This document shows, in pieces, positions 1 to 64,000 of a DNA stretch of 64,000 bases. Source of the DNA: Solirubrobacterales bacterium. GTDB taxonomy: Bacteria; Actinomycetota; Thermoleophilia; Solirubrobacterales; Solirubrobacteraceae. Each line of letters starts with the position of its first letter. Positions within the stretch are counted from its first letter, which is position 1. Made by a program: the position numbers and the translations under genes. The stretch covers positions 375 through 64,374 of the forward strand of contig DAHUYZ010000006.1 of the NCBI GenBank assembly GCA_027306855.1. The letters are read 5' to 3'. Below the pieces are notes generated by a model that made no database searches, had not been told where the DNA came from, and saw nothing but the letters and a program-made list of their open reading frames with translations.

Positions 1-1
1 C

Positions 2-374
2 GGTGTCGTGCTCACCCATGACTGCGAGATCGATAAGGACGACAAGCAGCGTGGGAGCATTCTCGTCGGGTTGGTGCGCCCGCTCAGCTCCGTGAGCGGC
101 GAAGAGAACCAGGAGGGCATCCGCCAGTACACTCGGCACCGAGCCTTCTACCTGCCCGCAAACGCCCCTCCCCCTGCCAGCGAGGGGAACCAAGCGCCTC
201 CCTACCTGGCCGAGGACGGCTATGTCGACCTGCGTCGGATCACGTCGGTCAGGACTCGAGCGCAAGGCGGGAATGAACGAAGATGGCCGACTGATGCTTC
301 AAGAGCATCTGTTCCGCTTCTTTACACGGCGCTTGCTGCCTGAGGGTTGGAGCGAGTGGGAGAGCGAGGAGTAA
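2..374 (+). pseudogene. 5'-truncated by window edge; apparently frameshifted hypothetical protein, possibly PemK/MazF-like fold
   Basis: Frame 2 reads GVVLTHDCEIDK...YVDLRRITSV. A protein-like C-terminus (GLERKAGMNEDGRLMLQEHLFRFFTRRLLPEGWSEWESEE*) lies in frame 3 from ~252 to TAA 372-374, implying a frameshift near 250. The fold assignment is weak. Confidence 0.45.
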
Positions 375-602
375 CCACCGCCTAGGTTGTTCGTCATCTC
401 GATCAGCTTTGAGTACGGCAACACAACAAGCGCCACAGCCCCGCGTTAGCCTTCACCATATCTGCACATCGATCCCGGCCATCCCACCAGCCGTTGTTAG
501 GCGCGTTGGTCGCGCCTTCTGAAGCCTTACACTAAATACGTCGATGCGGAGCGAAATCTTGAGCAGGCTATGCGTACTGCTATCGCGAGATAGCTGACTC
601 GC

Positions 603-1186
603 CTATATCCCGTCTACCGAAATGAACTCATGGACGATACCCATAGCAAGTGCATCGGCAGCACTGATGGGCTGACCTTGGCGCACAAGTGTTTCGAATT
701 CAGGGCCGCTCAGCCTAGTGCGCTCTTCGAAGATCTGCCGCACCTCGCTTTCCCTTTCTCAAGGTAGGTGATCCTTTCGCTTATTTCCCCCACGCGTAGC
801 TGATCACCTTGGCGTTCAAATCGCGTACGAGCTCTACGCCAGGCTCCAACATCCATCGGCACCAGTGTGTCCGTGGACTCAATCGCATGCACAAGAAACG
901 TCGCCTCGGGGAAGGCAAGTCGCTTGTCGCCTGCCAGATACAGCATGAGTGCCATCGAGTCGACTTCATTGACCGCTCGGGTCACAAGTTCGAAGGGTGT
1001 CGAGCGAAGCGCGCGGTATAGACGCAATGAGGGGGTGACTTTGCCCCCCGGCGAGGATATGTCCAGGATTACGCGTTCAGCGCCTTGGTAGGTGCGTTCG
1101 ACCATCTTCGCGGTGAGAGCTTCGCTGCTCGAAAGATCGATTTCACCCGAGAATGCTTCGTAGATTTCACCTGATGTGCCTTCCAC
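603..1186 (-). pseudogene. ClpP-like serine protease, frameshifted near 755
   Basis: ISSPGG, DSMA (catalytic Ser) and FLVHA (His) motifs. The ClpP-type C-terminus (IFEERTRLS...ISAADALAMGIVHE) continues in the -1 frame to TAG 603-605. GTG start at 1186 is 7 nt after TATAAT. Confidence 0.75.
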
Positions 1187-1193
1187 GGTACCT

Positions 1194-1199
1194 ATTATA
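1194..1199 (-). promoter_or_regulatory. -10 hexamer TATAAT, leaderless-type promoter for the ClpP-like gene
   Basis: Perfect consensus 7 nt upstream of GTG at 1186. Confidence 0.6.
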
Positions 1200-1302
1200 G
1201 CGCCTGCGGTGGCCAAAACCGGAATATGCGGACCGGTCGTCAACGAAGTCCGGTCGACGTGGTATACACCCGGTGAGCAGACTTTCGAGACAGGAGCATA
1301 GA

Positions 1303-1593
1303 ATGACAGATGCAGAAGATGATCCAAATGCAGGAGGCGAGCCCACCGGTGCTCCTAGCGAAGAGCCCAACTCGAGAGCGAGGCTCATGCACGAAGTTGC
1401 TGAGCAGATGGATGCGATCGAAGCCGATTTTCCGGATGGTTTTGAGATCGGCCGAGTCATCACGATTGTGGAGGTCAAGCAGCCTGATGGCGAGGTGGGA
1501 TTGCGAATTCGGGCCGGCCAGTATCCCTGGGTCGCGATGGGGATGCTGCGATTCGCTTTGACGAGCCTGGAAGCGGGCATCGGCAGGGGGTGA
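1303..1593 (+). CDS. Hypothetical protein (96 aa, acidic N-terminus)
   Basis: ATG preceded by GGAG RBS; protein-like composition. Confidence 0.65.
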   Translation: MTDAEDDPNAGGEPTGAPSEEPNSRARLMHEVAEQMDAIEADFPDGFEIGRVITIVEVKQPDGEVGLRIRAGQYPWVAMGMLRFALTSLEAGIGRG

Positions 1594-1660
1594 GGAGCGC
1601 GGGCAAATGATCCCGGCACAAAGAACCTCGCCCCCGTAACCTCCACTTCACCCCCAGTGC

Positions 1661-2227
1661 CTACTGGCTCGTCTCCTTTTCACCTATACCCAGCAGCGAT
1701 TCCAACCGGGGCAGTAGTCGGTAGGCAAGCCACCCGATAGCCGCGACACCACATCCGATAAATAGAAGTCGCGGGTCGGTGGGGGTCCAGCGTTTTTCTA
1801 GAAACATAAACGCGACGGTCACCCCGACTATAACGGCAGGTACGGCGACTCCGGCATATAGGGCGATCGCGGCTGGTGCACCTCTACGGCGCCAGGTGGC
1901 GAGAAAGGGCTCGAAGTGAACTAGCGAGGCGTAGATGATTAGAAAAGCGGCCGTGCCTCTGAGCATCGCGTCGACTTCGGGACCAAGCTGTCTGTGGAGC
2001 ACAACAAATAGTGATACCCACGCATAGCCTCCCATGGCAAAGGCGAAAAAGGTAATGCCGGTTTCTGCCCACAGACGCGTCGACTCAGATTGGGCGGTGA
2101 GTCGTTCCATCCACCTTAGGCGTGGTCGCGTCAGCGCCAGCATAAGCAACGTGCCGCCAACGATCGCGACTATAACATCACGAGGGTTTACGGGATGGGC
2201 AATCGTGGCTGCAGCGGTAATTGGCAT
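1661..2227 (-). CDS. Hypothetical multi-pass membrane protein
   Basis: About five hydrophobic segments; lower-GC codon usage than the core genes. Confidence 0.6.
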   Translation of the reverse strand: MPITAAATIAHPVNPRDVIVAIVGGTLLMLALTRPRLRWMERLTAQSESTRLWAETGITFFAFAMGGYAWVSLFVVLHRQLGPEVDAMLRGTAAFLIIYASLVHFEPFLATWRRRGAPAAIALYAGVAVPAVIVGVTVAFMFLEKRWTPTDPRLLFIGCGVAAIGWLAYRLLPRLESLLGIGEKETSQ

Positions 2228-2550
2228 ATACGGGCATTCGGCAACATTAGACTACTCCTTGAGCGACTATGGCTACGTAGCTTTGCCGCGCGGAAGAAAA
2301 AGGCTGTGAAAGACCCTTCAAAAGAAGGGACCAACGACCTCGGAAGTAGTAGCCAGAGCCTTGGAGACCTGGCCAAAATAGGCGCTAGACCGCCCTGAAG
2401 GTCGCCGCTTCGGCGTGTCTTAGGTTTCATCGGAATGATCGGCGCGGCCACGGCCAGGTAGTACGTCAAGACCAACCAACCAAGTCGTCGACGAGCTTTT
2501 GCAGGTCGGTCTTCAACGACTCGCTCGAGCGGTCGCAGACGCGGCGCTTG

Positions 2551-2610
2551 CAGAGGATTGCCCGCAGCGCCCACGATCCCCCTTGGTGCGCTCGTGGGCG
2601 CAGGCACTCT
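2551..2610. other. Imperfect hairpin at the accessory/core boundary upstream of tkt
   Basis: CAGAG/CTCTG, TGCC/GGCA and a perfect 10-bp GCGCCCACGA/TCGTGGGCGC stem. Confidence 0.45.
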
Positions 2611-2688
2611 GTCGGGGGCCTGCCGCCAAGCAAACGCCGCCCTACGCGGGCTGACTACCCGCGCCCCAGGCGGGTAGGATCGCACTCG

Positions 2689-4707
2689 ATGCCCGCCACC
2701 AGCGGAGAGGACGTTCGCAGGCTCTCGATCGACACGATCAGAGGCCTCGCCATGGACGCGGTTCAGAAGGCGAACGCCGGCCATCCCGGCACGGCGATGG
2801 CGCTCGCCCCGCTCGCCTACACGCTCTACCGCGACGTCCTGCGCCTCGACCCCGCCGACCCAAGCTGGCCCGGGCGCGACCGCTTCGTGCTGTCCGCCGG
2901 GCACGCCTGCATCCTGCAGTACTCGCTGCTCCATCTCTGCGGCTTCGACCTCTCGCTCGATGACCTGAAGAGCTTCCGCCAGTGGGGCTCGCGCACACCC
3001 GGCCATCCCGAGCGCGGCCACACCCCGGGCATCGAGGTCACGACCGGGCCCCTGGGCCAGGGCATCTCAAACGCCGTCGGCCTGGCGATGGCCGAGCGCT
3101 TTCTGGCCGAGCGCTACAACCGCCCCGGCTGCGAGCTCGTCGACCACCACACATATGTGATCTGCTCGGACGGTGATCTCATGGAGGGCGTATCTCAGGA
3201 GGCCGCCTCGATCGCCGGGCACCTCGGTCTTGGCAAGCTGATCGTCTGCTACGACGACAACCGCATCACGATCGACGGCTCGACTTCGATCTCCTTCGAC
3301 GGCGAGAACCACACCGCCCGCCTCGCCGCCGACGGCTGGCACGTGCAGAGCGTCGCCGACTCCGAGGACACGGCGGCGCTGCTCGCCGCTCTGACGGCCG
3401 CGCGCGAAGAAGCGCAGCGCCCCTCGTTCATCCAGATCCGCTCCCACATCGCCTACCCCGCGCCCAACGCGATCGACACCGCCAAAGCCCACGGCGCCCC
3501 GCTCGGCGAGGAGGAGGTCAGGCTGACCAAGGAAGTGATGGGCTTGCACCCCGAGCGCACCTTCCAGGTCGACGCTCAGGTCTACGAGCACATGAGCCTG
3601 CGCGAGCGCGGTGGCGCTGCCCATGCCGCCTGGCGCGAGCGCGAGCAGGCTTGGCGCAAGCGCCACCCCGAGCTTGCCGGCGAGTGGGACCTGGCGCTGC
3701 AGGGACGCCTGAGCGACGGTTGGGCGCAGGCGCTCCCTCGATTCCAGTCCACCGAGAAGATCGCGACGCGCTCGGCCGGCCAGAAGGCGATGGCCGCGTT
3801 CGCCGAGTTCGCGCCCACCATGGTCGGGGGCGCGGCCGACCTGGTCGAGTCGACCAAGACGACGTTCGAGGGCGCCGGCTACTTCTCGCGCGTGCACTGC
3901 GGGCGCAACGTCGCGTTCGGGATCCGCGAGCACGCGATGGGCGCGATCGTCAACGGGCTCGCCGCCCACGGCGGGATCGTCAAGCCGTACGGATCGACGT
4001 TCCTGATCTTCTCCGACTACATGCGCCCCAGCATCCGCCTCTCCGCGCTGATGGGGCTGCCCGTCGTGTGGGTCTTCACGCACGACTCCGTCGGCCTCGG
4101 CGAGGACGGACCCACGCACCAGCCCGTCGAGCACTTCGCGGCGCTGCGCGCTATCCCCCGGCTGTGGGTGGTCAGGCCATCCGACGCGAACGAGACTTCC
4201 GTCGCCTGGAAGGTCGCGCTGCAGCGGGCTGACGGCCCCGTCGCATTGCTGCTCTCGCGCCAGAACCTGCCCGTGTTCGACCGCTCCGAGCTTGCCTGCG
4301 CCGACGGGCTTGAGCAGGGTGGCTACGTGCTGTGGGAGTCCGGCCCCGACCCCGAGGTCGTACTGATCGCCACGGGCAGCGAGGTCGCCCCGACGCTGCA
4401 GGCGGGGCGCATGCTCTCAGAGCAGGGCACAGCGGCTCGGGTGGTGGCGATGCCGTGCGTGGAGCTGTTCGAAGCGCAACAGGCCGACTACCGCGAGAGC
4501 GTCATCCCCACCGACGTGGGCCCCCGGCTCGCGGTGGAGGCCGGCGTGAGCGCCGGCTGGTGGAAGTGGGTCGGAGATCGCGGCGGCGTGCTCGGGATCG
4601 AGCGTTTCGGAGCCTCCGCACCGGGTAGCACCGTTCTCGAGAAGTTCGGGTTCACGCCCGAGTCGATCGCCGAGCGGGCAAAGGCGCTCGTCGGCCAAAG
4701 GGTCTGA
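2689..4707 (+). CDS. tkt: Transketolase
   Basis: DAVQKANAGHPG, RDRFVLSAGH, TTGPLGQG, SDGDLMEG, FGIREHAM and THDSVGLGEDGPTHQP motifs; start chosen at ATG 2689 after TAGGAT. Confidence 0.97.
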   Translation: MPATSGEDVRRLSIDTIRGLAMDAVQKANAGHPGTAMALAPLAYTLYRDVLRLDPADPSWPGRDRFVLSAGHACILQYSLLHLCGFDLSLDDLKSFRQWGSRTPGHPERGHTPGIEVTTGPLGQGISNAVGLAMAERFLAERYNRPGCELVDHHTYVICSDGDLMEGVSQEAASIAGHLGLGKLIVCYDDNRITIDGSTSISFDGENHTARLAADGWHVQSVADSEDTAALLAALTAAREEAQRPSFIQIRSHIAYPAPNAIDTAKAHGAPLGEEEVRLTKEVMGLHPERTFQVDAQVYEHMSLRERGGAAHAAWREREQAWRKRHPELAGEWDLALQGRLSDGWAQALPRFQSTEKIATRSAGQKAMAAFAEFAPTMVGGAADLVESTKTTFEGAGYFSRVHCGRNVAFGIREHAMGAIVNGLAAHGGIVKPYGSTFLIFSDYMRPSIRLSALMGLPVVWVFTHDSVGLGEDGPTHQPVEHFAALRAIPRLWVVRPSDANETSVAWKVALQRADGPVALLLSRQNLPVFDRSELACADGLEQGGYVLWESGPDPEVVLIATGSEVAPTLQAGRMLSEQGTAARVVAMPCVELFEAQQADYRESVIPTDVGPRLAVEAGVSAGWWKWVGDRGGVLGIERFGASAPGSTVLEKFGFTPESIAERAKALVGQRV

Positions 4708-4723
4708 GCAGGGTCTCAACGAG

Positions 4724-5830
4724 ATGTCATCCAGCCGCTCACCGCTTCACTGCCTATCCGCTCTGGGTCAGAGCGTCTGGATCGACTCCCTCTCGCGCGA
4801 GTGGATCAGAGGCGGCAAGCTGTCTGAGCTGATCGACCAGGACGCCGTCGTCGGCGCCACATCGAACCCGACGATCCTCCAGAAGGCGATGAGCTCCGGC
4901 GACGCCTACGACGAGCAGCTGCGCGAGCTGGCCGGGCGCGATGCGCGCGAGGTCTTCTGGACGCTCGCCGAGCAGGACATAGGGGAGGCGTGCGACGTCT
5001 TCCGGCCCGTCTACGACACGGGTCTGGCGCGTGACGGGTACGTCTCGATCGAGGTCGATCCCAGCCTTGCGTACGACTCGCTGGCGAGCTACCGCGAGGC
5101 GATCAGGCTGCACGAGACGATCGCCCGGCCCAACCTGCTCGTCAAGATTCCCGCCACCAAGCCCGGCCTCGCCGCGATCGAGGACGCGATCGCCGCCGGG
5201 CACTCGATCAACGTCACCTTGATCTTCTCGCTGCAACGCTACGCCGAGGTCGCCGAGTCCTACATCCGTGGCCTCGAGCGCCTCGTCGCCGCGGGAGGGG
5301 ACCCTCACAAGGTCGTTTCCGTCGCGAGCTTCTTCGTCTCGCGCATCGACACCGAGGCGGACCGGCGCCTCGATGAGATCGGTGGGCACGACGAGCTGAA
5401 GGGGCGACTCGCGATCGCCAACGCCAAGCTCGCCTACCAGCACTCCCTCCAGACGTTCGGCGGCGAGCGCTTCGAAGAGCTCGCCGGCAAGGGCGCCACC
5501 CCCCAGCGCGTGCTGTGGGCGTCGACGTCGACCAAGAACCCTTCCTATCCCGACACGCTCTATGTCGATGAGCTGATCGGCCCCGACACGATCAACACGA
5601 TGCCGCTGGAGACGGTGCAGGCCTTCCAGAGCCACGGCACGCCCAAGCCGACGCTCCAGACGGGGATCGCGCAGGCGCACTCCCTCTTCGAGGAGCTGGC
5701 GCGCGCCGGCGTCGACTACGACGACGTCACCGACACGCTCGAGCGCGAGGGCGTCGAGAAGTTCGAAGCCTCTTTCTCGGAGCTCATCGACGAGCTCGCC
5801 GCTAAGCTCGGCTTACTTGCCGGCGTCTGA
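4724..5830 (+). CDS. tal: Transaldolase
   Basis: GQSVWID, GATSNPTI, LLVKIPAT, INVTLIFS and SVASFFVSRID motifs; follows tkt. Confidence 0.96.
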   Translation: MSSSRSPLHCLSALGQSVWIDSLSREWIRGGKLSELIDQDAVVGATSNPTILQKAMSSGDAYDEQLRELAGRDAREVFWTLAEQDIGEACDVFRPVYDTGLARDGYVSIEVDPSLAYDSLASYREAIRLHETIARPNLLVKIPATKPGLAAIEDAIAAGHSINVTLIFSLQRYAEVAESYIRGLERLVAAGGDPHKVVSVASFFVSRIDTEADRRLDEIGGHDELKGRLAIANAKLAYQHSLQTFGGERFEELAGKGATPQRVLWASTSTKNPSYPDTLYVDELIGPDTINTMPLETVQAFQSHGTPKPTLQTGIAQAHSLFEELARAGVDYDDVTDTLEREGVEKFEASFSELIDELAAKLGLLAGV

Positions 5831-6734
5831 ACAGCGACACCTCATCGCAGCGAGCGCACTCCTCTGTGCGGGCCTGGCGGTGCTCGCACTCGTCCTCGGT
5901 GGCGTCATCGGCCAGGTCCACGACAACGCCCTTCAGGCGCCTCCCGCCGCGCCGGCCGCCACGCCGACGCCCGCCCCCGCGGCCGCTACGTCGGTCGCGC
6001 TCGAGGGCCCCTCCCACACGCGACCCCACGAAATCGTCAACCGCCCGTCCCTCACCCCCGGCGTGAGCGCGCCCGCCATATACGAGCCCTCGGCGCCCGT
6101 GGTCCACATCTCCGCCGCCTGGGTCAGCGGCTTCTACCCGATCTACGACACCGCGCAGAAGGTCTTCGGGGTCAACTGGCTGCTGATCGCCTCGATCCAC
6201 ATGCAGGAGTCGGCCTTCTCGACCGACCCCACCACCTACCACGGCCTGAACTTCGCGCACTGCTGCGGCGGGCCGATGCAGTTCAACGTGACCAATGGTC
6301 CGGTCACCACATGGTCGCTCGTCAGCGACTCCTACGTCTATGGGCCGCGGCCCGCCTCCTACGACCACATGACCCTGCGCCACCCCTCCATCTACGACGA
6401 CTTCGACTCGATCATGGCGGCCGCGCACCTGCTGTCCGCCGACGGCGCCGGCTACGCACTCGACGCCGGCGCCTGGAACGCCGCCTACGACTACTACGGC
6501 CACGACCTCACCGGCGTGACGTACGCCGATCAGGTGCTCGCGCGCGCGATCGGCTGGTCACAACATGGCTTCTGCATCAACTGCGGCCTGGAACCGTCGA
6601 TGGTGCAAGCGGTACACGCCGCCTACGGCGCGCCCGTCGCCGCCTCCCTGGAATCGGAAGCGGCGACGGCCTCGCGAGCCAGAGCTAGGCGGCGTCCGCT
6701 TGGGCGATCAGCTCACCTGCGACCCGGTCGGTAG
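5817..6734 (+). CDS. Membrane-anchored lytic transglycosylase (SLT/lysozyme-like) domain protein
   Basis: N-terminal hydrophobic helix, Pro/Ala linker, LLIASIHMQES (catalytic Glu), GPMQF and DSIMAAAHLL motifs; start uncertain (TTG). Confidence 0.7.
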   Translation: MPASEQRHLIAASALLCAGLAVLALVLGGVIGQVHDNALQAPPAAPAATPTPAPAAATSVALEGPSHTRPHEIVNRPSLTPGVSAPAIYEPSAPVVHISAAWVSGFYPIYDTAQKVFGVNWLLIASIHMQESAFSTDPTTYHGLNFAHCCGGPMQFNVTNGPVTTWSLVSDSYVYGPRPASYDHMTLRHPSIYDDFDSIMAAAHLLSADGAGYALDAGAWNAAYDYYGHDLTGVTYADQVLARAIGWSQHGFCINCGLEPSMVQAVHAAYGAPVAASLESEAATASRARARRRPLGRSAHLRPGR

Positions 6735-7830
6735 CGCCCGCGGTCCCGCCGAGCAGCCTGCGCGAGAGCTGAGCGCGCCTGAAGTACAGCGGCGCGTCGT
6801 GCTCCCATGTGGCGCCGATTCCGCCGTGCACGGAGATCATCGCTCGCGACGCGTAATCGAGAGCGCGACCAGCCACGGAGCGCGCGGCGCTGGCGGCGAG
6901 CGGGAACTCCGCGGGCGCCCCGTTGCGTGACCAGCCCGCGTAGTAGAGCAGCGACTTGCCGTTCTCCAGTTGGCGCAGCACCTCGGTCAGCGAGTGCTTG
7001 ACCGCCTGGTATGAGCCGATCGCACGGCCGAACGTGTGGCGCTCCTTCGCGTATGCGACCGACACCTCGAGCGCCGTCTCCACGCTCCCGAGCGACTCCG
7101 CCGCGATCAGCGCCTGTGCGAGGTGCCATGCGCCGGCCAACGCCTCCAGCGACGCGTCGAGCACCGTCGCGGGCGCGTTCGTCAGCGTCACGTGCGCGAG
7201 CGAGCGCGTAGCGTCGTAGCGGCGCACCGGCTCGATCCGTACACCCTCCGCGTCGGCCATGACCACCACGCCCGCGGGCTCGCCGTCGATGAGCGCCACG
7301 CCGACAAGGGCATTCGCTCCGACGGCGTCTGGCACGAACGCATAGGCGCCGCTCAGCTTCACCTCGCCGTTCGCGTCAGGCGTCGAGCCTTCGGCAAGCC
7401 CCGGCCGCTGCGCCCCGTGCTCGGGGTCCGCGGTCCAGCGCTGCTCGACGTCGCTGGGCGGCTGCGAGGGCAGATACGCCGCTCGCCGCTCGCCGCTCGC
7501 GAGCCCTGGCAGGTACTCGGCCACCCTCGGCGCGTCGGCGAGGATCGCCGTGGCGGGCAGGTGTCCGAGCAGCGGCACGGATGCGAGCACGCGCCCGCAC
7601 TCGCCGAGCACGAGCATCGCGTCGAACGCGTCGAGTCCCGCGCCGCCGTGCTCCTCGTCGATCAACAGTCCCGGCCAGCCTGCCTCGCAGGCGGTAGGCC
7701 AAAGGTCGGGCAGGGCATTCTCGTCGCCGTCGAGCGCCTCGCGCGCCGCCTCGAGCGTCTTCACGCGCGAGAGCGTTCCACGGGCAGCCTCGCGCAGGAA
7801 CTCCTGCTCGTCTGAGAGTGCGAGATTCAT
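6685..7830 (-). CDS. Acyl-CoA dehydrogenase family protein (partner subunit type)
   Basis: MNLALSDEQEF start, ERHTFGRAIGSYQAVKH and HGGIGATWEH motifs; ATGA overlap with the upstream acyl-CoA dehydrogenase. Confidence 0.92.
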   Translation of the reverse strand: MNLALSDEQEFLREAARGTLSRVKTLEAAREALDGDENALPDLWPTACEAGWPGLLIDEEHGGAGLDAFDAMLVLGECGRVLASVPLLGHLPATAILADAPRVAEYLPGLASGERRAAYLPSQPPSDVEQRWTADPEHGAQRPGLAEGSTPDANGEVKLSGAYAFVPDAVGANALVGVALIDGEPAGVVVMADAEGVRIEPVRRYDATRSLAHVTLTNAPATVLDASLEALAGAWHLAQALIAAESLGSVETALEVSVAYAKERHTFGRAIGSYQAVKHSLTEVLRQLENGKSLLYYAGWSRNGAPAEFPLAASAARSVAGRALDYASRAMISVHGGIGATWEHDAPLYFRRAQLSRRLLGGTAGATDRVAGELIAQADAA

Positions 7831-9044
7831 GCCGCGGCTCCTTCCTTGGACCTCAACTCCGAGAACGGTATGCCCTTGTCCAAGCGCGGCTCCGGGGGCA
7901 ATCCGAGCACGCGCTCGCCGATCGTGTTGCGCAGGATCTCCTCGGTGCCGCCCGCCGACTTCAGGCCGGGCAAAAACGAGATCATGTAGGCCCACTCGCT
8001 GCTCGTGCCGAGCGCGTCTGGGCCCTGCACGTCCGCGATCAGCTCCCCCGCTTTGATCGCGCCGTTGACGATCGTCACCTTCGCGAGACCCGCCTCCGGG
8101 CCGGGGATCTGGCCGCGCTGCAGCGCAGTCAGCGTGCGGTAGCCGGTGAACCTCACCGCCAGCAGCTCGCTCGCGATCTCGCCGAGCTGCTTTCGCACCT
8201 CGGAGTCGCGCCTTGCGTGCTCGTCGGAGGCGATCCCCTTGGCGAAGCGCACCGAGTTGTAGCCGAGCCCCTCGCCGCCGAGACCGATCGTGACGCGCTC
8301 GAACATCAGCGTCGTAAGCGCCGTGCCCCAGCCGTTGCCGACGCCGCCCACCGTCGCGTCGGCGGCAAGCTCGACGTCGTCGAAGAAGACCTCGTTGAAC
8401 TCCGCCTCGCCCGATATCTGACGCAGCCCGCGGACCGTGACGCCGGGGGCGTCCATCGGCACGATGAACATCGTCAGGCCCTTGTGCTTCGGCACGTCCG
8501 CGTCGGTACGGGCGAGCAGCAGGCCATAGGAAGAGAACTGGGCGTTCGTCGTCCACACCTTCTGTCCGCTCAGCCGCCACGTGCCGTCTTGCGCCTGGCG
8601 CGCGCGTGTCTGCACCGCCGCGAGGTCCGAGCCGGCGGCGGGCTCGGAGAAGAGCTGGCACCACACCTCATCGCCGTGCAGCATCGGGCCGAGGTAGCGC
8701 CCCTTCTGCTCGTCGGAGCCGTGCGCGATGATCGTCGGTCCAAGCATCCCCACGCCGATCGCGTCGAGGATCCCCGGCACGCCGGCCTTTGCGATCTCCT
8801 GGTTGCAGATGACCTGCTCGATCGGGCCGAGCCCCTGGCCGCCGAACTCCTTCGGCCACGTCACGCCCGCAAGGCCCGCCTCGGCGAGCTTGCCCTGCCA
8901 CGCGCGCCTCGCGGCGACGATCTCGTCCTCGTCGGTGAGCGCGTCCGGCCCCGTCAGGACAGGCGCCTGCGGCTTGTTCTCCTCGAGCCAGGCTCTCACC
9001 TTCGCGCGATGCGCCGCCTGCTCGGGGGTGTCGTCAAGATCCAC
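7827..9044 (-). CDS. Acyl-CoA dehydrogenase family protein
   Basis: WCQLFSEPAAGSDLA, GQKVWTT, EFNEVFFDDV and GGTEEILRN motifs. Confidence 0.95.
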   Translation of the reverse strand: MDLDDTPEQAAHRAKVRAWLEENKPQAPVLTGPDALTDEDEIVAARRAWQGKLAEAGLAGVTWPKEFGGQGLGPIEQVICNQEIAKAGVPGILDAIGVGMLGPTIIAHGSDEQKGRYLGPMLHGDEVWCQLFSEPAAGSDLAAVQTRARQAQDGTWRLSGQKVWTTNAQFSSYGLLLARTDADVPKHKGLTMFIVPMDAPGVTVRGLRQISGEAEFNEVFFDDVELAADATVGGVGNGWGTALTTLMFERVTIGLGGEGLGYNSVRFAKGIASDEHARRDSEVRKQLGEIASELLAVRFTGYRTLTALQRGQIPGPEAGLAKVTIVNGAIKAGELIADVQGPDALGTSSEWAYMISFLPGLKSAGGTEEILRNTIGERVLGLPPEPRLDKGIPFSELRSKEGAAA

Positions 9045-9093
9045 TGAGTCTCCCTTGCCAAGTCTCCTGTGCCGGCCGGTCCCTCGGTCCTGG

Positions 9094-9109
9094 TTGACTG
9101 GCCAGTCAA
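9094..9109. promoter_or_regulatory. Perfect 16-bp palindrome TTGACTGGCCAGTCAA, probable transcription-factor operator
   Basis: Self-complementary; 50 bp upstream of the acyl-CoA dehydrogenase pair. Confidence 0.65.
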
Positions 9110-9134
9110 TTTCCTGGCGGCTAAGGGTACTCCT

Positions 9135-10127
9135 TCACCGCCCGCTTGGTATCGGCGGTGCGTGAACCGGCCTTTGGCGGTAGACGGACGTGAAAGCCCG
9201 TTCGAGCAGGTAGGCGGCCTGGCGCCCCAGTTCGGGCGAGTGCAGCAGCACGACTCCCAGCTCGACGCCGTGGCGCTCGGCGGTCCCGACGAGACACAGC
9301 CCGGCGGCTTCGGTCTCGCCTGTCTTCAGGCCGGTCGTGCCCGGGAAGCCGTAGCGCAGGAGCGGGTTGTTGTTGTACAGGTAGAGCTTGCCCCCCTTGA
9401 TCGGGAAGGGCAGGATCGCGCTCGCGCTGCGCGCTACCGCCGCGATCCTCGGCTGGCGCAGATCGACGGTAGCCAGCTCGGCGAGATCGTCGGCGCACGA
9501 GCTGTTGGCGTTCTCCAGGCCATCGGGCGAGGCGTAGCGCGTGCAGCGCAGGCCGAGCGCCGCGGCCTGATCGTTCATCTCTCGAACGAACGCGCTCACG
9601 CTCCCCGCGCTCGCTTCGGCGAGCGCCACCGCCGCGTCGTTGCCGGAGGGGAGCAGCATGCCGTAGAGCAGTGTCTCGGAGGAGACGCGCTTTCCGAGCG
9701 GGAGCAGGCCGACCTTCGAGCCGGGGGCATCGACTGCGCGCCTGCTTATGCGTACCTGGGCGCTCTGCGGAAGCGAGCGCACCACGAGCAGCGCGCTCAT
9801 CATCTTGGCGAGGCTCGCGATCGGAAGGACCCTCGTCGGGTCGCGCTGCCACAGCACGCGTCCCGTGCGCATGTCGAACAGGAGCCCGGCGCGAGGTGGG
9901 TGGTGGAAGGTGACGTTGACCGCTTCGCTCGGCGCGGTCGGCTCCAGGCGCAGCGGGTGCTCGCCGAGTGGAAGGCCCGTGCGCGAGCGGGCGACGGGTG
10001 CGGGAGAGGCGTGGTGGGCGATCGTCACCTGGTGCGTGCGGTCGTGAGAGTGGAACGCTCCGCTCTCCAGCGCCACCCCGGCGGCGAGCACAAGAGCCAA
10101 CGCGACTCCGATGGCTGCCTTCATCAC
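9135..10127 (-). CDS. D-alanyl-D-alanine carboxypeptidase (peptidase S11)
   Basis: Signal/TM segment; SLAK (SxxK), SGN (SxN) and KTG motifs. Confidence 0.93.
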   Translation of the reverse strand: MMKAAIGVALALVLAAGVALESGAFHSHDRTHQVTIAHHASPAPVARSRTGLPLGEHPLRLEPTAPSEAVNVTFHHPPRAGLLFDMRTGRVLWQRDPTRVLPIASLAKMMSALLVVRSLPQSAQVRISRRAVDAPGSKVGLLPLGKRVSSETLLYGMLLPSGNDAAVALAEASAGSVSAFVREMNDQAAALGLRCTRYASPDGLENANSSCADDLAELATVDLRQPRIAAVARSASAILPFPIKGGKLYLYNNNPLLRYGFPGTTGLKTGETEAAGLCLVGTAERHGVELGVVLLHSPELGRQAAYLLERAFTSVYRQRPVHAPPIPSGR

Positions 10128-10297
10128 CGTGGAGGATTGCGCAAAGACCCGACGATTCCAATTGTGAGGATGAGGAGCACGAAGATCGCGAGCGCCGCCT
10201 CGACCGAGAAGCCCTCCGTGGCGATCGCCGCGATCGTGAGGTAGGCGAAGCCGACGATGACGGCCAGCGCGGCCGCCAGCACGGCGACGCGGGTCAT
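10124..10297 (-). CDS. Small two-TM hypothetical protein (57 aa)
   Basis: ATGA overlaps on both sides; hydrophobic. Confidence 0.65.
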   Translation of the reverse strand: MTRVAVLAAALAVIVGFAYLTIAAIATEGFSVEAALAIFVLLILTIGIVGSLRNPPR

Positions 10298-10698
10298 CCG
10301 GCGATGCCGAGATAGAGCTGCGCCGTGGCCCACACGCCCAGCAGCAGCGCCGCGGGCAGCTCGACTACGCCGGCGAAGAACGGGACGAGCACGAGCGTGA
10401 AGACACGTCCGCGCGGGAACATGACGATGTAAGCGGTAAGCGCCGCCACGGTCGCGCCGCCGCAGGCGATCGGCAGGGCAGCCGTCGTGCTGTCTGAGAA
10501 CGCGAGCGTTCGCAACAACAGCGCAAGCGTCGAGCCGAGCGCGCACAGGCCGAGGAAGCGGACAGGGCCGAGGCGCCCCTCCACGCTTGGCGCCAGCAGC
10601 GCGAGGAACAGAACGTCGAGTAGCGTGGCGATCAGGCTCCAGTGCCTGCTCGGCAGCAGATAGCCCGCGACGCTCGCGGCGATCAGGACGCTCGTCAA
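10294..10698 (-). CDS. Short rhomboid-like membrane protein, catalytic motif degenerate
   Basis: AYIVMFPRGRV...LPAALLLGVW resembles the rhomboid C-terminal half; the GASG motif is replaced by ACGG. Confidence 0.5.
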   Translation of the reverse strand: MTSVLIAASVAGYLLPSRHWSLIATLLDVLFLALLAPSVEGRLGPVRFLGLCALGSTLALLLRTLAFSDSTTAALPIACGGATVAALTAYIVMFPRGRVFTLVLVPFFAGVVELPAALLLGVWATAQLYLGIAG

Positions 10699-10752
10699 TA
10701 GCGGGACGCGCGCATGTGGGAGATTGTCTTTGAGCGGCAGGATCGAGCGAGA

Positions 10753-11718
10753 TTACCCGCTCGCAGCGAGCGGGCCGGTGCCAGGGCGGCGCTGAGGCAC
10801 GTGCTGGTCGGCGTGGTAGCTCGAGCGCACGAGCGGCCCCGCGGCGACGTGGTCGAAGCCGAGCTCATAGGCGGCCTGTTCGAGCGCCGCGAACTCGTCC
10901 GGGTGCCAGTAGCGCACGACCGGGAGGTGGCGCTCCGACGGGCGTAGGTACTGGCCGACCGTCAGCACCTGGACCCCATGCTCGCGCAGGGCTATAAAGG
11001 TTTCAACCATCTCCTCGTGGGTCTCGCCGAGCCCCACCATCAGCCCCGACTTGGTGAGGACCTCCGCGCCTCCCATCTCCTTGGCGGTGCGCAGCACGCG
11101 GCAGGAGCGCTCGAACTTCGAGCCGCGCCGCGCGATCGGGTACAGCCTCGGCACGACCTCGACGTTGTGGTTGAACACGTCCGGTCGCTCGGCGATCACC
11201 TTCGCCAGCGGCATCTCCTGTCCCTGGAAGTCGGGCGTCAATACCTCGACCTGGCAGTCCGGCGCCTGCGAGCGGATCTGGCGGATCACGCCGACGAAGG
11301 CGGAGGCGCCCTTGTCGGGGAGGTCGTCGCGATCGACCGAGGTGATGACCGCGTGGCGCAGGCCCATGCGCGCTACCGAGCGCGCTACGCGAGCAGGCTC
11401 GAGCGGGTCGTTCCACGTCGGCTTGCCCGTCTTCACGTTGCAGAAGCCGCAGCGCCTCGTGCACGTGTCCCCGAGGATCATGAACGTCGCCGTTCCCCTC
11501 TCCCAACACTCTCCGACGTTTGGGCAGGCCGCCTCCTGGCAGACGGTGTGCAGGCTCTCCGAGCGGATCAGCGCCGAGAGCTCGCGATAGCGCGGACTGC
11601 CCGCCGCGGGCACTTTGAACCACGGCGGCTTGCGCTCGCGCAGAGGGCGTACGTTTGGGCCGAGGACCTTCAGCACGTCCATGCCGCCCGGGTTCGAACG
11701 TGATCGAGTGGCGCTCAT
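10753..11718 (-). CDS. lipA: Lipoyl synthase
   Basis: CQEAACPNVGEC and CTRRCGFC radical-SAM motifs; RSSYHA. Confidence 0.97.
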   Translation of the reverse strand: MSATRSRSNPGGMDVLKVLGPNVRPLRERKPPWFKVPAAGSPRYRELSALIRSESLHTVCQEAACPNVGECWERGTATFMILGDTCTRRCGFCNVKTGKPTWNDPLEPARVARSVARMGLRHAVITSVDRDDLPDKGASAFVGVIRQIRSQAPDCQVEVLTPDFQGQEMPLAKVIAERPDVFNHNVEVVPRLYPIARRGSKFERSCRVLRTAKEMGGAEVLTKSGLMVGLGETHEEMVETFIALREHGVQVLTVGQYLRPSERHLPVVRYWHPDEFAALEQAAYELGFDHVAAGPLVRSSYHADQHVPQRRPGTGPLAASG

Positions 11719-12392
11719 GCCGGCGTCAGCTCCCCCTGACGAGCCTCGCAGAAGCAACGCCCCATCAGCTCGGCAAACGCGTCGAAGCCGCCCGCCGGTT
11801 CCTGTCCGAGCTCATTCTGCACGGACGTCATCCTGACCCCCGAGAGCCCGCACGGCACGATCCACTCGAACGGGGCGAGGTCGTTGACCACGTTGACAGC
11901 GAAGCCATGGGTCGTGATCCCGCGTGAGACGTGCACGCCGATCGAGGCGATCTTGCGATCCGCCACCCAGACACCGGTGTAGTCGATGCCCTCGTCCGCA
12001 CGCGAGCGCGCCTCGACCCCGTAGTCGACGATCGCCGCCACGATCGCCGCTTCCATCGTGCGCAGATGCGCGATGACGTCGCCGATGCGCATGATCGGAT
12101 AGCCGACGAGCTGGCCGGGGCCGTGGTATGTGACCTTGCCGCCCCTGTCGGTCGGCACGATCTCGATGCCGCGTGCCCGGTAGAAGTCCTCGCCCAGCGC
12201 CAGCTCGCCGTCTTGCGAGCGCCGCCCGCGCGTGTACACGGGCGGGTGCTCCAGCAAGAGCAGAGTGTCGGGGATCTCGTCGGCAAGCCTGCGCGCCTGC
12301 AGGTCGGCTTGGAGCGCGAGCGCGTCGCGGTAGGGGACGGTGCTTAGGCGGCGAACGTCGATCCGATCGGTGGGCGTATGACTTCGGTCCAT
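11715..12392 (-). CDS. lipB: Lipoyl(octanoyl) transferase
   Basis: LLLEHPPVYTRG, DRGGKVTYHGPGQ and RKIASIG motifs. Confidence 0.96.
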   Translation of the reverse strand: MDRSHTPTDRIDVRRLSTVPYRDALALQADLQARRLADEIPDTLLLLEHPPVYTRGRRSQDGELALGEDFYRARGIEIVPTDRGGKVTYHGPGQLVGYPIMRIGDVIAHLRTMEAAIVAAIVDYGVEARSRADEGIDYTGVWVADRKIASIGVHVSRGITTHGFAVNVVNDLAPFEWIVPCGLSGVRMTSVQNELGQEPAGGFDAFAELMGRCFCEARQGELTPA

Positions 12393-12401
12393 TGATTCAA
12401 C

Positions 12402-13697
12402 TTAGAGCGTCAAGGCGGCCGGCTCCTGCAACAACTCGCGCACGCGCGCGAGGAACAGGGCCGCGTCCGCGCCGTAGAGGATGCGGTGGTCGCAGGAGAG
12501 GGTCACGCTCATCGCGTGACGCGAGACGACCTGGCCGTCGCGCACGACCGCACGTGGCTCGACGGCGCCGACCGCGAGGATCGCCGCCTGGGGCGGGTTG
12601 ACGATCGCGGTGAACTCGCGGATGCCGTACATCCCCAGATTCGACACGGTGAACGTCGCGCCGCTCAGCTCGGGCGGGGTGATCGTTGCGTCGCGGACCC
12701 GCCCGGCCAGCGCCCGCGTCTCGCGCGCGATCTCGCCGAGCGACTTGGTGTCCGCGTCGAGCACGGTCGGCACGACGAGCGCGCTGCTGATCGGGTCATC
12801 GGCATCGACGGCAACCGCCACGCCGACATTCACGCGCGAGTGCAGCTCGAAGCGCCCGTCGCGATAGCCGCCGTTGGCGCGCGGGTGCTCGTGCAGGGCG
12901 AGCGCGCAGGCCTTGACGACCATGTCGTTGTAGGTGGGGGCCTCCTCGGGGGAGAGTCGCTTCAGCTCGGCGCGCAACTCCCCGCAGCGCGCCATGTCGA
13001 TCTCGATCGACAGCGGGAAATGCGGGATCGTCGCCGTCGACGCGGCCATCCGGCGCGCGATCGTGCGCTGGGTGCGCGAGGGCTCGACGACCGTCGCCTC
13101 GCCCTTGGCGGCCGTCACGTCCTTCACGGACGCGGCGGCGGGCATGGCGGCCTCGGTGGGGACGCCCCCCGACGTGCCGGCGTGCGGCGGCGCGGCCGAA
13201 GCCGGCGCCTGTACGTCGGCCTTCACGATCCGCCCGCCCGGGCCGCTTCCCTGCAGCGTGCTCAGATCGACGCCTCGCTCGCGGGCGATGCGCCGCGCCA
13301 GCGGAGACGCCTTTACCCGCTCGCCCTGCGCTGCGCGGTTTGCCGGCGACTCGACGTTCGAAGGTCCGGGCGACGATTCGATGGGCATGGCCGGCGGCTG
13401 CGCGGCGGCATCGGAGAGGGCGCCCTCGGCCGGAGACTGCGTGAGTGAGGGCGGCTGTCCGTCCCGCTGCCCTCCGATCCGCGCGATCAGCTCACCGACG
13501 GCGAGTGTGTCGCCCTCGCGGGCCACAGTCTGGAGGACGCCCTCGCGGTCGGCCTCATATGTCATCGACGCCTTGTCCGTCTCGATCTCCGCCAACCCTT
13601 CGCCACGGCGCACGTGCTCCCCGTCGCGTTTGAGCCAGCGCAGGATCGTTCCCTCCTCCATCGTGTCTGACAGACGAGGCATCACGATGTCGGTCAT
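12402..13697 (-). CDS. pdhC: Pyruvate dehydrogenase E2 dihydrolipoamide acetyltransferase
   Basis: MPRLSDTMEEG lipoyl domain with ETDKA, ASPLARR binding domain, SNLGMYG and DHRILYG. Confidence 0.95.
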   Translation of the reverse strand: MTDIVMPRLSDTMEEGTILRWLKRDGEHVRRGEGLAEIETDKASMTYEADREGVLQTVAREGDTLAVGELIARIGGQRDGQPPSLTQSPAEGALSDAAAQPPAMPIESSPGPSNVESPANRAAQGERVKASPLARRIARERGVDLSTLQGSGPGGRIVKADVQAPASAAPPHAGTSGGVPTEAAMPAAASVKDVTAAKGEATVVEPSRTQRTIARRMAASTATIPHFPLSIEIDMARCGELRAELKRLSPEEAPTYNDMVVKACALALHEHPRANGGYRDGRFELHSRVNVGVAVAVDADDPISSALVVPTVLDADTKSLGEIARETRALAGRVRDATITPPELSGATFTVSNLGMYGIREFTAIVNPPQAAILAVGAVEPRAVVRDGQVVSRHAMSVTLSCDHRILYGADAALFLARVRELLQEPAALTL

Positions 13698-14785
13698 CGA
13701 GATGCCCTCGGCATCGCTTCCTGGATCGCCCCGGGTGCGACTCGGTGGGCGTCCCGCTCGCCGTCATGGGCAGGTGTTGGGGCGATGGAGGCGGCGGAGG
13801 AGTCGCGTCCGAGAACGAGGAGAGCGGCACGCACGATGTCCGACTCATGCGGGAATGCGATGTCCTCGAGCGGCTTCGAATAAGGCATCGGCACATCCGC
13901 GCCGCTGACGCGCGCCACGGGCGCGTCGAGGTCGTCGAAGGCCTGTTCTGAGATGAGCGCGACGAAGTTCGCGCCGACGCCTCCGTGCGGCCAGCCCTCC
14001 TCGACGATGATGCAGCGGTTCGTCTTGGCGACAGAGGCGAGGATCGTGTCGAGGTCGAGCGGGCGCAGCGTGCGCGGATCGATCACCTCCGCGTCGACGC
14101 CGTGCTCGGCCGCGAGCTGATCCGCTGCGCGCTCCGCCGTCAGCGCCATGCGTGAGACGCCGACGATCGTTACGTCCGAGCCTTCTCGCGCCACGCGCGC
14201 GCAACCAAAGTCGGTGACGCCCTCCTCGGTCTCATCGACCTCACCCCGCACCCCGTACAGCGACTCGTGCTCGACGAACACGACAGGGTTCTCGTCACGG
14301 ACCGCCGCCTTCAGTAGGCCGCGCGCGTCCGCGGGCGTCGCCGGCGCCGCCACGAGCAGCCCCGGCACGTGCAGGAACATCGCCTCGAAGCAGTGCGAGT
14401 GCGTGGGGCCGAGCTGATGGCCTGCGCCCTGGGGCATGCGCACGACGAGCGGCACGCGCGCCTGGCCACCGAACATGTAGTGGATGTGGGCCGCATGGTT
14501 GACGATCTGGTCGAACGCGAGCAGCGCGAAGTTGACGGTCATCAGCTCGACGACCGGGCGCAAGCCGACCATCGCCGCGCCGATCCCGACTCCGACGATC
14601 GTGTTCTCCGAGATCGGCGTGTCCCGTACGCGCCGCTCGCCGAACTGCGCCAGCAGGCCCTCGGTCACCTTGAAGGCGCCGCCGAAAACCCCAATGTCCT
14701 CCCCCATCAGGACGACTCGCTCGTCGCGTTCCATCTCCTCGCGCAACGCCAGTTTGAGTGCGTCCCGGTAGCGCATCTCGGTCAT
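13694..14785 (-). CDS. pdhB: Pyruvate dehydrogenase E1 beta subunit
   Basis: GEDIGVFGGAFKVT, DTPISE and HSHCFEA motifs. Confidence 0.95.
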   Translation of the reverse strand: MTEMRYRDALKLALREEMERDERVVLMGEDIGVFGGAFKVTEGLLAQFGERRVRDTPISENTIVGVGIGAAMVGLRPVVELMTVNFALLAFDQIVNHAAHIHYMFGGQARVPLVVRMPQGAGHQLGPTHSHCFEAMFLHVPGLLVAAPATPADARGLLKAAVRDENPVVFVEHESLYGVRGEVDETEEGVTDFGCARVAREGSDVTIVGVSRMALTAERAADQLAAEHGVDAEVIDPRTLRPLDLDTILASVAKTNRCIIVEEGWPHGGVGANFVALISEQAFDDLDAPVARVSGADVPMPYSKPLEDIAFPHESDIVRAALLVLGRDSSAASIAPTPAHDGERDAHRVAPGAIQEAMPRASR

Positions 14786-15915
14786 TGTCCGTCTCCCCCC
14801 GCACGGGCTTGCGTGTCGAGGGCGCCATCCAAGCTCGCGGGCGCGCGCGGCGTTCCGTGGTAGTGGCCGTGGATTTGATGGTCGAGCACGTACACGTCCT
14901 CGTACAGCGATTTCTTGTCCGGGAAGGGGGACTCCTCCGCGAATGCGACGGCCTCGTCTACGGCACGGACCGCCTCCTCATCGATGCGTTCGCGCTCGGC
15001 GGCGTCGATCATCCCTTGCTCCTGCAGCAGCGCGCCGAACGCGGGGATAGGATCGCGCTCGCGCCACTGCGCGACCTCCTCTTTTGTGCGGTACTCCTCC
15101 GGGTCTGCCATCGAATGGCCGCGGAAGCGATACGTGACCGCCTCGACGAGCACCGGCCTTCGCTCCTCGCGCACGTGTGCGAGCGCCTGCGATACGACCC
15201 TGTGCGTGTCGAGCACGTCCATTCCGTCGCAGGCCATTCCCGGCACCCCCAGCGACTCGCCCTTGCGCTGCAGGTCCGTCACCGCCGAGTGGCGCGCAAG
15301 CGAGGTGCCCATCCCGAACTGGTTGTTGATCACCATGAACACGACCGGCAGCCTCCACAGAGCCGCGAGGTTCAGCGTTTCGCCAAACGTCCCCTGGTTC
15401 GTCGCCCCGTCGCCGAACGTGCAGAGCGTGACCTCTTCGTCGTTCCCATCGGCGTTCGTGCCTTCGATCGAAACATTCATCTTGCCCGCGAGGCTCACCG
15501 CACGGCGTTGGTCGCAGGCGAGCGCGATCCCTGCGGCGATCGGGAGATTTCCACCGACGATCCCGTACCCGCCCATGAAGCGCCGCTGCGCGTCGAACAT
15601 GTGCATCGAGCCGCCGTGCCCTTTTGAGCAGCCGTCCGCCCGTCCGAACAGCTCGGCCATCACCTTGCCGGGCGGCGTTCCGCGCGCGAGCGCGTCGCCG
15701 TGCGAGCGGTACGTCGAGACGAGGTAGTCGGACTCGCGCAGCGCCCTCGTGCTGCCCACGATCGTCGCCTCCTCGCCGATCGACAGGTGCAAGAAGCCCC
15801 CGATCTTCGCCCTCGCGTACATCTCGCCGGCTCGCTCCTCGAAACGGCGGATGAGCGTCATCGCCGCGAGCCATTCGCGCGCCGTCTCTTGGTCGGGGAG
15901 AGCCGATGTCGCCAT
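14782..15915 (-). CDS. pdhA: Pyruvate dehydrogenase E1 alpha subunit
   Basis: IGGFLHLSIGEEA, GGSMHMF, FGDGA and YRFRGHSMADP motifs; start at ATG 15915 with GGAG RBS. Confidence 0.95.
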   Translation of the reverse strand: MATSALPDQETAREWLAAMTLIRRFEERAGEMYARAKIGGFLHLSIGEEATIVGSTRALRESDYLVSTYRSHGDALARGTPPGKVMAELFGRADGCSKGHGGSMHMFDAQRRFMGGYGIVGGNLPIAAGIALACDQRRAVSLAGKMNVSIEGTNADGNDEEVTLCTFGDGATNQGTFGETLNLAALWRLPVVFMVINNQFGMGTSLARHSAVTDLQRKGESLGVPGMACDGMDVLDTHRVVSQALAHVREERRPVLVEAVTYRFRGHSMADPEEYRTKEEVAQWRERDPIPAFGALLQEQGMIDAAERERIDEEAVRAVDEAVAFAEESPFPDKKSLYEDVYVLDHQIHGHYHGTPRAPASLDGALDTQARAGGDGQ

Positions 15916-15955
15916 GGCCTTGCTCCTCAGAACGCGGGAGTCTTGACGGTGGTCC

Positions 15956-16195
15956 TCACGCCTCCACGGTACTCCAGCGCGCGAGGAAGTCCTCGCGATC
16001 CATGCGCGCCAGGTCCTCACGCAGTTCGCGCGCGCGCTTGGAGGCCGTCTGCGGCGGGCAGTCCCAGTAGAAGACGACCTCGCCGCCGTCGATCTCCACC
16101 ACCTCTATATGGTCGACGCGATCGGGGCTTGCCAGGAACGCGGGAGTCAGCCCGCCGCGGCGCACGATCAGCCGAAAGCAACGGCCCGCTCTCAT
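15956..16195 (-). CDS. Small hypothetical protein (79 aa)
   Basis: ATGA-coupled to the upstream DsbA-family gene; protein-like sequence. Confidence 0.65.
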   Translation of the reverse strand: MRAGRCFRLIVRRGGLTPAFLASPDRVDHIEVVEIDGGEVVFYWDCPPQTASKRARELREDLARMDREDFLARWSTVEA

Positions 16196-16800
16196 CGCGC
16201 CCCGACGCCGGCCGGCTCTGCCGCGAGCGTCTGTGCATATGCGGCGGCTCGCTCCAGCTCGCGCTCTCCATGGAAGACGTGCTCGCCGATCCGCACGGCC
16301 GGCACGTCTATCACGCCGAGCTCGCGCGCCGCGGTCGTCGCCCGCTCGAGCTGCTCCGCGACTGAGCGGCGCTCGGTCGCCTGCACGACCGCCGCAGGGT
16401 GCATCTCGCACGCCGCCGCCGCGATTAGCACGTTGTCGCGCTCCTGCAGATCCCGGCCGCCCGCGAACGCCTGCCTGAACGCCGCCTGGGCGAACGCTAC
16501 GACGCGGCCGATCGACTTCGCGTACGTCGCGACCCTCATCGCTGTCGCGCTATCGAATGGGAACGGATCTGGCCAGCGCAGCGGCTGCAAGCCAAGCGAC
16601 GCCGCTCGCAGCTCCACTTCCGAGCGAAAGATCTCCTCCTCTTTGCGGCACCTGAACGTCTGGAAGCTCTCGGCGCTCGGAAGCTCGCGTGCGAGGATCG
16701 GCTGCCACTCGCACGCGATCGGCATCGTCTGCAGGATGCGCTCGGCGGCCAGGTAGGCGAGGGGGCTTTGCAGGTCGAAATAGAAGGCGGCCTCGATCAT
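16192..16800 (-). CDS. DsbA family / 2-hydroxychromene-2-carboxylate isomerase-like protein
   Basis: FYFDLQSPLAYL and GVIDVPAV motifs. Confidence 0.85.
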   Translation of the reverse strand: MIEAAFYFDLQSPLAYLAAERILQTMPIACEWQPILARELPSAESFQTFRCRKEEEIFRSEVELRAASLGLQPLRWPDPFPFDSATAMRVATYAKSIGRVVAFAQAAFRQAFAGGRDLQERDNVLIAAAACEMHPAAVVQATERRSVAEQLERATTAARELGVIDVPAVRIGEHVFHGERELERAAAYAQTLAAEPAGVGAR

Positions 16801-16985
16801 ATCGAGAGCGTAGCTCCGACAGGCGGGCCGGAGTAACCGCATCCGGCTCCGGGCCGGCGCACCCTCGCTCCCTGAGTGTTAGGTGACCGCTGCGGGCGCG
16901 CCGGCAGTTACCGCGGCCGGCCATCCGGGCCGGCCTGATGGTGTCGGCCAACGGTTGGCGCCGACCGTCTCGGCTCCTTGGCCCC

Positions 16986-18407
16986 TCAACCGTGGATGAG
17001 CCAGCCGTCAGCGGCGCGGGCAGCCTCCATGACGGCCTCGCTCAGGGTGGGGTGGCCGTGAATCGTGTGGGCCACCTCGGAGAATCCGCCCTCGAGGGCG
17101 CGCACGTTGACCAGCTCCTGGATCAGCTCGGTAGCGCGCGAGCCGACGATGTGGCCGCCGAGCAGCTCGCCGTACTTGTGCTCGCCTACGATCTTGACGA
17201 GGCCCGTGCGGTCCCCGTACACCGTGCCCCCGCCGACCGCGCCGTAGGTGACCTTGCCGGTCACGACGTCGTAGCCCTGCTCGCGCGCCTGCTCCTCGGT
17301 CAGCCCGAACGAGCCGACGTTCGGCGTGCAGAACGTAGCCCGCGGGATGTCCTCGTAGGCGAGCGGGTGCGTCGCAAGGCCCGCAGCGTCTTCGGCGGCG
17401 ATGATGCCCTCGTCGGAGGCCTTGTGCGCGAGCGCCGGCCCGTGCACGAGATCGCCGATCGCGTAGACGCCGGCAGCGCTCGTGCGTTGGGCGCCGTCCA
17501 CTTTGACGAGGCCGCGCTCGTCGAGCTCGACGCCGGCCTGCTCCAAACCGAGCGCCTGCACGTCTGGACCGCGGCCCGCGGCGATCACGAGATAGTCGAC
17601 TTCGGCCTCCTCACCGCCCCCATCGGCGCCGGCTCCATAGCGAAAGCGCACGCTCGTCTCGGTGGCCGTTACGCCTTCGACGGGCGTGGCCGTATGGATG
17701 TCGATCCCCTGGCGCTTCAGGCCCCGCTCGGCAAGCCGCGAAATGTCCGCGTCCTCGGTTGGCAGCACCCTGTCGAGCATCTCCAGCAGGATCACCTCGC
17801 TGCCAAGACGCGCAAAGCCCGACGCTATCTCTGCGCCGGACGCCCCCGCGCCGACGACCGCCAGGCGCGCGGGCAGCTCCGCGAGCGCCCACGCCTCCTC
17901 GGTGCCGATCACCGCGCCACCGAGCTCCACGCCCGGGATCGTGCGCTTCACGGAGCCCGCTGCGAGGATCACGCTGCTTGCGGCGAGCTCGGTGTCGCCG
18001 ACGAGCACGCGCACGGCGCCGGCCGCGTTGCCGTTTCCGCCTCCCGCTCCGGACAGGAGCGACGCCTCCCCTTCGATCAGCTCGATCCCGTTCTTCTTTA
18101 ACAGCCCGCCCACGCCGCCGGTCAGCGTCGAGACGACCTTCTCGCGCCGTGCCTGGATCGCGGCGTAGTCGATCTCGACCCCGCTCACGTTCAACCCGTA
18201 GTCGCCCGCCTCGCGGATCTCGCTCAGCATGTCAGCGCTGCGCAGGACCGCCTTTGCGGGGATGCAGGCGTAGTTCAGGCAACGCCCCCCGACCTTGTCG
18301 CGCTCGATGACTACGGTCTTCTTGCCGAGCTGGGCAGCCCTGATCGCCGCCACATAGCCGCCCGGGCCGGCGCCGATCACGATCGTGTCATACGAGGACT
18401 CGGCCAT
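16986..18407 (-). CDS. lpdA: Dihydrolipoyl dehydrogenase
   Basis: GAGPGGYVAA, GGRCLNYACIPAK and HPTLSE motifs. Confidence 0.96.
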   Translation of the reverse strand: MAESSYDTIVIGAGPGGYVAAIRAAQLGKKTVVIERDKVGGRCLNYACIPAKAVLRSADMLSEIREAGDYGLNVSGVEIDYAAIQARREKVVSTLTGGVGGLLKKNGIELIEGEASLLSGAGGGNGNAAGAVRVLVGDTELAASSVILAAGSVKRTIPGVELGGAVIGTEEAWALAELPARLAVVGAGASGAEIASGFARLGSEVILLEMLDRVLPTEDADISRLAERGLKRQGIDIHTATPVEGVTATETSVRFRYGAGADGGGEEAEVDYLVIAAGRGPDVQALGLEQAGVELDERGLVKVDGAQRTSAAGVYAIGDLVHGPALAHKASDEGIIAAEDAAGLATHPLAYEDIPRATFCTPNVGSFGLTEEQAREQGYDVVTGKVTYGAVGGGTVYGDRTGLVKIVGEHKYGELLGGHIVGSRATELIQELVNVRALEGGFSEVAHTIHGHPTLSEAVMEAARAADGWLIHG

Positions 18408-18419
18408 CGCTGACTGAGC

Positions 18420-18932
18420 CTATCGCAGCGCTTCGTCTGTCTCCTTCTCGACCGGCGCGCTTGCGCGTTCGCCCGCCTGGAGCCTGCCCATCACCCTCAC
18501 AAGCTTCCAGAACAGCCAGCCCGCCAGCACGACGCTCCCCACGCACAGTCCCGCCGCGAGCAGTGTGTCCGCGACGACGAGGGCGAGCGAGGTAACGACG
18601 ATCTGGAATGCGAGCAGCGCCTCGAATGCGAGCACCGCCCAGTAGCGCTTGCGGTACATCCCCTGTGCGAGCCACACCAGCACGACCGCGATGAACGCTC
18701 CGCCGACGGGCGAGCCGCCTTGGTGCGCTAGCCCTTTGATCGTGAGCGTGCCCGCCAGTACCCCGATTGCGAGGACAGCCGCCACGACGACAGCGACTCG
18801 CAGCGCTGCCGGCCGCTCGTCTGGGCGCAGCGGCACAAGCGCAGCTCGGGCCTGTGTCTCGCGTTCGCTCTTGGGGCTCAGCCGGGGGCCTGGCGCCCGG
18901 CGGATGTCGGACGGACTCTCAGGCCCAGCCAT
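18420..18932 (-). CDS. Hypothetical membrane protein
   Basis: Four hydrophobic segments; overlaps the thiE stop. Confidence 0.75.
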   Translation of the reverse strand: MAGPESPSDIRRAPGPRLSPKSERETQARAALVPLRPDERPAALRVAVVVAAVLAIGVLAGTLTIKGLAHQGGSPVGGAFIAVVLVWLAQGMYRKRYWAVLAFEALLAFQIVVTSLALVVADTLLAAGLCVGSVVLAGWLFWKLVRVMGRLQAGERASAPVEKETDEALR

Positions 18933-19617
18933 TGCTGCCCGCTGGGTAGGACTCGAGCGCCGCGCGTAGCGCCTTCGCCGCCTGTCTGGGGTCCTCTGCG
19001 CCGGCGACGGCCCTCAACACGCACACGCGCCTCGCGCCCGCATCAACCATCTCTGCGACGTTCCCTGCGTCGATCCCGCCGATCGCAAAGAAAGGGACGA
19101 GCGCGTGTGCTGAGGCATAGCTGACCAGCTCTGTTCCCGCGGCGGGGCGCCCCGGCTTGGTGGGCGTCTCGTGGACTGGGCCGACGCCTATGTAGTCGAC
19201 GTACGGACCGCCGTCCCTGGTCGTACGGATCGCCGCGTCGATCTGAAGCGGCGAATGGGTCGAGAGGCCGATCAGCATCTCGTCCCCGACGATCTCACGG
19301 GCCGCGTCGACGTCCATATCGTCCTGGCCGACGTGCACGCCGTCAGCGGCCACGGCTGCCGCGATGTCGGGACGGTCGTTGACTACGAAGAGCGCGCCCC
19401 GCTCGCTGCAGACAGAACGGGCGATTTCAGCGGCCCGCATAAGACGCTCATCGTCGAGCCGCTTCTCGCGCAGCTGCACGATGTCCACGCCGCCTTCGAT
19501 TGCCGCCGTGAGCACGTCGCCCACCTCCCGCCCGCCGGGGCGGCTATCGCAGACTAAGTACAGGCGTGCTGCGCGCAGGCGCGCTCGCCGGCTCTCGCCG
19601 ATGGCGGGTGAGTGCAT
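18919..19617 (-). CDS. thiE: Thiamine-phosphate synthase
   Basis: VQLREK, VVNDR, GVHVGQDD, IGLSTH, TPTKP and AIGGI motifs. Confidence 0.96.
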   Translation of the reverse strand: MHSPAIGESRRARLRAARLYLVCDSRPGGREVGDVLTAAIEGGVDIVQLREKRLDDERLMRAAEIARSVCSERGALFVVNDRPDIAAAVAADGVHVGQDDMDVDAAREIVGDEMLIGLSTHSPLQIDAAIRTTRDGGPYVDYIGVGPVHETPTKPGRPAAGTELVSYASAHALVPFFAIGGIDAGNVAEMVDAGARRVCVLRAVAGAEDPRQAAKALRAALESYPAGSNGWA

Positions 19618-19661
19618 AGCAGCAAGTGTGACATCGGCCCACGCTCTCTAGCATCAGGTCC

Positions 19662-20839
19662 ATGAGCGCATCGAACGGCTCGGTCGTGGACGTGGCGATC
19701 GTCGGTGGCGGGATCATCGGGCTCGCCGTCGCCTGGCGTGCCCGCGCCAGGGGGCTCTCCGTCACGCTGATCGAGCGTGAGCAGATCGGATGGGGGGGAG
19801 CCTCGCGCGTTGCGGCCGGGATGCTCGCGCCGGTCGCTGAGGTCGAGTATGGCGAGCACGGGCGCCGCTTGCTCGATCTGGCGCTGCGCGCCGCGGAGAT
19901 GTGGCCGGGCTTTGTAGCAGGGCTCGAGAGGGCAAGCGGCTCGGAAGTGGGCCTGATGCGTACAGGCACGCTGATGGTCGCCCACGACGACGACGACGCG
20001 CGCGAGCTGGAGCGCCAGCTCGAGTTTCGTCATGCGCTCGGCTTGCGCGCTACACGACTACGCGCAAGCGAGGCGCGCGAGCGTGAGCCGGCGCTCGCCC
20101 CGACGATTCGTCTAGCGCTCGAGGTTCCAGACGATCACAGCGTCGATCCTCGCCGCGTCGTGAGCGCACTGCGCACGGCGTGTGAGCAGGGTGGAGTCGA
20201 GCTGCGCGAGCATTCCGCGGTCACCGGGCTGTCGCTCGACTCGGACGGACGGCGCGTGAGGGGCGTGACGCTGGCGGATGGCGGGGTGCTCACCGCCGAT
20301 CGTGTCGTCGCCGCTGCAGGCGCATGGTGCGGGCAGCTCGATGGTCTGCTCGACGGCGCAGATGTGCCCGTGCGCCCGGTCAAGGGTCAGGTCATGAGAT
20401 TGCGCGATCCCGCCGGCCCTGGGTTGCTCGAGCGGACGGTGCGCTATCCGGGTGGCTATCTCGTGCCGCGCGCGGATGGCAGATACGTGCTCGGCGGCAC
20501 GATGGAGGAGCGCGGCTTCGATTCCGACTCGACCGCCGGCGCGGCATACGAGCTGTTGCGCGACGCCCTCCAGGTCGTCCCGGGCGTGAGTGAGCTGGCG
20601 ATCGAGGAGCTGAACGTCGGCTTCCGGCCGGGCACGCCCGACAACGTTCCGTTCATCGGCCGATCGCGGGTCGGCGGGCTTATATGGGCGACCGGCCATC
20701 ACCGCAACGGCATCCTGCTGGCGCCCCTCACAGCCGAGATGGTCGCTGCGCAGCTGATTGGCGAGGGTGGCGAGCAGGACGAGCCGCTTAGCCTTTGCGA
20801 CCCCACGCGCGCCATCTCGTCGTCTGGCGCGGTGATGTG

Positions 20840-20840
<1 letters not shown>
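19662..20840 (+). CDS. thiO: Glycine oxidase
   Basis: GGGIIG FAD motif, ASRVAAGMLAP and GHHRNGILLAP. Confidence 0.95.
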
Positions 20841-21851
<1,011 letters not shown>

Positions 21852-21868
21852 TCGCCTGAAGTCGCCGT

Positions 21869-21996
21869 GCTATTGACGACTTCGATCGTCCCGCAATGGA
21901 TCTGAGGGAGGGCAGGCCCTACCCCAGCACCCCCTCCCCGCGGACGCTGGGCCGTGATGTTCGATGGGCTGCTATTCGACGACTTCGATCGTCCCG
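21869..21996. repeat. 25/26-bp direct repeat pair (21869-21893 and 21971-21996) duplicating the 3' end of the cupredoxin gene
   Basis: GCTATT(C)GACGACTTCGATCGTCCCG in both copies, separated by 77 bp. Confidence 0.85.
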
Positions 21997-22391
21997 TTCA
22001 TCGTGACGGGGTGGTTCGTGCAGCGGTAGTGGATCACGCCCGGCTTTGTCACCTTGATCTTGAAGGTGTGTCCTTCGCCAAAGTTGCCAGAGGCGAATTT
22101 GAGCGGCCCTGAGGCGGAGGTGACGTTGTGCTGGACGGGATCTTCGTTGACCCATTCGATCGTGCTTCCCACCTTGACCTTCAGAGTGTCCGGTTCGATC
22201 GAGATTTCGTGGTACTTGATCCTCACGAGCCCGCTCTGCGCCGGCGCGCTCGAGGGCGGGCTCGCATAGTTGATCTTGCCGTCGGCTCGCAGGCCGCTCG
22301 TCGAGCTCGTCGAAGTGGCGCTCGTGCTGGACGATTTGCTCGAGCCGCACCCGGCCGCGAGTAGGAGCGCCGAGCAGGCGGCGAGGGCCAC
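21972..22391 (-). CDS. Cupredoxin (plastocyanin/azurin-like) lipoprotein
   Basis: Lipobox LAAGC, Ser/Thr linker, HNV and YRCTNHPVTM copper ligands; start approximate. Confidence 0.85.
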   Translation of the reverse strand: MALAACSALLLAAGCGSSKSSSTSATSTSSTSGLRADGKINYASPPSSAPAQSGLVRIKYHEISIEPDTLKVKVGSTIEWVNEDPVQHNVTSASGPLKFASGNFGEGHTFKIKVTKPGVIHYRCTNHPVTMNGTIEVVE

Positions 22392-22410
22392 CCCCGTAGA
22401 CTGCCACGCT

Positions 22411-23319
22411 ATGCCCCGACACTTTCTCACCGGCGCGGAGCTTAGCGTGGCCGAGCTGCAGTCGCTGCTGGACCGCGCGATCGAGTTGAAGGGAGCTCCA
22501 CTTTCCTCCCACGCTCTGGCGGGGCGCGGAGTCGCGTTGATCTTCGAGAAGCCCTCCACGCGCACGCGTCTGTCTTTCGAGATGGGCATCCATGAGCTGG
22601 GCGGCCATGCCGTCGTCTTGCGCTCCGGCGAGATGCAGCTTTCGCGGGGGGAGAGTGCGCACGACACCGCGCTCGTTCTTTCTCGTCAGGTGGCGGCGTT
22701 CGGCGTCCGTACCGGTCCCGACGAGCTGCTGGCAGAGCTGGCCGAACACTCTTCGGTCCCCGTGTTCAACATGCTCACGGCGCTTCACCACCCCTGCCAG
22801 GCGCTCGCCGACCTGATGACGATTCGCGAGACGTTCGGCACACTCGCCGGCCTGCGTCTCGCGTACGTCGGTGACGGCACGAACGTCGCCCGATCGCTTG
22901 CGATCCTAGGTACGCTCGCCGGGATGGACGTAGCGATCGCCTCGCCTGCCCGTTACTCGTTGGAGGAGGATCTCGCGCTACCGGCCGGGGCGCTCGGCTC
23001 GCTGACGCTCTCCCACGACCCCCACGTTGCGGCGGCGGGTGCTCATGTTCTATACACCGACGTTTGGGTCAGCATGGGCGACGAGGGGAGCGCACAGGAG
23101 CGACGCGACGCGCTGGCGCCGTTCCGCATCGACGATGACCTGCTCGACGCGGCGGCCCCCGATGCGATCGCGCTGCATTGCCTCCCCGCCCATCCCGGCG
23201 AGGAGATAACTGCACAGGTGCTCTATGGCCCACGCCAGCGCATCTGGGATCAGGCGGAGAACCGTCGTCATGCGCAGAAGGCGCTGCTGGAGTACCTGAC
23301 CGAGCCCGGTCTCTCGTGA
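22411..23319 (+). CDS. argF: Ornithine carbamoyltransferase
   Basis: FEKPSTRTR, HPCQALAD and HCLPAH motifs. Confidence 0.96.
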   Translation: MPRHFLTGAELSVAELQSLLDRAIELKGAPLSSHALAGRGVALIFEKPSTRTRLSFEMGIHELGGHAVVLRSGEMQLSRGESAHDTALVLSRQVAAFGVRTGPDELLAELAEHSSVPVFNMLTALHHPCQALADLMTIRETFGTLAGLRLAYVGDGTNVARSLAILGTLAGMDVAIASPARYSLEEDLALPAGALGSLTLSHDPHVAAAGAHVLYTDVWVSMGDEGSAQERRDALAPFRIDDDLLDAAAPDAIALHCLPAHPGEEITAQVLYGPRQRIWDQAENRRHAQKALLEYLTEPGLS

Positions 23320-24818
23320 GCGTCGGCCTGGACGGGAGCGCCGGCACGGAGAGTGGCGCCGGCCACGGTGCTGGCTCCGAGGTCCGGATGGCGCGGCCCG
23401 AGCAGGGCGAGCAGATCGAGCTTACGATCGACTCGCTCGCCCACGGCGGCGAGGGTGTCGCCCGCTATGGAGACGGTGGGTACGTCGTGTTCGTCTCGGG
23501 CGCCATCCCAGGAGACCGGGTTTGCGCGGTCGTCGTCAAGCGCAAGCGCTCATACGCACACGCGCGCGCCGTCGAGATCATCGAGCCGAGCCCCGAACGG
23601 ATCGAGCCGGTGGCGCATCATCCCGGCGTCGCCTGGCAGGTGCTCCCGTACGAGCGCCAGCTGCAGATCAAGGCCGAGCAGGTCGATGACGCGCTGCGGC
23701 GCATCGGCAGGCTCGATGGGTTCGTGTTGGAGGAGATCGTGCCGGCAGTGGCGCAGTGGCGCTATCGCAACAAGCTCGAGTACTCGTTCGGGGAGGGCGA
23801 CGATGGTGCGCTCGTCTGCGGCTTTCATGCCCCCGGAGGCTGTAAGCATGTTGTGCCGATCGAGGACTGTCTGCTGGCGTCGGAGATCGGCAACCGCGCG
23901 CGCGAGGTGGCCTTGCGCTGGGCGCGAGAGCGGGGACTGCGCGCCTGGGATCGCCGTCGTGAGAGCGTCGCTTCAGGCGTTGCTCTGCTGCGCAACCTCG
24001 TCATACGCGAGGGCCGGCGCACCGGCAAGCTGCAGGTCCGCCTCGTCACGACTCCTGGAGAGGTGGACGCCGACTTGCTCGCCGCGGCCCTTGTCGCTGA
24101 GTTGGGGACTGACGTTCTCAGCGGCGTGCTCTGGACGTGCTCGTCCGCGCTCGCGGAGACCACCCTCGGCGGGGAGACCGAGCTTGTCTGGGGCGAGGCC
24201 GAGTTGCCCGAGCGGTTGCGTGTAGGGGCGAAGGACGGAGCCGGCTGGTGTGCCGACGGCGACGACGAAGACGGCCTCGACCTGCGCATCTCTTCCGAAG
24301 CGTTCTTTCAGACGAACACCGAGATGGCCGAGCTGCTGTACGGAGTCGCGCTCGAATACGCCTCTCTGGAGGGCTGGGAGCGCGTGTATGACCTCTACTG
24401 CGGTACCGGCACGATCGCCCTGACGCTCGCTCGGCGGGCGGGTGAGGTGTGGGGGGTCGAGCTTGTCGAGCAGGCCGTTGCGGACGCGATCGCCGCTGCC
24501 AGGCGCAACGACATCACGAACGCCCGCTTCTTCGCCGGCGACGCGCGGCTTGCGCTCCCCGAGCTGATCGAGCGCGCAGGCCGACCCGACGTCGTCGTGG
24601 TGGACCCGCCGCGCGCAGGCCTCTCGCAGAAGGTGGTGCGCCGCATCATCGACGCCTCGCCCAAGCGGGTCGTGTACGTCTCCTGCAACCCGACGACGCT
24701 CGCCCCCAACGCGGCCCAGCTCGTCGAGGCGGGCTGGCGCTTGATCAAGGTGCGGCCCGTGGACATGTTCCCGCAGACTCCGCATATAGAGATCGTGGCT
24801 CTATTGGAGCGTGTGTAG
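23316..24818 (+). CDS. rlmD: 23S rRNA (uracil-C5)-methyltransferase, RlmD/TrmA family
   Basis: TRAM domain, YRNKLEY, FFQTN, DLYCGTG, VVDPPRAG, YVSCNP and DMFPQT motifs; alternative start at 23388. Confidence 0.9.
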   Translation: MSVGLDGSAGTESGAGHGAGSEVRMARPEQGEQIELTIDSLAHGGEGVARYGDGGYVVFVSGAIPGDRVCAVVVKRKRSYAHARAVEIIEPSPERIEPVAHHPGVAWQVLPYERQLQIKAEQVDDALRRIGRLDGFVLEEIVPAVAQWRYRNKLEYSFGEGDDGALVCGFHAPGGCKHVVPIEDCLLASEIGNRAREVALRWARERGLRAWDRRRESVASGVALLRNLVIREGRRTGKLQVRLVTTPGEVDADLLAAALVAELGTDVLSGVLWTCSSALAETTLGGETELVWGEAELPERLRVGAKDGAGWCADGDDEDGLDLRISSEAFFQTNTEMAELLYGVALEYASLEGWERVYDLYCGTGTIALTLARRAGEVWGVELVEQAVADAIAAARRNDITNARFFAGDARLALPELIERAGRPDVVVVDPPRAGLSQKVVRRIIDASPKRVVYVSCNPTTLAPNAAQLVEAGWRLIKVRPVDMFPQTPHIEIVALLERV

Positions 24819-25298
24819 TCAGCCGAGCTGCTTCAGGTCTTCTAGGTCCTGCGGCCGGCCGGCGGCACGCTTCATGGCACGCAGGTGATCGAGGCTGCAC
24901 ACCCGGATCTCGTTGCCCCGGAAGGTGACGGGGAGGGCGTGAGGCGCGAGCTCGGAGTAGGCGAGCTCCGAATCGATGCCTTCCACCCACTGCAGGATGT
25001 CCATCGGCCCGAGATTCGTCTCAAGGCGGAAGTTGGCCCCTTCTCCGAGCTGTACGGGGTCGGTCGGATCGTAGGGGAACTCGTCGGGTGAGAACTCGCC
25101 AACGCCGACCTGCTGCGCCTGGATATCAAGAAGCAGTTGCGCTAGTCGCTCGAGGTTGTCCGGGTGTGGGCCGGGAACGATGTCAAGATCCTTGGTGGCG
25201 CGAATGAAGCCGTGTACGCCGACCGCGACGCCACCGATGACAACGAACTCGACCTGCGCGCCGATCAGCGCAAGCAGCAGGTCATCGGGGTCGAACAT
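24819..25298 (-). CDS. Nucleotidyltransferase-fold protein, putative toxin
   Basis: VVIGGVAV...RATKDLDI and MKRAAGRPQDLEDL motifs. Confidence 0.85.
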   Translation of the reverse strand: MFDPDDLLLALIGAQVEFVVIGGVAVGVHGFIRATKDLDIVPGPHPDNLERLAQLLLDIQAQQVGVGEFSPDEFPYDPTDPVQLGEGANFRLETNLGPMDILQWVEGIDSELAYSELAPHALPVTFRGNEIRVCSLDHLRAMKRAAGRPQDLEDLKQLG

Positions 25299-25479
25299 CG
25301 CCGGGCATGCCCTGCCTCAACTCGTTGATGAACTTGCTCAGACGGATTGTCTCCTCGAGCCGTTCCTCGGGCGACTTCTCCAGGTCACGTCGCGCGCGCT
25401 CCCGGTTGACGCGCTCGTTCCGCGCCTTCTCCTCAGGCGTCCAGGGTCCTTTGGGTCTGGGCTTGGGACTCGTTGCCAT
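25282..25479 (-). CDS. Small helical protein, putative antitoxin (65 aa)
   Basis: Overlaps the nucleotidyltransferase start; TACAAT 6 nt upstream of ATG; SPEERL motif. Confidence 0.65.
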   Translation of the reverse strand: MATSPKPRPKGPWTPEEKARNERVNRERARRDLEKSPEERLEETIRLSKFINELRQGMPGDVRPR

Positions 25480-25591
25480 GACGGGATTGTAGGTCCGTAG
25501 TGGCTGCATCTCCTAAGATTATAGACAACTGTCTGCGTATACCGAGGCGGTACCGGGTGTCGCTTGGCTTCGGAGGTAGGCTTCGCGCCTC

Positions 25592-26575
25592 ATGCGCGCC
25601 GTCACGATCCGCGACAAGGAGATCCTCGTCGAGGAGCACCCGGACCCCGTGCCGGGCGCCGGCGAGGTGCTTGTGTGCGTACGCGCCGCGGGGATCAACG
25701 GTGCGGACATGATGCAGCGGCGCGGTCTCTACCCTGCGCCGGCCGGCTCCCCGCAGGACATCCCGGGACTCGAGCTGGCAGGAGAGGTGGCGGCGCTCGG
25801 CCCTGGCGCGACTCGCTTCGAGGTCGACGATCGTGTGATGGCGATCGTCGGCGGGGGTGGACAGGCGGAGCTGGCTGCCGTGCACGAGCGCCAGCTGATG
25901 CCGGTTCCGGCCGCGCTCGACTGGCCGGCGGCGGGCGGGCTACCGGAGGTCTTCACGACCGCCCACGACGCGATTTTCACGCAAGCGGGTCTGCGTCCTG
26001 GCGAGCGCCTGCTCGTGCATGGCGGTGCTGGAGGTGTGGGAACGGCGGCGATACAGCTGGCCATCGCGTCGGGGGCGCAAGCAACGGCGACTGTACGGCG
26101 CGAGGAGCTGCGCGAGCAGGTGGCGGCGCTCGGCGCAGACGCGATCGCCCCCGAGGGGTTCGCCGAGTACGGGCCGTTCGACGTGATCCTCGAGCTGGTC
26201 GGGGCGCCCAACCTGGCTGAGAACCTGAGCGCGCTCGCGATGGGCGGGCGCATCTGCGTGATCGGTGTCTCGGCGGGCGCCAAGAGCGAGATCAATCTGC
26301 TTGCGCTCATGGGCAAGCGCGCGCGCATCCATGGCTCCACCCTGCGCGCCCGGCCCCTTGAGGAGAAGGCGCTCGCGGCGCGAGCCCTGGAGCGCGAAGT
26401 GCTGCCGCTGTTCGAAGCAGGCTCTACACGCGCGCGCGCAGGCTCGCGCGCCGACTCGAAGGCCCCCGCGCTCACCGTGCCGATCGCAGAGACGTTCCCG
26501 CTCGACGAGGCGGCCGCCGCATACGACCGCTTCGCCGAAGGCGGCAAGCTCGGCAAGATCGTGCTGACGCTCTAG
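25592..26575 (+). CDS. NADPH:quinone oxidoreductase (zinc-binding dehydrogenase family)
   Basis: PGLELAGEV, LVHGGAGGVG and GKIVL motifs. Confidence 0.93.
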   Translation: MRAVTIRDKEILVEEHPDPVPGAGEVLVCVRAAGINGADMMQRRGLYPAPAGSPQDIPGLELAGEVAALGPGATRFEVDDRVMAIVGGGGQAELAAVHERQLMPVPAALDWPAAGGLPEVFTTAHDAIFTQAGLRPGERLLVHGGAGGVGTAAIQLAIASGAQATATVRREELREQVAALGADAIAPEGFAEYGPFDVILELVGAPNLAENLSALAMGGRICVIGVSAGAKSEINLLALMGKRARIHGSTLRARPLEEKALAARALEREVLPLFEAGSTRARAGSRADSKAPALTVPIAETFPLDEAAAAYDRFAEGGKLGKIVLTL

Positions 26576-26739
26576 TGGTTCAGCCTGGAAATACGCTGAG
26601 GGTTTGCCGAGTGTATGCGCGTGATCTGACGGTTCACGGTGTTCGTGTGCGTACCGGTAGTACGTGTGCGAACGCCGGGAAGCGTCAGGCGCGTGCAGAC
26701 GCCGGGAAACACCAGCGGATTTACAGGATGGGCCACTAG
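26572..26739 (+). ncRNA. 168-nt rod-like imperfect hairpin; candidate structured RNA or palindromic MITE-like element
   Basis: End-to-end pairing from CTAGTGGTTCA/TGGGCCACTAG inward, with many G:U pairs valid only on the + strand. Confidence 0.6.
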
Positions 26740-27341
26740 TACGGCGGCTGAGCCGCCCACCACTCCCCGAGCGCCCGGAACGACGCCCAGAACTCGCGCT
26801 TGGAGTCCTGCTCGTCGAGCGACTCGTCGATGTTAGGGGTGTAGAGGGCGTCGATCATCGGGGTCAAGTGCTGGATCTCTCCGAGCTTTGGCTGCAGCGG
26901 TTGGGCGAGCGGGATGTCGAGGTCGTTCAGGCACGAAAGCGCGTCGGCGCCCATCACGACCACGATCCTCGGCGAGACGATCGCGAGCTCTTCGACGACG
27001 CGCGCGATGCAGGCCGGATCGGCGAGCGAAGGGTCAGGCAGAGGGCACTTCACGCACAGCGTCCCATACACCACGAGCGGATCGATCGACAGGCGCTTGA
27101 GCGACTTCATGATCGCGCCGCCCGAGCGCCCGTAGAAGGCGACGCCCTCCTCGATCTCCGACGGCAGCGGCGAGTGCTTGAGCAGCATCACATCCGCCTG
27201 CGGGTGGCCCGAGCCGAGCACCGGCATCTCCTGGCCGCGCGGGCAGTGCGGGCACGCCTGCAGCTCGCGTGTCAGCGAGTTCAGCTCCCGTATAGCCCGC
27301 TCAAGGTACTTCTCGCGGATCTCATCGTCTGTGGCGGGCAT
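26736..27341 (-). CDS. Uracil-DNA glycosylase family 4-like protein, motifs degenerate
   Basis: CPHC, VLGSGHPQADV, AFYGRSG and LCVKC motifs. Confidence 0.75.
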   Translation of the reverse strand: MPATDDEIREKYLERAIRELNSLTRELQACPHCPRGQEMPVLGSGHPQADVMLLKHSPLPSEIEEGVAFYGRSGGAIMKSLKRLSIDPLVVYGTLCVKCPLPDPSLADPACIARVVEELAIVSPRIVVVMGADALSCLNDLDIPLAQPLQPKLGEIQHLTPMIDALYTPNIDESLDEQDSKREFWASFRALGEWWAAQPPY

Positions 27342-27405
27342 GTGCGCGGATGGATTAGACGGGTCGCTCGGGAGTCCTTGCGCGTGCATACCCACTTGCG
27401 CAGTA

Positions 27406-28836
27406 TTACTTGCGCTTGGTGCCGGTCGCACGTCTGACCCTCCTCTCGCGGGAGGCGCGGCGCGCACCGGCAGGCGTCGCCTTCGTCTGCAGGAACTTGA
27501 GCGCCTGCACGTAGATCAGACTCGTCGGCTTGGTCAAGATGTCGGCGTCGCGCAGCGATTGCAAGAACTCCTCGGGCCCGTCGAAGGCGTGCATCCTGAT
27601 GCGCACCGAGCCGAGACCCTGGGCGACGTGGGAGTCCGAGCCGGCGCCCGCCGGAATCCTGTACTTGGCCGCGAACCGCGCCGCCTCCTCGTTGAAGGCG
27701 CCGATCGCCACGCGCGGATTGAAGACCTCGATCGCGTCGACATCCTCGAGGACGGGCAGCAGGTGCTCGTAGTCGGGAACCGCGTGCATGCGGTCGAAGG
27801 GGTGGGGCACGTAGACGAGGCCGCCCTGGCGCTTGATCTCCGCGACGGTCTCTTCCATCGACATGCCGCGCTCGATCTTCTCCTCGATGAACAGCCCGAT
27901 CACCTCGCCTTGAGAGGCCGTCTTGACCTCCTCTGCGACGATCACCTTCACGCCGGCGGCGGCCCCCTTCTCGCGCGCCTCCAAGGCCCCCGAGATCTCG
28001 TTGTGATCGGTGACGGCGATCGCGCCTAGCCCTTGCTCGCGGGCGGTGGCGAGCAGCACGTCGACGGGGGTGGCGCAGTCGGACGAGTGGTCGGTATGCA
28101 TGTGCAGGTCGACGTCGATCAGCTTTCGTCGCGACAGGCGCCTGCGCAGCGCCTGGTCCTCGCGCGAGTCGTGCCTTCGGCGTGCAAGCTCGCCGTACAG
28201 CGCTTCGATCGCCTCGGCGGCGCTTTCGTCGTCCGGTATGACGCGGTACTCGGCCGGGAAGTGGCGCTCCATCAGCTCCGCTGTCTGCGGCCGGCTTGCG
28301 ACACGGACGTCCAGGCGGCCGAAGAAGCTCTCGACAAAGCGGCGGGCCAGCGTCGTGGAGAGTAGCCGCTCGGTGGGGGCGTGGAACGACCCGATGTTCA
28401 GCGCGCGCGAGTAACGCAACGCGGTGGAGGAGGCGCTCGGCGGGAATGGCTCATGGACATGGATGAAGTCGAGCGGCAGCTGGGTCAGCAGCTCCTCGAG
28501 CGTGCGCGCCACATCCACCGGCAGCGCTCGCCGCCGACGCCCCGAAGAGCCCGGCACGTCGAGCACCTCGCCGATCGCGACCAGCGTCGGCGTCCCTTTG
28601 TCCGATCCTTTCAGCAGCGAGGACGCTCCGCCGCCGCCGGCCTTGGCGGCGCGCAGCTGCCGCCGCGACGCTCTCACCTGCTCGGGCGAGCGCGAAGGCG
28701 CGAGGATCAGCACGCGGTGCCCGCGCTCAGACAGCTCACCGGCAAGCCGCTTCACGTAGGCATTGACCTCGTTCTCCTGCGCCTCCCACGGGAAGGGGGT
28801 GACGTGGGCGATCGAGAACGTCGGAGAGCCGCTCAC
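27406..28836 (-). CDS. Fusion of a glycosyltransferase family 4 N-terminal domain and a PHP domain
   Basis: GHRVLILAP and HVHEP GT4 N-domain, then DLHMHTDHSSD, TDHNE, HPFD and GSDSH PHP motifs. Confidence 0.85.
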   Translation of the reverse strand: MSGSPTFSIAHVTPFPWEAQENEVNAYVKRLAGELSERGHRVLILAPSRSPEQVRASRRQLRAAKAGGGGASSLLKGSDKGTPTLVAIGEVLDVPGSSGRRRRALPVDVARTLEELLTQLPLDFIHVHEPFPPSASSTALRYSRALNIGSFHAPTERLLSTTLARRFVESFFGRLDVRVASRPQTAELMERHFPAEYRVIPDDESAAEAIEALYGELARRRHDSREDQALRRRLSRRKLIDVDLHMHTDHSSDCATPVDVLLATAREQGLGAIAVTDHNEISGALEAREKGAAAGVKVIVAEEVKTASQGEVIGLFIEEKIERGMSMEETVAEIKRQGGLVYVPHPFDRMHAVPDYEHLLPVLEDVDAIEVFNPRVAIGAFNEEAARFAAKYRIPAGAGSDSHVAQGLGSVRIRMHAFDGPEEFLQSLRDADILTKPTSLIYVQALKFLQTKATPAGARRASRERRVRRATGTKRK

Positions 28837-28934
28837 CCCTCCATTATCTCCCCTGCGAGCGCTTTCCACGCCGGCCTCATTCGAGCAGGCGCCGGGCGTA
28901 TGGCGGTGCGCCTCTCAGGGTGTGACGCCGGCGC

Positions 28935-30158
28935 TCAACTCTTGGCGGAGGGTCTGGCGGACTTTCGCGGCGCCCGGCGCCCCTTGGGTGTCGTGAGCGC
29001 CCGCCCGCCCTTGCGCGAGTGCTTGGCGATGAACTTCTCGGTCTCCTCGCGCGCGAGATGGTCGGGCCGCTGGTTGTGGGGCGACTTCATCAGATACGAG
29101 GAGGGCCCGTCGAGCTGGCCGCCGACGCCATGGTTGAGCGCGAGCTTGCAGCAGCGCACCGCGTCGATCACGATCCCGGCCGAGTTGGGGGAGTCCCAGA
29201 CCTCGAGCTTCATCTCGACGTTCAGCGGCACGTCGCCAAACGCCTGGCCCTCGACTCTGATGTGGGCCCACTTGCGGTCGGTCAGCCACGGCACGTAGTC
29301 GCTCGGGCCGATGTATACGTCGTCGGCGGGCAGCTTCTCGTCCATGATCGAGGTGACCGCGTTGGTCTTCGAGATCTTCTTGGACTCCAGCCGCTCGCGC
29401 TCGAGCATGTTGTAGAAGTCCATGTTGCCGCCGACGTTGAGCTGGGAGGTACGCAGCATCTTGACGCCCCTGTCGGCGAACAGGCGGGCGAGTGTGCGGT
29501 GGACGATCGTGGCGCCCACCTGCGACTTGATGTCGTCGCCGACGATCGGCAGGCTCGCCTTTTTGAAACGTTTATCCCAGTAGTCCTCGCGCGCGATGAA
29601 CACGGGGATGCAGTTGACGAAGCCGCAGCCGGCCTCGAGGATCTGCTCGACGTACCACTTCGTCGCGTCCTCCGAGCCGACTGGAAGATAAGAGACGACC
29701 ACGTCTGTATGTGTCTCGCGCAGGATCTTGACGATGTCGGCGGTCTCGCCTGGCGCCTTGGTGATCTTCTGCTTGAGGTACTTGCCGAGGCCGTCGTGGG
29801 TCATGCCCCTGTAGACGGGCACGCCGAGCTTCTTCGGCACCGCACGCGTCCCGGTCGCGAACTTGATCGTGTTGTTCTGGCCCGCCCAGATCGCCTGGCC
29901 GAGGTCCTTGCCGACCTTCGCGGCGTCGATGTCGAAGGCGGCCGTGAACTCGATGTCGCGCACGTGGTAGCCGCCGAGGTCGACGTGCATGAGGCCGGGC
30001 ACGAGCTCTTTCGGATCGGCGTCCCTGTAGTAGTGGACGCCCTGCACGAACGAGCAAGCGCAGTTGCCGACCCCGATGATCGCGACGCGAACCTTGTCCT
30101 GCTGGTAGCGCGCCTTGCCGTTCGAGGAGGCGCCGCTGCTTGGCTGAATGTTGGGCAT
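28935..30158 (-). CDS. ino1: Myo-inositol-1-phosphate synthase
   Basis: [28 protein letters not shown] and WDSPNSAG motifs. Confidence 0.96.
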
Positions 30159-30167
30159 CGCGGCAGC

Positions 30168-30845
30168 CTATCTCGACAGCACGCCTCGCACGTGCCAGAT
30201 GCGCTGGATGACCGTGATGACCGACAGCGCCGCGAGCACATAGACGGCGCCAGCCAGCAGGCTGAAGTCCCCGATCGAGGCGCCCCGGGCGAAGATCAGG
30301 CCGACCGAGAGGATCGTGACGCGCACGGCCCGTGTGGCGATGCCGACCTTGCACTCCACGCCCAGAGCCTCCGCGCGCGCTCGCGTATACGACACCATCA
30401 GCGAGGCGAGGACGGCGATCACGACCGCCGCGGCCGCCCCGGCACGTCCTTCGCGGGCGAAATCGGCGGCTACGGCGGTGAGGACGATGCCCTCCTCGAT
30501 GCGGTCGAGCGTCGAGTCGAGGAACGCGCCGAACGGGGTGCCCTTGCCCGACATCCTCGAGTAGCGTCCGTCGAGCGTGTCCATGATCGAGCCGACGATG
30601 AACGCGATGCCGCCGAGGAAGTAGAGCCGCTCCCAGACGAGCACGGCGGCGAGGACGTTAAGCGCGAGTCCCGTCATCGAGATTGCGTTCGGGGTCAAAC
30701 GTGAGTCGATCAGGCGGTTGCGCACGAGCTCACGCCGCTCGGCGGCGGTGAGCGAAGGCCGACCGTTGCGCCGCATGCGAGGGCCTGAGCCGCGTGAGCG
30801 GTCACGCAGAGCGGATGGGCGCTGGGATCGTGGAGAGCTGGACAT
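30168..30845 (-). CDS. pgsA: CDP-alcohol phosphatidyltransferase (phosphatidylinositol-phosphate synthase-like)
   Basis: DTLDGRYSR...FGAFLDSTLDRI motif; adjacent to ino1; start may be 30777. Confidence 0.85.
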   Translation of the reverse strand: MSSSPRSQRPSALRDRSRGSGPRMRRNGRPSLTAAERRELVRNRLIDSRLTPNAISMTGLALNVLAAVLVWERLYFLGGIAFIVGSIMDTLDGRYSRMSGKGTPFGAFLDSTLDRIEEGIVLTAVAADFAREGRAGAAAAVVIAVLASLMVSYTRARAEALGVECKVGIATRAVRVTILSVGLIFARGASIGDFSLLAGAVYVLAALSVITVIQRIWHVRGVLSR

Positions 30846-30861
30846 CGCGTGTCTTTGCACC

Positions 30862-31695
30862 CTAACCCGCGCCGACGGCGGCGTGGCCGAAGCGCCAGGC
30901 GGCGGGTCGCAGCTCACCGAGTCGGCGCGCTCCCCACGCGGAGGCGGCCGCGGTGAGCGCGCCTAGCAGCGCGTCGAGGAGGAAGTGGTTGGCGGTCGCG
31001 ATGATCACGAACGCGATCAGCAGGGGATACAGCCGCCACAGCACGCGTGCGACGCGCGTGCGCGAGAGCGTTGCGAGCGGCCAGCCGATCATGAGCGCAA
31101 ACGCGACGTGCATCGAGGGGACGGCGGCGTAGGGGTTGAACAGCGCGTTCATCGATGCCGACCCGTGCGAGACGTTGACGCCGGTGAAGTCGGAGACCGA
31201 GTCGAAGAAGCCCCACTCGGGCAGGAAGCGCGGCGGGGCGGTCGGAAACACGGTGTAGCCGACGAGCGCGATCAGCATCGCGATCGCGAACATGTTGCGC
31301 ACGAAGTAGAAGGAGCGGTTGTGGCGCACGTACAGATAGACGAGCGCCGCGATCGTGATCGAGCTCTGAGCGTTGACGTACAGCCAGCTCGAGAAGTCCA
31401 TCAGCAGGTGGCTGCCCGACGCCCACGCCTGGATCGAGGGCTCGACGAACACGTGCAGCGTGCGCTCGATCTGGATGAAGTCGCGCGCGTGCTGAAAGGC
31501 CGCTCCGGCGTCCCCCTCGACGAGGCCGCGGACGAGGCTGTAGGCGAGGTAGGCGCCGGCGAAGAAGAGGATCTGGCGCACGACGTCGACCCACCCGCGC
31601 GGCAGGACGCGTGTCTGCAGCGAACGTAGCCGGGCGCGTGTCGCGGTGAGCGTTGGCCGGGCGAGCGCAGCATGAAGCCTTGGCCGGGCGGACAT
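30862..31695 (-). CDS. PAP2-superfamily protein, inositol phosphorylceramide synthase (Aur1)-like
   Basis: FPTAPPRF, YAAVPSMH and ATANHFLLD motifs. Confidence 0.85.
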   Translation of the reverse strand: MSARPRLHAALARPTLTATRARLRSLQTRVLPRGWVDVVRQILFFAGAYLAYSLVRGLVEGDAGAAFQHARDFIQIERTLHVFVEPSIQAWASGSHLLMDFSSWLYVNAQSSITIAALVYLYVRHNRSFYFVRNMFAIAMLIALVGYTVFPTAPPRFLPEWGFFDSVSDFTGVNVSHGSASMNALFNPYAAVPSMHVAFALMIGWPLATLSRTRVARVLWRLYPLLIAFVIIATANHFLLDALLGALTAAASAWGARRLGELRPAAWRFGHAAVGAG

Positions 31696-31706
31696 CGAAA
31701 CGAAGC

Positions 31707-33227
31707 CTAGCCCATGAGCCTGTACAGCCGCCAGTGCTTTGCACGCCAGATCTCGCGGAGATAGGGCAGTCCGCGCGCGATCAGCGCCCCCTCGGCGCGA
31801 CCCGCGTCGTCCAGCGGCACGTCCGGCAGCGCGACATAGTCGACGCGGTTTTCGGCGAGCCAGGCGCGGTAGGCGGATGCGCTCAGCGATTGGTGATAGA
31901 AGAGCTGCGCGTAGCGCTCGTCCAGCTGGCGCTCCCAGCCGCGCGCGAGCTGCACGCCGTCGTGGCCGGCGAGGTAGGCGGACTCCCAGTGGGCTTTCGT
32001 GAGCGGGACCTCGACGATCGCGGGGCCGGCGCGGTCGAGGCGTCTCAGCTCGGCGAGCAGGGGGGCGTAGTAGGAGGCGTGCGTCGAGGGGTCGCTCGCG
32101 AGCGCGCTGTAGTCGCTGACGGGAGTGGCGAGTTGCCAGTAGACGAGCAGGGGCGCAAGAGCCGTGAGCAGCGCCCGGCGGCGCTCCCACAAGAGCCCGG
32201 CGATCAGCGCCGGCGCGAGCAGGGGCCCGAGCCGAGCCGCGTTGCCGCCCATCGGCGTGCGCAGCACGTAGGCGAAGACGAGGGCGAGCGCATAGAGGGC
32301 GGCGCCCGTCCGCACCATGCTCCGTCCACGCTCTGTAAGCGGCCCGCGCGGTAGCAGCAGCGCGATCAGGACGACACCGGCGAGCACAGGCCAGAAGGCC
32401 CAGGCGGCAAACGGCTCGAAGCCACCTTCGGGGAAGGCGAGCGTGAGCGCGAGGATCGGCAGGAGCGCCGCCAGCGATAGCGCCAGGTAGGAGCCTGTAG
32501 GCCGCGATCGGATGGCGCGCGTCGCCTTAACAGTTACACGCGCGCGCGTCCTTGATAATACGGCTGCCTGATGATCAAGCCGCGCGCGCGCGCGCGAGGC
32601 ACGCCTGCTCGAATACGCACCGCTCGCGGCGCCGGCCAGAGCGCAAAGGGCCAGGAACGCGCCCGCCACCGGGCTCGCCACGCTCGTCATCGCAGCCAAG
32701 CACAGCGCCAGGGGCAAGGCGCCGCGCATGAGCGCGAGTATCGAGCCGAGCCCGATCGCGAAGCCGAGGTCGAAGGGCACGCGTCCCGACAGAAGCCCGA
32801 CGCAAAACCCGAACGAAAACACGCCGGCAGCGACGCGTCCGGCCGCGGCGCCGAAGGCCCGCTCTGCGATCAGGCCGAACAGCACGACCGCCGCGAATGC
32901 GGACAGTACGAGCAGCATGCGCACCCCCAGCAGCGCTCCGAGCGCGGGGGACAACAGCGAGTAGCCCAGCAGCCAGTGGCCGTGGGCGGCGTACCAGCCG
33001 GTGTCCCACGTGGCGAAGGGATGGCGCGCGAACAGTTCGCTGCGATACGTCGCGGCCGCGAGGTCTCCTGCGGAGGGCGCGAGGATGAGATAGGCCGCGA
33101 GCAGCGGGACGGAAACCACCAGCCCGACCAATGAGCCTCCCGGAGCCCGTCTCCCCGCTATACCGCCTCTCGCCGCTTCTGCCCGACGGACCGCCATGGA
33201 CGATGTCGCAGGCGCGCTAAGGGCCAT
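31707..33227 (-). CDS. Multi-pass membrane protein, possibly GT-C-type glycosyltransferase
   Basis: About ten TM segments, N-terminal loop DLAAATYR...WDTGWY, soluble C-terminal domain; function inferred from context. Confidence 0.6.
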   Translation of the reverse strand: MALSAPATSSMAVRRAEAARGGIAGRRAPGGSLVGLVVSVPLLAAYLILAPSAGDLAAATYRSELFARHPFATWDTGWYAAHGHWLLGYSLLSPALGALLGVRMLLVLSAFAAVVLFGLIAERAFGAAAGRVAAGVFSFGFCVGLLSGRVPFDLGFAIGLGSILALMRGALPLALCLAAMTSVASPVAGAFLALCALAGAASGAYSSRRASRARARLDHQAAVLSRTRARVTVKATRAIRSRPTGSYLALSLAALLPILALTLAFPEGGFEPFAAWAFWPVLAGVVLIALLLPRGPLTERGRSMVRTGAALYALALVFAYVLRTPMGGNAARLGPLLAPALIAGLLWERRRALLTALAPLLVYWQLATPVSDYSALASDPSTHASYYAPLLAELRRLDRAGPAIVEVPLTKAHWESAYLAGHDGVQLARGWERQLDERYAQLFYHQSLSASAYRAWLAENRVDYVALPDVPLDDAGRAEGALIARGLPYLREIWRAKHWRLYRLMG

Positions 33228-33271
33228 CCGGCGAGCATAGAGTGCGCCGCCCGCGCAAAGATGCTGTGGGC

Positions 33272-34087
33272 CTACCGAGCTGCGAGGAACTCGACCACTC
33301 GCTCGATCGCATCGGGGCGGTCGAGCCACCACCAGTGGCCGGCGTCGGGGAGGACGAGCAGCGCCGCGTCGGGGAGCGCTTTCGCGTACTCCTCGCCGAA
33401 GCGGGCCGGGATGTAGGGGTCCTTTGCGCCCCACACGACGAGCGCGGGCATCGACAGGGTAGGCAGGCGCTCGCCGGCCTTCGCCAGCACGTCGCTCGGC
33501 GCGCTGCGGTACAGCCGCAGGATCGCGCGTCTTGTGCCTTCGTCGAAGTGGGCGATCACCGAGTCGATCCACTCGTCAGGCATGGGCCCCGGCTTGGCGT
33601 TCGCCTCGCGCGTTGACTGCTTCAGCACCCACCTCGTCGTCGAGCCCATCGCCAGCTCTCCCAGCAGTGGTGTCCGCCAGATGCGGGCGGTTCTGTGCCA
33701 GCGATAGCCGCGCAGGAACGGCACGGCGTTCGTGATCACCAGCCGCTCGACCCGCTCGGGGTGCGCCTGGGCGAACGCGAGCCCGACCGCGCCCCAGTCG
33801 TGTACGACGAGCTTGACGCGCTCCACTTCGACGTGGTCGAGAAAGCGCTCGATAAACCGGGCGTACTCGTCGATCGTGTAGTACAGGTAGCCGGGCTTGC
33901 CGCTGCGCCCAAAGCCCGGCAGGTCGGGCGCGAGGCCGCCGGTCCGCTCCAGGAAGCCGAGCCAGTCGTCCGAGCTGGTGGGCACGCCGTGCAGGTACAG
34001 CACCGGCGCATCCCCGCTTGGCGGCGCGCTGCGCCAGAAGACGGCCCGTCCGTCGATCTCCTCGGTGTGCTCGACGACGTTCGACAC
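33272..34087 (-). CDS. Alpha/beta fold hydrolase
   Basis: LHGVP, PDLPGFGRS, VHDWG (Asp nucleophile) and AGHW motifs. Confidence 0.92.
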   Translation of the reverse strand: MSNVVEHTEEIDGRAVFWRSAPPSGDAPVLYLHGVPTSSDDWLGFLERTGGLAPDLPGFGRSGKPGYLYYTIDEYARFIERFLDHVEVERVKLVVHDWGAVGLAFAQAHPERVERLVITNAVPFLRGYRWHRTARIWRTPLLGELAMGSTTRWVLKQSTREANAKPGPMPDEWIDSVIAHFDEGTRRAILRLYRSAPSDVLAKAGERLPTLSMPALVVWGAKDPYIPARFGEEYAKALPDAALLVLPDAGHWWWLDRPDAIERVVEFLAAR

Positions 34088-34112
34088 CCGCGCGAGGATA
34101 TAGCGTGGGCTC

Positions 34113-34823
34113 GTGGCCGCCTCGTGGAAGCCCCCTACCCGCGCGCGCGTGCTGCGCATCCGCGACCGCCTGCGCGAGGTCTACGGCATCCCGCGCATGG
34201 CCCCCCACGGTAGGCCGCTCGACGAGCTGATCCTGACGGTCCTCTCCCAGTCCACGAACGACCGCAACCGTGACGTCGCGTTTCTGCGCCTGCGCGAGCG
34301 TTTCGCCTCGCCCGCCCAGCCGATCGACTACGAGGCCGTGCTCGCCGCCCCGGTCTCAGACGTCGAGGAGGCGATCAGGCCGGGAGGCATCTCCAAGGTC
34401 AAGTCGGCCCGCATCCAAGCGATCCTTGCGTCCATAGCCGGCACGGCGCGCGATCCCGACGAGCCCCTGTCGCTCGAGTGGATGCGCGACGCCCCGATGC
34501 AGGAGAGCCGTGCCTATCTCTGTGCCCTGCCCGGCGTCGGGCGCAAGACGGCCGCCTGCGTGCTGCTCTTCTCCTACGGCCTGCCTGACGTCCCCGTCGA
34601 CACGCACGTCTCGCGGGTGGGGACGCGCCTCGGCCTGCTCCGGCCAGGAGCGCCTTTCGAGGAGCTGCACGACCAGATGCTTTCGCTCACCCCGCCCGGG
34701 CAGGAGCTCGAGCTGCACGTCAACCTGCTGCGCCACGGACGGCGCACGTGCTTTGCGCGCAAACCGGCCTGCGAGGACTGCGCGCTGGCGCGCATGTGCC
34801 CAAGCCGCGGCCTGTTTTCCTGA
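34113..34823 (+). CDS. Endonuclease III family HhH-GPD DNA glycosylase
   Basis: VLSQSTND, LPGVGRKTA, PVDTH and CFARKPACEDCALARMC FeS motifs. Confidence 0.92.
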   Translation: MAASWKPPTRARVLRIRDRLREVYGIPRMAPHGRPLDELILTVLSQSTNDRNRDVAFLRLRERFASPAQPIDYEAVLAAPVSDVEEAIRPGGISKVKSARIQAILASIAGTARDPDEPLSLEWMRDAPMQESRAYLCALPGVGRKTAACVLLFSYGLPDVPVDTHVSRVGTRLGLLRPGAPFEELHDQMLSLTPPGQELELHVNLLRHGRRTCFARKPACEDCALARMCPSRGLFS

Positions 34824-34883
34824 CCGTTCCTCGTATTGGTGTTCGCAGGCGCCGGTTGGACCCGCCGTAGGAGCTGCGTCCCG

Positions 34884-35822
34884 TCAGCGAGTCGGGGCCC
34901 CGGTGGCCGGCCTCCCGGCCGCCAGCTTCTCCCGCTCCCTCTCAGCGCTCACCCGCACGACATCCCAAGCCAGTTTGACCCGTGCCATCCCGAGGATCAG
35001 CCAGCCGGAGGGGTCGAGCTCCCACCAGCGCAGGCCGTGGAAGGCCGAGCGCGGGAAGGCGTGGTGGTTGTGGTGCCAGGCCTCGCCCAGCGAGGGGAGC
35101 GCCAGCCAGAACACGTTCGTCGACTTGTCCTCGAGGTCGAAGCGCCGGGTCCCGAAGAAGTGGCAGATCGAGTTGATCGACCACGTGACGTGGTGGACGA
35201 GGAAGATCCTCACGAGGCCGCCCCACAGCAACGCGCTCGTGCCCGCCAGCAGGCAGGCGCCCAGCCCGTCCCCGACCGCCGCGCTCACGCCGGCGCCGAG
35301 CAGGAACGGGATCGTGAGGCTCGACAGCGCGATCAGCGGGAACGCCTTGTTGATCCTGCGCATGCCCGCGTCTTCGAGCAGGTCGGGCGCGAACCGTTTC
35401 GAGGAGGCCTGTCCGTGCGTCGAGAACAGCCAGCCCGTGTGCGCGTGCCACAGGCCCTTGACCATCCCGCCGACACCCTTGCCTGCGCCGGCATGGGGGC
35501 TGTGGGGGTCGCCCTCCTCGTCGGTGAACGTGTGGTGCTTGCGATGGTCGGCGACCCAGTCGATCGCCGGGCCCTGAACGGCCATTGAGCCGAGCACCGC
35601 CAGCGTGTAGCGGACCGACGGGTGTGTCTGGAAGGCGCGATGGGTAAGCAGGCGGTGGAAGCCGACGGTGATCCCGATCGCCGTCGCCATGTACATGACG
35701 GCCATGATCGCCAGATCGAGGGGGCCGAAGAAGTTGTCCCACAGCAGCACGGCGCCGGTCAGCACGCCGAGGAAGGGGACCACCACCGCGGCGATGTTGA
35801 CGTTGCGCTCCAGGCGGGTCAC
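34884..35822 (-). CDS. Acyl-CoA (delta-9-type) fatty acid desaturase
   Basis: HRLLTH, HRKHH and HHNHH His boxes; start approximate. Confidence 0.92.
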   Translation of the reverse strand: MTRLERNVNIAAVVVPFLGVLTGAVLLWDNFFGPLDLAIMAVMYMATAIGITVGFHRLLTHRAFQTHPSVRYTLAVLGSMAVQGPAIDWVADHRKHHTFTDEEGDPHSPHAGAGKGVGGMVKGLWHAHTGWLFSTHGQASSKRFAPDLLEDAGMRRINKAFPLIALSSLTIPFLLGAGVSAAVGDGLGACLLAGTSALLWGGLVRIFLVHHVTWSINSICHFFGTRRFDLEDKSTNVFWLALPSLGEAWHHNHHAFPRSAFHGLRWWELDPSGWLILGMARVKLAWDVVRVSAEREREKLAAGRPATGAPTR

Positions 35823-35942
35823 TTGCAGGAGAGTACCCCCACCGGCGCCACGGTTACGCGGATCGGACGAGCGTCTGTGATGCGAGGACCCGGCGTGGTG
35901 CCCGGTCGACATTGGCTTGGAGCACGACATCCCCGATGTCCC

Positions 35943-35971
35943 TTGAGATCTGCTATAAGACCACTTAGATT
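35943..35971 (+). promoter_or_regulatory. Housekeeping-sigma promoter of the dnaK operon
   Basis: TTGAGA-N17-TAGATT in an AT-rich leader. Confidence 0.65.
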
Positions 35972-36049
35972 TCTTTCTATGAGCATCATCTTGGTCGTCA
36001 ACAAAACCTTTATAAATGTTTCTCCAACGATTCATCTAAGGAGCACCCC

Positions 36050-37966
36050 ATGGGCAAGACCATAGGCATCGATCTCGGCACCACCAACTCGTGCATGGCC
36101 GTGCTCGAGGGTGGCGAGCCGACCGTCATCGAGAACGCCGAGGGTGGGCGCACGACCCCATCTGTCGTCGCCTTCACGGCGTCCGGCGAGCGCCTCGTCG
36201 GCACCGTCGCCAAGCGCCAGGCGGTCACCAACCCCCAGAACACGATCTTCTCGATCAAGCGCTTCATGGGCCGCAAGGAGGCCGAGGTGCGCGAGGAGGA
36301 GCAGATCGTCCCATATGAGGTCGTCGCAGGCCCCAACGGCGACGCGAGGGTGGAGGCCGCCGGCAACCAGTACTCACCGCCCGAGGTCTCGGCGATGATC
36401 CTCCAGAAGCTGAAGTCCGACGCCGAAGCGTATCTCGGCGAAACGGTCGACTCGGCCGTACTAACGGTCCCCGCCTACTTCAACGACGACCAGCGACAGG
36501 CGACCAAGGACGCCGGCAAGATCGCCGGGCTCGACGTCAAGCGCATCATCAACGAGCCCACAGCCGCCTCGCTCGCCTACGGCCTCGACAAGGAGCACGA
36601 CCAGACGATCTTGGTGTTCGACCTCGGCGGCGGCACGTTCGACGTGTCGGTGCTGGAGATCGGCGACGGCGTGTTCGAGGTCAAGTCCACCGCCGGCGAC
36701 AACCATCTCGGCGGCGACAACTTCGACAAGGCGATCGTCGACTGGCTGGTCGCGGACTTCAAGCGCGACCAGGCGATCGATCTCTCTGCCGATCCGATGG
36801 CTTTGCAGCGCCTGTACGAGGCGGCCGAGAAGGCCAAGATCGAGCTGTCGACCACGCAGGAGACCCAGATCAACCTGCCGTTCATCACGGCCGACTCCTC
36901 CGGGCCCAAGCACCTCGACACGCGCCTGACCAGGGCAAAGCTCTCCGAACTGACGTCCGCGCTGCTCGATCGTGTCGTGGTGCCCGTGCGCCAAGCGATC
37001 GACGACGCCAAGGACAAGGGCGTCAAGGAGATAGACCACATCGTGCTCGTCGGCGGCATGACGCGCATGCCGGCCGTCCAGGAGAAGGTCAAGGAGCTGA
37101 CCGGCAAGGAGCCTCACAGGGGCGTCAATCCCGACGAGGTCGTTGCGGTGGGAGCGGCGATCCAGGCGGGCGTGCTCGCCGGTGACGTCAAGGACGTGCT
37201 GCTGCTCGACGTCACCCCCTTGACGCTCGGTATCGAGACGAAGGGCGGCGTGATGACGAGGCTGATCGAGCGCAACACGACCATCCCGACGCGCAAGAGC
37301 GAGGTCTTCTCGACCGCCGAGGACAACCAGCCCTCAGTCGAGATCCACGTGCTGCAGGGCGAGCGCGAGATGGCCCAGTACAACAAGTCGCTCGGCAAGT
37401 TCCAGCTCACCGGCATCCCGCCGGCGCCGCGTGGCATCCCTCAGATCGAAGTCGGCTTTGACATCGACGCCAACGGGATTCTCAACGTGTCGGCCAAGGA
37501 CCTCGGCACGAGCAAGGAGCAGAAGATCGAGATCAAGGCCGGCTCGGGTCTCTCCGAGGATGAGATCAAGTCGATGGTCTCCGACGCCGAGTCCCATGCC
37601 GAGGAGGACCGCAAGGCGCGCGAGCTCGCCGAGGCGCGCAACAACGCCGAGAACGCCGCTTACCAGGCCGAGCGCCAGCTCACGGATCTCGGCGATCAGG
37701 TCGACGCGGACTCCAAGGGCCGTATCGAGGCGGCCATCAAGGACGTGCGCGACACCCTGGAGTCAGACGACGCGGCGGCGATCAGCGCCAGGACGCAGGA
37801 GCTGCAATCGGCGTTCCACGCGGTCTCCGAGGCGATGTACCAGCAGGCCCAGGCCCAGGCCCAGGCGGCCCCATCCGGCGACGGCGCCGGTCCGGCGGCC
37901 GAGGGCGAGGGTGCTGCCGAGGAGGACGTGGTCGACGCCGAGGTCGTCGACGAGGGCAAGAGCTGA
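36050..37966 (+). CDS. dnaK: Chaperone DnaK
   Basis: [17 protein letters not shown] and LLDVTPL motifs. Confidence 0.99.
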
Positions 37967-38514
37967 TGGAGGAGCGCACGCCGGACCTAGAGGAGATCGA
38001 GGAGGTCGAGGCGGAGCAGCCGGAGGCGGTTGAGCACACCGAGGACGGCGACGCCGCCGCGATCGAGGGCGAGCTCGACGAGCTGGTGCGGACCGCCGCG
38101 CAGCGCGACGAGTACCTGGCGCTCGCGCAACGCACGCAGGCCGACTTCGAGAACTACCGCAAGCGCGTCGCGCGCGATGCGGCGCAGGCCCAGGATCGGG
38201 GCGTCGCCAGGCTCGCCAAGGAGCTGCTTCCGGCGCTCGACAACCTGGACCGCGCGATCGAGGCGGCGCAGGCAGAGGACCCGCTGCTCGAGGGTGTGCG
38301 GCTCGTGCGCTCGGAGCTCGCGGCCGCGCTTTCCCGCGCGGGCATCGAGTCGTTCGCGCCGCTCGGCGAGCCGTTCGATCCCAACCGTCACGAGGCGATG
38401 GCTCAGCAGCCCCTCGACGGCGCCGAGTCCGGAACGGTCGCCGAGGTCTACCAGAACGGCTACCGCATGGGCGAGACGATCATCCGGCCGGCAAGAGTCC
38501 TCGTAGCGGCATAG
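37966..38514 (+). CDS. grpE: Nucleotide exchange factor GrpE
   Basis: [18 protein letters not shown] and RPARV motifs; operon position. Confidence 0.97.
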
Positions 38515-38527
38515 ACAGGACGTAGAG

Positions 38528-39670
38528 ATGGCCGTACGACCCGACTACTACAAGACGCTCGGGGTCGACTCCAAAGCGAGCCCCGAAGAGATCAAGAAGG
38601 CCTACCGCAAGCTCGCGCGCCGCTACCACCCGGACCGCAACCCCGACGACAAGCAGGCCGAGGAGCGCTTCAAGGAGGTCTCCCAGGCCTATGACGTGCT
38701 GGGCGACCCCGAGAAGCGGGGGCAGTACGACTCCGGCACCGGGCCGTTCGCGGCCGGCGGGCCCGGCGGCGGCTTCGGGGGCTTCGGCAACTTCGACTTC
38801 GACGCCTCCTCGATGGGCGACATCCTCTCCAACCTGTTCGGCGGCGCAGGGCGTGGCGGGGGCCGTCGCTCTCGTTCGCGACCCGAACGGGGACGCGACC
38901 TGGAGACTGAGGTGCGCATCTCCTTCGACCAGGCGATCGCAGGCGCCCAGGTTCCCCTGTCGGTGCCCACGACGGGGACGTGCGCAACATGCCACGGCAC
39001 GGGCGCCAAGCCCGGCACGACCCCCAAGGTCTGCCCGCGCTGCGAAGGCCGCGGCATCGAGACGCAGGGCCAGGGCATGTTCTCGATCTCCCAGCCCTGC
39101 TCGCGCTGCGGCGGCACCGGCACCGTCATCGAGAGCCCCTGCCCGACCTGCCACGGCTCGGGCGCCGTGCGCACCGTCAAGCGCCTGCGCGTCAACATCC
39201 CCGCCGGCGTGAAGCCCGGCTCGCGCATCAGGGTGCCAGGGAAGGGCGAGGCCGGCGTTCGCGGCGGCCCTCCAGGAGATCTCTACGTCGTCACGCACGT
39301 CGGCCAGTCGCCGATCTTCAAGCGCAAGGGCGAGAATCTCGAGGTCGAGGTGCCGCTCACGATCCCCGAGGCGCTGCTCGGGGCGCAGGTGCGCGTGCCG
39401 ACGCTGAGCGGATCCAAGACGTTGCGCGTGCGCCCAGGCACCCAGGACGGGTCGGTTCAGCGTCTACGCGGCGAGGGCCCACCCAAGCCGGGGAGCAAGG
39501 AGCGGGGCGACATCCACTACCGCTTTACGATCGAGATCCCGCAGGAGCTGACGGCCGAGCAGCGCAACGCCGTCGATGAGCTGTCGAAGGTCATGGACGG
39601 CGACCCACGCGCCGCCCTGTTTGCGGCCGCCGGACAGACAGGGTCCGGAGAGGAGGGCGATAGCCGATGA
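38528..39670 (+). CDS. dnaJ: Chaperone DnaJ
   Basis: J domain with HPD, G/F-rich region, four CxxCxGxG repeats. Confidence 0.98.
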
Positions 39671-40145
39671 CCGCCCATGAGTCGCATCCGTCGCACGGGG
39701 TCCAGCCGCGCGTCAAGCCCAAGCCGCCGACGGTGACCCGTATCGAGGTGGAGACCGATCGCGGCGTGTTCATGATCTCCGTTGCCGCCGAGCTGGCGAA
39801 CATGCACCCGCAGACGCTGAGGATGTACGAGGCGCGCGGACTGATCGAGCCCAAGCGCTCGCCGAAGGGCACGAGGCTCTACTCCCAGGGTGACGTCGAG
39901 CGCCTGCGCCGCATCCACGAGATGACCGCCGAGCTGGGACTCAGCCTCGCCGGTGTGCAGCGGGTGCTAGACCTGGAGTCCGAAGTGCAGCGCATGCACA
40001 CGCGCATAGAGGAGCTCGAAGTGCAGGCGCTCCGCGCCCAGGTGCAGCTGGCCGAGGAGCTGGAGAAGGTGCGCCGCTCGTTTCGTGCCGAGCTCGTCCC
40101 CTATCGCGCCACCGGCACACAACTCGTACGGAGGTCTCGGTTCCC

Positions 40146-40149
<4 letters not shown>
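39667..40149 (+). CDS. hspR: MerR-family heat-shock repressor HspR
   Basis: [19 protein letters not shown] motif; follows dnaJ. Confidence 0.92.
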
Positions 40150-42353
<2,204 letters not shown>

Positions 42354-42399
42354 CCCACGCGAGCGACCGAGGACACAGCAGTGTGCCGTCCCCCGACCA

Positions 42400-43695
42400 T
42401 CAGGCGATCTCGTCGAGCCGCCCCACGATCTCCCGCGCCCAGCGCGTGAAGTGAGCTGGGTCGAAGATCGCGTCGAGGTCGAGGGTCGCTGTGCGCTTGT
42501 CGGCAGCGAGTAGGTCGCGCAGATGCGTGCCCTCGTCCCACGCGCGCTGGGCCAGCTCCTGGGCGATCCGGTAGGCGTCGTCGCGGGTCATGCCGCCCTC
42601 GACCAGCGCCAGCAGCACGCGCTGTGAGTACAGGGCCCCGTGTGTCGATTCAATGTTTTCAAGCATCCGCCCCTCATCGACGACCAGTCCCTGCACGAGC
42701 GCGGTCGCCGAGCGCTGCATGTGGTCGATCAGGATCGTCGAGTCGGGCAGGATCACCCGCTCCACGGAGGAATGAGAGATATCGCGCTCGTGCCACAACG
42801 AAACGTTCTCCAGCGCCGCCTGAGCATTGCCGCGCAAGACCCGCGCCAGCCCCGACAGCTGCTCGCTCTTGATCGGGTTGCGCTTGTGAGGCATCGCCGA
42901 GCTGCCCTTCTGCCCGGCCTTGAACGGCTCTTGCGCCTCGCGCACCTCCGTGCGCTGCAGGTGCCTGATCTCCGTCGCCAGCCGCTCGATCCCGGCGCCC
43001 GCGAGCGCGATCGCGCAAAGAAGCTCGCCATGGCGGTCGCGGGCGACGACCTGAGTCGATATGTCCTCGCGCGCCAGGCCCAGCCGCTCCAGCACGCGCC
43101 GCTCGAACCTTGGGCTCGTCGCCGCGTACGTGCCGACCGCTCCCGACACGGCGCCGACCGCCGCCTGCCCGAACGCCCGCTCCAGACGAAGCGCGTTGCG
43201 ATGCGCCTCGAACGCGAAGCCCGCGAGCTTGACCCCAAACGTCGTCGGCTCGGCGTGCACGCCATGGGTACGCCCGACGCACATAGTGTCAACCTGCTCG
43301 CGCGCGCGGTTGGCGAGCGCGTGCACGAGCGCCCTTGCCCCCGGCACGATCACCTCGCCCGCGGCCCTCAGCTGCAGCGCCAGCGCCGTGTCGAGCACGT
43401 CTGAAGATGTCAAGCCAAAATGGATCCAGCGGCCCGCCTCGCCGGCCGACCCAGACAGGACGTCCACGAACGCCGCCAGGTCGTGGTCTGTGACGCGCTC
43501 GCGCTCACCTACCGCCTCGACCGTAAACGTGGCCCCACGGATCGCATCGAGCTCGGCCGCTGTCGGCCCCTTGCCCTCGCCCAGCAGGCTCGGCAGTTCC
43601 TCGCATGCCGCCACCTCCACGCGCCGCCAGCTCTCCATGCGCGCCTGCTCCGTCCAGACGGCGTCCAGCTCAGGTCGGGTGTAGCGCGGGATCAC
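42400..43695 (-). CDS. purB: Adenylosuccinate lyase
   Basis: GRTHGVHAEPTT and GSSAMPHKRNP motifs. Confidence 0.97.
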   Translation of the reverse strand: MIPRYTRPELDAVWTEQARMESWRRVEVAACEELPSLLGEGKGPTAAELDAIRGATFTVEAVGERERVTDHDLAAFVDVLSGSAGEAGRWIHFGLTSSDVLDTALALQLRAAGEVIVPGARALVHALANRAREQVDTMCVGRTHGVHAEPTTFGVKLAGFAFEAHRNALRLERAFGQAAVGAVSGAVGTYAATSPRFERRVLERLGLAREDISTQVVARDRHGELLCAIALAGAGIERLATEIRHLQRTEVREAQEPFKAGQKGSSAMPHKRNPIKSEQLSGLARVLRGNAQAALENVSLWHERDISHSSVERVILPDSTILIDHMQRSATALVQGLVVDEGRMLENIESTHGALYSQRVLLALVEGGMTRDDAYRIAQELAQRAWDEGTHLRDLLAADKRTATLDLDAIFDPAHFTRWAREIVGRLDEIA

Positions 43696-43779
43696 AACAC
43701 CGATTATCCCGATCGGGTACAACGGAAGCACGGAAGTGGTGCGTCATGCGGCGCAAACGCCGCCAAGCTAGGAGGAGCC

Positions 43780-44061
43780 ATGCCGACATACATCATGCTC
43801 TCGACGTTGACCCCCGAGGGCGTGCAGACGGTCAAGAACAATCCTGAGCGCATCCGCGAGGTCAACAAGGAGGTGCAGCAGCTCGGCGCGAACGTCAAGG
43901 CGCAGTGGGCGACGCTCGGCGCCTTCGACTTCATCTCGATCGTCGAGGCGCCCGACGAGAAGACGATGGCACGCGTGTCGCTCGAGCTCGGCTCGCGCGG
44001 GACCGGCCGCTACGAGACGCTGGCTGCGATCCCGGTCGACGAGTTCATCGCCTCCCTGTGA
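43780..44061 (+). CDS. GYD domain-containing protein
   Basis: MPTYIMLSTLTPEG...LGAFDFISIVEAPD; GGAGG RBS. Confidence 0.85.
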   Translation: MPTYIMLSTLTPEGVQTVKNNPERIREVNKEVQQLGANVKAQWATLGAFDFISIVEAPDEKTMARVSLELGSRGTGRYETLAAIPVDEFIASL

Positions 44062-45347
44062 AGATCCTCGTCGTCGGATCGGGCGGCCGGGAGCACGCCC
44101 TCGTGCGTGCGCTCGCCCGATCACCGCAGCGGCCCGAATTGCTGTGTGCTCCCGGGAACGCAGGCATTGCCCAGGATGCACGCTTGCTAACGACTGCGAT
44201 GGACGACGTAATGGGCTTGGTCAGAGTGGCTGAGCAGGAGCACGTAGACCTGGTCGTCGTTGGGCCCGAGGCGCCATTGGTGGGTGGGCTCGTGGATGCC
44301 TGCAAGAGCAGTGGCATTGAGGCGTTTGGACCCACCGCCGCCGCGGCCAAGCTGGAGGCGTCGAAGGCGTTTGCAAAGGAAGCGATGATCGACGCCGGCG
44401 TGCCCACGGCTCACTTCGGACTTGTCGGCCAAGTCGACGAAGGCATGGCCGCAATCGAGCGTTATCCAGTTGTGCTGAAGGCCGATGGTCTCGCGGGTGG
44501 CAAGGGGGTCGTGATTGCGCGGGACGAGCAAACCGCTCGACGCACCCTTGAAGAATTTCTTGTCGATCGCCGCTTTGGAACGCGGATGGTCTTGGTCGAG
44601 GAGTACCTGGAGGGCGAGGAGCTGTCGCTGCTCGCGCTCTGCGACGGGGTCCGCGCTGTGCCGATGGCGCCCGCCCGCGACTTCAAGCGCATCGGCGACG
44701 GCGATGAGGGCCCGAACACGGGCGGGATGGGCTCCTACTCTCCCGTCGCCGGGATAGACACCGAGCGCGCAAATGAGCTTGCTCGGACGATCCACCAGCC
44801 GGTCGTCGATCTGATGCGCGAACGAGGCACGCCCTTTCATGGGGTCCTGTATGCGGGGCTGATGCTGACAGGGGACGGCCCGAAGGTGCTCGAGTTCAAC
44901 GCCCGCTTCGGCGACCCCGAGACGCAGGCCGTGCTGCCCCGGCTGCGCAGCGACCTTCTGGAGCTGTTGCTCGCGGCGGCGCGCCCAGACGACCCAGAAG
45001 GGGGGCTGAAGGACGCGAAGCTGCAGTGGGGCGAGGAGTGGGCGGTGACGCTCGTGCTCGCCAGCGCCGGCTACCCCGCCTCGTCGCGCAGCGGCGATGT
45101 GATTCGCGGACTCGATCGGCTCCCCGCCGGCATCGAGCTGACGCACGCGGGCACCGCGCGGCGCGCGGACGGCGAGATGGTGACGGCCGGCGGGCGGGTT
45201 CTGAATGTGACCGCGCTCGGCCCCAGCGCGCAATCCGCCCGCGACGCCGCGTATGCTGCGGCGAGAACGATCTCTTTCGACGGGATGCAGATGCGACGCG
45301 ACATCGCGGCCCACGCGCAGCGCCCACCACTCCTTACCGCGCCATGA
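44058..45347 (+). CDS. purD: Phosphoribosylamine-glycine ligase
   Basis: GSGGREHAL, KADGLAGGKGV and GPNTGGMG motifs. Confidence 0.97.
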   Translation: MKILVVGSGGREHALVRALARSPQRPELLCAPGNAGIAQDARLLTTAMDDVMGLVRVAEQEHVDLVVVGPEAPLVGGLVDACKSSGIEAFGPTAAAAKLEASKAFAKEAMIDAGVPTAHFGLVGQVDEGMAAIERYPVVLKADGLAGGKGVVIARDEQTARRTLEEFLVDRRFGTRMVLVEEYLEGEELSLLALCDGVRAVPMAPARDFKRIGDGDEGPNTGGMGSYSPVAGIDTERANELARTIHQPVVDLMRERGTPFHGVLYAGLMLTGDGPKVLEFNARFGDPETQAVLPRLRSDLLELLLAAARPDDPEGGLKDAKLQWGEEWAVTLVLASAGYPASSRSGDVIRGLDRLPAGIELTHAGTARRADGEMVTAGGRVLNVTALGPSAQSARDAAYAAARTISFDGMQMRRDIAAHAQRPPLLTAP

Positions 45348-45823
45348 ACGACGTCGCCCCCTCACCGATACGCCTCGCCGAGCCCGAGGTGCGGGCCCAG
45401 CTCGAGGAGTTCGACGTCGAGGGGCCGCTCGTCGGCATCGTGATGGGCTCATCGAGCGACATGCAGGAGATGGAGAAGGCCGCCAAGGTGCTTTCCGAGC
45501 GCGGCATACCGCACGAGATGCAGGTCGCATCGGCGCACCGCGAACCGGACGCCGTCGCCGAGTACGCCAAGAGCGCGAAGGGGCGTGGCCTGCGCGTGCT
45601 GATCGCGGGGGCCGGTATCTCCGCCGCGCTTCCCGGAGCGCTTGCCGCCCACACCGATCTGCCTGTCATCGGGGTGCCCCTTTCCGGTCGCTTGACCGCC
45701 GCCGGGGGTCTCGACGCGATCCTCTCGATCGTGCAGATGCCGCCGGGTGTGCCGGTCGCGTGTGTCGGCCTGGACAATGCGCGCAACGCGGCGATACTGG
45801 CGGCCCAGATCCTCGCCGCCTGA
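45344..45823 (+). CDS. purE: N5-CAIR mutase / AIR carboxylase
   Basis: MGSSSD, SAHR and IAGAG motifs. Confidence 0.95.
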   Translation: MNDVAPSPIRLAEPEVRAQLEEFDVEGPLVGIVMGSSSDMQEMEKAAKVLSERGIPHEMQVASAHREPDAVAEYAKSAKGRGLRVLIAGAGISAALPGALAAHTDLPVIGVPLSGRLTAAGGLDAILSIVQMPPGVPVACVGLDNARNAAILAAQILAA

Positions 45824-45854
45824 CCGGCCGCTCCATTCGCTAGCATCGCGCCAC

Positions 45855-46745
45855 GTGACGACCACTCTGGCCGACCTGCCTCTCCTCGCAAGCGGGAAGG
45901 TCCGCGAGATGTATCGCCTGGACGGCCCGGATGATGGGCGTCTGCTGATGGTCGCCTCCGACCGCATCTCGACGTACGACGCGGTCCATCCGACGCCGAT
46001 CCCGGACAAGGGCAAGGTGCTGACGGGGCTGTCGGCGTTCTGGTTCGAGCAGACGAAGCGGATCGTGGCGAACCACATGCTGTCCACCACCGAGGGCGTC
46101 CCGGCGCAGGCGCGCGGCAGGGCGCTGGTGGTGCGCAAGCTGAAGATGCTGCCTGTCGAGTGCGTCGTGCGCGGCTACATCACGGGGTCGGGCTGGAATG
46201 ACTACCAGGCGACCGGCAGGGTGTCGGGCATTGCGTTGCCCGAGGGCCTTCGCGAGTCTGAGCAGCTGCCCGAGCCGATCTTTACGCCGAGCACGAAGGC
46301 GGACGTCGGCCACGACGAGGCGATCGACTTCGAGCGGGCCGCCGAACTGGTGGGGGACCGGGGCCTGATGGAACGCGTCAGGGACATCTCGATCGCGTTG
46401 TACTCGTTCGCGGCCGAGCACGCGCGCGAGGAGGGTGTGATCCTCGCCGACACGAAGTTCGAGCTGGGGCTCGACGAGGATGGAGAGCTGGTCGTGGGCG
46501 ATGAGGTCCTCACGCCAGACTCTTCGCGCTACTGGCCGCTCGACGGCTACGAGGTCGGCAAAGGACAGCCGAGCTTCGACAAGCAGTATGTGCGCGACTG
46601 GGCTTCTCGGACCGGCTGGGACAAGAAGCCGCCGGCGCCTGAGATCCCTGACGATGTCGTCGAGGGTACGCGCGCGCGCTACATAGAGGCGTACGAGCGG
46701 ATCACGGGCGAGCCGTTTCAGGCGTGGCTGGACCGCACGGCATGA
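45855..46745 (+). CDS. purC: SAICAR synthase
   Basis: SGKVREMY, ADTKFELG, TPDSSRYW and SFDKQ motifs. Confidence 0.97.
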   Translation: MTTTLADLPLLASGKVREMYRLDGPDDGRLLMVASDRISTYDAVHPTPIPDKGKVLTGLSAFWFEQTKRIVANHMLSTTEGVPAQARGRALVVRKLKMLPVECVVRGYITGSGWNDYQATGRVSGIALPEGLRESEQLPEPIFTPSTKADVGHDEAIDFERAAELVGDRGLMERVRDISIALYSFAAEHAREEGVILADTKFELGLDEDGELVVGDEVLTPDSSRYWPLDGYEVGKGQPSFDKQYVRDWASRTGWDKKPPAPEIPDDVVEGTRARYIEAYERITGEPFQAWLDRTA

Positions 46746-46966
46746 AGGCGCGCGTCTTGATCCGGCCGAAGGCCGGCATCCTCGACCCTCAGGGCGAGGC
46801 GGTGCAGCGGGCGTTGCCGGCGCTCGGGTTCGAGGGCGTGGCGAACGTCCATGTCGGGAGGATGGTGGAGCTGACTGTCGAGGACGCCAGCCAGATCGAG
46901 CCGATGTGCCAGAAGCTGCTTGCCAATCCCTTGGTGGAGGACTACGAGATAGTCCTCGATACATGA
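46742..46966 (+). CDS. purS: FGAM synthase subunit PurS
   Basis: LDPQG and LLANPLVEDY motifs. Confidence 0.95.
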   Translation: MKARVLIRPKAGILDPQGEAVQRALPALGFEGVANVHVGRMVELTVEDASQIEPMCQKLLANPLVEDYEIVLDT

Positions 46967-47649
46967 AGTTCGGCGTACTCCGGTTTCCGGGTAGTTGCGA
47001 TGACGTCGACGCGCTGCTCGCCGCGCGGCGCGTGGGCGACGCCGAGCTGCTGTGGCACGGTGAGCGCGACCTGAAAGGCGCCGATGCGATCGTCGTGCCG
47101 GGGGGCTTCTCCTACGGCGACTATCTGAGGGCGGGCTCGATCGCGCGGTTCTCGCCCGTGATGGAGTCGGTGATCGCGTTCGCAGGCGACGGCGGGCTCG
47201 TGCTCGGGATCTGCAACGGCTTTCAGGTCCTGTGTGAGGCAAAACTGCTGCCGGGGGCTCTGCTGCCGAACTCCAATCTGCGCTTCACGTTCAGGCAGGT
47301 CGAGCTGGAGGTCGTGCAGGAGCAGACGGCGTTCACGTGTGCGTGCGGGTTGGACGGGCCCTCGCCCGTCGTGCTCAGCATCCCAGCGAAGCACTCGTGG
47401 GGTCGCTACTACGCCGACGAGCAGACTCTTGCGGACATGGAGGGGCGTGGGCAGGTCCTGTTGAGATATGCGCCCGGCCACAACTTCAACGGATCGTCGA
47501 ACGACATCGCGGGGGTCAGCAACGAACGAGGCAACGTGTTCGGGCTGATGCCTCATCCAGAGCATGCCGTCGATGAGCTGACGGGCTCGAAGGATGGTCT
47601 GTGCATCTTCGCGTCGATGTGCCTTGCGGTCGAGGCTGCGCGTGTCTGA
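46963..47649 (+). CDS. purQ: FGAM synthase subunit PurQ
   Basis: [18 protein letters not shown] and MPHPE motifs. Confidence 0.96.
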
Positions 47650-49888
47650 CCCGGCGACGCTTCCGACGGTCGAGGACGCGATCGCGCTCGGGTTGACCGA
47701 GAGCGAGTACGAGCTGATCTGCGAGCATCAGGGCGGCCGGCCGAACAGGGTCGAGTTGGCGATGTACTCGCTGCTGTGGAGCGAGCACTGCGCTTACAAG
47801 CACTCCAAGAAGCTTCTGCGGAGCCTGCCGACAGAGGGGGAGCACGTCGTGATGGGCCCCGGCGAGAACGCCGGCGCGGTCGATGTCGGCGGGGGACTCG
47901 TGTGCGCGTTCAAGGTCGAGTCCCACAACCACCCGAGCGCTGTGGAGCCGTTCCAGGGGGCCGCGACCGGTGTGGGAGGCATTCTCAGAGACATCTTCGC
48001 GATTGGCGCGCGTCCGATCGCCGTGCTCGACTCGCTGCGCTTCGGGGATCCGGCGAGCTCCCGCTCGCGCTACCTGCTCGACCGGGCGGTCGCGGGCATC
48101 GGCCACTATGGCAACTCGATCGGCGTGCCGACCGTCGGCGGGGAGGTCTACTTCGAGGGTCCCTACGAGCAGAACTGCCTCGTCAACGCGATGGCGCTCG
48201 GAATCGCGGAGCGCGAGAAGCTTGTGCGCAGCGCCGCGGCGGGGATCGGCAACGTCGTCGTCCTGTTCGGCGCCCGCACCGGCCGTGACGGGATCGGCGG
48301 CGCTTCGGTGCTGGCCTCAGCCGAGCTGGGCGACGACGATGGGATGCGCCCCACGGTTCAGGTCGGCGACCCGTTCGAGGAGAAGAAGTTGATGGAGTGC
48401 TCGCTCGAGCTGCTGGAGCGCGGGCTGATCGTCTCTCTGCAGGACCTCGGCGCCGCCGGACTGACCTCGTCGGCTTCGGAGATGGCCTCCAAGGGCGAGG
48501 TCGGGATCGACATCGACGTCTCGAAGGTGTTCTTGCGCGAGGCGGACATGGAGCCGTTCGAGATCATGGTGAGCGAGTCCCAGGAGCGCATGTTGTGCGT
48601 GGTCGAGCCGTCCAACGTGCCGGCGGTGATGGAGCGGTGCGAGAAGTGGGAGGTGGGGGGCGCGGCGATCGGGACGGTCACGGACACAGGCAGGATGAGG
48701 GTGTTCGACGGCGAGGCGATCGTCGGCGAGGCGCCGGTGAGTGCGCTGGTCGACGACTGCCCGCTGTACGACCTGGCCCCGGAGCGTCCGGCCGCGCCGG
48801 TCTATCCCGTGCCGGCGCCTGTTCTCGCCGGCGACGTCTCCATGCGCGAGATGCTGCTCGCGCTTTTGCGCTCCCCGAACATCGCTTCGCGAAGGCCCCT
48901 GTTCGAGCGCTACGACGCGATCGTGCAGTCGAGGACGATCAGGCGACCCGAGCAGGCGGACGCGGCGGTGCTCGCGATAAAGCCGCTCGTGGGTCGGCCC
49001 GCCTATGAGATCTCCCCGAGCGAGTTGAAGGGATCGCGCGATCCCGACGGGCCGATACCCGCGAGCGCGGTGTCGATCGACTGCAACGGACGGCGTGTCG
49101 CCGCCGACCCTTATACGGGCACGGTCGCGGCAGTGCTCGAGTGCGCATCGAACCTTGCGTGCGCGGGGGCAAAGCCGCTCGGTACGACCAACAACCTCAA
49201 CTTCGGAAATCCGGAGAAGCCGCACATCGCCTGGCAGCTCAGCGAGGCGGTGCGCGGGCTGGGCGACGCCTGTAGGGCGCTCGACGCGCCGATCGTGGGT
49301 GGCAACGTGTCGCTGTACAACGAGGGGGCAAGCGCCGGGCCGATCTACCCGACGCCCGTGATCGGGATGGTCGGAAGGCTGCCCGATGCGCGCCGCGCCG
49401 GCCGGCTGGGCTTTGCGCGCGAGGGGGACGCGATCGCGCTCGTCGGGCCGTTTGCTCCACGGCTGGACGCCTCGGAGCTGGCCAAGCTGTGGGGGCGTCA
49501 GCTGCCGGACGGCCTGCCCCAGATCGACGTCGAGGCGGTCGCGGCTGCCCAGGCAGCGGTCCGCGACGCGGTGCGAGCGAGCGAGGTCTCGAGCGCGCAC
49601 GACATCGCCGAGGGCGGGCTGGCCGTGGCGCTCGCGGAGTGCTGCCTTACGGGTGGGCTCGGGGCGCGGATCGAGCTGGACGACGACATCGAGTATCTGT
49701 TCGGCGAATGCTCCGGTGGCTTCCTCGCCAGCGGCGAGCGGCAAGCGCTCGAGTCTTTGTCCGAGCAGACGACCGTGAGGATGATCGGCGTCGTAGAAGG
49801 TCGATCGTTGAGCATCGGCGATCAGATCGAGGTAGAGCTGCCTGAGCTGACCGAGGCCTACGAGGCGCTCGTGGAGCTGTTCGCGTGA
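47642..49888 (+). CDS. purL: FGAM synthase subunit PurL
   Basis: [25 protein letters not shown] and SESQERM motifs. Confidence 0.97.
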
Positions 49889-51417
49889 CTGCTAGCGTGG
49901 AGAAAGCAATGCCTCTCGGATGGGCAGGCGACCGCGAGGGACCGCGCGACGAATGCGGCGTGTTCGGCATATACGCGCCCGGTCACGAGGTTTCGCGCTT
50001 GGCCTACTTCGCGCTGTATGCCCTCCAGCACCGCGGCCAGGAGTCGGCGGGGATCGCGGCAGCGGACAGGGGCGGCAACATCATGACGCGCCGCGAGCTG
50101 GGGCTCGTCAGTCAGGTCTTCAGTGAGAACGACCTGCGCACGCTCGCGGGCGAGCTTGCGATCGGGCACGTGCGCTACTCGACGACGGGCTCCAACGCCT
50201 GGGAGAACTCCCAGCCCGTGCACCGCTCGGAGGGCACGAACGGCTCCAGGAGTGAGCTCGCGCTCGCCCACAACGGCAACCTGATAAACGCCGTCGAGCT
50301 GCACGACGAGCTGGTGGGGCGCGGCGTCACGTTCAGCTCGACGTCCGACTCGGAGATCGTCGCGGCGTTGCTCGCGACCCACCCGGCCGAGCGGATCGAG
50401 GACGCGATCGCCGACGTGCTGCCTCGGCTGCAGGGGGCGTTCTCGATCGTCGCGATGACGAAGGAGGAGGTCGTCGCCTTCCGCGATCCGCATGGCCTGC
50501 GCCCCCTTGCCCTGGGTGTCATTGCGGATGTGGGCGACGCCGCTTCCCCGGAGGGAAAGTCCGGGCAGGAGCGGACGCGGCGCAACGACTCGGACCGCTA
50601 CTGCGTCGCGAGCGAGTCGTGCGCGTTCGACATCATCGGCGCGAGCTTCATGCGCGACGTGGCGCCCGGAGAGATCGTGACGCTCGGAAGGGGGGGGCTG
50701 GAGAGTCGTAGGGTCGACAGCGAGGCTCGCAAGGCGTTCTGCGTGTTCGAGTACATCTACTTCGCAAGGCCCGACTCGCGCATGAACGGCCAGGTGCTGC
50801 AGGTTGCGCGCGCACGGATGGGCGAGATCCTCGCGCGCGAGGCGCCCGCCGACGCGGACCTCGTGATCCCGGTGCCCGACTCCGGCAACGCGGCCGCCCG
50901 CGGCTATGCGCGCGCCAGCGGTCTTCCCCAGGATGACGGCTTCGTCAAGAACCGCTATGTCGCGCGCACGTTCATCCAGCCCGGCCAGGAGCTGCGCAAG
51001 CATGGGCTGCGCATGAAGTTCAACCCGCTCCCGGAGGTCGTCGCCGGCAAGCGGCTCGTCGTCGTCGACGATTCGATCGTGCGCGGCAACACGACCCGTC
51101 AGATCGTGCAGATGCTGAGAGACGCGGGCGCGAGCGAGGTGCACATGCGCATCTCCGCCCCCCCGATCAAGCATCCTTGTCACTACGGGATCGACATGTC
51201 TACCCGCGAGGAGATGATCGCGCACGAGCGCTCGGTCGAGCAGATCGCGCGCGAGCTCGGCTGCGACTCGCTCGCATATTTGTCGCTCGACGGCGTCTAC
51301 GAGGCGGTCGGCGCCACGCGCGCCACGCACTGCGACGCGTGCTTCACGGGCCAGTACCCGCTCGACGGCACCGACGAGGCCGCCGGGAAGTACGCCCTAG
51401 AGGTAGCGGCTACCTAG
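49885..51417 (+). CDS. purF: Amidophosphoribosyltransferase
   Basis: ECGVFG, LQHRGQE, GHVRYST and VDDSIVRG motifs. Confidence 0.97.
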
Positions 51418-51450
51418 AAACAGTGCGCGCTCGTCCTCCGCGGCGGCTGG

Positions 51451-51519
51451 GACGTTCGAAGAGCAAGCCGGCACCGACGGCAAAGCCGTTGGTGAAGGAC
51501 GCAGCGAGCGCGGCGTGCT
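51451..51519 (+). repeat. REP-like intergenic repeat, copy A
   Basis: 51461-51504 is an exact 44-bp reverse complement of 54182-54225; contains the CACCGACGGC-AAA-GCCGTTGGTG stem. Confidence 0.85.
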
Positions 51520-51556
51520 CTGCACGTGAGCGAGTGAGGACGCCGCGTCGCGCCGC

Positions 51557-51709
51557 TCAGCGGGCGTCCCAGCCATCGCGGGCGGCGGAGGCGTCGCTGT
51601 ACTGGTTGTTGTAGGGGCGCGGCGTGATCAGCTCGTAGCGCCGGTCGTGCCGTGCCCTGCTCGTGAGCGCTGCCACCAGCGCGATTGTGATGATGATCGT
51701 TGGCGTCAT
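51557..51709 (-). CDS. Small membrane protein (50 aa)
   Basis: GAGG RBS, N-terminal TM helix, polar tail RPYNNQYSDASAAR. Confidence 0.6.
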   Translation of the reverse strand: MTPTIIITIALVAALTSRARHDRRYELITPRPYNNQYSDASAARDGWDAR

Positions 51710-51840
51710 CGTGACCTCTTTCAGTCGTTCTCTTGCTCGTTCATGGTCATATTTGACGCTCCACAGCGGGATCGATTGAACATGCTGTGAAGATCGGCGA
51801 CTGTGAGGCTCCTCACAGCCGGTTGTAAGCTTGCAGCGCA

Positions 51841-52458
51841 ATGTCAGCCTCGCTTCCAGTCGCCGTGCTCGCCTCTGGCACTGGCACAAATCTGCAGGCT
51901 CTGCTGGACACCGTTCACGGCGCCGAGGCCGAGATCGTCGCGGTCGCCTCCGATGTGCCAGACGCGCCCGCGCTGGAGCGGGCTCAGGCACGCGGCGTGC
52001 CGACCGGGGTGTTCGAGCGAGCTACCCATGCGAGTGGCGAGCAGCGTGACCTGGCGATGGCCGACTGGCTCGCGGGGCAGGGAGCAAGACTGGTCGTGCT
52101 AGCCGGCTACATGGCCCTTCTCAGTCCGGCCTTCCTCGATCGCTTCCCCGCCGCGGTCATCAACGTGCACCCCGCGCTGCTGCCTTCCTTCCCTGGGCTG
52201 CGCGCGATCGAGCAGGCGCTTGACTACGGCGTGAAGGTGTTCGGCGTGACCGTCCACTTCGTCGACTCCGGCGTCGACACCGGCCCGGTCATCCTCCAGC
52301 GCGCGATCGAGCTGCCGGACGCGCGCGACGCCGACGAGGTCCTGGTCGCGCTGCGCCCGATCGAGCATGCGCTCCTGCCCGAGGCGGTGCGCCTGTTCGC
52401 TGCCGGCGCGATCAGTATCGACCCTGAGAACCCGCGCCGGATAATCTGCGCGGCGTGA
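51841..52458 (+). CDS. purN: Phosphoribosylglycinamide formyltransferase
   Basis: SGTGTNLQA, INVHPALLP and DTGPVI motifs. Confidence 0.96.
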   Translation: MSASLPVAVLASGTGTNLQALLDTVHGAEAEIVAVASDVPDAPALERAQARGVPTGVFERATHASGEQRDLAMADWLAGQGARLVVLAGYMALLSPAFLDRFPAAVINVHPALLPSFPGLRAIEQALDYGVKVFGVTVHFVDSGVDTGPVILQRAIELPDARDADEVLVALRPIEHALLPEAVRLFAAGAISIDPENPRRIICAA

Positions 52459-54077
52459 CCGAGCAACCCGCCATGCAACGCGCCGAGCCCGGTGGGGTGC
52501 GCGTGCGCAGGGCGCTGTTGTCCGTGTCCGACAAGGCCGGCATCCTCGAGCTGGCTCGCGGCCTGGGAGAGCTGGGCGTGGAGATCGTCTCGACCGGCGG
52601 CACTGCGCGAGCGCTGACCGACGCGGGGCTGGTCGTGCGCGCGATCGAGGACTTCACCGGCTTCCCGGAGATGATGGATGGGCGCGTGAAGACGCTCCAC
52701 CCGCGCCTGTACGCCGGCCTGCTGGCGGTGCGCTCCGATGAGGATCACCTGCGGGCGGCGGCCGAGCACGAGATCGAGCCGGTCGATCTCGTGTGCGTCA
52801 ACCTGTACCCGTTCGAGGCCACCCTCGCGCGTGGCGCTCCGCCGGAGGAGATCGTCGAGAACATCGACATCGGCGGCCCTACGATGATCAGGGCCGCGGC
52901 CAAGAACAGCGCGTATGCCGCCGTCCTGGTCGACCCCGCCGACTATGAGACAGTGCTCGAGGAGCTGCGCGCGTCTGACTGCCGCCTGTCGCTGTCCACA
53001 CGCGATCGCCTTGCGGGCAAGGCCTTTGCCTGCACCGCCCGCTACGACGCCGCCATCTCCGGCTGGTTCGCAAGCCGCGCCGGCGAGGACTTTCCTGAGC
53101 AGCGCACGCTCGCCTACGAGAAGGTGGCGGAGCTTCGCTACGGCGAGAACCCGCACCAGCGCGCCGCCTACTACTCCGAAGTCGGCGCCCCCACGCACCT
53201 GCTCGCAGGCGTCACGCAGCTGCACGGCAAGGAGCTGTCGTTCAACAACCTGCTCGACCTCTCGAGCGCCAGGCAGCTCGTCGAGGATTTCTCAGAGCCG
53301 GCGTGCGCGATCGTCAAGCACAACAACCCCTGCGGCTGTGCGCTCGGCAAGACGGCGCAGGACGCCTACGGGCGCGCGTTCGCGTGTGACCCGATGAGCG
53401 CCTTCGGCGGTGTGATCGCGCTGAACCGTCCCGTCGACGAGGGGTGCGCGCGGGCCATATCAGACCAGTTCGTCGAGGTGCTGCTGGCGCCCTCTTTTGA
53501 GCCGCAGGCGCTGGCAGTGCTCACAGAGAAGAAGAACGTGCGCCTGCTCGAGTTGCCCGACTGGCCCGAGCCCGCGGGCGGCCTCGAAGCCAAGCCCGTA
53601 ATCGGCGGCCTGCTCGTGCAGGATCGCGACGAGGTCTCAGAGACCCCCGACCAGATGCGGGTGGTGACGAGTCGCCAGCCCGGCGAGCGCGAGTGGGCGG
53701 ACCTGCGCTTCGCCTGGCAGGTGTGTCGCCACGTGCGCTCCAACGCGATCGTGATCGCCCGCGAAGGCGCCACGATCGGGATCGGCGCGGGCCAGATGAG
53801 CCGTGTCGACGCGGTCAAGATCGCGATCGAGAAGGCCCGTGAGGCGCAGGGGCAGGCGGATGGAGAGGGAAGCGCCGGCGGGGATCCTCTGGCGGGCTTG
53901 GTCCTCGCCTCAGACGCGTTCTTCCCGTTCGCCGACGGCCCCCAGCTGGCGATCGATGCGGGCGTCACCGCGATCATCCAGCCGGGCGGGTCGGTGCGCG
54001 ACGAGGAGGTCATCGCAGCCGCCGATGAGGCGGGCATCGCGATGGTGGCGACCGGCATCCGCCACTTCAGGCACTGA
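52455..54077 (+). CDS. purH: Bifunctional AICAR transformylase / IMP cyclohydrolase
   Basis: ALLSVSDK, GRVKTLHP, YGENPHQ and KHNNPCG motifs. Confidence 0.97.
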   Translation: MTEQPAMQRAEPGGVRVRRALLSVSDKAGILELARGLGELGVEIVSTGGTARALTDAGLVVRAIEDFTGFPEMMDGRVKTLHPRLYAGLLAVRSDEDHLRAAAEHEIEPVDLVCVNLYPFEATLARGAPPEEIVENIDIGGPTMIRAAAKNSAYAAVLVDPADYETVLEELRASDCRLSLSTRDRLAGKAFACTARYDAAISGWFASRAGEDFPEQRTLAYEKVAELRYGENPHQRAAYYSEVGAPTHLLAGVTQLHGKELSFNNLLDLSSARQLVEDFSEPACAIVKHNNPCGCALGKTAQDAYGRAFACDPMSAFGGVIALNRPVDEGCARAISDQFVEVLLAPSFEPQALAVLTEKKNVRLLELPDWPEPAGGLEAKPVIGGLLVQDRDEVSETPDQMRVVTSRQPGEREWADLRFAWQVCRHVRSNAIVIAREGATIGIGAGQMSRVDAVKIAIEKAREAQGQADGEGSAGGDPLAGLVLASDAFFPFADGPQLAIDAGVTAIIQPGGSVRDEEVIAAADEAGIAMVATGIRHFRH

Positions 54078-54166
54078 CGGCCGGATAGCTGCGCCAGGCT
54101 GCGTCCTCGGTCGCTCGTGTACCGAAGCCGGGAGACACTCGCTCCGCTCGCATCCCCGTTTCGGCC

Positions 54167-54235
54167 AGCACACCACGCTCCCTGCGTCCTTCACCAACGG
54201 CTTTGCCGTCGGTGCCGGCTTGCTCTCCGACCGTC
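54167..54235 (-). repeat. REP-like intergenic repeat, copy B (inverted relative to A)
   Basis: See copy A. Confidence 0.85.
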
Positions 54236-54246
54236 AGGATCCTCCG

Positions 54247-55050
54247 TCAGGGATGGCCCCTGCGCGTTTGCTTGCGCGTGGGACACTTGATCTTCGTGCT
54301 CGCGCTCGACCGCGATCCGTCGGAGAAGCTGAAGCGGGCGGCGAAGGGGAAGCCGCCGCGAGGGCAGTGCGGGGGAAGGAGGATCCCGCGCGGCCTGTAG
54401 GCGAGCGTCATGCCGCCGGCGTGTTCGTAGTAGAAGACCTTCTCGGGACCGATGGTCGCGTGCAGGTGGATCACGGAGATGAAGGGCGCGCCTGGGAGCG
54501 TCGGGACGAGCGGGATGGGGATGCTCACGAGCCCGCCGAAGGGCGAGGAGGCCGGGAGCAACACGCCGGGGAACAGGATGTGCGTTTCGACGGGGGTCCA
54601 GCCTTCCGCGTAGAACAGAACCGAGAGACGCCCTTCCTGGTTGGGCGCGCGAAAGATCGTGATCAGTGCGCTCTCGGTGATTGGGGTGATGCCGAGCACG
54701 ATGCCGGTAAACGCGACGCCGTAGCCCATCACCGAGTCCGGTGGGCAGCCGCGCGGTCCCGACGCTTCGAGCGCCTGGGCATTGCAGTCTTCCAGGCCAA
54801 GGCCGCTCAGCCCGATCCCGAGGTTGCTCGGGTAGCGCAGGTCGACCTGAACGAGCGGGGGCGGCACCTGGCCGGGGGGCGCGTAAAAGGCAAAGCCGAA
54901 CTCGAGCGTCGTGCGGGAACCGAGCCGGTCGGGGACGAACGTCGCGTCCAGGCTTGCGGGGGTCGCGGCGCGCGCCGCCGGCGCCATGCAGGCGCACAGT
55001 GCGATCGCTGTGCACGTCGCCCGGAGTCCCCACACCGCTACGACCCTCAT
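54247..55050 (-). CDS. Exported hypothetical protein
   Basis: Signal peptide ending ARA-A; paired Cys; beta-rich. Confidence 0.75.
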   Translation of the reverse strand: MRVVAVWGLRATCTAIALCACMAPAARAATPASLDATFVPDRLGSRTTLEFGFAFYAPPGQVPPPLVQVDLRYPSNLGIGLSGLGLEDCNAQALEASGPRGCPPDSVMGYGVAFTGIVLGITPITESALITIFRAPNQEGRLSVLFYAEGWTPVETHILFPGVLLPASSPFGGLVSIPIPLVPTLPGAPFISVIHLHATIGPEKVFYYEHAGGMTLAYRPRGILLPPHCPRGGFPFAARFSFSDGSRSSASTKIKCPTRKQTRRGHP

Positions 55051-55073
55051 CACGCAGCGTCCCGTCAGACCCG

Positions 55074-56537
55074 TCAGTAGTAGAGCGTTCCGACGGTTTG
55101 GACGACGAGCGCGTAGGTGTTGCGGTTGAACGTCCCGTACAGTTTTGCGATCCCGTGTGCCTGCCTGAAGCGACCGCTGCCGCCCGTGACGGTGAGCGTC
55201 CCGGCGAAGCTTTCGATCGCGCTCGCGCCTTTCGGGATCGCGCTTCCGTGTCCGCGGATCGCGCCGCCGCGCACGTAGAACGTAAAGCTTCCGCTGAAGC
55301 GGCCTTCGACGCGCATGTGGACCTTCATCGAGCCGGGCAGCGTCCCGCCGGCTCTCCCCTCCTCGAACAGCAGCGAGCCGGACGCTGAGATGTAGTGCAG
55401 GTGCGCCGTATCGGTCGCTTTCAGGGTGTGCGCGGCGTGTGCCCGCGGCGAGACGGTCGCCCCCCCGGCGCCGATTGCGCCGGCCGCCAGGACCACGGCG
55501 GCGATGCCCGCCAGACGCTCTGCCAGTCGCCATGTGCGCATCACCACAAGCGTAGGGCCTATCGGCCCGCCTAGCTCCGGTTGCAGGCGTGCGAGAACCG
55601 CTTGTGCGTGGGGCTCGCGGGCGGCCGGCGCGCTCGAGTAGTAGGCCACGACGCCCTCGAGCGTCATGCGGTGGTGCGGGCCGTGCCGCAGCCTCCCGGC
55701 GGCCTCGATCGCGCCATGGGCGGTCGCCGCCAAGCGCAGGCCCATCTCCTCGCCGCTCTCGTACAACGCCTGATAGTCCAGCGTCCCTATCGCAGAATCC
55801 TCGGCGCGGTCGATGACGCTGTCGAGCATCGTGAGCGCCCCGATGCGCAGGTACAGCTCGTCGAGCGCGTCTGCGTCAGCTTCGCTCGTGCACGGGTCGG
55901 CCGCCGCCGCGATCAGTGCGTGCAGGCAGAGCACGGAAGCCTGCGCGCCGGCCAGCCACTCGCGCCAGCCGAGCCCGGTCGAGTGCGCCTGGGCGCGTGC
56001 CCATCGCTCGAGCTCTCCCAACCCGTGCCCGTCCCGGATCGCATGTCCGCGCGTCTGGGCCTGCCCGCAGCGCTCGGCGGCTCGCAGCGCTGGCTCCCTC
56101 ACAGCCGCCGCTGCCGGCAGGCGCGCCACCCGCTCGCGAGCGGTCACGATCAGCTCGCGCAGGTAGTCGTCGTCGTGCCCGTCTGCATCGCCCGCCGCCG
56201 GCTTGAAGGGCAGACCGAGGACGTCGTGCGCAGGCTCATCGCGGTGCATCGCGTGCTCGCCGAGCGCGTCGAGGTAGTCGTAGGCGACCTGCAGCGCCAC
56301 GATCGCCTCGGTGACTTCATCGCGGCGGGCGCGTGGGGCGATCGTTGTGAGCGTGGCCGCCAGTCGCGGGTTGAACCGCTCATGGGACAGCTTGTCGAGC
56401 GCGAGCGACCGTCGCCTGGGGTCCTCGATCTTCGTGGCCCGCTCCTTCCAGCGAGCGAGCTGCGCCCGCACGCGCGGCGCCACCGTCGTCCAGTAGCGCA
56501 AGTTCGCGCACACGAGTGCTCCTATGACGCTAGTCAT
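55074..56537 (-). CDS. DUF2600 (YtpB tetraprenyl-beta-curcumene synthase-like) protein fused to a TM/signal segment and an exported beta domain
   Basis: AYDYLD and TMLDSVIDRAED acidic motifs; then a hydrophobic helix, AHA-A cleavage-like site and Gly/Thr-rich domain. Confidence 0.75.
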   Translation of the reverse strand: MTSVIGALVCANLRYWTTVAPRVRAQLARWKERATKIEDPRRRSLALDKLSHERFNPRLAATLTTIAPRARRDEVTEAIVALQVAYDYLDALGEHAMHRDEPAHDVLGLPFKPAAGDADGHDDDYLRELIVTARERVARLPAAAAVREPALRAAERCGQAQTRGHAIRDGHGLGELERWARAQAHSTGLGWREWLAGAQASVLCLHALIAAAADPCTSEADADALDELYLRIGALTMLDSVIDRAEDSAIGTLDYQALYESGEEMGLRLAATAHGAIEAAGRLRHGPHHRMTLEGVVAYYSSAPAAREPHAQAVLARLQPELGGPIGPTLVVMRTWRLAERLAGIAAVVLAAGAIGAGGATVSPRAHAAHTLKATDTAHLHYISASGSLLFEEGRAGGTLPGSMKVHMRVEGRFSGSFTFYVRGGAIRGHGSAIPKGASAIESFAGTLTVTGGSGRFRQAHGIAKLYGTFNRNTYALVVQTVGTLYY

Positions 56538-59268
56538 GCAGCGCAAGCCTCGGTGAGACGTGTGAGGCGCGCCACGCCGGCAGCGCGACGATCGAAAGCA
56601 CGATTGCGATCGCTATCGCAAGGACCTCCGCCGGGCGCAGACCTGCGGCGAGTCGTTCGACGGGGAAGCCCGTCACGTGACTGAGGTAGCCGTCGATCAC
56701 GAGCTGCCCGTATGCGCCGGCGAGCGTTCCGGTGAGGCAGCCGGCGCTCAGCATCAGCGCGGACTCGACGAGCAGGATCAACCGTATGCGCCGCGGACGC
56801 ACACCGGCCAGGCGCAGGCCGGCGAGCGTTGAGCGGCGCTGCCAGATCGCGGAGGCAAGCGCGGTGGCCAGCGCGAGGATCGCGCCGCCGAGCAGCAGCG
56901 TCGAGATCTCGCCGAGGTGGCCGAGCCCTTCGCCGGCGAGCGCGTCGATGCGCGCTTCGCGTTCGCGGGCCGTCACGACTTCGAGCCCGTTGCCGCCACC
57001 GCCCGCCCGCCCGCCGCCACCGACTGCCAGTGCGCCGCCAGGGACTCCCCGTCCGTTGTCCCCGATCGCCCGTTCGATCGCCCGCTTGGCGCTTGTTTCG
57101 CTTACGCCCGGTGAAAGCGTCACGCCGAATGCGTTTGGAGCGTGCGTACCCCACAGGCGCGAGAAGTCCGCGCTCGACATGAACAGAGCGCCGGGGCTCC
57201 ATGCGAGGTTCGTGGTCGTGGCCGCGATCCTCATCGTGACGGGGCCGCTCGGTGTCGGCAGTGTCAGCGTTCCGCCGACGCCCGTATCGTGTTCAGTCGC
57301 TATCTGCCGGGAGACCGCGATCCACCCGCCTTCGCCGAGGTGACGCAGCGCCACGGGCGCGCTGCCCTGCGCGATCTGGCTTTCGAGCACGCGTCTTTGT
57401 GCCCTGGGCGGACGTGCGATGACCCATACGCGGCGGCTGCCGAACGCCAGGAAACCACCCTGAAATGCGGTTACGCGCGAGACGCCCTTCACAGACGCGA
57501 TACGCGCCTGAACGCCATCCGCGCCGGCGCCCGCGCTCGTGTTCGCCCGGCCGTCGATAGCGCCGCTTGCGGTTCTGTTCGCAGGGCTGTCCCCGCCCAG
57601 CGGCACGACCGCCTGGTTGTCGCCGGGATTGCCGACCCAGATTTGTGCGTCGGAGGAGTAGCTGCGCGCGAACCGTTCGAGCCCGTGCAGCAGGTCCGCG
57701 CGGCCTCCCCCGAGCGCGACTGAGCCGAACAGGGCAACAGCGCCTGTCGCTGCCAGGGCAAGCGCCCGCAGGGTGGTCGAGCGCAGCGCGGACAGGGCGA
57801 CGGGCAGGATCGTGAGGTGCGCTCGTCGCCGCGTGAGCTGGGTGGCGGCTGCCAGTACGAGCGCGAAGCAGAGTGGGACGGCGAGCACGGTTGCCAGTGC
57901 GAGCAGCCCGCAGGCCAGCAGCGCATACTGGGGAGCGGCCGCATACAGCACGCTGGCGCACGCGAGCAGCGCCGCGGCGCTGGCGCCGAGCGTGGTTGCG
58001 GAGCGAGTGGACAGCACGCCGCCCGTCGCTGCGCCGTCGTTGTGGTAGACCGCATCGAGCATGCGGCCCGGCCGCAGGTCGAGCAGTGGCGTGGCCGAGG
58101 CAAGGCAGGTGGCGAGCACGCCGCCCAGCAGCGCGAGCGCGAGCGGCTGGGTCGTCACGATCGTGCGCGTCCCGAGCGTGAACGCCTCAGCGAGGTAGCC
58201 GGTCGCCGGCTGGAACGCGCCGCCTGAGAGCAGGTAGCCGCCCGCGACGCCGGCTAAGGAGGCTGCGACGCCGAGGACGAGCGCCTGGAACGCGAACAGT
58301 TGAACGATTGCGCGCCGTTTCGCGCCGTTGAGACGCAAATCGGCGATCGTGCGGCGGCGCTCTGGCACGGTCAAGAGCAGCGCGGCAAACGCGAACAGCA
58401 GTCCAAGTAGTGCGCTCACTGCCGCGAAGAAACCGCTTGCCTGGTCGGAGGGGCGCAGCGCTTGGCGCAGCAGATCGACATCCTGATTTGCCGCGACCAC
58501 GTCGACGCGGCCTTTCGCGAGGCGTGTCAGCTCCCTGCTCACGGTCTGTTGCTCACCGGGTTGCGTCTGTACGAGCACGCGGCTGATGCGCCCTGGCAGG
58601 CCGGCGAGCCGCTGGAGCTGACCGAGCGGCATGACGGCGACGTGTGCTTGGGAGAGCGCGCCGAACGTTTCGGCTCCCAGCACGGCCGAGACCGCCAGCG
58701 GGGTGACGCGACCGTCCAGCGTCAGCGAGACCGTCGTGCCGGTGGCGGCGTGGGCGCTCGCCGGCGTGGGCGCGACCGTAAGACCGAGAGCGCTTGCGGT
58801 GGAGCGCGACAGGCCGATCCCGCCCGCCGAGAGCGTGGAGGTGGGCAGCGTGTGCGCGAGGCCGTCGAGCACGACGAGGCTCGTGTCGGCGCCGGCCAGG
58901 TCGACCGTGACGTGCCGGCCGTCCGCCGCTGTGATCGTGGCGGTCCGCTCGAGCAGTGGCGCGGCCTGCTTGACGCCCGCCAGGCGTTCCACCGCTGTGA
59001 GCGTGCTTTCGGAGAGGCCGTCGCCGCCGCGTGCGCGCAGCTGAAGGCTCGCGGGACCGGTGACCGCGTGTACGACTTCGCCCGCTGAGCCCGCGATGCT
59101 CGAGGCGACGATGATCGTGGCGAACACGATGGCCACGCCGATCGCCACCCCTAGGCCCGCGAGCAGCTCCTGGACTGCGTGTACCCGCAGCCGTCGGCGG
59201 TACAGGTAGAGCAGCGCGCCGGTCCGCATCAGCGGGCGCGCACGCGCGACGGTGTCAGTCGCGGCCAT
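56530..59268 (-). CDS. ABC transporter permease, FtsX/MacB family
   Basis: Two periplasmic loops plus FtsX-type TM blocks (ERRRTIADLRLNG, QRRSTLAGLRLAG). Confidence 0.88.
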   Translation of the reverse strand: MAATDTVARARPLMRTGALLYLYRRRLRVHAVQELLAGLGVAIGVAIVFATIIVASSIAGSAGEVVHAVTGPASLQLRARGGDGLSESTLTAVERLAGVKQAAPLLERTATITAADGRHVTVDLAGADTSLVVLDGLAHTLPTSTLSAGGIGLSRSTASALGLTVAPTPASAHAATGTTVSLTLDGRVTPLAVSAVLGAETFGALSQAHVAVMPLGQLQRLAGLPGRISRVLVQTQPGEQQTVSRELTRLAKGRVDVVAANQDVDLLRQALRPSDQASGFFAAVSALLGLLFAFAALLLTVPERRRTIADLRLNGAKRRAIVQLFAFQALVLGVAASLAGVAGGYLLSGGAFQPATGYLAEAFTLGTRTIVTTQPLALALLGGVLATCLASATPLLDLRPGRMLDAVYHNDGAATGGVLSTRSATTLGASAAALLACASVLYAAAPQYALLACGLLALATVLAVPLCFALVLAAATQLTRRRAHLTILPVALSALRSTTLRALALAATGAVALFGSVALGGGRADLLHGLERFARSYSSDAQIWVGNPGDNQAVVPLGGDSPANRTASGAIDGRANTSAGAGADGVQARIASVKGVSRVTAFQGGFLAFGSRRVWVIARPPRAQRRVLESQIAQGSAPVALRHLGEGGWIAVSRQIATEHDTGVGGTLTLPTPSGPVTMRIAATTTNLAWSPGALFMSSADFSRLWGTHAPNAFGVTLSPGVSETSAKRAIERAIGDNGRGVPGGALAVGGGGRAGGGGNGLEVVTAREREARIDALAGEGLGHLGEISTLLLGGAILALATALASAIWQRRSTLAGLRLAGVRPRRIRLILLVESALMLSAGCLTGTLAGAYGQLVIDGYLSHVTGFPVERLAAGLRPAEVLAIAIAIVLSIVALPAWRASHVSPRLALHD

Positions 59269-60079
59269 CTCGTCCTCCGGCGCGCGCCGAAGACCTGATT
59301 ACTCCGCCGGCGCCTTGCCCGTCCCGACCCGCGCTTTGACTGTCGCGTCCGGCATCATGGTCGTCGCGATCGGTGTCGTGCCCTTCGCCGCTCTGGGTGT
59401 GGCGCCTGGGGTGCCCATCGACGAGGCGACCGTCGCGCAGCGTGCATCGGCGGTCTGCGATGGCGGCGGCCTCGAGGTCGTGGGTGACGAGCAGCACCGC
59501 CGCCGCGCGATCGCGGGCATAGTCGTGCAGCAGCCTTACGATCTCGTGGCTGCGTGCGCTGTCGAGCGTGCCGGTGGGCTCATCGGCGAGCACGAGCGCC
59601 GGCTCTCCCGCCAGCGCCCGTGCGATCGCGACGCGTTGGCGCTCCCCGGCCGACAGCTGCTCGGGTGTGCGCCGCAGCGAGCCGTCGAGGCCGACGCGGG
59701 AAAGCCATGGCCGCACACGCTCTTGTGCCGCGCCGGCGCCCATTCCGCCGAGGACGAGCTTTAGGGCGGCATTCTCGAGCGCCGGCACGCGCGCCATCAA
59801 TTGTGGGCTCTGATACACAAAGCCGACGTCGCGGTGCAGATAGTCGGCCGCCTCGCCGGTCGAGAGGCGTCCGAGGTCGCGGCCCTGAAAGCGGATCGAG
59901 CCCGAGTCTGGAGCGAGCAACGCGGCGACGAGCAGCAGGAGCGTCGTCTTGCCTGAGCCGCTCGGCCCGTGAAGCGCGAGCCTTTCGCCGGCCGCCAGGC
60001 GCAGGCTGACGCCGTCGACGGCGCGCACCTCCTCGCCGGCGCCGCGATAGTGCTTGACGACGTGCTCGAGCTCGAGCAT
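59255..60079 (-). CDS. ABC transporter ATP-binding protein (LolD/MacB type)
   Basis: GPSGSGKT, LSAGERQ, ADEP and VTHD motifs. Confidence 0.93.
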   Translation of the reverse strand: MLELEHVVKHYRGAGEEVRAVDGVSLRLAAGERLALHGPSGSGKTTLLLLVAALLAPDSGSIRFQGRDLGRLSTGEAADYLHRDVGFVYQSPQLMARVPALENAALKLVLGGMGAGAAQERVRPWLSRVGLDGSLRRTPEQLSAGERQRVAIARALAGEPALVLADEPTGTLDSARSHEIVRLLHDYARDRAAAVLLVTHDLEAAAIADRRCTLRDGRLVDGHPRRHTQSGEGHDTDRDDHDAGRDSQSAGRDGQGAGGVIRSSARAGGRDGRD

Positions 60080-60129
60080 GAGCGCAAGCTATAGAGCGCC
60101 GTGCCGCCAGGCGTGCCGGCGGGCTCTGT

Positions 60130-60840
60130 TCATCGGCCGGCGGCTTGGCAACGTAAGGGCACGACTTCGGCGAGCTCGGGAGTGCGCTCGCCACGCAGCA
60201 CGCCATGATCGAGCGATAGGGCGCGGTCGGCACCTGAGAGGCCGGTCGCGTCGTCGGTCGCCGTGAGGATGGCGATGCCTTCGTCGGCAAGGGAGCGCAA
60301 CAGCAAGAGGATCTCATCGCGCTGAGAGAGGTCGACGTCGCGGATCGGGTCGTCGACGAGCAGCAGCGATGGCTCTCCTACGAGCGCGCGCGCGAGCGCG
60401 ACGCGCATCGCTTCTGAGCCGTCCAGCTCATGTGGCGCAAACGATGCGCATTCGCTCGCCTGCACCCGCGCGAGCGCTGCGAGGGCTCCTGAGCGCGCTT
60501 TGCGTTCGGAGGCGCCGCGCGCGAGCTGGGTGACGAGGAGCTCGTCGAGGACGCCGCGCGATTCCCCACCGTAGAGCCCGCGCTTGCAGTAGCCGATGCC
60601 GGCGCCGAGCGCTTGGGAGCCGGCCCGCAGCTCGCGTCCCTGAAAACGCACGATGCCCGCGTCGGGCGCCTCGATGCCGGCTGCGATGCGCAGCAGTGTC
60701 GAGCGTCCGCAGCGTCGGCGACCCCAGATCGCGACCAGCTCGCCCTCCTCTACATCGAGGCAGGCGTCGGCGAGCAGTACGTGCTCGCGCGTCCCGTTAC
60801 GCCGCCGCCGGCCGATGTGCCACAGTTCGAGCAGGCTCAT
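60130..60840 (-). CDS. Degenerate ABC ATP-binding-like protein
   Basis: GRRRCGRST (Arg replaces Lys), LDGSE signature, VDDP (no Glu), no H-loop His. Confidence 0.8.
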   Translation of the reverse strand: MSLLELWHIGRRRRNGTREHVLLADACLDVEEGELVAIWGRRRCGRSTLLRIAAGIEAPDAGIVRFQGRELRAGSQALGAGIGYCKRGLYGGESRGVLDELLVTQLARGASERKARSGALAALARVQASECASFAPHELDGSEAMRVALARALVGEPSLLLVDDPIRDVDLSQRDEILLLLRSLADEGIAILTATDDATGLSGADRALSLDHGVLRGERTPELAEVVPLRCQAAGR

Positions 60841-61457
60841 CGCGCGATCGAAGCCAATGTGTTCGCGCTCAGTTGAAGGCGTGCGTAGGCCACCCAGGCG
60901 AGCCGCGCCTCCAGCGCTAGGCGCTCGTCCTCGAGGCATAGGCGCTCGGAGAGCAGCGCGCCCGTGTCGGCGCCATCCCGGCTGTGGCCGCGCGAAGGCG
61001 TGGCCCTGCTTGCCTCGGAGAGGCACGCCTGCTCATAGCGGTCGAGCACGGCGAGCGCGCGATCGGGAGGGAGCATTGCGAGCTGGGAGGCGAACAGTCG
61101 CGAGCGCGTGCGGTCGTGCTCGACATGCGCTACGAGCCACGCTTGGAAGCTCTCGAGGCCCTGCTTGGTGACCCGGTAGTGCAGCTTTGGCTGGCGCGTC
61201 AAGGGGCTGTCGGACGGCAGGACGCGCTGGATGAGCCCCTTCTTTTCGAGCGCGTCGAGCGCGACGTAGATTTGCGAGGGGCTCGACAGTTCGAGCGACT
61301 CGCCGTATGTCCGTTCGAAGCGCTGGACGAGCTCGTAGCCGTAGGAGGCTCGCTGGATCACGAGGCCCAGCAGTGCCCAGTTGATTGGAGAGCGCATCTC
61401 GACGGTCGCCCGCTCGTGCGCTGCGAGCCCAGACTGCGATGCGACCCTCGCTCCCAT
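60837..61457 (-). CDS. PadR-family transcriptional regulator
   Basis: WALLGLV...YGYEL...SQIYVALDALEKKGLI...YRVTKQG; start may be ~61397. Confidence 0.9.
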   Translation of the reverse strand: MGARVASQSGLAAHERATVEMRSPINWALLGLVIQRASYGYELVQRFERTYGESLELSSPSQIYVALDALEKKGLIQRVLPSDSPLTRQPKLHYRVTKQGLESFQAWLVAHVEHDRTRSRLFASQLAMLPPDRALAVLDRYEQACLSEASRATPSRGHSRDGADTGALLSERLCLEDERLALEARLAWVAYARLQLSANTLASIAR

Positions 61458-61500
61458 CTGGGCCAAGACTAGCGCGACCGGCCAGCGCGGGCTACTCACA

Positions 61501-61518
61501 ATCTAGAAACTTCTAGAT
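61501..61518. promoter_or_regulatory. Inverted repeat ATCTAGAA-AC-TTCTAGAT, probable PadR operator
   Basis: Perfect 8-bp arms overlapping a TTCAGA-N18-TAGATT promoter-like sequence on the minus strand upstream of padR. Confidence 0.65.
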
Positions 61519-61706
61519 CGCGCTCTGAAACGTGTGGGTTGTGAGTCTCAGCGGGAGGGCCATCAGCGCTCGGTCGGACAGAGCCTGTGCTGACGTCTGC
61601 GGTAGCCACCGACCCGTTCGCCCACGATGATCTCAGCCGTGGCCCAAGATCTTCTCAGCCGAGAGGAGTATCCCCAGGCGCCGACGCCGCGCCGAGGGCG
61701 TCGTCG

Positions 61707-61812
61707 CTACCGCGAACCCGTCGGGGCGGTACGCCCAACCTGTTTGCAGACGTCGCGCGTCAGGCCGGGACCGATCTCGTTGTGTCGCGGCAGCGCGGCC
61801 ACCTCGTCTTTG
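61707..61812 (-). pseudogene. C-terminal remnant of a HicA-family toxin
   Basis: KDEVAALPRHNEIGPGLTRDVCKQVG matches the HicA xPRHxEI...CKQxG C-terminus; the N-terminus is replaced by repeat copy 1. Confidence 0.65.
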
Positions 61813-62060
61813 GCGGCGCGCCTCCGGCTCGCCCGGCCGATCTCGCTAACCAATCTTCCCCCCTCGTCCCGAACCTCCGGTTTCGGCACAGGAGTGGGAG
61901 TGGCAGTCAAAAGGGCAACGAGAGGTTGCCGTGGAAACTTTCATGGTCGCCTTCGGGCGGCCGGGATTGAAGTAAGTAACGAGTAACAAGTAACAGTGAA
62001 AAGTAAATCTCACTCAACCTCTGTCCTGGACCATGCCTTCTAGTCCGATAGCTGAGCGCC
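61809..62060 (+). repeat. Structured cassette-boundary element, copy 1
   Basis: Shares ordered blocks with copies 2 and 3: CGCTA-CCAATC, hairpin ending ACAGGAG, CAGTCAAAA, GGCAAC-N5-GTTGCC, CTTTCATGGTCGCC..ATTGAAGTAAGTAAC, CCATG and CTGAGCG. Confidence 0.92.
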
Positions 62061-62101
62061 TCAACCCGCGTCTACGCGCGATAGCTCTCAACGGCGGTCG
62101 C

Positions 62102-62515
62102 CTACCCCTCGCCGTCAGGCTCGGCGTCCGCCGGCTGGACGATTGTTTTGGCCCAGGCGATAGCCTCGGTGGCCCATTTGAGCGCCTGGTCGCGGTCGAG
62201 GCCGATCGGGACTTCAGATCCGTATCGCTCGTCGCGAGCGAATGGGTTCAGGTCTTCGACGTCGTCAAGCGCGGAAGGCAACTCGATCCCAGATTCCGCC
62301 GAGAAGCTCCTGAGGCGTTCGAGGTCGTGAGTGAAGGGGAATTCGGTTTCCTTTACCGCAAGCACGGCCTTGATGGCCTTCTCGACGGCTTGATGGCAGT
62401 GGAAACCGACGATTGGATCGGCGATCCCTTCGACTCGCAACATCGATTTAGCGGCAAGCTCATCTTCTTGGGCGGCACCGAGCAGCCGACGTGCGAGGTC
62501 GCCGTTCGTGGCCAT
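62102..62515 (-). CDS. HEPN domain protein (MNT-HEPN toxin partner)
   Basis: FHCHQAVEKAIKA, THDL and RY motifs; TAATG coupling to MNT. Confidence 0.9.
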   Translation of the reverse strand: MATNGDLARRLLGAAQEDELAAKSMLRVEGIADPIVGFHCHQAVEKAIKAVLAVKETEFPFTHDLERLRSFSAESGIELPSALDDVEDLNPFARDERYGSEVPIGLDRDQALKWATEAIAWAKTIVQPADAEPDGEG

Positions 62516-62829
62516 TATGCCGCGATCTCCCGGCCCTCACGCAGGGCGGAGTTGATTACGGTGCCGTACACGTCGCGCCACTCGCGCACGCTATCCTCGC
62601 TTCTGACGATCACATCGGCCCACACGCCGAGCCCTTTGAGGGTTCTGTGCAGCCGGACCGACTCCTTGGCCACGTCCTTCACCGACGGCTCGATCACGAG
62701 GAAGTCCAGATCTGAGTGCTTGCCGGCCTCGCCGCGGGCGTGGGAGCCGAACAGGATCACGCGGCTGCCCGACGGCGCGGCGGCGAGTATGCGCTGTCCC
62801 GCCTCCTGTATCACGGCGTCGTCGAACAT
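62515..62829 (-). CDS. Minimal nucleotidyltransferase (MNT)
   Basis: ILFGSHARG and SDLDFLV motifs; ATG 7 nt after TACAAT. Confidence 0.92.
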   Translation of the reverse strand: MFDDAVIQEAGQRILAAAPSGSRVILFGSHARGEAGKHSDLDFLVIEPSVKDVAKESVRLHRTLKGLGVWADVIVRSEDSVREWRDVYGTVINSALREGREIAA

Positions 62830-62903
62830 GCCGGGGATTGTACCGCGCCGTGGGGCCAAAGCCACGGGAGCGCTCTCCAAGGAGGCCCTTCCGGACGCGT
62901 CCC

Positions 62904-63110
62904 CGCTACCCAATCTTCCCCGCTCGTCTCGCACCTCCGGTGTCGAGACAGGAGCGGCAGTCAAAAAGGCAACGACAGGTTGCCGTGCAAACTTTCATGG
63001 TCGCCTTCGGGCGGCCAGGATTGAAGTAAGTAACAAGTAATGAGTAAAGCAAGTCTCGATCTACTCACTATCAATCTGAACCATGTCTTCCACCCCAACA
63101 CCTGAGCGCC
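62904..63110 (+). repeat. Structured cassette-boundary element, copy 2 (left edge may extend to ~62870)
   Basis: See copy 1. Confidence 0.92.
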
Positions 63111-63216
63111 TCTTGTGAAATTGGACGAACGAACTTTTCTGAGCAGCGCCGACTCACCGCGCTCGCTTCTTGCGGCAGGACGCGACGCGGCGCCCGCCTG
63201 TGAGGCTCATCGGGCC

Positions 63217-63420
63217 CTACCGGGGCCGGTACATGTCGCGCGTGACGCGGACGTTGGCTCGCAGACCCGTGGTGGCATACTTCAGGGCCGCCCGTTTTTC
63301 CTCGGGGGTCTTCGCCTTCGCGGGCACGAAGAGCTCGGCCAGCTCCTCGGGGCTGAGCCGCTCGATCTTCCCGTTGCTGGTCCGGGCTTTGCTGGTCTGC
63401 ACTTTGGCCATGCTCATCAT
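63217..63420 (-). CDS. Small hypothetical protein, orphan antitoxin-like (67 aa)
   Basis: AGGAG RBS 7 nt before ATG; helical with LSPEEL and KTPEEK motifs; no partner toxin follows. Confidence 0.6.
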   Translation of the reverse strand: MMSMAKVQTSKARTSNGKIERLSPEELAELFVPAKAKTPEEKRAALKYATTGLRANVRVTRDMYRPR

Positions 63421-63501
63421 GGTAGCTCTCCTGTCGGTCGACACGAAGCGACCGGATGCGATCGCCGTCCATGCACGCTACGCCCCGCAGGGGATGGGGA
63501 A

Positions 63502-63768
63502 TTTGCGGCGCGCCTCGGCCTCGGCCGATCTCCGAGGCGCCGAAGGCGCCCCGCTACCAATCATTTCACCTCGTCCCGCACCCGCAGGGCTGTCGGGACA
63601 GGAGCGCCAGTCAAAAGGGCAACCACAGGTTGCCGTGGAAACTTTCATGGTCGCCTGCGGGCGGGCGGAATTGAAGTAAGTAACAAGTGACGAGTAAAGT
63701 GAAAATCAAGTCTCTATCTACTCACTATCAATCTGAACCATGCAACCCTTTATCTCAATAGCTGAGCG
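63502..63768 (+). repeat. Structured cassette-boundary element, copy 3
   Basis: See copy 1; also shares TTTG(G)CGGCGCGCCTC..CGGCCGATCTC upstream with copy 1. Confidence 0.92.
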
Positions 63769-63817
63769 TTTCGTTGATGGAGGTGCGCTCGGGGCCATCG
63801 CGTTCCCCGGCGTTTCC

Positions 63818-64000
63818 TCAGCAGCTCGTGGCCGCGTTCAGGGCCCGGCAGACTTCGCTCATCTTTGCGGGGCCCAGCGAGGTGATGCGTTCGATCAGGA
63901 AGATCTTGTCCGCCGCATCGATCTGATCGGCGTTCAACGCACAGGCGCGCGGCATGCCGTCCTCGGGTCCGAGCTCGACCTCGGTGGGGAGACCGCGGAT
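63818..64000 (-). CDS. mazF: PemK/MazF-family toxin, C-terminal part (truncated by window edge; not in the ORF track)
   Basis: Translates IRGLPTEVELGPEDGMPRACALNADQI...ERITSLGPAKMSEVCRALNAATSC*, typical of actinobacterial MazF. Confidence 0.85.
   Translation of the reverse strand: MRGLPTEVELGPEDGMPRACALNADQIDAADKIFLIERITSLGPAKMSEVCRALNAATSC

Follow-up and report, generated by a model that had tools for sequence, protein, structure and literature searches.

A long hairpin between two convergent genes of a Solirubrobacterales bacterium is very probably an IS630-dependent MITE inserted in a CTAG of overlapping stop codons

Among described small repeats, the RUP elements of S. pneumoniae, which depend on IS630-Spn1, appear closest in logic to the MITE family of Solirubrobacterales reported here. 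Both are short and non-coding, carry IS630-like inverted repeats and insert at TA in multiple, mostly intergenic copies, and mobilisation in trans has been inferred for both from the same kind of evidence (PMC2229807). RUP is 107 bp long and belongs to a low-GC Firmicute, whereas the present family measures 162–168 bp and belongs to an actinobacterial lineage of 68% GC. The family also differs from RUP in its core, which is unrelated, fully palindromic and strand-asymmetric, in having two types of inverted repeat that match two IS630 elements, and in its preference for sites within TAG stops.

In Neisseria, the Correia elements (NEMIS) resemble the family in size (∼100–155 bp), in their inverted repeats and in the duplication of TA (PMC10969869; PMC2229807). 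Co-transcribed Correia elements fold into long hairpins and the transcripts are cleaved by RNase III (PMC10969869; PMC2229807), and they may be the closest functional analogy for a role of the hairpin in mRNA. Correia elements lack an established partner transposase, whereas the family has candidate partners; Correia elements also carry IHF sites and promoter elements, and the two papers on them revealed neither a strand asymmetry nor an orientation bias like that of the family (PMC10969869; PMC2229807). The ERIC (IRU) elements of enterobacteria, at ∼127 bp, are likewise comparable in length and imperfectly palindromic; they are transcribed together with the neighbouring genes, and how they affect mRNA stability varies with their orientation (PMC2229807). 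They differ in sequence and have neither a known transposase partner nor a clear target duplication. With IS630 and the Tc1/mariner elements, including Stowaway-type MITEs, the family shares TA duplication, hairpin MITEs and a DDE transposase with an N-terminal HTH; the entry for IS630 in table 1 of PMC2577343 adds the preference for CTAG. Unlike these elements, the copy studied here encodes nothing, and both related IS types occur in other species of the genus rather than in its own genome. REP/BIME or IS200/IS605-type palindromic elements are short, of 20–40 nt, and linked to Y1 transposases (RAYT/TnpA), without target duplication; the present element differs from them in size, in its long inverted repeats and in its TA duplication.

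The element was found in a 64,000-nucleotide stretch (the window) of a Solirubrobacterales metagenome-assembled genome (G000; 2.23 Mb, 259 contigs, 92% complete, 68% GC), between two convergent genes.

25592–26575, + strand: Zn-dependent dehydrogenase/quinone-oxidoreductase-like gene (Pfam ADH_N, ADH_zinc_N, ADH_zinc_N_2)
26572–26739, no strand assigned: hairpin of 168 bp running from CTAG to CTAG (sequence, and folds of both strands)
26736–27467, − strand: gene of the uracil-DNA glycosylase (UDG) superfamily (Pfam UDG)

A first-pass annotation had described this region as a near-perfect hairpin whose ends supply the TAG stops of both genes. RNAfold bore this out. The + strand of 26572–26739 formed one rod of 70 pairs, unbranched and with an apical loop of 5 nt (26655–26659), at −106.4 kcal/mol (z −11.4); dinucleotide shuffles averaged −60.4 kcal/mol, and 0 of 200 were as stable as the hairpin. 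The rod was continuous; the earlier annotation, too, had noted no large central bubble. Both stops lie inside the junctions, the + frame ending at TAG 26573–26575 and the − frame at the TAG that reads CTA on the + strand (26736–26738). The same annotation had noted that deviations on the + strand are mostly G:U. The rod holds 59 Watson–Crick and 11 G:U pairs, and this asymmetry is real, since the − strand folded only to −73.8 kcal/mol (z −7.2). Purines made up 24 of the 28 unpaired + strand bases. An ungapped inverted-repeat finder missed the hairpin, because its arms carry bulges, and RNAfold was used in its place. Just upstream of the dehydrogenase gene lie two small overlapping − strand frames (24819–25509; 159 and 75 aa), whose arrangement resembles that of a two-gene addiction or defence module.

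The hairpin is one member of a dispersed repeat family. A search for further genomic copies, as the earlier annotation had proposed, recovered a 100% identical copy (G000:C66:4254–4421), a 92% copy (C197:16011–16180) and, in C178, a 51-nt stub that reproduces the element's 3′ end exactly. The genome thus holds three full copies and one stub, all bounded by CTAG. The stub was considered as an IS end and rejected, as no transposase adjoins it; its neighbours are a regulator-like frame (TetR-like by eye) and xseB/xseA-like frames (also named by eye). Some 3 kb away, and unrelated to it, a frame running off the contig end (G000:C178:26106–26660) looks by eye like the C-terminal part of an IS110-family transposase.

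Among 41 relatives, 14 carried copies, in only two of 13 genera, with 8–11 copies in some genomes; when the family consensus was used as query, 15 copies were found in the complete chromosome of a congener (G005) and 13 in another relative (G008). A GTDB-wide scan with a 26-nt core motif, using one genome per GTDB species, gave at least 118 matches, and those listed were all in Solirubrobacterales, Solirubrobacteraceae, Thermoleophilaceae or generic Actinomycetota/Actinobacteria MAGs. In all, 83 independent loci of the family were available. All its hosts are uncultured soil Solirubrobacterales of a single genus-level group. The family is previously unnamed and new, and of a well-known kind.

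Transposase genes of the PF13358 (DDE_3) family were present in two congeners, with 11 copies in one (G003) and three in the other (G002). They fall into two IS types, both with the HTH and DDE_3 architecture of IS630 according to Pfam.

Type A IS: 1139 bp, 373-aa transposase, ends TA followed by GTGTCCTGCGTCTTAAGTTCG...
Type B IS: 1191–1193 bp, 359-aa transposase, ends TA followed by GTGGTTCATCC(G/T)T..A.TTCG

The ends of type A match those of the main MITE subfamily (TA followed by GTGTCCYGAGTCAKAAATTCG) at up to 20 of 23 bases, and the ends of type B match the subfamily of the window copy. In the window copy itself, TA followed by GTGGTTCAGCCTGGAAATACG was identical at 18 of 23 bases to the type B ends, TA followed by GTGGTTCATCCGTGAAGTTCG (IS copies of 1191–1193 bp at L070 and L061). 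The terminal inverted repeats, of ∼21 bp, are like IS630-family ends. A single 120-bp core is thus found in subfamilies with type A and with type B repeats, and these repeats correspond to two transposases that share only 32% identity.

The junctions define the element at base level. All 12 full-length IS copies are flanked c-TA...TA-g, which corresponds to insertion into CTAG with TA duplicated; table 1 of PMC2577343, citing Tenzen and Ohtsubo 1991, gives duplication of TA in a CTAG target for IS630. Among 74 further MITE copies, CTAG stood at the left end in 48 and at the right end in 45, and at both ends in 33. Where the ends differed they varied independently and in the outer base only (TTAG/CTAA, GTAG/CTAA, TTAG/CTAG, CTAG/CTAC and CTAG/CTAT). 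Such mixed flanks fit the form N-TA-[G...C]-TA-N, and therefore a 2-bp duplication of TA; on their account a 4-bp duplication of CTAG was rejected. The earlier proposal that CTAG is a target-site duplication thus holds for the target, whereas the duplicated part is TA and not the tetramer. The boundaries of the window copy follow from the 12 IS copies (c-TA[GTG...CAC]TA-g) and from mixed-flank copies (TTAG...CTAA, GTAG...CTAA, CTAG...CTAC), with C26572 and G26739 as the outer bases of the CTAG target.

26573–26574, no strand: left TA of the target duplication; completed by G26575, it gives the + gene its TAG stop
26575–26736, + strand (the G/U-rich, more stable strand): MITE proper, 162 bp, G first and C last (IS630 and mixed-flank junctions)
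26575–26595, + strand: left terminal inverted repeat, type B, GTGGTTCAGCCTGGAAATACG (match to type B IS ends)
26596–26715, + strand: conserved strand-asymmetric palindromic core with the apical loop at 26655–26659 (family alignment and consensus folds)
26716–26736, + strand: right terminal inverted repeat, CGGATTTACAGGATGGGCCAC (paired with 26575–26595 in the fold; same end in the 51-nt stub of C178)
26737–26738, no strand: right copy of the duplicated target TA; with C26736 it reads CTA, the TAG stop of the − gene

TA duplication with a preference for CTAG had exceptions in CCAG and CTGG. CCAG occupied the right end of nine of the 74 copies, in several subfamilies, and seven of these had CTAG at the left end, which is at odds with a clean TA duplication. 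Loci with such exceptional ends include L086, L088, L095, L103, L117, L134 and L141; CTGG occurs at left ends. In E. coli, drift from CTAG to CCAG or CTGG is ascribed to very-short-patch repair, and the CCAG and CTGG ends of the MITEs resemble this drift.

The 120-bp core showed no similarity to the interiors of the IS630-family elements, and the MITE is therefore not a simple internal-deletion derivative of them. Most copies are 164–170 bp long, with one subfamily of 179–185 bp and one copy of 157 bp; lengths are not kept to multiples of three, and the only open reading frames within the element are artefacts of the palindrome. In the 179–185-bp subfamily (L105, L110, L120, L128, L129, L131, L138, L143, L144 and L149), an extra ∼17 nt at the hairpin tip, for example ..GCTACCGATCGTCCGGGATCGGCCAGC.. 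in L036, lengthens the rod and leaves the arms unaltered.

No partner transposase accompanies the MITE in its own genome. Searches of G000 gave no PF13358, tblastn or blastn match to an IS630 transposase or IS end, and the MITE-rich genomes G005, G008 and G021 likewise gave no IS630 transposase match; the candidate partners are confined to congeners. This weakens the notion that the element is currently mobile here and leaves its classification as an IS630 MITE standing. An IS could have escaped assembly in a genome that is 92% complete and split into 259 contigs, and the two identical copies in G000 would argue for recent movement there.

Element-free versions of the insertion sites occur in relatives. 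When the two window flanks, joined through one CTAG, were used as query, the dehydrogenase–UDG junction proved contiguous, with no element in it, in at least 15 congeneric species. In these the two genes abut or overlap; several junctions read ...CTAGTACGGCGGC..., like the window outside the element, one reads CTCACGCTCTAATAAGG, and the UDG gene of relatives ends ...GCCGCCGTACTAG at the same place. At the second locus, the identical copy in C66 lies between genes for polyphosphate kinase (ppk) and an AhpC/TSA peroxiredoxin, with both stops in CTAGs. This junction is contiguous without the element in ∼10 congeners, and the closest of them, G042, has a single CTAG. Relatives show empty sites with a single CTAG, which the earlier annotation had proposed to look for, or with overlapping stops; these come from other species at ∼70–78% identity rather than from members of one population. 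In G005 (C1:2641750–2641916), a type A copy occupies the ppk–peroxiredoxin junction, the C66 copy in G000 being of type B, and this double-stop site has been struck independently in two species by different subfamilies. Within the dehydrogenase gene, a GC-rich, low-complexity segment at ∼26416–26476 (..CACGCGCGCGCGCAGGCTCGCGCGCC..) breaks alignments to many congeners or is skipped over ∼45–60 nt in them, and looks like a lineage-specific coding insertion.

CTAG holds TAG on both strands. In G000 it occurs at 1149 sites, 0.17 times expectation, a roughly six-fold depletion; ∼16% of these sites are the stop of a gene-like frame and ∼1% are stops on both strands. (In the same genome TTAA stands at 0.09 times expectation, and GATC and TCGA at ∼3.4 times.) By heuristic gene calls, 36 of 77 MITE copies shared a stop with a flanking gene-like frame, five of them on both sides, an enrichment of about three-fold over random CTAG sites. 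With G as the first base of the element, C as its last and TA duplicated, CTAG is rebuilt at both junctions, and a stop codon in the target is kept on either or both sides. Insertion is target-driven; the three-fold enrichment is what loss of intragenic insertions would leave, and points to a selective filter.

Taken as a whole, the hairpin is with high confidence a non-autonomous, IS630-dependent MITE of ∼162 bp plus duplicated TA that landed in the CTAG of two overlapping stops. The observed repeat family, inverted-repeat match, TA/CTAG junctions, empty orthologous sites and stop-codon enrichment would be accounted for by an IS630-family (HTH and DDE_3) transposase moving the MITE in trans, by cut-and-paste, into the TA of CTAG. 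In the window, the insertion would have hit a CTAG where the convergent TAG stops overlapped; since both genes keep their stops, it was harmless and survived. CTAG on both sides in 33 of 74 copies might instead suggest an IS5 or PIF/Harbinger-type derivative that duplicates CTAG (4 bp) or TAG/CTA (3 bp), and some IS5-family elements do target YTAR or CTAG. Such an origin is very improbable, as the left and right tetramers vary independently and solely in the outer base, which fits a 2-bp duplication, and as the ends match IS630-family elements that are themselves flanked c-TA...TA-g. The convergent genes, the very stable hairpin and a length near that of 6S RNA had also raised the idea of a locus-specific bidirectional terminator or stand-alone sRNA gene (6S/Ms1-like) that evolved in place. 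A Rfam search of the region with E values up to 10 matched neither 6S nor Ms1; the best matches were plant and animal miRNA hairpin models, chance hits far below threshold, and the continuous rod likewise told against the 6S/Ms1 suggestion. A classical bidirectional intrinsic terminator is not supported, as there is no U tract and a terminator scan was empty. Identical and related copies at unrelated loci, together with the empty orthologous junction of at least 15 congeners, refute an origin in place, which we regard as the least credible of the explanations; that the hairpin is a new sRNA gene in its own right is unlikely.

The family is ordinary in kind, with one oddity, a strong difference between its strands. 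Every copy, at 83 independent loci, was more stable on the same strand, with a median difference of 30 kcal/mol, and the family consensus folded to −108.5 kcal/mol on the strong strand versus −75.4 kcal/mol on the weak one. By majority state, the 69 rod pairs comprised 59 Watson–Crick pairs, nine G:U pairs, one A·G mismatch and no A:C, so that the G:U deviations noted at the window hairpin extend to the whole family. Purines occupied 27 of 30 unpaired consensus positions, and the G/U-rich strand holds 67 G versus 40 C. RNAalifold gave −84.7 kcal/mol in the strong orientation, with compensatory changes at 29 of 59 pairs, and −59.3 kcal/mol with a broken centre in the other. Parsimony on a FastTree phylogeny counted 91 changes from Watson–Crick to G:U versus 51 to A:C, and on terminal branches alone 70 versus 40 (p 0.005); at unpaired sites, G-to-A changes were common. 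The earlier inference of a constraint acting at the level of a single strand is therefore reasonable. In the outer ∼20 bp, part of the covariation is explained by both inverted repeats having to fit one transposase, and much of the asymmetry may go back to the founder element. Transcription-linked mutation bias was rejected as the source of the G:U excess, which did not flip with the direction of neighbouring genes, although counts were small.

Orientation relative to host genes was also biased. Strands of flanking genes were assigned from codon-position GC periodicity, and an independent ORF/GC3 method agreed. Between co-directional genes, the weaker strand would be transcribed at 21 copies and the stronger at four (p 0.0009), and neighbouring genes ran into the weak (right) end in 44 cases and into the strong (left) end in 20. 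The 15 copies on G005:C1 lie between 0.10 and 3.11 Mb, and 13 of them share one absolute strand to either side of dnaA (1.64 Mb). A replichore-linked orientation was rejected, as these copies keep their strand across dnaA and the change in GC-skew sign. A near-perfect rod inside a transcription unit could be polar or be cleaved, and such insertions would be lost by selection. From the bias, we suggest with low confidence that selection removes copies in the strong orientation from transcription units, where they would be polar or do harm in some other way. Where the flanking genes converge, as they do in the window, either orientation would be tolerated. There the hairpin probably ends or protects both convergent mRNAs, and when transcribed it would now be a 3′ structure serving both genes. 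The element region held no consensus match to a sigma-70-like promoter, and a scan of 26300–27000 found no intrinsic terminator on either strand. In the sequence itself, neither arm is followed by a T run.

These features bear on an addition to the MITE reading, namely that the element has acquired a function at the RNA level and that its G/U-rich strand is a selected long rod RNA, with candidate roles as an RNase III substrate, a 3′-end protector, a roadblock resembling a terminator, or an RNA that is antisense or structured. In its favour are the common strand preference of all 83 copies with its median of 30 kcal/mol, the nine of 69 rod pairs that are mostly G:U with none A:C, the purines at 27 of 30 unpaired positions, the excess of changes to G:U (91 versus 51; 70 versus 40 on terminal branches, p 0.005), the compensatory changes at 29 of 59 predicted pairs and the 21 versus 4 orientation in tandem contexts (p 0.0009). 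The RNase-mediated and orientation-dependent effects of Correia and ERIC elements offer precedents (PMC10969869; PMC2229807). The favoured orientation, however, places the weaker, C/A-rich strand in read-through transcripts (44 versus 20 genes), so that a functional strong RNA would need an unseen promoter or antisense transcription, and the scan revealed neither a sigma-70-like promoter nor an intrinsic terminator. Compensation in the outer ∼20 bp is also expected from co-evolution of inverted repeats and transposase, the asymmetry could stem from the founder, and the G:U excess, in small numbers, was independent of host transcription direction. We consider an acquired RNA function possible but doubtful. 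A broader form, in which the core is a strand-specific structured nucleic acid and the elements are mobile, orientation-dependent RNA modules whose orientation is under selection, is unlikely. This form would have the 80-bp rod kept on the G/U- and purine-rich strand of every copy, would allow the hairpin to be polar or insulating, to serve as an RNase III site or to yield an antisense rod RNA, and would have one core captured by two IS630 systems through exchange of inverted repeats.

The candidate that the first-pass annotation had listed as a palindromic MITE is thus the one that the evidence favours, with multiple copies, IS630-family partners with matching inverted repeats, and empty sites in relatives. 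A repeat family of this sort breaks MAG assemblies, mimics sRNA genes and occupies stop codons, and knowing it averts false annotation as a ‘novel sRNA’ or ‘terminator’. No major question of the field is changed by these findings, and the asymmetry and the orientation bias add modest extra interest. The family shows how target choice and end sequence together allow a transposon to insert silently, and the asymmetry, with the 21:4 bias, suggests that the hairpins of bacterial MITEs are not neutral in transcripts.

Follow-up and report, generated by a model that had tools for sequence, protein, structure and literature searches.

A Chromosomal Toxin-Antitoxin Island with a Lineage-Specific Non-Coding Module at Its Junctions

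INTRODUCTION

The right end of the window (the whole stretch of 64,000 nt that was analysed) appears to belong to a chromosomal toxin-antitoxin (TA) island, of which it would form the downstream end; the junctions of this island carry a lineage-specific, modular, non-coding element. This repeat, 210-240 nt long, is present at nearly every junction between TA cassettes in several gene rows of the same genome, and its copies are 80-91% identical despite unrelated neighbouring genes. All copies point in a single direction and the cassettes are co-directional: each cassette, all on one strand, is followed by a repeat or by a short variant of it. The explanation that we favour, tentatively and with slightly less than even confidence, is that the repeat is a junction module of the island: gene conversion would keep its copies alike, and the module would both insulate neighbouring cassettes and provide a homology handle for their rearrangement. 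The repeat is known from one fragmented metagenome-assembled genome, the assembled part of which is 92%, and the whole case rests on that genome. The host is an uncultured, Solirubrobacterales-like actinobacterium of soil type.

RESULTS

The Cassettes and Their Setting

Original prediction had placed a hicA remnant, an MNT-HEPN pair and mazF on the strand opposite to the repeats. All of these genes are on the - strand, and Pfam and BLASTP agree with their assignment (Table 1). The hicA remnant is identical at 17 of 34 positions to residues 30-63 of an intact HicA (Pfam PF07927) further along the array (BLASTP E 1e-11). The piece fused to its middle is 85% identical to positions 63502-63527, the region upstream of the VapB-like gene. 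The VapB-like antitoxin had been taken for an orphan, but it is not a true one: an internally deleted PIN (VapC) gene follows it, which was recognised by alignment to an intact 197-aa PIN gene (PIN domain, Pfam PF01850) on contig C211. The identical deletion junction is also found on contig C199. For the VapB-like protein 100 homologues were found, and on the contigs of three of them a PIN gene comes next wherever the contig is long enough. In full, MazF has 102 aa, and a MazE-like antitoxin gene comes before it, outside the window. Exact matches to the MazF and PIN proteins were sought without success, and the same look-up for HEPN gave only a 1,009-nt contig (Logan, run SRR10333326) identical to the window.

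Table 1. Features at the right end of the window (positions in the window; repeats and palindromes are given without strand)
Feature	Position	Strand	Remarks
Perfect palindrome AATCTAGAAACTTCTAGAT	61500..61518		Upstream of padR; downstream limit of array
hicA remnant	61707..61811	-	Final 34 codons; without start codon or promoter
VapB-type upstream piece fused to mid-hicA	61812..61843	-	Deletion scar
Repeat R1, class A	61844..62062		P1 61863-61894; P2 61914-61930; P3 61945-61962; AT-rich heptad tract from 61966; M1 segment ends 62058
HEPN toxin gene	62102..62515	-	Pfam PF05168, E 2e-15
MNT (nucleotidyltransferase) antitoxin gene	62515..62829	-	Pfam PF01909, E 8e-10
Palindrome P0 of R2	62893-62902		Just beyond repeat bounds
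Repeat R2, class A	62904..63112		P1 62923-62954; P2 62968-62984, T-run after it on - strand; linker inside 62985-63001, nearly invariant (one variable base); P3 62999-63016; AT-rich tract 63020-63060; M1 63076-63108
PIN (VapC) toxin gene	63154..63210	-	Large internal deletion; first and last few codons kept
VapB-like antitoxin gene	63217..63420	-	Without Pfam family
Palindrome P0 of R3	63536-63550		Just beyond repeat bounds
Repeat R3, class A	63552..63772		P1 63570-63604; P2 63618-63634; P3 63649-63666
mazF, 3' part	63818..64000	-	Pfam PF02452, E 1.6e-12 (full gene from contig)

Across the arrays of the genome the TA types are HicBA, MNT-HEPN, VapB-like/PIN, MazEF-like and ParE. The Pfam families represented are HEPN, MNT, MazF, HicA, HicB-like and PIN, with ParE and DUF2283 in addition. 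The gene cluster thus holds several unrelated type II TA pairs, as is expected of a TA island. A TACAAT box at 62837-62842, 7 nt ahead of the ATG of the MNT gene, suggests a leaderless promoter. The arrangement TACAAT/TACCAT-N7-ATG is found ahead of the MNT, MazE-like and ParE-partner antitoxin genes.

Extension of the contig to the right of the window adds 2.9 kb, with another full copy of the repeat and two short variants. A recombinase, RT, Cas or TnpB-type gene had been suspected beyond position 64,000, but these 2.9 kb contain cassettes only. At least three arrays end 140-200 nt upstream of paralogous padR-ABC-ABC-FtsX exporter operons. The perfect palindrome at this end of the window's array has a similar counterpart upstream of padR relatives in other genomes, and is likely to be a PadR operator. 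Orthologous padR loci in relatives have neither an array nor a similar AT-rich tract. The upstream ends of all arrays coincide with contig ends, and an adjacent recombinase could therefore not be seen. The group II intron RT on contig C255 is a separate element.

Copies and Distribution of the Repeat

The three homologous, same-strand, non-coding elements of the original prediction are confirmed. Their bounds, earlier given as 61809-62060, 62904-63110 and 63502-63768, were re-set to run on the + strand from CGCTA... to ...CTGAGCGYYTC. In pairwise blastn comparisons R1-R3 are 76-84% identical over 195-225 nt (E 1e-38 to 1e-54), and the column identity is 79%; in the core (61887-61995, 62941-63049 and 63591-63699) identity rises to 83-90%. 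In the genome the family comprises six full copies, five short variants and one stub. Blastn, nhmmer and pattern searches of the genome confine them to the arrays on the window's own contig (C226) and on C211, C199 and C255; scatter of the kind seen with an ordinary MITE, which had been named as grounds for abandoning the array, was not observed, with 0 copies outside arrays.

The repeat is equally restricted among genomes. Its consensus has no blastn match in 60 relatives, and an exact 21-mer of the core is absent from public collections of genome contigs and metagenome contigs. A covariance model of the 134-nt core, run over 400 genomes of the class, gave a sole match at E 0.005, which equals chance. 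The 30-nt M1 pattern was not found in 250 genomes of the family at up to three mismatches, and a protein search with a spurious ORF spanning the repeat returned no matches. Taken together, these searches find the repeat absent from about 650 related genomes and two public contig collections.

Anatomy and Folding

Read on the - strand, that of the cassettes, the repeat starts with M1, a segment of ~35 nt (CGCTCAG...CATGGTTCAG) that begins 10-60 nt past the upstream stop codon. M1 is followed by M2, an AT-rich tract of ~45 nt made of TTAC heptads, the count of which differs among copies. In the full class-A form the hairpins P3, P2 and P1 come next, in that order, and then, outside the repeat bounds, the palindrome P0 and the promoter of the next cassette. 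Two compensatory pair changes are present in P1. R2 folds far below its shuffled controls (z -4.8 and -4.4), and R1 no better than its own. The structure gives no strand preference: in P3 the G-U pairs speak for the + strand, in P1 for the - strand. Rfam 15 has no match in the region at E up to 1; over three array contigs the group II intron is the only match.

Several other origins were considered and set aside. An ORF of ~30 codons on the - strand (MKVSTAT(C/S)...) has, by eye, almost only non-synonymous substitutions, and has lost its stop in two copies. The + strand peptide MSFSPTPERF could be the stub of a lost gene, but the genome holds no intact gene with such a start. Inspection of M1 by eye for a tRNA-like or dif-like origin gave nothing convincing.

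The hairpin P2 (GGCAAC-loop-GTTGCC, then CTTTTGA) was flagged on the - strand in all three copies of the window, where six terminator-like sites were found against 1.9 expected. With a GC-rich hairpin, a T-run on the sense strand and a gene upstream, P2 has the sequence of a putative intrinsic terminator. The module may thus terminate transcription of the upstream cassette at the GC stem of P2 and the CTTTTGA behind it, and each TA pair would therefore run off its own promoter. Whatever its origin, the module is compact and a candidate part for insulating or terminating transcription units in high-GC bacteria. A plain terminator, however, needs neither 235 conserved bases nor a nearly invariant 28-nt stretch (one variable base).

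Duplication, Decay and Mosaicism

Duplication and decay, raised beforehand as one outcome that would undo the cassette-array idea, are seen inside this genome, although not in relatives. The arrays on C226 and C211 are paralogous and collinear: the block R3-VapB-deleted PIN-R2-promoter of the former has its counterpart in R5-VapB-PIN-R6-promoter of the latter, with 77-85% identity, and the homology passes beyond the repeat to ~7 nt before the next ATG. Likewise, R4 with the 5' end of the MazE-like gene matches R6 with the 5' end of the antitoxin gene (82% over 398 nt). The C199 locus has a decayed copy on C255, in which a 7.2-kb deletion has fused the 5' end of padR to a 3' piece of comM. Gene remnants are found at or adjoining repeat edges: hicA, a truncated PIN gene on C211 (452-660) and the internally deleted PIN gene.

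The repeats themselves are mosaics. Of the 406 pairs of informative sites, 233 are incompatible, and the minimum number of recombination events (Rm) in the 235 nt is at least 14. Breakpoints occur all along the repeat with no single crossover point, and the copy nearest in sequence to a given one is not the copy beside it. A PHI-like recombination test is marginal (p 0.07), and part of the incompatibility could be recurrent mutation. Collinear blocks, edge truncations and full-length mosaics together point to duplication, decay and gene conversion. Modules that are long, directly oriented and 80-91% identical would offer portable homology for ordinary RecA-type recombination, by which cassettes could be duplicated, lost or swapped, both inside an array and from one array to another. 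The modules would stay alike through gene conversion while the intervening cassettes are unrelated. Homologous recombination covers reshuffling between modules in this way; it does not explain how unrelated TA operons came to be precisely there in the first place.

DISCUSSION

Alternative Explanations

The original prediction of a gene-cassette array stands as to the integron-like layout, the unrelated TA cassettes and the array-only repeats, and is not supported as to a linked recombinase, RT, Cas or TnpB-type gene; nothing positive supports its further suggestion of a capture site or a mobile ncRNA unit. An undescribed cassette-capture system can nevertheless be framed, in which the module, or the ~35-nt M1 with its core CATGGTT(C)AG, is the recombination site of an enzyme unlike IntI, encoded past the unassembled upstream array ends or elsewhere in the genome. 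We consider it unlikely; dedicated capture that does without attC keeps this low but real probability because all arrays run up to the ends of their contigs, which puts an adjacent recombinase out of view. The arrays match sedentary chromosomal integrons in their species-specific, homogeneous, one-directional and array-only repeats and in TA cassettes with their own promoters. The same deleted-PIN cassette, 96% identical on the two contigs, is followed by a repeat of class A on C226 but of class B on C199, and identity falls from 96% to unalignable exactly at CATGGTT. On C211 the stub beside padR stops at CATGGTTC. This break and this stub end would be what a fixed crossover point resembles. 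Left and right variants of M1 occur in shuffled combinations, the class-A copy is closed by the related motif GGAAGATTGGTTAG, and MNT-HEPN and antitoxin-ParE take each other's place between almost the same pair of end points. Against capture, the assembled 92% of the genome contains no integron integrase: none of five tyrosine recombinase hits reaches the integron-integrase cut-offs, and the best TIGR02249 score (137.9 against a cut-off of 265) belongs to an Xer-type protein. As had been claimed, attC boxes are absent, with no RYYYAAC/GTTRRRY pair bracketing any repeat on either strand, and the repeat ends pair over 4 bp only (CGCT/AGCG). The mosaic breakpoints lie along the whole repeat and not at one point, homology between arrays passes from the repeat into promoters and antitoxin 5' ends, and with M1 absent from the 250 family genomes no empty site is known. 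In an analogous array of another lineage, described below, the 7 kb around it contain no site-specific recombinase, and the order of cassettes hardly differs between two samples. The more specific proposal that M1, at CATGGTT(C)AG, is the crossover of an attC- and IntI-free capture and exchange of TA (defence-type) cassettes upstream of exporter operons, and maybe represents a wider undescribed class of repeat-punctuated TA arrays that would include the analogue in another lineage, is somewhat less probable still.

The class-A element could instead be a non-autonomous mobile element (MITE- or PATE-like) that inserted repeatedly in pre-existing junctions of a TA island, possibly moved by a hairpin-recognising enzyme, with class-B copies being older or related elements sharing the same end. 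We find this improbable. Its ends are sharp and reproducible (CGCTCAG ... TAGCGGGG), copies 80-91% identical adjoin unrelated genes, an imperfect direct repeat of ~14 nt (GGAAGAYNTGGTT) flanks the class-A-specific part, and restriction to one species fits a recent burst. The hairpins also adjoin TTAC and TCAA motifs, which resemble IS200/IS605 ends. Yet there are no copies outside the arrays, the terminal inverted repeat is at most 4 nt (CGCT/AGCG), the flanks lack target-site duplications and the genome lacks a Y1 HUH transposase gene. The non-coding DNA upstream of the sole IS110 transposase fragment is unrelated, and between arrays the copies share collinear blocks with their cassettes. It is more doubtful again that the module is primarily a functional RNA coordinating all cassettes, either a structured 3' UTR or small RNA (P3-linker-P2-U-run) or a + strand antisense RNA that would start in the AT-rich tract and reach into the upstream toxin gene at its 3' end. 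The nearly invariant single-stranded linker GTG(G/C)AAACTTTCAT between two hairpins with variable loops is consistent with an RNA, as are the compensatory changes in P1, the terminator-like P2, which could bound an RNA of ~75 nt, and a weak promoter-like match on the + strand (TTGAAG-N18-TAAAGT, by eye) in some copies. No promoter passes in a scan of both strands, however, Rfam is silent at E up to 1, and the variable heptad count does not keep promoter spacing. Six close copies provide too little covariation and show no strand preference, and no relatives with the repeat are at hand for a covariation test. A last possibility, that P3 with AGGATTGAAG is a solitary CRISPR-like repeat giving a cr-like regulatory or decoy RNA, is close to refuted. 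The stem-loop followed by (A)GGATTGAAR is similar to the 3' part of type I-C, I-G and III CRISPR repeats, but the genome has neither Cas1 nor a CRISPR array, and in none of 151 family genomes is there an array whose repeats end in GGATTGAAR. A junction module of a TA island, maintained by gene conversion, remains our preferred reading of the repeat.

Comparison with Known Systems

An analogous array is found on two metagenome contigs with a VapB gene whose product is 79% identical. There, AbiE, VapBC and HTH cassettes, all co-directional, are separated by an unrelated, CT-rich repeat of ~130 nt in six copies. Within 7 kb of these arrays no gene for a site-specific recombinase was found; the upstream edge has an IS transposase gene, which differs between the samples. 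One cassette pair is tandemly duplicated, and gene order is nearly the same in the two samples. Homology of our repeat to the CT-rich repeat of contig L039 was considered (one of 16 comparisons gave z 5.4, with 30 of 39 positions identical) and is treated as unproven.

Toxin-antitoxin islands were reportedly described by Makarova, Wolf and Koonin in 2009. The present arrays resemble them in having many unrelated type II TA pairs in one chromosomal region, some of them decayed; we know of no described TA island with one conserved structured module at every junction. REP/BIME elements of enterobacteria and BOX elements of Streptococcus pneumoniae are extragenic hairpin modules that occur genome-wide in tens to hundreds of copies, are often terminator-like and are substrates for recombination. 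The repeat shares with them its extragenic position, its hairpins and its modular build with a variable count of internal units. It differs in being confined to TA arrays and in the absence of a RAYT-type (Y1) gene. The pdif modules of Acinetobacter plasmids are small modules, often TA pairs, between 28-bp sites that alternate in orientation and are used by a housekeeping recombinase (XerC/XerD). Here too small modules, often TA, are bounded by repeated sites; however, these are long direct repeats with no recognisable dif-like part, although XerC/D-type genes are present in the genome.

Integrons are, to our knowledge, the only well-understood builders of one-directional arrays of short gene cassettes, and as far as is known they are essentially absent from Actinobacteria. 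Their attC sites are typically ~57-141 bp long. The closest likeness is to sedentary chromosomal integrons and CALINs, such as the Vibrio superintegrons with VCR-type attC sites (Cury et al., 2016, PMC4889954; Richard et al., 2024, PMC13108822). As in those, similar repeats are species-specific, one-directional and found in arrays only, and the cassettes are short, unrelated and in many cases TA pairs with their own promoters. Unlike attC, the repeat has a length of 210-240 nt, far beyond the usual attC range, and is conserved in sequence, and it has neither RYYYAAC/GTTRRRY boxes nor a long imperfect palindrome; an IntI gene was not found, homology between arrays exceeds the repeat, and breakpoints are spread. 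If ordinary homologous recombination suffices, the arrays would represent a simple, probably widespread and hardly described route to TA and defence islands; if they instead depend on a dedicated enzyme, they would represent a new site-specific gene-capture system. With no visible integrase, the array reproduces the layout of an integron around a wholly different and far longer junction element.

Distribution and anatomy of the repeat

The original prediction of three homologous non-coding elements on one strand holds: repeat finding, MAFFT and blastn recover them over 195-225 nt at 76-84% identity (E 1e-38 to 1e-54). When the whole assembly (2.23 Mb, 259 contigs, 92% complete) is searched with blastn and nhmmer, there are six full copies (class A; R1-R4 on C226, whose positions 375-64374 are the window, and R5 and R6 on C211) and five shorter ones (class B), and none outside the arrays on C226, C211, C199 and C255. 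Nothing similar is found in about 650 related genomes and two public contig collections.

On the cassette strand, class-A copies consist of a first segment (M1, CGCTCAG...CATGGTTCAG), an AT-rich tract of TTAC heptads (M2; 33-34% G+C vs 68% in the window), hairpin P3 (GGCCGCC-CGAA-GGCGACC), a nearly invariant linker, ATGAAAGTTT(C/G)CAC, hairpin P2 (GGCAAC-loop-GTTGCC, then CTTTTGA), hairpin P1 with a GGAGG loop, GGAAGATTGGTTAGCGGGG, the GC palindrome P0 and the promoter region of the next cassette. In each window copy, P2 scores as a terminator-like site. P0 lies just outside the set bounds of the repeat and varies in sequence with cassette type; R1 lacks it. Class-B copies share only the first ~100 nt (M1 and M2), after which a CAAGCTT(T)GTG palindrome replaces the three hairpins. 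In three cassettes TACAAT or TACCAT is placed seven bases upstream of the ATG, as is usual for leaderless promoters in actinobacteria, and we infer that the cassettes may use these promoters.

On C211, P0 is a perfect 22-bp palindrome at 2075-2096 (GGACGCGCTGGCCAGCGCGTCC) followed by TTTGAGG, with the antitoxin start 52 nt downstream; it could be a terminator or an antitoxin operator. The terminal M1 stub of this contig is followed, within 2667-2736, by TAGTCCAGCACCCGATCG, which resembles an inverted left part of M1 (16/22 identical). The next 36 nt have an 86%-identical copy 2.4 kb upstream (C211 263-298), and the two are direct repeats bracketing three cassettes.

Repeat copies, toxin-antitoxin (TA) cassettes and neighbouring operons
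Feature	Location	Description
R1	window 61844-62062	class A
R2	window 62904-63112	class A
R3	window 63552-63772	class A
Class-B copy	C226 66006-66110
Class-B copy	C226 66734 to contig end
Class-B copy	C255 about 655-764
Class-B copy	C199 96-207
Class-B copy	C211 1-73
M1 stub	C211 2667-2706	35 nt
hicA C-terminal remnant	window insert	- strand
MNT-HEPN	window insert	- strand
VapB-like antitoxin + PIN gene missing its middle	window insert	- strand
mazF	window insert	- strand
MazE-like/MazF		further cassette
Pair of 152 and 64 aa		further cassette; no family given
HicB/HicA		further cassette
VapB-like + intact PIN		further cassette
Unclassified antitoxin + ParE		further cassette; antitoxin N-terminal part homologous to the MazE-like protein
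DUF2283 gene		further cassette; short ORF before it judged by eye to be what remains of a DUF4258-type toxin (no Pfam match)
Truncated PIN		further cassette
padR-ABC-ABC-FtsX operon	window 56530-61499
padR-ABC-ABC-FtsX operon	L002 (C211) 2850-6780
padR-ABC-ABC-FtsX operon	L003 829 onward

Cassettes and neighbouring operons

All inserts in the window are on the strand opposite to the repeats, as predicted. The gene taken earlier for an orphan antitoxin is antitoxin-like but no orphan, as a dead PIN partner follows it. Three paralogous padR-ABC-ABC-FtsX permease operons each have an array upstream, which ends 140-200 nt before the operon; the operons are co-directional with the cassettes, and their PadR proteins are 33-52% identical. 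No arrays occur at the orthologous padR loci of relatives; padR paralogues number up to 14 in relatives, without such arrays.

A perfect 19-bp palindrome (AATCTAGAAACTTCTAGAT) precedes padR at window 61500-61518, and relatives of padR in other genomes are preceded by similar TAGAA..TTCTA palindromes (L030, about 1290-1310 and 2160-2180; L048). In L030, from a genome of the same genus, a gene of ~190-230 aa, Uma2-like by eye, is tandem-duplicated upstream of the padR orthologue (1296-2990); the duplicated stretch takes in a segment with the palindrome that resembles the padR operator, a local duplication of another kind at the same position. On C255 a complete-looking group II intron (908-2773) begins ~145 nt beyond the class-B repeat and runs against the direction of the cassettes. 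D1-D4 are matched at 908-1030 and D5/D6 at 2698-2773, and a 416-aa ORF codes for an RT/maturase in which RVT_1 and GIIM domains are recognised. The intron is followed by a VapBC-like pair.

Evolution of the arrays

In their last units, the arrays of C226 and C211 are collinear: R3-VapB-(deleted) PIN-R2-promoter on the first corresponds at 77-85% identity to R5-VapB-PIN-R6-promoter on the second. The similarity continues through the repeat to ~7 nt before the next start codon, beyond which MNT-HEPN on C226 and antitoxin-ParE on C211 are unrelated, and returns ~16 nt before the next M1. R4 with the 5' end of the MazE-like gene likewise matches R6 with the antitoxin 5' end (82% over 398 nt). C199 begins with the deleted-PIN cassette of C226 (96% identical, same deletion junction) and departs from it exactly at the end of CATGGTT, continuing as a class-B repeat. 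The C199 locus has a copy on C255, with 77-88% identity, from which the 7.2 kb that separate the padR 5' end from comM have been lost. The first 311 nt of C255, a comM 3' fragment fused to an antisense padR 5' fragment, represent a paralogous array-padR-...-comM region in decayed form. At the flank of R1, a VapB-type upstream piece is fused to mid-hicA.

In a four-gamete test on the six full copies, 233 of the 406 informative-site pairs are incompatible, and the minimum number of recombination events (Rm) is at least 14; a PHI-like test is marginal (p 0.07). The nearest relatives of copies are not their neighbours, R6 being 91% identical to both R1 and R4. Taken together, the collinear blocks, the C199 and C255 copies, the R1 scar and the mosaicism show that segments were duplicated and deleted and that sequence was exchanged repeatedly over the full length of the repeat.

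Known classes and possible functions of the module

Judged by site and integrase, the arrays are not an integron. The repeats have no RYYYAAC...GTTRRRY pairs, in agreement with the original prediction, their ends pair over only 4 bp, and none of the five tyrosine recombinases in the 92% complete assembly reaches the cut-off for an integron integrase. Two large serine recombinases are on other contigs, not linked to arrays. A CRISPR relation is rejected: the genome has neither Cas1 nor an array, and none of 151 family genomes has a matching array. A short-period tandem repeat at C203 7139-7300, flagged by a simple CRISPR finder, is coding (SQGPSQG... repeats) and no CRISPR array. Nor is the repeat an ordinary MITE scattered genome-wide: every copy is inside an array, and there is no terminal inverted repeat, target-site duplication or Y1 transposase. 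The only IS110-family transposase gene is a fragment cut by the contig start (C180 16-273), and the ~260 nt of non-coding DNA upstream of it bear no relation to the repeat. A small ORF inside the repeat is rejected as coding, since its changes fall mostly at first and second codon positions, and a + strand 'stub' is rejected as a gene remnant, having no intact counterpart in the genome. The repeat has no Rfam match. R2 has fold z-scores of -4.8 and -4.4 against shuffled sequences; R1 folds no better than these. The P1 stem contains two pair changes that are compensatory, the G-U intermediates being on the - strand; in P3, a G-U pair is seen on the + strand. The structure therefore gives no strand call.

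Our leading and most economical reading, a tentative one, is a TA island in which the module would insulate neighbouring cassettes from each other and supply the direct-repeat homology through which they may duplicate, disappear or swap, with gene conversion holding its copies similar. Insulation and homology do not account for how unrelated operons first came precisely between modules, and they leave over the recurrence of breaks at CATGGTT and the retention of 235 bases, 28 of which, in one run, are nearly invariant (one variable base). Because of these leftovers we retain a dedicated cassette-capture system, which is unlikely, a mobile element, which is improbable, and a primarily RNA function of the module, the least probable of the three.

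Analogous arrays elsewhere

The VapB-like antitoxin has many homologues. An analogous array is present on two metagenome contigs (L039 and L040, ENA), which encode a VapB 79% identical to this one; in a third lineage the VapB-like TA pair is solitary, at the edge of a variable region with a four-gene cluster that looks Wadjet-like from precomputed Pfam hits. In L039 (2465-11738) and L040, which come from two samples and have nearly identical gene order, the co-directional cassettes (AbiEi/AbiEii, VapBC, DUF6932-HTH and others) are set apart by a CT-rich repeat of ~130 nt, present six times, that contains a CCCATCC...GGGATGG hairpin, and one VapBC pair is tandem-duplicated along with its repeat. 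No site-specific recombinase gene is found within 7 kb of these arrays, and an IS transposase gene, different in each sample, marks their upstream edge. While the sequence of their repeat is unrelated to that of the window array, they are like it in layout.

What the first reader, a model, noticed from the sequence alone, without database searches (positions are those of the whole stretch)
61863..63604. Compensatory base changes show the repeat is selected for secondary structure
Hairpin P1 varies in sequence but keeps pairing. Copy 1: CCGAA-CC-TCC-GG-T-TTCGG. Copy 2: GTCTCG-CACC-TCC-GGTG-T-CGAGAC. Copy 3: GTCCCG-CA-CCC-GCA-GGG-C-TG-T-CGGGAC. An extra unpaired T is kept on the 3' arm. P2 GGCAAC-N5-GTTGCC varies only in the loop. 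P3 GGTCGCC-TTCG-GGCGGCC has a C(UUCG)G tetraloop and a G:U pair favouring + strand RNA. In copies 2 and 3, GATTGA-AGTAAGT (GAATTGA in copy 3) can pair with ACTCACT-A-TCAATC. Inference: a multi-stem ncRNA, or a folded ssDNA substrate with extrahelical bases as used by integron or HUH enzymes.
Basis: seen in the sequence. Interest (0 to 1): 0.78.

Follow-up and report, generated by a model that had tools for sequence, protein, structure and literature searches.

The report
Hairpin-rich spacer between toxin-antitoxin cassettes
The three repeats are copies of a species-specific, roughly 220-base hairpin-rich spacer that separates small toxin-antitoxin gene cassettes. It most likely stops transcription between cassettes and gives them a place to recombine, and the evidence that it is a structured RNA gene is weak.

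Summary
The hairpins P1, P2 and P3 are present in all three window copies, and in three more full copies elsewhere in the same genome. P1 carries two true compensatory changes and a conserved bulged T. With six related copies this is not significant: 32 of 500 shuffles do as well. P2 never varies in its stem. Strand clues conflict: P3 favours the + strand, while P1 and the T-run after P2 favour the - strand.

No Rfam family matches. No homologue was found in 120 same-genus genomes, or in the genome, metagenome, viral, plasmid and phage collections. The genome bin holds no integron integrase and no HUH transposase.

The repeat is a discrete module of about 220 nt (CGCTAAC...CTGAGCGYYTC). It occurs only in co-oriented toxin-antitoxin cassette arrays upstream of padR operons. 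On the gene-sense (-) strand it follows each cassette with a G-poor tract, then a train of hairpins, one of which looks like a terminator. The next cassette's own promoter comes after that.

One array lies between 36-38-nt target duplications at a site that a relative has unoccupied. Homologous PIN cassettes elsewhere sit in arrays punctuated by unrelated repeats.

Best reading: an inter-cassette terminator/insulator that doubles as a recombination substrate. An attC-like site of an unknown recombinase is not excluded.

The parts
60837..61499 (-). padR-family regulator, first gene of a padR-ABC operon. The cassette array ends just upstream of it.
   Evidence: Pfam PF03551, E=1.2e-10. ORF list. 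A PadR-operator-like palindrome TCTAGAAACTTCTAGA lies at 61502-61517.
61707..61843 (-). hicA toxin fragment, truncated exactly at the left edge of module copy 1.
   Evidence: BLASTP against the intact HicA of the same array aligns the fragment to residues 16-63, E=1e-12. The intact protein matches PF07927.
61844..62062 (+). Module copy 1 (CGCTAAC...CTGAGCGCCTC). P1 is at 61866-61889, P2 at 61914-61930, P3 at 61945-61962, and the GTAAC-type heptad tract at about 61963-62012.
62102..62515 (-). HEPN toxin gene of cassette 2.
   Evidence: PF05168, E=2e-15.
62515..62829 (-). Minimal nucleotidyltransferase (MNT) antitoxin gene. It appears leaderless, with TACAAT 7 nt upstream of the ATG.
   Evidence: PF01909, E=8e-10. 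The promoter was read from the sequence.
62893..62902 (.). P0, a short GC palindrome next to copy 2. The other copies carry longer and different palindromes here, for example GGACGCGCT-N4-AGCGCGTCC.
   Evidence: Alignment; folds.
62904..63112 (+). Module copy 2. P1 is at 62926-62949, P2 at 62968-62984, P3 at 62999-63016, and the heptad tract at about 63017-63055.
63154..63210 (-). Remnant of a PIN toxin gene: an in-frame internal deletion leaves 18 codons.
   Evidence: Comparison with the intact 197-aa PIN cassette on C211.
63217..63444 (-). Putative 67-75-aa antitoxin of the PIN cassette. No Pfam family matches it.
   Evidence: It is a conserved partner of the PIN gene on C211 and on other contigs, where 61-aa genes sit upstream of the PIN homologues.
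63536..63550 (.). P0 of copy 3 (GGCGCC-GAA-GGCGCC).
63552..63772 (+). Module copy 3. P1 is at 63573-63599, P2 at 63618-63634, P3 at 63649-63666, and the heptad tract at about 63667-63716.
63818..64000 (-). MazF/PemK-like toxin gene of the next cassette. It runs off the window; the array continues for about 2.9 kb to the contig end.
   Evidence: PF02452, E=1.6e-12. Contig sequence.

Best explanation
The repeat is a discrete, modular inter-cassette element of about 220 nt, running from CGCTAAC to CTGAGCGYYTC. A variable GC palindrome, P0, lies beside it. The element punctuates co-oriented toxin-antitoxin cassette arrays that were inserted upstream of padR operons in one genome bin. The bin is probably a Solirubrobacterales-like actinobacterium.

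Read on the gene-sense (-) strand, each module begins 20-100 nt after the last stop codon of a cassette. It then supplies, in order:
1. a conserved box;
2. a 45-60-nt G-poor pyrimidine tract, which is the heptad repeats;
3. a train of GC hairpins (P3', P2', P1', P0'). P2' is followed by a T-run and looks like an intrinsic terminator.

The next cassette's own promoter follows, with a -10 box TAC(C/A)AT and a leaderless ATG.

I infer two functions. First, the hairpins act as terminator/insulator hairpins that keep the autoregulated cassettes transcriptionally separate. That would explain why pairing tends to be kept. Second, the 220-300 bp of shared sequence serves as the substrate on which cassettes are duplicated, deleted and exchanged.

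Shown: the anatomy, the strand relations, the restriction to arrays, the sharp module ends, the mosaic types, and the insertion next to an empty site in a relative.

Inferred: the terminator/insulator activity and the recombination route.
For: - All full and partial copies lie on four array contigs. All are antisense to the cassette genes.
- P2 on the - strand is scored terminator-like in each of the four C226 copies.
- The gene-sense strand of the heptad tract has 2-7 G per 50 nt, against a genome mean of 16.9. Only 67 windows in the whole genome have G<=3.
- An unrelated module in another PIN-cassette array (L074) also places a tract of 0-1 G per 50 nt right after each cassette.
- Each cassette has its own -10 box and leaderless start just beyond the module (sequence).
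- The small ORF inside the module is not under purifying selection: pN 0.142 against pS 0.039.
- Recombination footprints are present. The same PIN cassette sits behind three different modules. There is an in-frame PIN deletion. hicA is cut exactly at a module edge. Types A, B and C share only the part from ACCATG onward.
- The C211 array lies between 36-38-nt duplications of a site that relative G009 has uninterrupted.
Against:
- On the - strand P3 carries a C.A mismatch in five of six copies. Its UNCG loop makes sense only on the + strand.
- The P2 stem has only 6 bp, and its T-run is broken in copy C211_b.
- The single-stranded linker between P2 and P3 is invariant. A plain terminator does not need that.
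- rho was not found in this bin, although 19 of 21 relatives have it.
- The module ends are sharp, and the break point at ACCATG recurs. This looks more site-specific than homologous recombination would give.
Confidence: 0.5

Rival explanations
1. The module is an attC-like attachment site of a cassette-capture system run by an unidentified site-specific recombinase. Cassettes would excise as circles carrying one module and re-insert at another module, or at the padR-upstream site, with the crossover at or near A^ACCATG. The hairpins and the bulged T would be recognition features of folded or duplex DNA.
For: - The array is co-oriented and consists of small cassettes.
- The module has sharp ends. 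hicA is cut exactly at the left end. Two different cassettes are joined after CTGAGCGYYTC in two contexts each.
- The ends are imperfect inverted repeats: CGCTAACCAATC against the reverse complement CGCTCAGCTATC, 9 of 12 matching.
- Three different left halves (types A, B, C) are joined to the same right half at the same position.
- The C211 array is an insertion flanked by 36-38-nt direct repeats, and a relative has the site empty.
- The same cassette family occurs in arrays of other organisms.
- A group II intron lies in the array, antisense to the cassettes, as IIC-attC introns do in integrons.
Against: - There are no R''/R' boxes and no single long hairpin, and the module is 205-217 nt long.
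- No IntI reaches the cut-off and no HUH enzyme was found.
- The tyrosine and serine recombinases of the bin are not next to any array.
- Break points are not all at one position. The 5p copy breaks in the heptads, and homology to the right of CTGAGCG extends to variable lengths.
- The cassettes carry their own promoters.
Confidence: 0.25
2. The module encodes a + strand structured non-coding RNA, transcribed antisense to the cassettes. Such an RNA could be a cis-antisense regulator or a relic 5' leader. P1-P3 would be its functional stems.
For: - The U.G pairs of P3 and the UUCG/UGCG tetraloops are meaningful only on the + strand.
- The + strand folds somewhat better against shuffles; the mean z-score is about -3.0, against about -2.3 for the - strand.
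- The unpaired linker GUGNAAACUUUCAU is invariant.
- P1 carries two compensatory changes.
Against: - No Rfam match at E<=1.
- No promoter-like site on either strand and no + strand terminator.
- Two copies have a C.A mismatch in P1 on the + strand, which reads as U.G on the - strand.
- The covariation is not significant, 32/500.
- No homologue in any other genome allows a real covariation test.
Confidence: 0.12
3. The repeats are functionless scars. Under this reading they are copies of one ancestral intergenic or gene-start segment, duplicated each time a cassette was inserted, and the hairpins are simply inherited.
For: - Relatives show such scars. In G032, two cassettes upstream of padR are flanked by 62-nt duplicates of the padR operator region.
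- In L077, cassettes are separated by 248-nt copies of one gene's 3' end.
- Homology to the right of CTGAGCG stops at variable points of one parent sequence.
Against: - No intact parent sequence was found in the bin or in relatives.
- The 38-nt core is 100% conserved while loop positions vary.
- The extreme G-depleted tract, and its analogue in an unrelated module, suggest function.
Confidence: 0.1

Closest known systems
Sedentary chromosomal integron arrays and CALINs (attC sites such as the Vibrio cholerae repeats)
   Same: Both are co-oriented arrays of small, often toxin-antitoxin, cassettes separated by array-specific repeats that are highly similar to each other and carry inverted-repeat ends and hairpins. 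A group II intron lies in the array, antisense to the cassettes.
   Different: There are no R''/R' boxes. The fold is a set of branched local hairpins, not one long hairpin. The module is 205-217 nt long, against 57-141 nt for attC. No IntI was found. The cassettes have their own promoters. Break points are not all at one position.
REP/BIME and similar extragenic palindromic repeats
   Same: Both are mosaics of GC-rich palindromes in intergenic DNA that can act as terminators or mRNA stabilisers and as recombination substrates.
   Different: REPs are short and scattered genome-wide, and are tied to RAYT transposases. This module is long and composite, is confined to four array contigs, and the bin has no Y1/RAYT gene.
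Intrinsic and Rho-dependent terminators
   Same: On the gene-sense strand there is a GC hairpin followed by a T-run (P2), and a G-poor pyrimidine tract directly after the stop codon.
   Different: The unit is 220 nt long, conserved, and has four hairpins, heptad repeats and an invariant linker. That is far more than termination requires. Activity was not tested, and rho was not recovered in the bin.
Repeat-punctuated toxin-antitoxin hot spots noted earlier in this scan (CPR, Verrucomicrobiota and others; unpublished AI notes)
   Same: The organisation is the same: different toxin-antitoxin pairs between same-direction, lineage-specific terminator-plus-promoter-like repeats, without integron hallmarks.
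   Different: The phylum and the repeat sequence are different. Here there is also an empty-site comparison, 36-38-nt flanking duplications, and three module types sharing one right half.

Membership tests
Integron attC site | Inverse core R'' (RYYYAAC) at the 5' end and core R' (GTTRRRY) at the 3' end | tested here: not met
   The ends read CGCTAAC/CGCTACC/CGCGACC and CTGAGCG(YYTC). No GTTRRRY lies at the junction.
Integron attC site | The two ends pair into one long imperfect hairpin with extrahelical bases; length 57-141 nt | tested here: not met
   The consensus folds on both strands are sets of local hairpins, and the ends pair over only 4 bp on the + strand. The length is 205-217 nt. The one conserved bulged T lies inside the local hairpin P1.
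Integron (system) | IntI-type tyrosine recombinase in the genome, next to the array | tested here: not met
   The best TIGR02249 score is 72 bits, against a cut-off of 265, and the control genomes give similar sub-threshold hits. None of the hits is on an array contig. Caveat: the bin is incomplete and the array ends at contig breaks.
Known RNA families (Rfam 15) | Covariance-model match | tested here: not met
   No match at E<=1 over the repeats on either strand.
HUH/Y1 (IS200/IS605, RAYT) hairpin substrates | Y1 transposase in the genome; the hairpins are element ends or dispersed REPs | tested here: not met
   PF01797 gives 0 matches in the bin. The copies are confined to array contigs.
MITE | Terminal inverted repeats, target-site duplications and dispersed copies | tested here: not met
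   The ends match as inverted repeats at 9 of 12 positions in some copies. No target-site duplication is present and the copies are not dispersed.
Intrinsic terminator | GC-rich stem-loop followed by a T-run on the sense strand downstream of a gene | tested here: met
   P2 on the - strand has a 6-7-bp stem and a tail of (C/T)TTTTGAC in the four C226 copies. C211_a has TTTTCAT and C211_b has GTCTTG. Termination activity itself cannot be tested here.
Rho-dependent terminator (rut site) | C-rich, G-poor, unstructured tract on the nascent RNA; rho present | tested here: inconclusive
   The tract has 2-7 G and 13-18 C per 50 nt on the sense strand. rho is absent from the bin but present in 19 of 21 relatives.

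The most novel reading that the evidence does not exclude
The module is the attachment site of a cassette-capture system that is not an integron, found in high-GC actinobacteria. Toxin-antitoxin cassettes would move as circles between modules and padR-upstream sites through a fixed crossover at about A^ACCATG. The recombinase would be one not yet linked to cassette arrays. The hairpins and the conserved bulge would be its recognition features.
Probability: 0.2. Interest if true: 0.75.

Novelty: new variant of a known kind. Interest (0 to 1): 0.42.

Why it matters
Integrons are the only well-understood platform that stores small gene cassettes between structured repeats, and they are reported as essentially absent from Actinobacteria. 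Here an actinobacterial genome shows the same logic: co-oriented toxin-antitoxin cassettes, an array-specific structured repeat, insertion next to an empty site in a relative, and the same cassette found behind different repeats. None of the integron hallmarks is present.

If the module is a recombination site, this would be a second kind of cassette platform. It would bear on the open question of how array-specific sites become attached to cassettes.

If the module is only a terminator/insulator, it is a clear example of how toxin-antitoxin islands are kept modular. It also cautions that hairpin covariation among a few paralogous copies is not evidence for an RNA gene.

Tried and rejected
- **Rfam cmscan.** Run at E<=1 on the window end and on all four array contigs. 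The only matches were the group II intron.
- **tRNA/tmRNA scan.** None found.
- **Homologue searches for the repeat.** All came back empty:
  - BLAST in 60 relatives.
  - Covariance model R1 in 120 same-genus genomes and in 8 fetched loci.
  - Two exact patterns in genome contigs and in metagenome contigs.
  - One pattern in viral contigs.
  - blastn against plasmids and phages.
  - A protein search with the translated repeat.
- **Small ORF MKV... on the - strand.** Rejected as coding, because pN exceeds pS.
- **The + strand stub ATG...CTGAGCG.** Its substitutions are mostly non-synonymous, two copies stop after 11 codons, and no intact gene was found.
- **Repeat end as the 5' end of the C255 group II intron.** Rejected. 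Comparison with the G007 homologue puts the intron start about 75 nt downstream.
- **Introns of relatives.** They do not sit in such arrays.
- **padR-upstream regions of eight relatives.** None contains the module. One gave the empty site and one showed a different cassette duplication.
- **Integron integrase and HUH transposase.** Not found. Serine recombinases are present but not linked to an array.
- **Sigma-70-type promoter scan.** No sites on either strand.
- **Exact-protein look-up of the HEPN gene.** It found only a 1-kb contig that breaks inside the repeats.
- **The look-up of sequencing runs and read laying.** Both were closed, so no transcript or junction data could be obtained.

Full report
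**What is in the window.**
Reading 61500-64000 and the repeat finder show three same-strand copies of a repeat of about 210-220 nt. They lie at 61844-62062, 62904-63112 and 63552-63772. The copies are 78-90% identical to each other. A 38-nt core pattern occurs three times against zero expected.

- P1 at 61866-61889, 62926-62949 and 63573-63599.
- P2 at 61914-61930, 62968-62984 and 63618-63634.
- P3 at 61945-61962, 62999-63016 and 63649-63666.

**Copies elsewhere in the genome.**
The window is C226:375-64374 of a 2.23-Mb bin in 259 contigs, with 67.7% G+C. The array runs on to the end of contig C226.
- The genome holds six full copies: four on C226 and two on C211.
- Partial copies carry only the 3' half. 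They lie on C226, C199, C211 and C255.
- No copy lies anywhere else in the bin.

**Test of the compensatory-change claim.**
The six full copies were aligned (A2) and folded on both strands.
- P1 has two pairs changed on both sides: C-G to A-T in copy 1 and C-G to T-A in copy 2.
- A loop insertion in copy 3 adds pairs to P1.
- The bulged T is invariant.
- Two copies have a C.A mismatch in P1 on the + strand, which reads as U.G on the - strand. Copy 1 has a C.C mismatch.
- The P2 stem never varies.
- P3 has a U.G pair on the + strand, which is C.A on the - strand. It becomes U-A in one copy, and another copy has a broken pair.

Counting on the stated structure gives 96.5% of cells paired. However, 32 of 500 shuffles reach the observed covariation. 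Both strands fold better than shuffled sequence.

The hairpins are therefore real, and pairing tends to be kept. Six paralogous copies do not show selection, and the strand signals conflict.

**Searches for relatives of the repeat.** All came back empty:
- Rfam at E<=1.
- BLAST in 60 relatives.
- Covariance model R1 in 120 same-genus genomes.
- Two exact patterns in the genome and metagenome collections.
- Viral contigs, plasmids and phages.
- A protein search with the translated repeat.

A proper covariation test is therefore impossible with the data at hand.

**Context.**
Every gene between the repeats is on the opposite (-) strand. The cassettes are HEPN-MNT, a PIN gene with a small antitoxin, MazF with an antitoxin, ParE with an antitoxin, HicAB and a DUF2283 protein. 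The arrays on C226, C211 and C199 each end just upstream of a padR gene.

Each cassette has its own TAC(C/A)AT box 7 nt before a leaderless ATG. This lies just beyond the module and a variable GC palindrome, P0 (sequence).

**The module read on the gene-sense strand.**
The module follows each cassette's stop codon. It supplies:
- A G-poor pyrimidine tract with 2-7 G per 50 nt. The genome mean is 16.9, and only 67 windows in the genome have G<=3.
- Hairpins P3', P2', P1' and P0' after the tract.
- A T-run after P2'. P2' is scored terminator-like in all four C226 copies.

The 30-codon ORF inside the module is not coding: pN is 0.142 and pS is 0.039.

rho is missing from the bin but present in 19 of 21 relatives. 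The bin is also much smaller than its relatives, which are 3-4.5 Mb. Absences in it therefore weigh little.

**Module limits and mosaic structure.**
The left end, C|CGCTA, is sharp. In copy 1 it abuts a hicA gene that has lost its first 15 codons. The right end is CTGAGCGYYTC|. The PIN cassette and a ParE-type gene end are each joined there in two different contexts.

There are three module types. All three share the part from ACCATG to CTGAGCG.
- Type A is the full module.
- Type B has a CACAAAGCTTGTG palindrome in place of P0-P3.
- Type C has padR-side sequence on its left.

Types A and B also share the heptads. Other break points exist: one lies in the heptads, and homology to the right of CTGAGCG stops at variable points.

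The window's PIN gene has an in-frame internal deletion.

**Evidence that the arrays are insertions.**
On C211, three cassettes lie between two copies of a 36-38-nt sequence. Relative G009 has this sequence once, uninterrupted, upstream of its padR gene (alignment A5). In relative G032, two cassettes upstream of padR are flanked by 62-nt duplicates of the padR operator region.

**The same cassette elsewhere.**
PIN homologues at 75-82% identity are common. One is labelled Solirubrobacteraceae, which is my only clue to taxonomy.

Their contigs carry co-oriented toxin-antitoxin or Abi arrays punctuated by unrelated repeats.
- In L074 there are six copies of a module whose sense strand has 0-1 G per 50 nt. 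Where gene positions were read, it lies right after the cassette.
- In L077 there are four copies of a 248-nt gene 3' end.

**Recombinases.**
No IntI reaches the cut-off and no Y1/HUH enzyme was found. Two large serine recombinases and several Xer-like genes lie elsewhere in the bin.

**Group II intron.**
C255 carries a complete group II intron on the repeat's strand. It matches RF01999 and RF00029 and encodes a reverse transcriptase with a maturase domain. Comparison with the G007 homologue places its 5' end about 75 nt beyond the module. Related introns in other genomes are not in such arrays.

**Conclusion.**
The best-supported reading is an inter-cassette terminator/insulator module that also serves as a recombination substrate (confidence 0.5). 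An attC-like site of an unknown recombinase remains a live rival (0.25). A + strand ncRNA (0.12) and a functionless duplication scar (0.1) are less likely.

Noticed in passing
L020 (= contig C255) 834-2775, + strand: A complete group II intron lies about 75 nt downstream of a partial module, on the same strand as the repeats and antisense to the cassettes. It matches RF01999 at 908-1030 and RF00029 at 2698-2773. Its ORF at 1432-2682 encodes a reverse transcriptase with a maturase domain and no endonuclease domain. The placement recalls IIC-attC introns in integrons.
   Followed up: partly
L018 (= contig C211) 263-296 and 2701-2734; L071 (relative G009) 1683-1715: Three cassettes on C211 lie between two copies, about 87% identical, of a 36-38-nt sequence ending in GCTGGACTAGA. 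The relative has this sequence once, uninterrupted, upstream of its padR gene. This gives an occupied-versus-empty site pair.
   Followed up: yes
window 63154-63210 (-): The PIN toxin gene is reduced to 18 in-frame codons by an internal deletion, while its small antitoxin gene (63217-63444) is intact. The same deleted form lies at the start of contig C199, behind a different module type.
   Followed up: partly
window 61502-61517: The perfect-armed palindrome TCTAGAA-AC-TTCTAGA lies directly upstream of padR. Similar YTAGAA-NN-TTCTAR palindromes precede padR orthologues in relatives. It is probably the PadR operator.
   Followed up: no
L067 (relative G032) about 1755-3488: Two tandem cassettes of about 860 bp upstream of padR are flanked by 62-nt duplicates of the padR operator/promoter region. 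The padR upstream region looks like a cassette insertion hot spot in this genus.
   Followed up: partly
L074 1042-10364 and L077 6418-13072 (metagenome contigs with PIN homologues): Co-oriented toxin-antitoxin/AbiE arrays are punctuated by unrelated repeat families. One is an extremely C-rich, G-free tract plus a small hairpin. The other is the repeated 3' end of a glycine-rich gene plus a hairpin.
   Followed up: partly
window 61963-62058, 63017-63108 and 63667-63768: Within each module, two adjacent tracts have opposite strand skew. The heptad tract is C-poor on the + strand. The following 50 nt (TCTCACT...CCTGA) is G-poor on the + strand. The heptad number differs between copies by whole 7-nt units.
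   Followed up: no
G007:C5 (L050) about 9450-12050: In a relative, the closest homologue of the intron (79% RT identity) has a second, different group II intron nested in or abutting it.
   Followed up: no

Follow-up and report, generated by a model that had tools for sequence, protein, structure and literature searches.

Organization of the Locus

The stretch of DNA considered here, hereafter the window, is 64,000 nt long and belongs to a Solirubrobacterales bacterium (assembly GCA_027306855.1, contig DAHUYZ010000006.1, positions 375-64,374 of the forward strand). Coordinates of window features are positions within these 64,000 nt. The assembly of the source organism amounts to 2.2 Mb distributed over 259 contigs, as compared with 3-4.5 Mb for congeners.

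The last part of the window carries an array of type II toxin-antitoxin (TA) cassettes, all encoded on the minus strand. From left to right are found a hicA toxin remnant devoid of its 5′ end (61707-61830, minus strand), a HEPN toxin gene (62102-62515, minus; PF05168, E 2e-15) with the MNT-type nucleotidyltransferase gene that serves as its antitoxin (62515-62829, minus; PF01909, E 8e-10), a gene for a 75-amino-acid antitoxin-like protein (63217-63444, minus), and the 3′ part of a MazF/PemK toxin gene (63818-64000, minus; PF02452, E 1.6e-12), which runs past the window. The PIN toxin partner of the 75-amino-acid protein is reduced to a stub made of its start and its end (about 63150-63215). 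Cassettes of the MNT/HEPN, MazF, HicAB, PIN, and RelE-like types are represented. The arrays are flanked by chromosomal padR-ABC operons and by genes for glycosyltransferases, no gene of a mobile element being seen around them.

The cassettes are separated by a conserved element, present in three copies in the window (61850-62070, 62910-63112, and 63556-63770, all plus strand), with 650-1170 nt from one copy to the next. In the genome as a whole, six full copies were found together with at least five junctions that retain only its 3′ module, and there are at least two or three arrays whose TA cassettes it separates. The copies are 80-90% identical to one another.

A Modular Junction Element

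Read along the plus strand, the element is made up of a module A, a heptad tract, and a module B. In copy 1, module A contains the hairpins h1 (61866-61889) and h2 (61914-61930), followed by a third hairpin, h3. In all three window copies, h2 resembles a terminator and is followed by CUUUUGA. On the 3′ side of module A comes an AT-rich tract of TAAYRAG heptads and then module B (CTGGACCATG...CTGAGCG), the part that subsists alone in the shorter junctions. The element is roughly 215 nt long, or about 300 nt in some copies if a further module, P, is included. For the MNT/HEPN cassette, module P occupies positions 62830-62909 (minus strand) and reads GTGGCTT, 16 nt, TACAAT, 7 nt, ATG, a leaderless arrangement. 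The same module precedes two unrelated cassettes outside the window, so that three unrelated cassettes in all are preceded by a promoter-like module, its end lying 7-8 nt ahead of the ATG. From these motifs and their position, module P is a putative promoter.

Homology between junction copies extends as far as the start codon of the gene that follows. Moreover, the copies are mosaics, all four combinations of variants being found among their linker, B1, and B2 segments. Other candidate signals were rejected. No consistent -35/-10 pair could be found in the AT-rich tract on either strand because the number of heptads differs among copies. A conserved ATG in module B was considered as a gene start, but it is accompanied by neither a ribosome-binding site nor a -10 box, and conservation stops about 30 nt later; this region is treated as non-coding.

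The element has no counterpart in the collections searched. No Rfam family was found in the window at gathering scores, only noise at E values up to 10, and no tRNA or tmRNA was found. Homologues were absent from 60 relatives by blastn and from 120 genomes of the genus with a covariance model built on the entire element, and exact degenerate patterns of the element remained unmatched in genome, viral, and metagenome collections. Outside this genome, the only trace is the same HEPN gene on a 1-kb Logan contig. The padR neighbourhoods of 10 relatives showed no comparable array; the one repeat-rich locus among them proved to be a tandem gene duplication.

The 36-nt Unit Within the Element

Hairpin h3 forms the centre of a 36-nt unit, CTTTCATGGTCGCCTTCGGGCGGCCAGGATTGAAGT, located at 61938-61973, 62992-63027, and 63642-63677 (plus strand). 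In copy 1, an 8-bp stem closed by a UUCG loop is followed by GGAUUGAAGU; copy 3 is the most diverged and has one broken stem pair. Three further copies lie beyond the window, one at position 64935 of contig C226 and two on contig C211. The original prediction, made on the window, had singled out a solitary 35-mer resembling a CRISPR repeat. The copies that it reported were recovered on the plus strand, one exact (61938-61972), one with one mismatch (62992-63026), and one with three (63642-63676), and none was expected by chance in 100 dinucleotide-preserving shuffles. The repeat-like core of this description holds, whereas its boundaries and its independence do not. The natural unit has 36 nt, since comparison with real repeats assigns it the next base as well (T, in one copy replaced by C), and it does not stand free but is the third hairpin of the roughly 215-nt element.

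The unit had also been described as the best-conserved block, and this is borne out by a mean pairwise identity of 0.93 over the six full copies. The neighbouring hairpin h2 reaches 0.94, and the remainder of the element 0.69-0.85. As had been claimed too, the sequence downstream of the 35-mer is conserved between copies, unlike spacers.

The fold of h3 is asymmetric with respect to the strand. In five of the six copies, its folding energy is -14 to -18 kcal/mol on the plus strand vs. -7.5 to -11 kcal/mol on the minus strand, and five of six loops are of the C(UNCG)G type. After the 3′ handle, the plus strand continues with an AU-rich unstructured stretch. The TA cassettes run on the strand opposite to this CRISPR-like orientation.

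Resemblance to Type I-G CRISPR Repeats

Type I-G (formerly I-U) repeats adjoining cas genes are found in the same genus and family. In one genome of the genus (G071), the repeat CTCTCCGTCGCTGAATGGCGACGGCCCCATTGAAGC adjoins Cas4g/Cas1g and Cas2; in one of the family (G185), CTCTCGTCGCCTTCGAGGCGGCGAGTTCATCGAGGC adjoins Cas4g/Cas1g, Cas3g, Csb2, and Csb1. These repeats have 36 nt, begin with CTCTC, form a GC hairpin at their centre, and finish with ATTGAAGC. A likeness of the unit to class 1 CRISPR repeats, as initially proposed, is moderately supported by the shared 36-nt length, a 5′ CTYTC, the central hairpin (8-9 bp with a 4-5-nt loop in type I-G repeats), and an 8-nt 3′ AUUGAAGY. The orientation relative to fold stability is also the same. 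Over the full length, comparison with the cas-linked repeats gives 26/36 identities with G185 and 24/36 with G071, that is 67-72% overall, with stems falling out of register when the unit is aligned with type I-G repeats. In the stem-loop, 18 of 20 bases agree with those of the G185 repeat, which has the same U-G wobble, and the local alignment score with this repeat is 30, vs. 11.9 ± 2.6 for shuffled sequences. Finally, CTYTC-N23-ATTGAAGY, a pattern whose CTYTC criterion was picked post hoc, has an expectation of 0.04 per genome and was found only in the six elements. A CRISPR-like score stands out for h3 alone, and in the plus orientation alone, with h1 and h2 at the level of the null; h2 plus GTGGAAAC, considered as a second degenerate repeat, also scored at that level. 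A relationship with type I-C was discarded, given that no GTCGC...GGATTGAAR array occurs in 120 congeners and no CRISPR array built on GATTGAAG among 400 genomes of the family.

Could such a resemblance be accidental? The unit would then be one GC-rich hairpin of a structured intergenic repeat, acting as a terminator, an insulator, or an RNA-stability module, with a fortuitous ATTGAAG and no CRISPR ancestry. Several observations agree with this explanation. Random hairpins of the genome equal the match to a family repeat in 0.7% (local alignment) to 1.5% (end-to-end) of cases, which represents about 90-250 hairpins per genome, and about 12 unrelated hairpins precede ATTGAAR. GC stems capped by C(UUCG)G are common, the neighbouring h1 and h2 are not CRISPR-like, junctions reduced to module B manage without h3, and the assembly is devoid of cas genes. 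Against it, independent features coincide in the unit, namely a length of 36, an in-register CTYTC, and 18/20 bases of the stem-loop with the same wobble. In addition, the genus-specific G at position 7 of the handle is present, and the strand asymmetry of the fold favours exactly the CRISPR orientation. We consider chance resemblance rather unlikely, but it deserves to be taken seriously.

Absence of a CRISPR-Cas Context

Unlike type I-G repeats, which form arrays with a 70-nt period and variable spacers, the unit is solitary, its flanks are conserved, and it has neither a leader nor cas genes. CRISPR arrays have a regular period of about 60-80 nt, whereas the present copies are 650-1170 nt apart. 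A k-mer scan of all contigs revealed no CRISPR array in the assembly. A check for cas6 and effector genes, suggested at the outset, found no homologue of Cas1, Cas6, or type I-G Cas proteins in the assembly; PF01867 and PF01881 had no matches there, nor had type I-G Cas proteins by tblastn. In the genus, type I-G systems are patchy, and Cas1 was detected in 8 of 201 genomes (4%). Eroded arrays devoid of cas genes are common in the genus. Several congeners carry degenerate arrays, with no cas1 detected in those screened, and nearly all solitary beta-type repeats of congeners turned out to belong to degenerate arrays whose spacers are normal. The incomplete assembly (2.2 Mb vs. 3-4.5 Mb) may just not include a cas locus.

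The original prediction went on to propose a Cas6-processed regulatory or guide RNA linked to TA control. This idea is not supported. Neither a Cas partner nor a target was found, and several junctions of the same array have no h3 hairpin at all. In particular, the 40 nt following ATTGAAG, whose targets it had been suggested to search for, have no match longer than 13 nt elsewhere in the genome, cassette promoters included. With no Cas partner and no target, the unit probably does not act as a crRNA-like guide in this genome.

These results bear directly on CreTA and related crRNA-like regulatory RNAs (PMC9458426; Shmakov et al., 2023, preprint 10.1101/2023.03.03.530964), in which, as here, an ectopic repeat lies beside toxin genes. 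By analogy, the unit and its conserved downstream sequence would form a crRNA-like RNA guiding Cascade to repress the promoter of a toxin or defence gene. However, the array has no adjoining cas operon and no pseudo-spacer target, and its toxins are ordinary proteins of type II systems, paired with protein antitoxins of their own. This guard model is largely refuted and we give it hardly any credence.

Another Cas-dependent role can be envisaged, in which plus-strand transcripts of the unit would be bound or cut by Csb2, the type I-G Cas5-Cas6 protein. The units could then be decoys protecting a TA-stabilized island, or sites at which a long antisense transcript is processed. Solitary repeat units are indeed known as decoys of mobile elements, the RNA anti-CRISPRs or Racrs (Camara-Wilpert et al., 2023; PMC10651486). 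Like the unit, a Racr is a single intergenic CRISPR-repeat look-alike, unlinked to cas genes or to other repeats. The repeat-like architecture on the plus strand with its unstructured AU-rich stretch past the handle, the high conservation of the unit, the occurrence of type I-G systems in the genus and family, and the possible omission of a cas locus from the incomplete assembly are compatible with such an activity. Differences with Racrs are nevertheless numerous. There are six or more copies of the unit, every one of them within a 215-nt element between TA cassettes. Its context looks chromosomal rather than phage- or plasmid-borne, the arrays adjoining ordinary padR-ABC operons. The host assembly lacks a CRISPR-Cas system, while the host of a Racr has one of the matching subtype, and Cas1 is rare in the genus. 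Moreover, a consensus scan of the plus strand upstream of the unit revealed no promoter-like site, and among 343 spacers from relatives none has a near-full match to the genome, array included. Overall, an active Cas-dependent RNA appears improbable.

Comparison With Other Cassette Arrays and Intergenic Repeats

The locus also recalls sedentary chromosomal integrons with TA cassettes, their attC arrays, and CALIN (PMC4889954, PMC13108822). In both cases, small co-oriented cassettes, many of them TA pairs with their own promoters, lie between copies of a structured repeat that is homogeneous and specific to the species. The element could accordingly be an unusually long attC-type site for a tyrosine recombinase. 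The 650-1170 bp co-oriented cassettes and their TA content, typical of chromosomal integrons (PMC13108822), agree with this view, and the array reaches contig ends, so that an integrase gene could be missing. Nevertheless, no IntI was found, the best TIGR02249 match (72 + 64 bits, vs. a cut-off of 265) being Xer-like. The ends of the element form no inverted core sites (RYYYAAC ... GTTRRRY): CGCTAAC, with its AAC triplet, is at the left end in only three of six copies, and the right end is an invariant CTGAGCG, not GTTRRRY. The consensus fold is multi-branched instead of a single imperfect hairpin. Finally, with 215-300 nt, the repeat is far beyond usual attC sizes, holds the putative promoter of the next cassette, and shows homology up to the next start codon. 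An integron-like origin is therefore very improbable.

BOX and ERIC elements offer another point of comparison. They are modular (A/B), structured repeats of intergenic or untranslated regions, and some of their copies are missing modules, as is the case for the junction element. In contrast with BOX and ERIC, the junction element is confined to TA cassette arrays and is not dispersed in the genome.

A Possible Relic in a Recombining Junction

The explanation that we favour, with somewhat less than even confidence, sees in the unit the relic of a solitary type I-G-like repeat, now a fixed part of a junction element that recombines and insulates. The 36-nt unit would most likely be a solitary type I-G-like CRISPR repeat, its CRISPR ancestry being suggested by the shared anatomy described above. 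It is probably a relic, possibly a mimic, which would have been captured in the junction element and then copied with it. As the genome has no CRISPR genes, the unit is probably a remnant embedded in the longer junction element rather than a functional guide RNA. Conversely, the unit and h2 are the best-conserved parts of the element, and present selection accounts for this better than a pure relic does.

Taken on the minus strand, the element lies between the stop codon of one cassette and the putative leaderless promoter of the next. Its hairpins, two of which are followed by short U-tracts, probably block read-through between cassettes, which would make it an insulator. As its copies are long direct repeats, homologous recombination could add, drop, or reshuffle cassettes. 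The mosaicism of the copies and the truncation of hicA at the left edge of element copy 1 count in favour of such recombination.

A closer link with CRISPR can be imagined, although we regard it as unlikely. A type I-G CRISPR array may be the ancestor of the arrays, or they may make use of its repeat, with TA cassettes in the positions of spacers and with the repeat and its duplicated flanks serving as a joint for cassette exchange. In a variant of this scenario, the six or more units may constitute a multi-copy repeat decoy that counters type I-G systems as the island passes from one strain to another. The array contains no ordinary spacer-repeat units, and the repeat accounts for 36 nt within a far longer conserved junction; we infer the connection with a former CRISPR array from the likeness of the unit. 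Descent from CRISPR would make the arrays a cas-less platform for gene cassettes, analogous to integrons and built on a CRISPR repeat.

Known solitary CRISPR repeats are decoys of phages and plasmids or regulators located beside cas genes. Here, a repeat look-alike is fixed in the junctions of chromosomal TA cassettes, in a genome where no CRISPR-Cas system was detected. The array itself represents a cassette system without an integron integrase, in which the junction would hold the next promoter and recombine between copies. If the CRISPR ancestry of the unit is true, repeats can outlive their own system inside other repeat elements, and CRISPR arrays and gene-cassette arrays become linked.

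A conserved 35-mer within a larger junction element

The 35-mer CTTTCATGGTCGCCTTCGGGCGGCCGGGATTGAAG occurs on the plus strand of the window at 61938, at 62992 with one mismatch and at 63642 with three mismatches, where chance would give no copies at all. We confirm the observation at the positions reported in the original prediction. The window lies on contig C226 of an assembly of 2.23 Mb (259 contigs, 67.7% G+C), and the same genome carries three copies outside the window: one farther down that contig and two on contig C211. Alignment of the six copies reveals a larger repeat unit, or element, of ~215 nt. Mean identity reaches 0.93 in the 36-mer region (the 35-mer plus one further 3' base) and 0.94 in hairpin h2, versus 0.69-0.85 in the remaining element. 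Therefore, the description of the 35-mer as belonging to the best-conserved block is accurate.

The element begins with module A, made up of hairpins h1, h2, and h3, the 35-mer being h3 with its tail. Pairing in h1 is maintained by two compensatory changes and, read on the minus strand, h2 has CUUUUGA after it in the three window copies. On the 3' side of module A, an AT-rich tract contains 3-5 TAAYRAG heptads, their number varying among copies (window 61973-62010, 63027-63055, and 63677-63715); these heptads carry TAA stop codons in three frames on the plus strand and read as TTAC repeats on the minus strand. Module B follows, with invariant CTGAACCATG and CTGAGCG. At least five junctions have module B only (C226:66018, the C226 end, and contigs C199, C255, and C211), preceded by CACAAAGCTTG or by an apparent deletion derivative of module A.

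In three copies, similarity extends leftward across a GC palindrome and into a promoter-like GTGGCTT-N16-TAC(C/A)AT; 7-8 nt separate the end of this motif from the ATG of a gene, a different and unrelated one in each copy. This placement suggests that each cassette has its own leaderless promoter, which the repeat seems to supply. The palindrome, which separates module A from the cassette promoter, is a perfect 22-nt GGACGCGCTGGCCAGCGCGTCC in two copies (C226:64760-64850 and C211:2075-2160) and a shorter GGACGCGTCC in the window (62886-62895).

Resemblance to type I-G CRISPR repeats

Comparison repeats were derived from fetched Cas1-bearing loci of the family and genus. Of 201 genomes sampled from the family, 19 had Cas1, as did 8 of 201 from the genus, and the recovered loci are type I-G systems. 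One from the same family (G185) encodes Cas4g/Cas1g, Cas3g, Csb2, and Csb1, with the repeat CTCTCGTCGCCTTCGAGGCGGCGAGTTCATCGAGGC; one from the same genus (G071) has Cas4g/Cas1g (788 bits), Cas2, a leader, and an array whose leader-oriented repeat is CTCTCCGTCGCTGAATGGCGACGGCCCCATTGAAGC. The 36-nt unit of the present genome, CTTTCATGGTCGCCTTCGGGCGGCCAGGATTGAAGT, shares with both its length, a CTYTC start, and an AUUGAAGY end that includes the G marking the handle of this clade; like them it has a central hairpin, here of 8 bp. Its stem-loop is identical to that of the G185 repeat at 18 of 20 bases, U-G wobble included. In five of six copies, folding of h3 is favored by 5-7 kcal/mol on the plus strand, which is the CRISPR orientation, and five of six carry C(UNCG)G loops. 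No such likeness was found when the h1 and h2 units were compared with type I-G repeats.

None of 2000 shuffles reached the local match of the unit. Shuffles are too easy a control for a hairpin, and all other hairpins of the genome, scored against 8-13 family repeats, were therefore taken as the null. Of these, 0.7% (local score) or 1.5% (end-to-end score) match a family repeat equally well, and about 12 unrelated hairpins in this genome are followed by ATTGAAR. The start-and-end signature in exact register, picked after the repeats had been seen, has an expectation of 0.04 per genome; it was found in the six elements only. The resemblance is moderate, and it bears out the CRISPR-like description in part. 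On balance, we lean toward the unit being derived from, or a mimic of, a type I-G repeat.

Type I-G systems are sporadic in the genus; degenerate arrays whose spacers keep a normal length are frequent, cas1 being undetected in those screened. A stranded repeat in this genome is therefore plausible. Four congeners (G032, G629, G614, and G098; loci L132, L133, L135, and L136) have arrays of degenerate type I-G repeats, in which the stems of neighbors vary yet remain paired (GGGG/CCCC vs. GAGG/CCTC); in G032, two such clusters lie in opposite orientation, 7.2 kb apart. In another congener (G600:C1, locus L134), a type I-G-like repeat that really stands alone, GTCACCGGAGACTCAGATCTCCGGCTCAGTTGAAGC, occupies 5254-5295 of the minus strand; a Phd/VapC-type toxin-antitoxin pair lies ~660 nt away, likewise on that strand. 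At G601:C1:141867-141902, a single type I-G repeat stands 2.2 kb ahead of the array proper, on the upstream side of the Cas4g/Cas1g gene, and may be an ectopic regulatory repeat within the cas locus.

Searches for a Cas-dependent role

The proposal that the 35-mer is a Cas6-processed regulatory or guide RNA is unsupported. Across the assembly, which is small for its genus, no CRISPR array, Cas1, Cas6, or type I-G Cas protein was found. The 40 nt downstream of ATTGAAG have no partial match elsewhere in the genome, cassette promoters included, and no promoter-like site was found upstream of the unit. No spacer from relatives targets the array, and h3 is absent from some junction variants. Nothing supports cooperation of the unit with Cas proteins here.

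Cassettes and neighbors of the arrays

The cassettes between repeats are small and all on the minus strand. On C226, they encode MNT and HEPN; a 75-aa antitoxin-like protein and a PIN stub; an antitoxin and MazF; two unknown genes; and HicA/HicB. The left border of the first element cuts precisely into a hicA gene. C211 carries an intact antitoxin-PIN pair and an antitoxin with a RelE-like toxin. In the window's 75-aa antitoxin cassette (63112-63216), the PIN toxin gene is reduced to ~7 codons at its start and ~12 at its end; this gene is intact in the C211 copy (1226-1819), and the deletion junction recurs at the C199 contig end.

Three arrays or array ends each adjoin a different diverged padR-ABC transporter operon with an FtsX-type permease (window 60837-61499, minus strand; C211:2850-3443 and C199:817-1560, plus strand), in identical relative orientation. 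PadR of C226 and C211 are 52% identical and that of C199 is more diverged; the flanking junction elements are 80-90% identical. No common sequence was found at the three operon/array junctions. A perfect palindrome, ATCTAGAAACTTCTAGAT (window 61499-61518), immediately upstream of padR, is a likely PadR operator; CTAGAA..TTCTAG motifs resembling it precede padR homologues in a relative (L073).

A model for the element

The element matches no Rfam family and was found in none of the other genomes and metagenomes searched. It does not qualify as an integron attC site: IntI, inverted core sites, and a conserved AAC/GTT triplet are absent, the fold is branched, and usual attC sites are far shorter than the 215-300 nt of the element. 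The linker variants GGAGT/GGAGC occur with the two B1 types of module B in all four combinations, as do B1 and B2; copies are mosaic and therefore recombine with one another.

In the most economical model, the element is an intergenic scaffold of the array, acting as insulator/promoter and recombination repeat. It would stop read-through from one cassette and start the next, and such long, similar direct repeats would allow cassettes to be excised, inserted, and reordered by ordinary homologous recombination. The CRISPR-like hairpin would either ride along as a passenger or be a stable hairpin that was co-opted. A bolder reading, in which these arrays arose from a CRISPR array, seems to us improbable. 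The hairpin would belong to a known kind, the solitary or ectopic CRISPR repeat, and what is unusual here is its setting among toxin-antitoxin cassettes.
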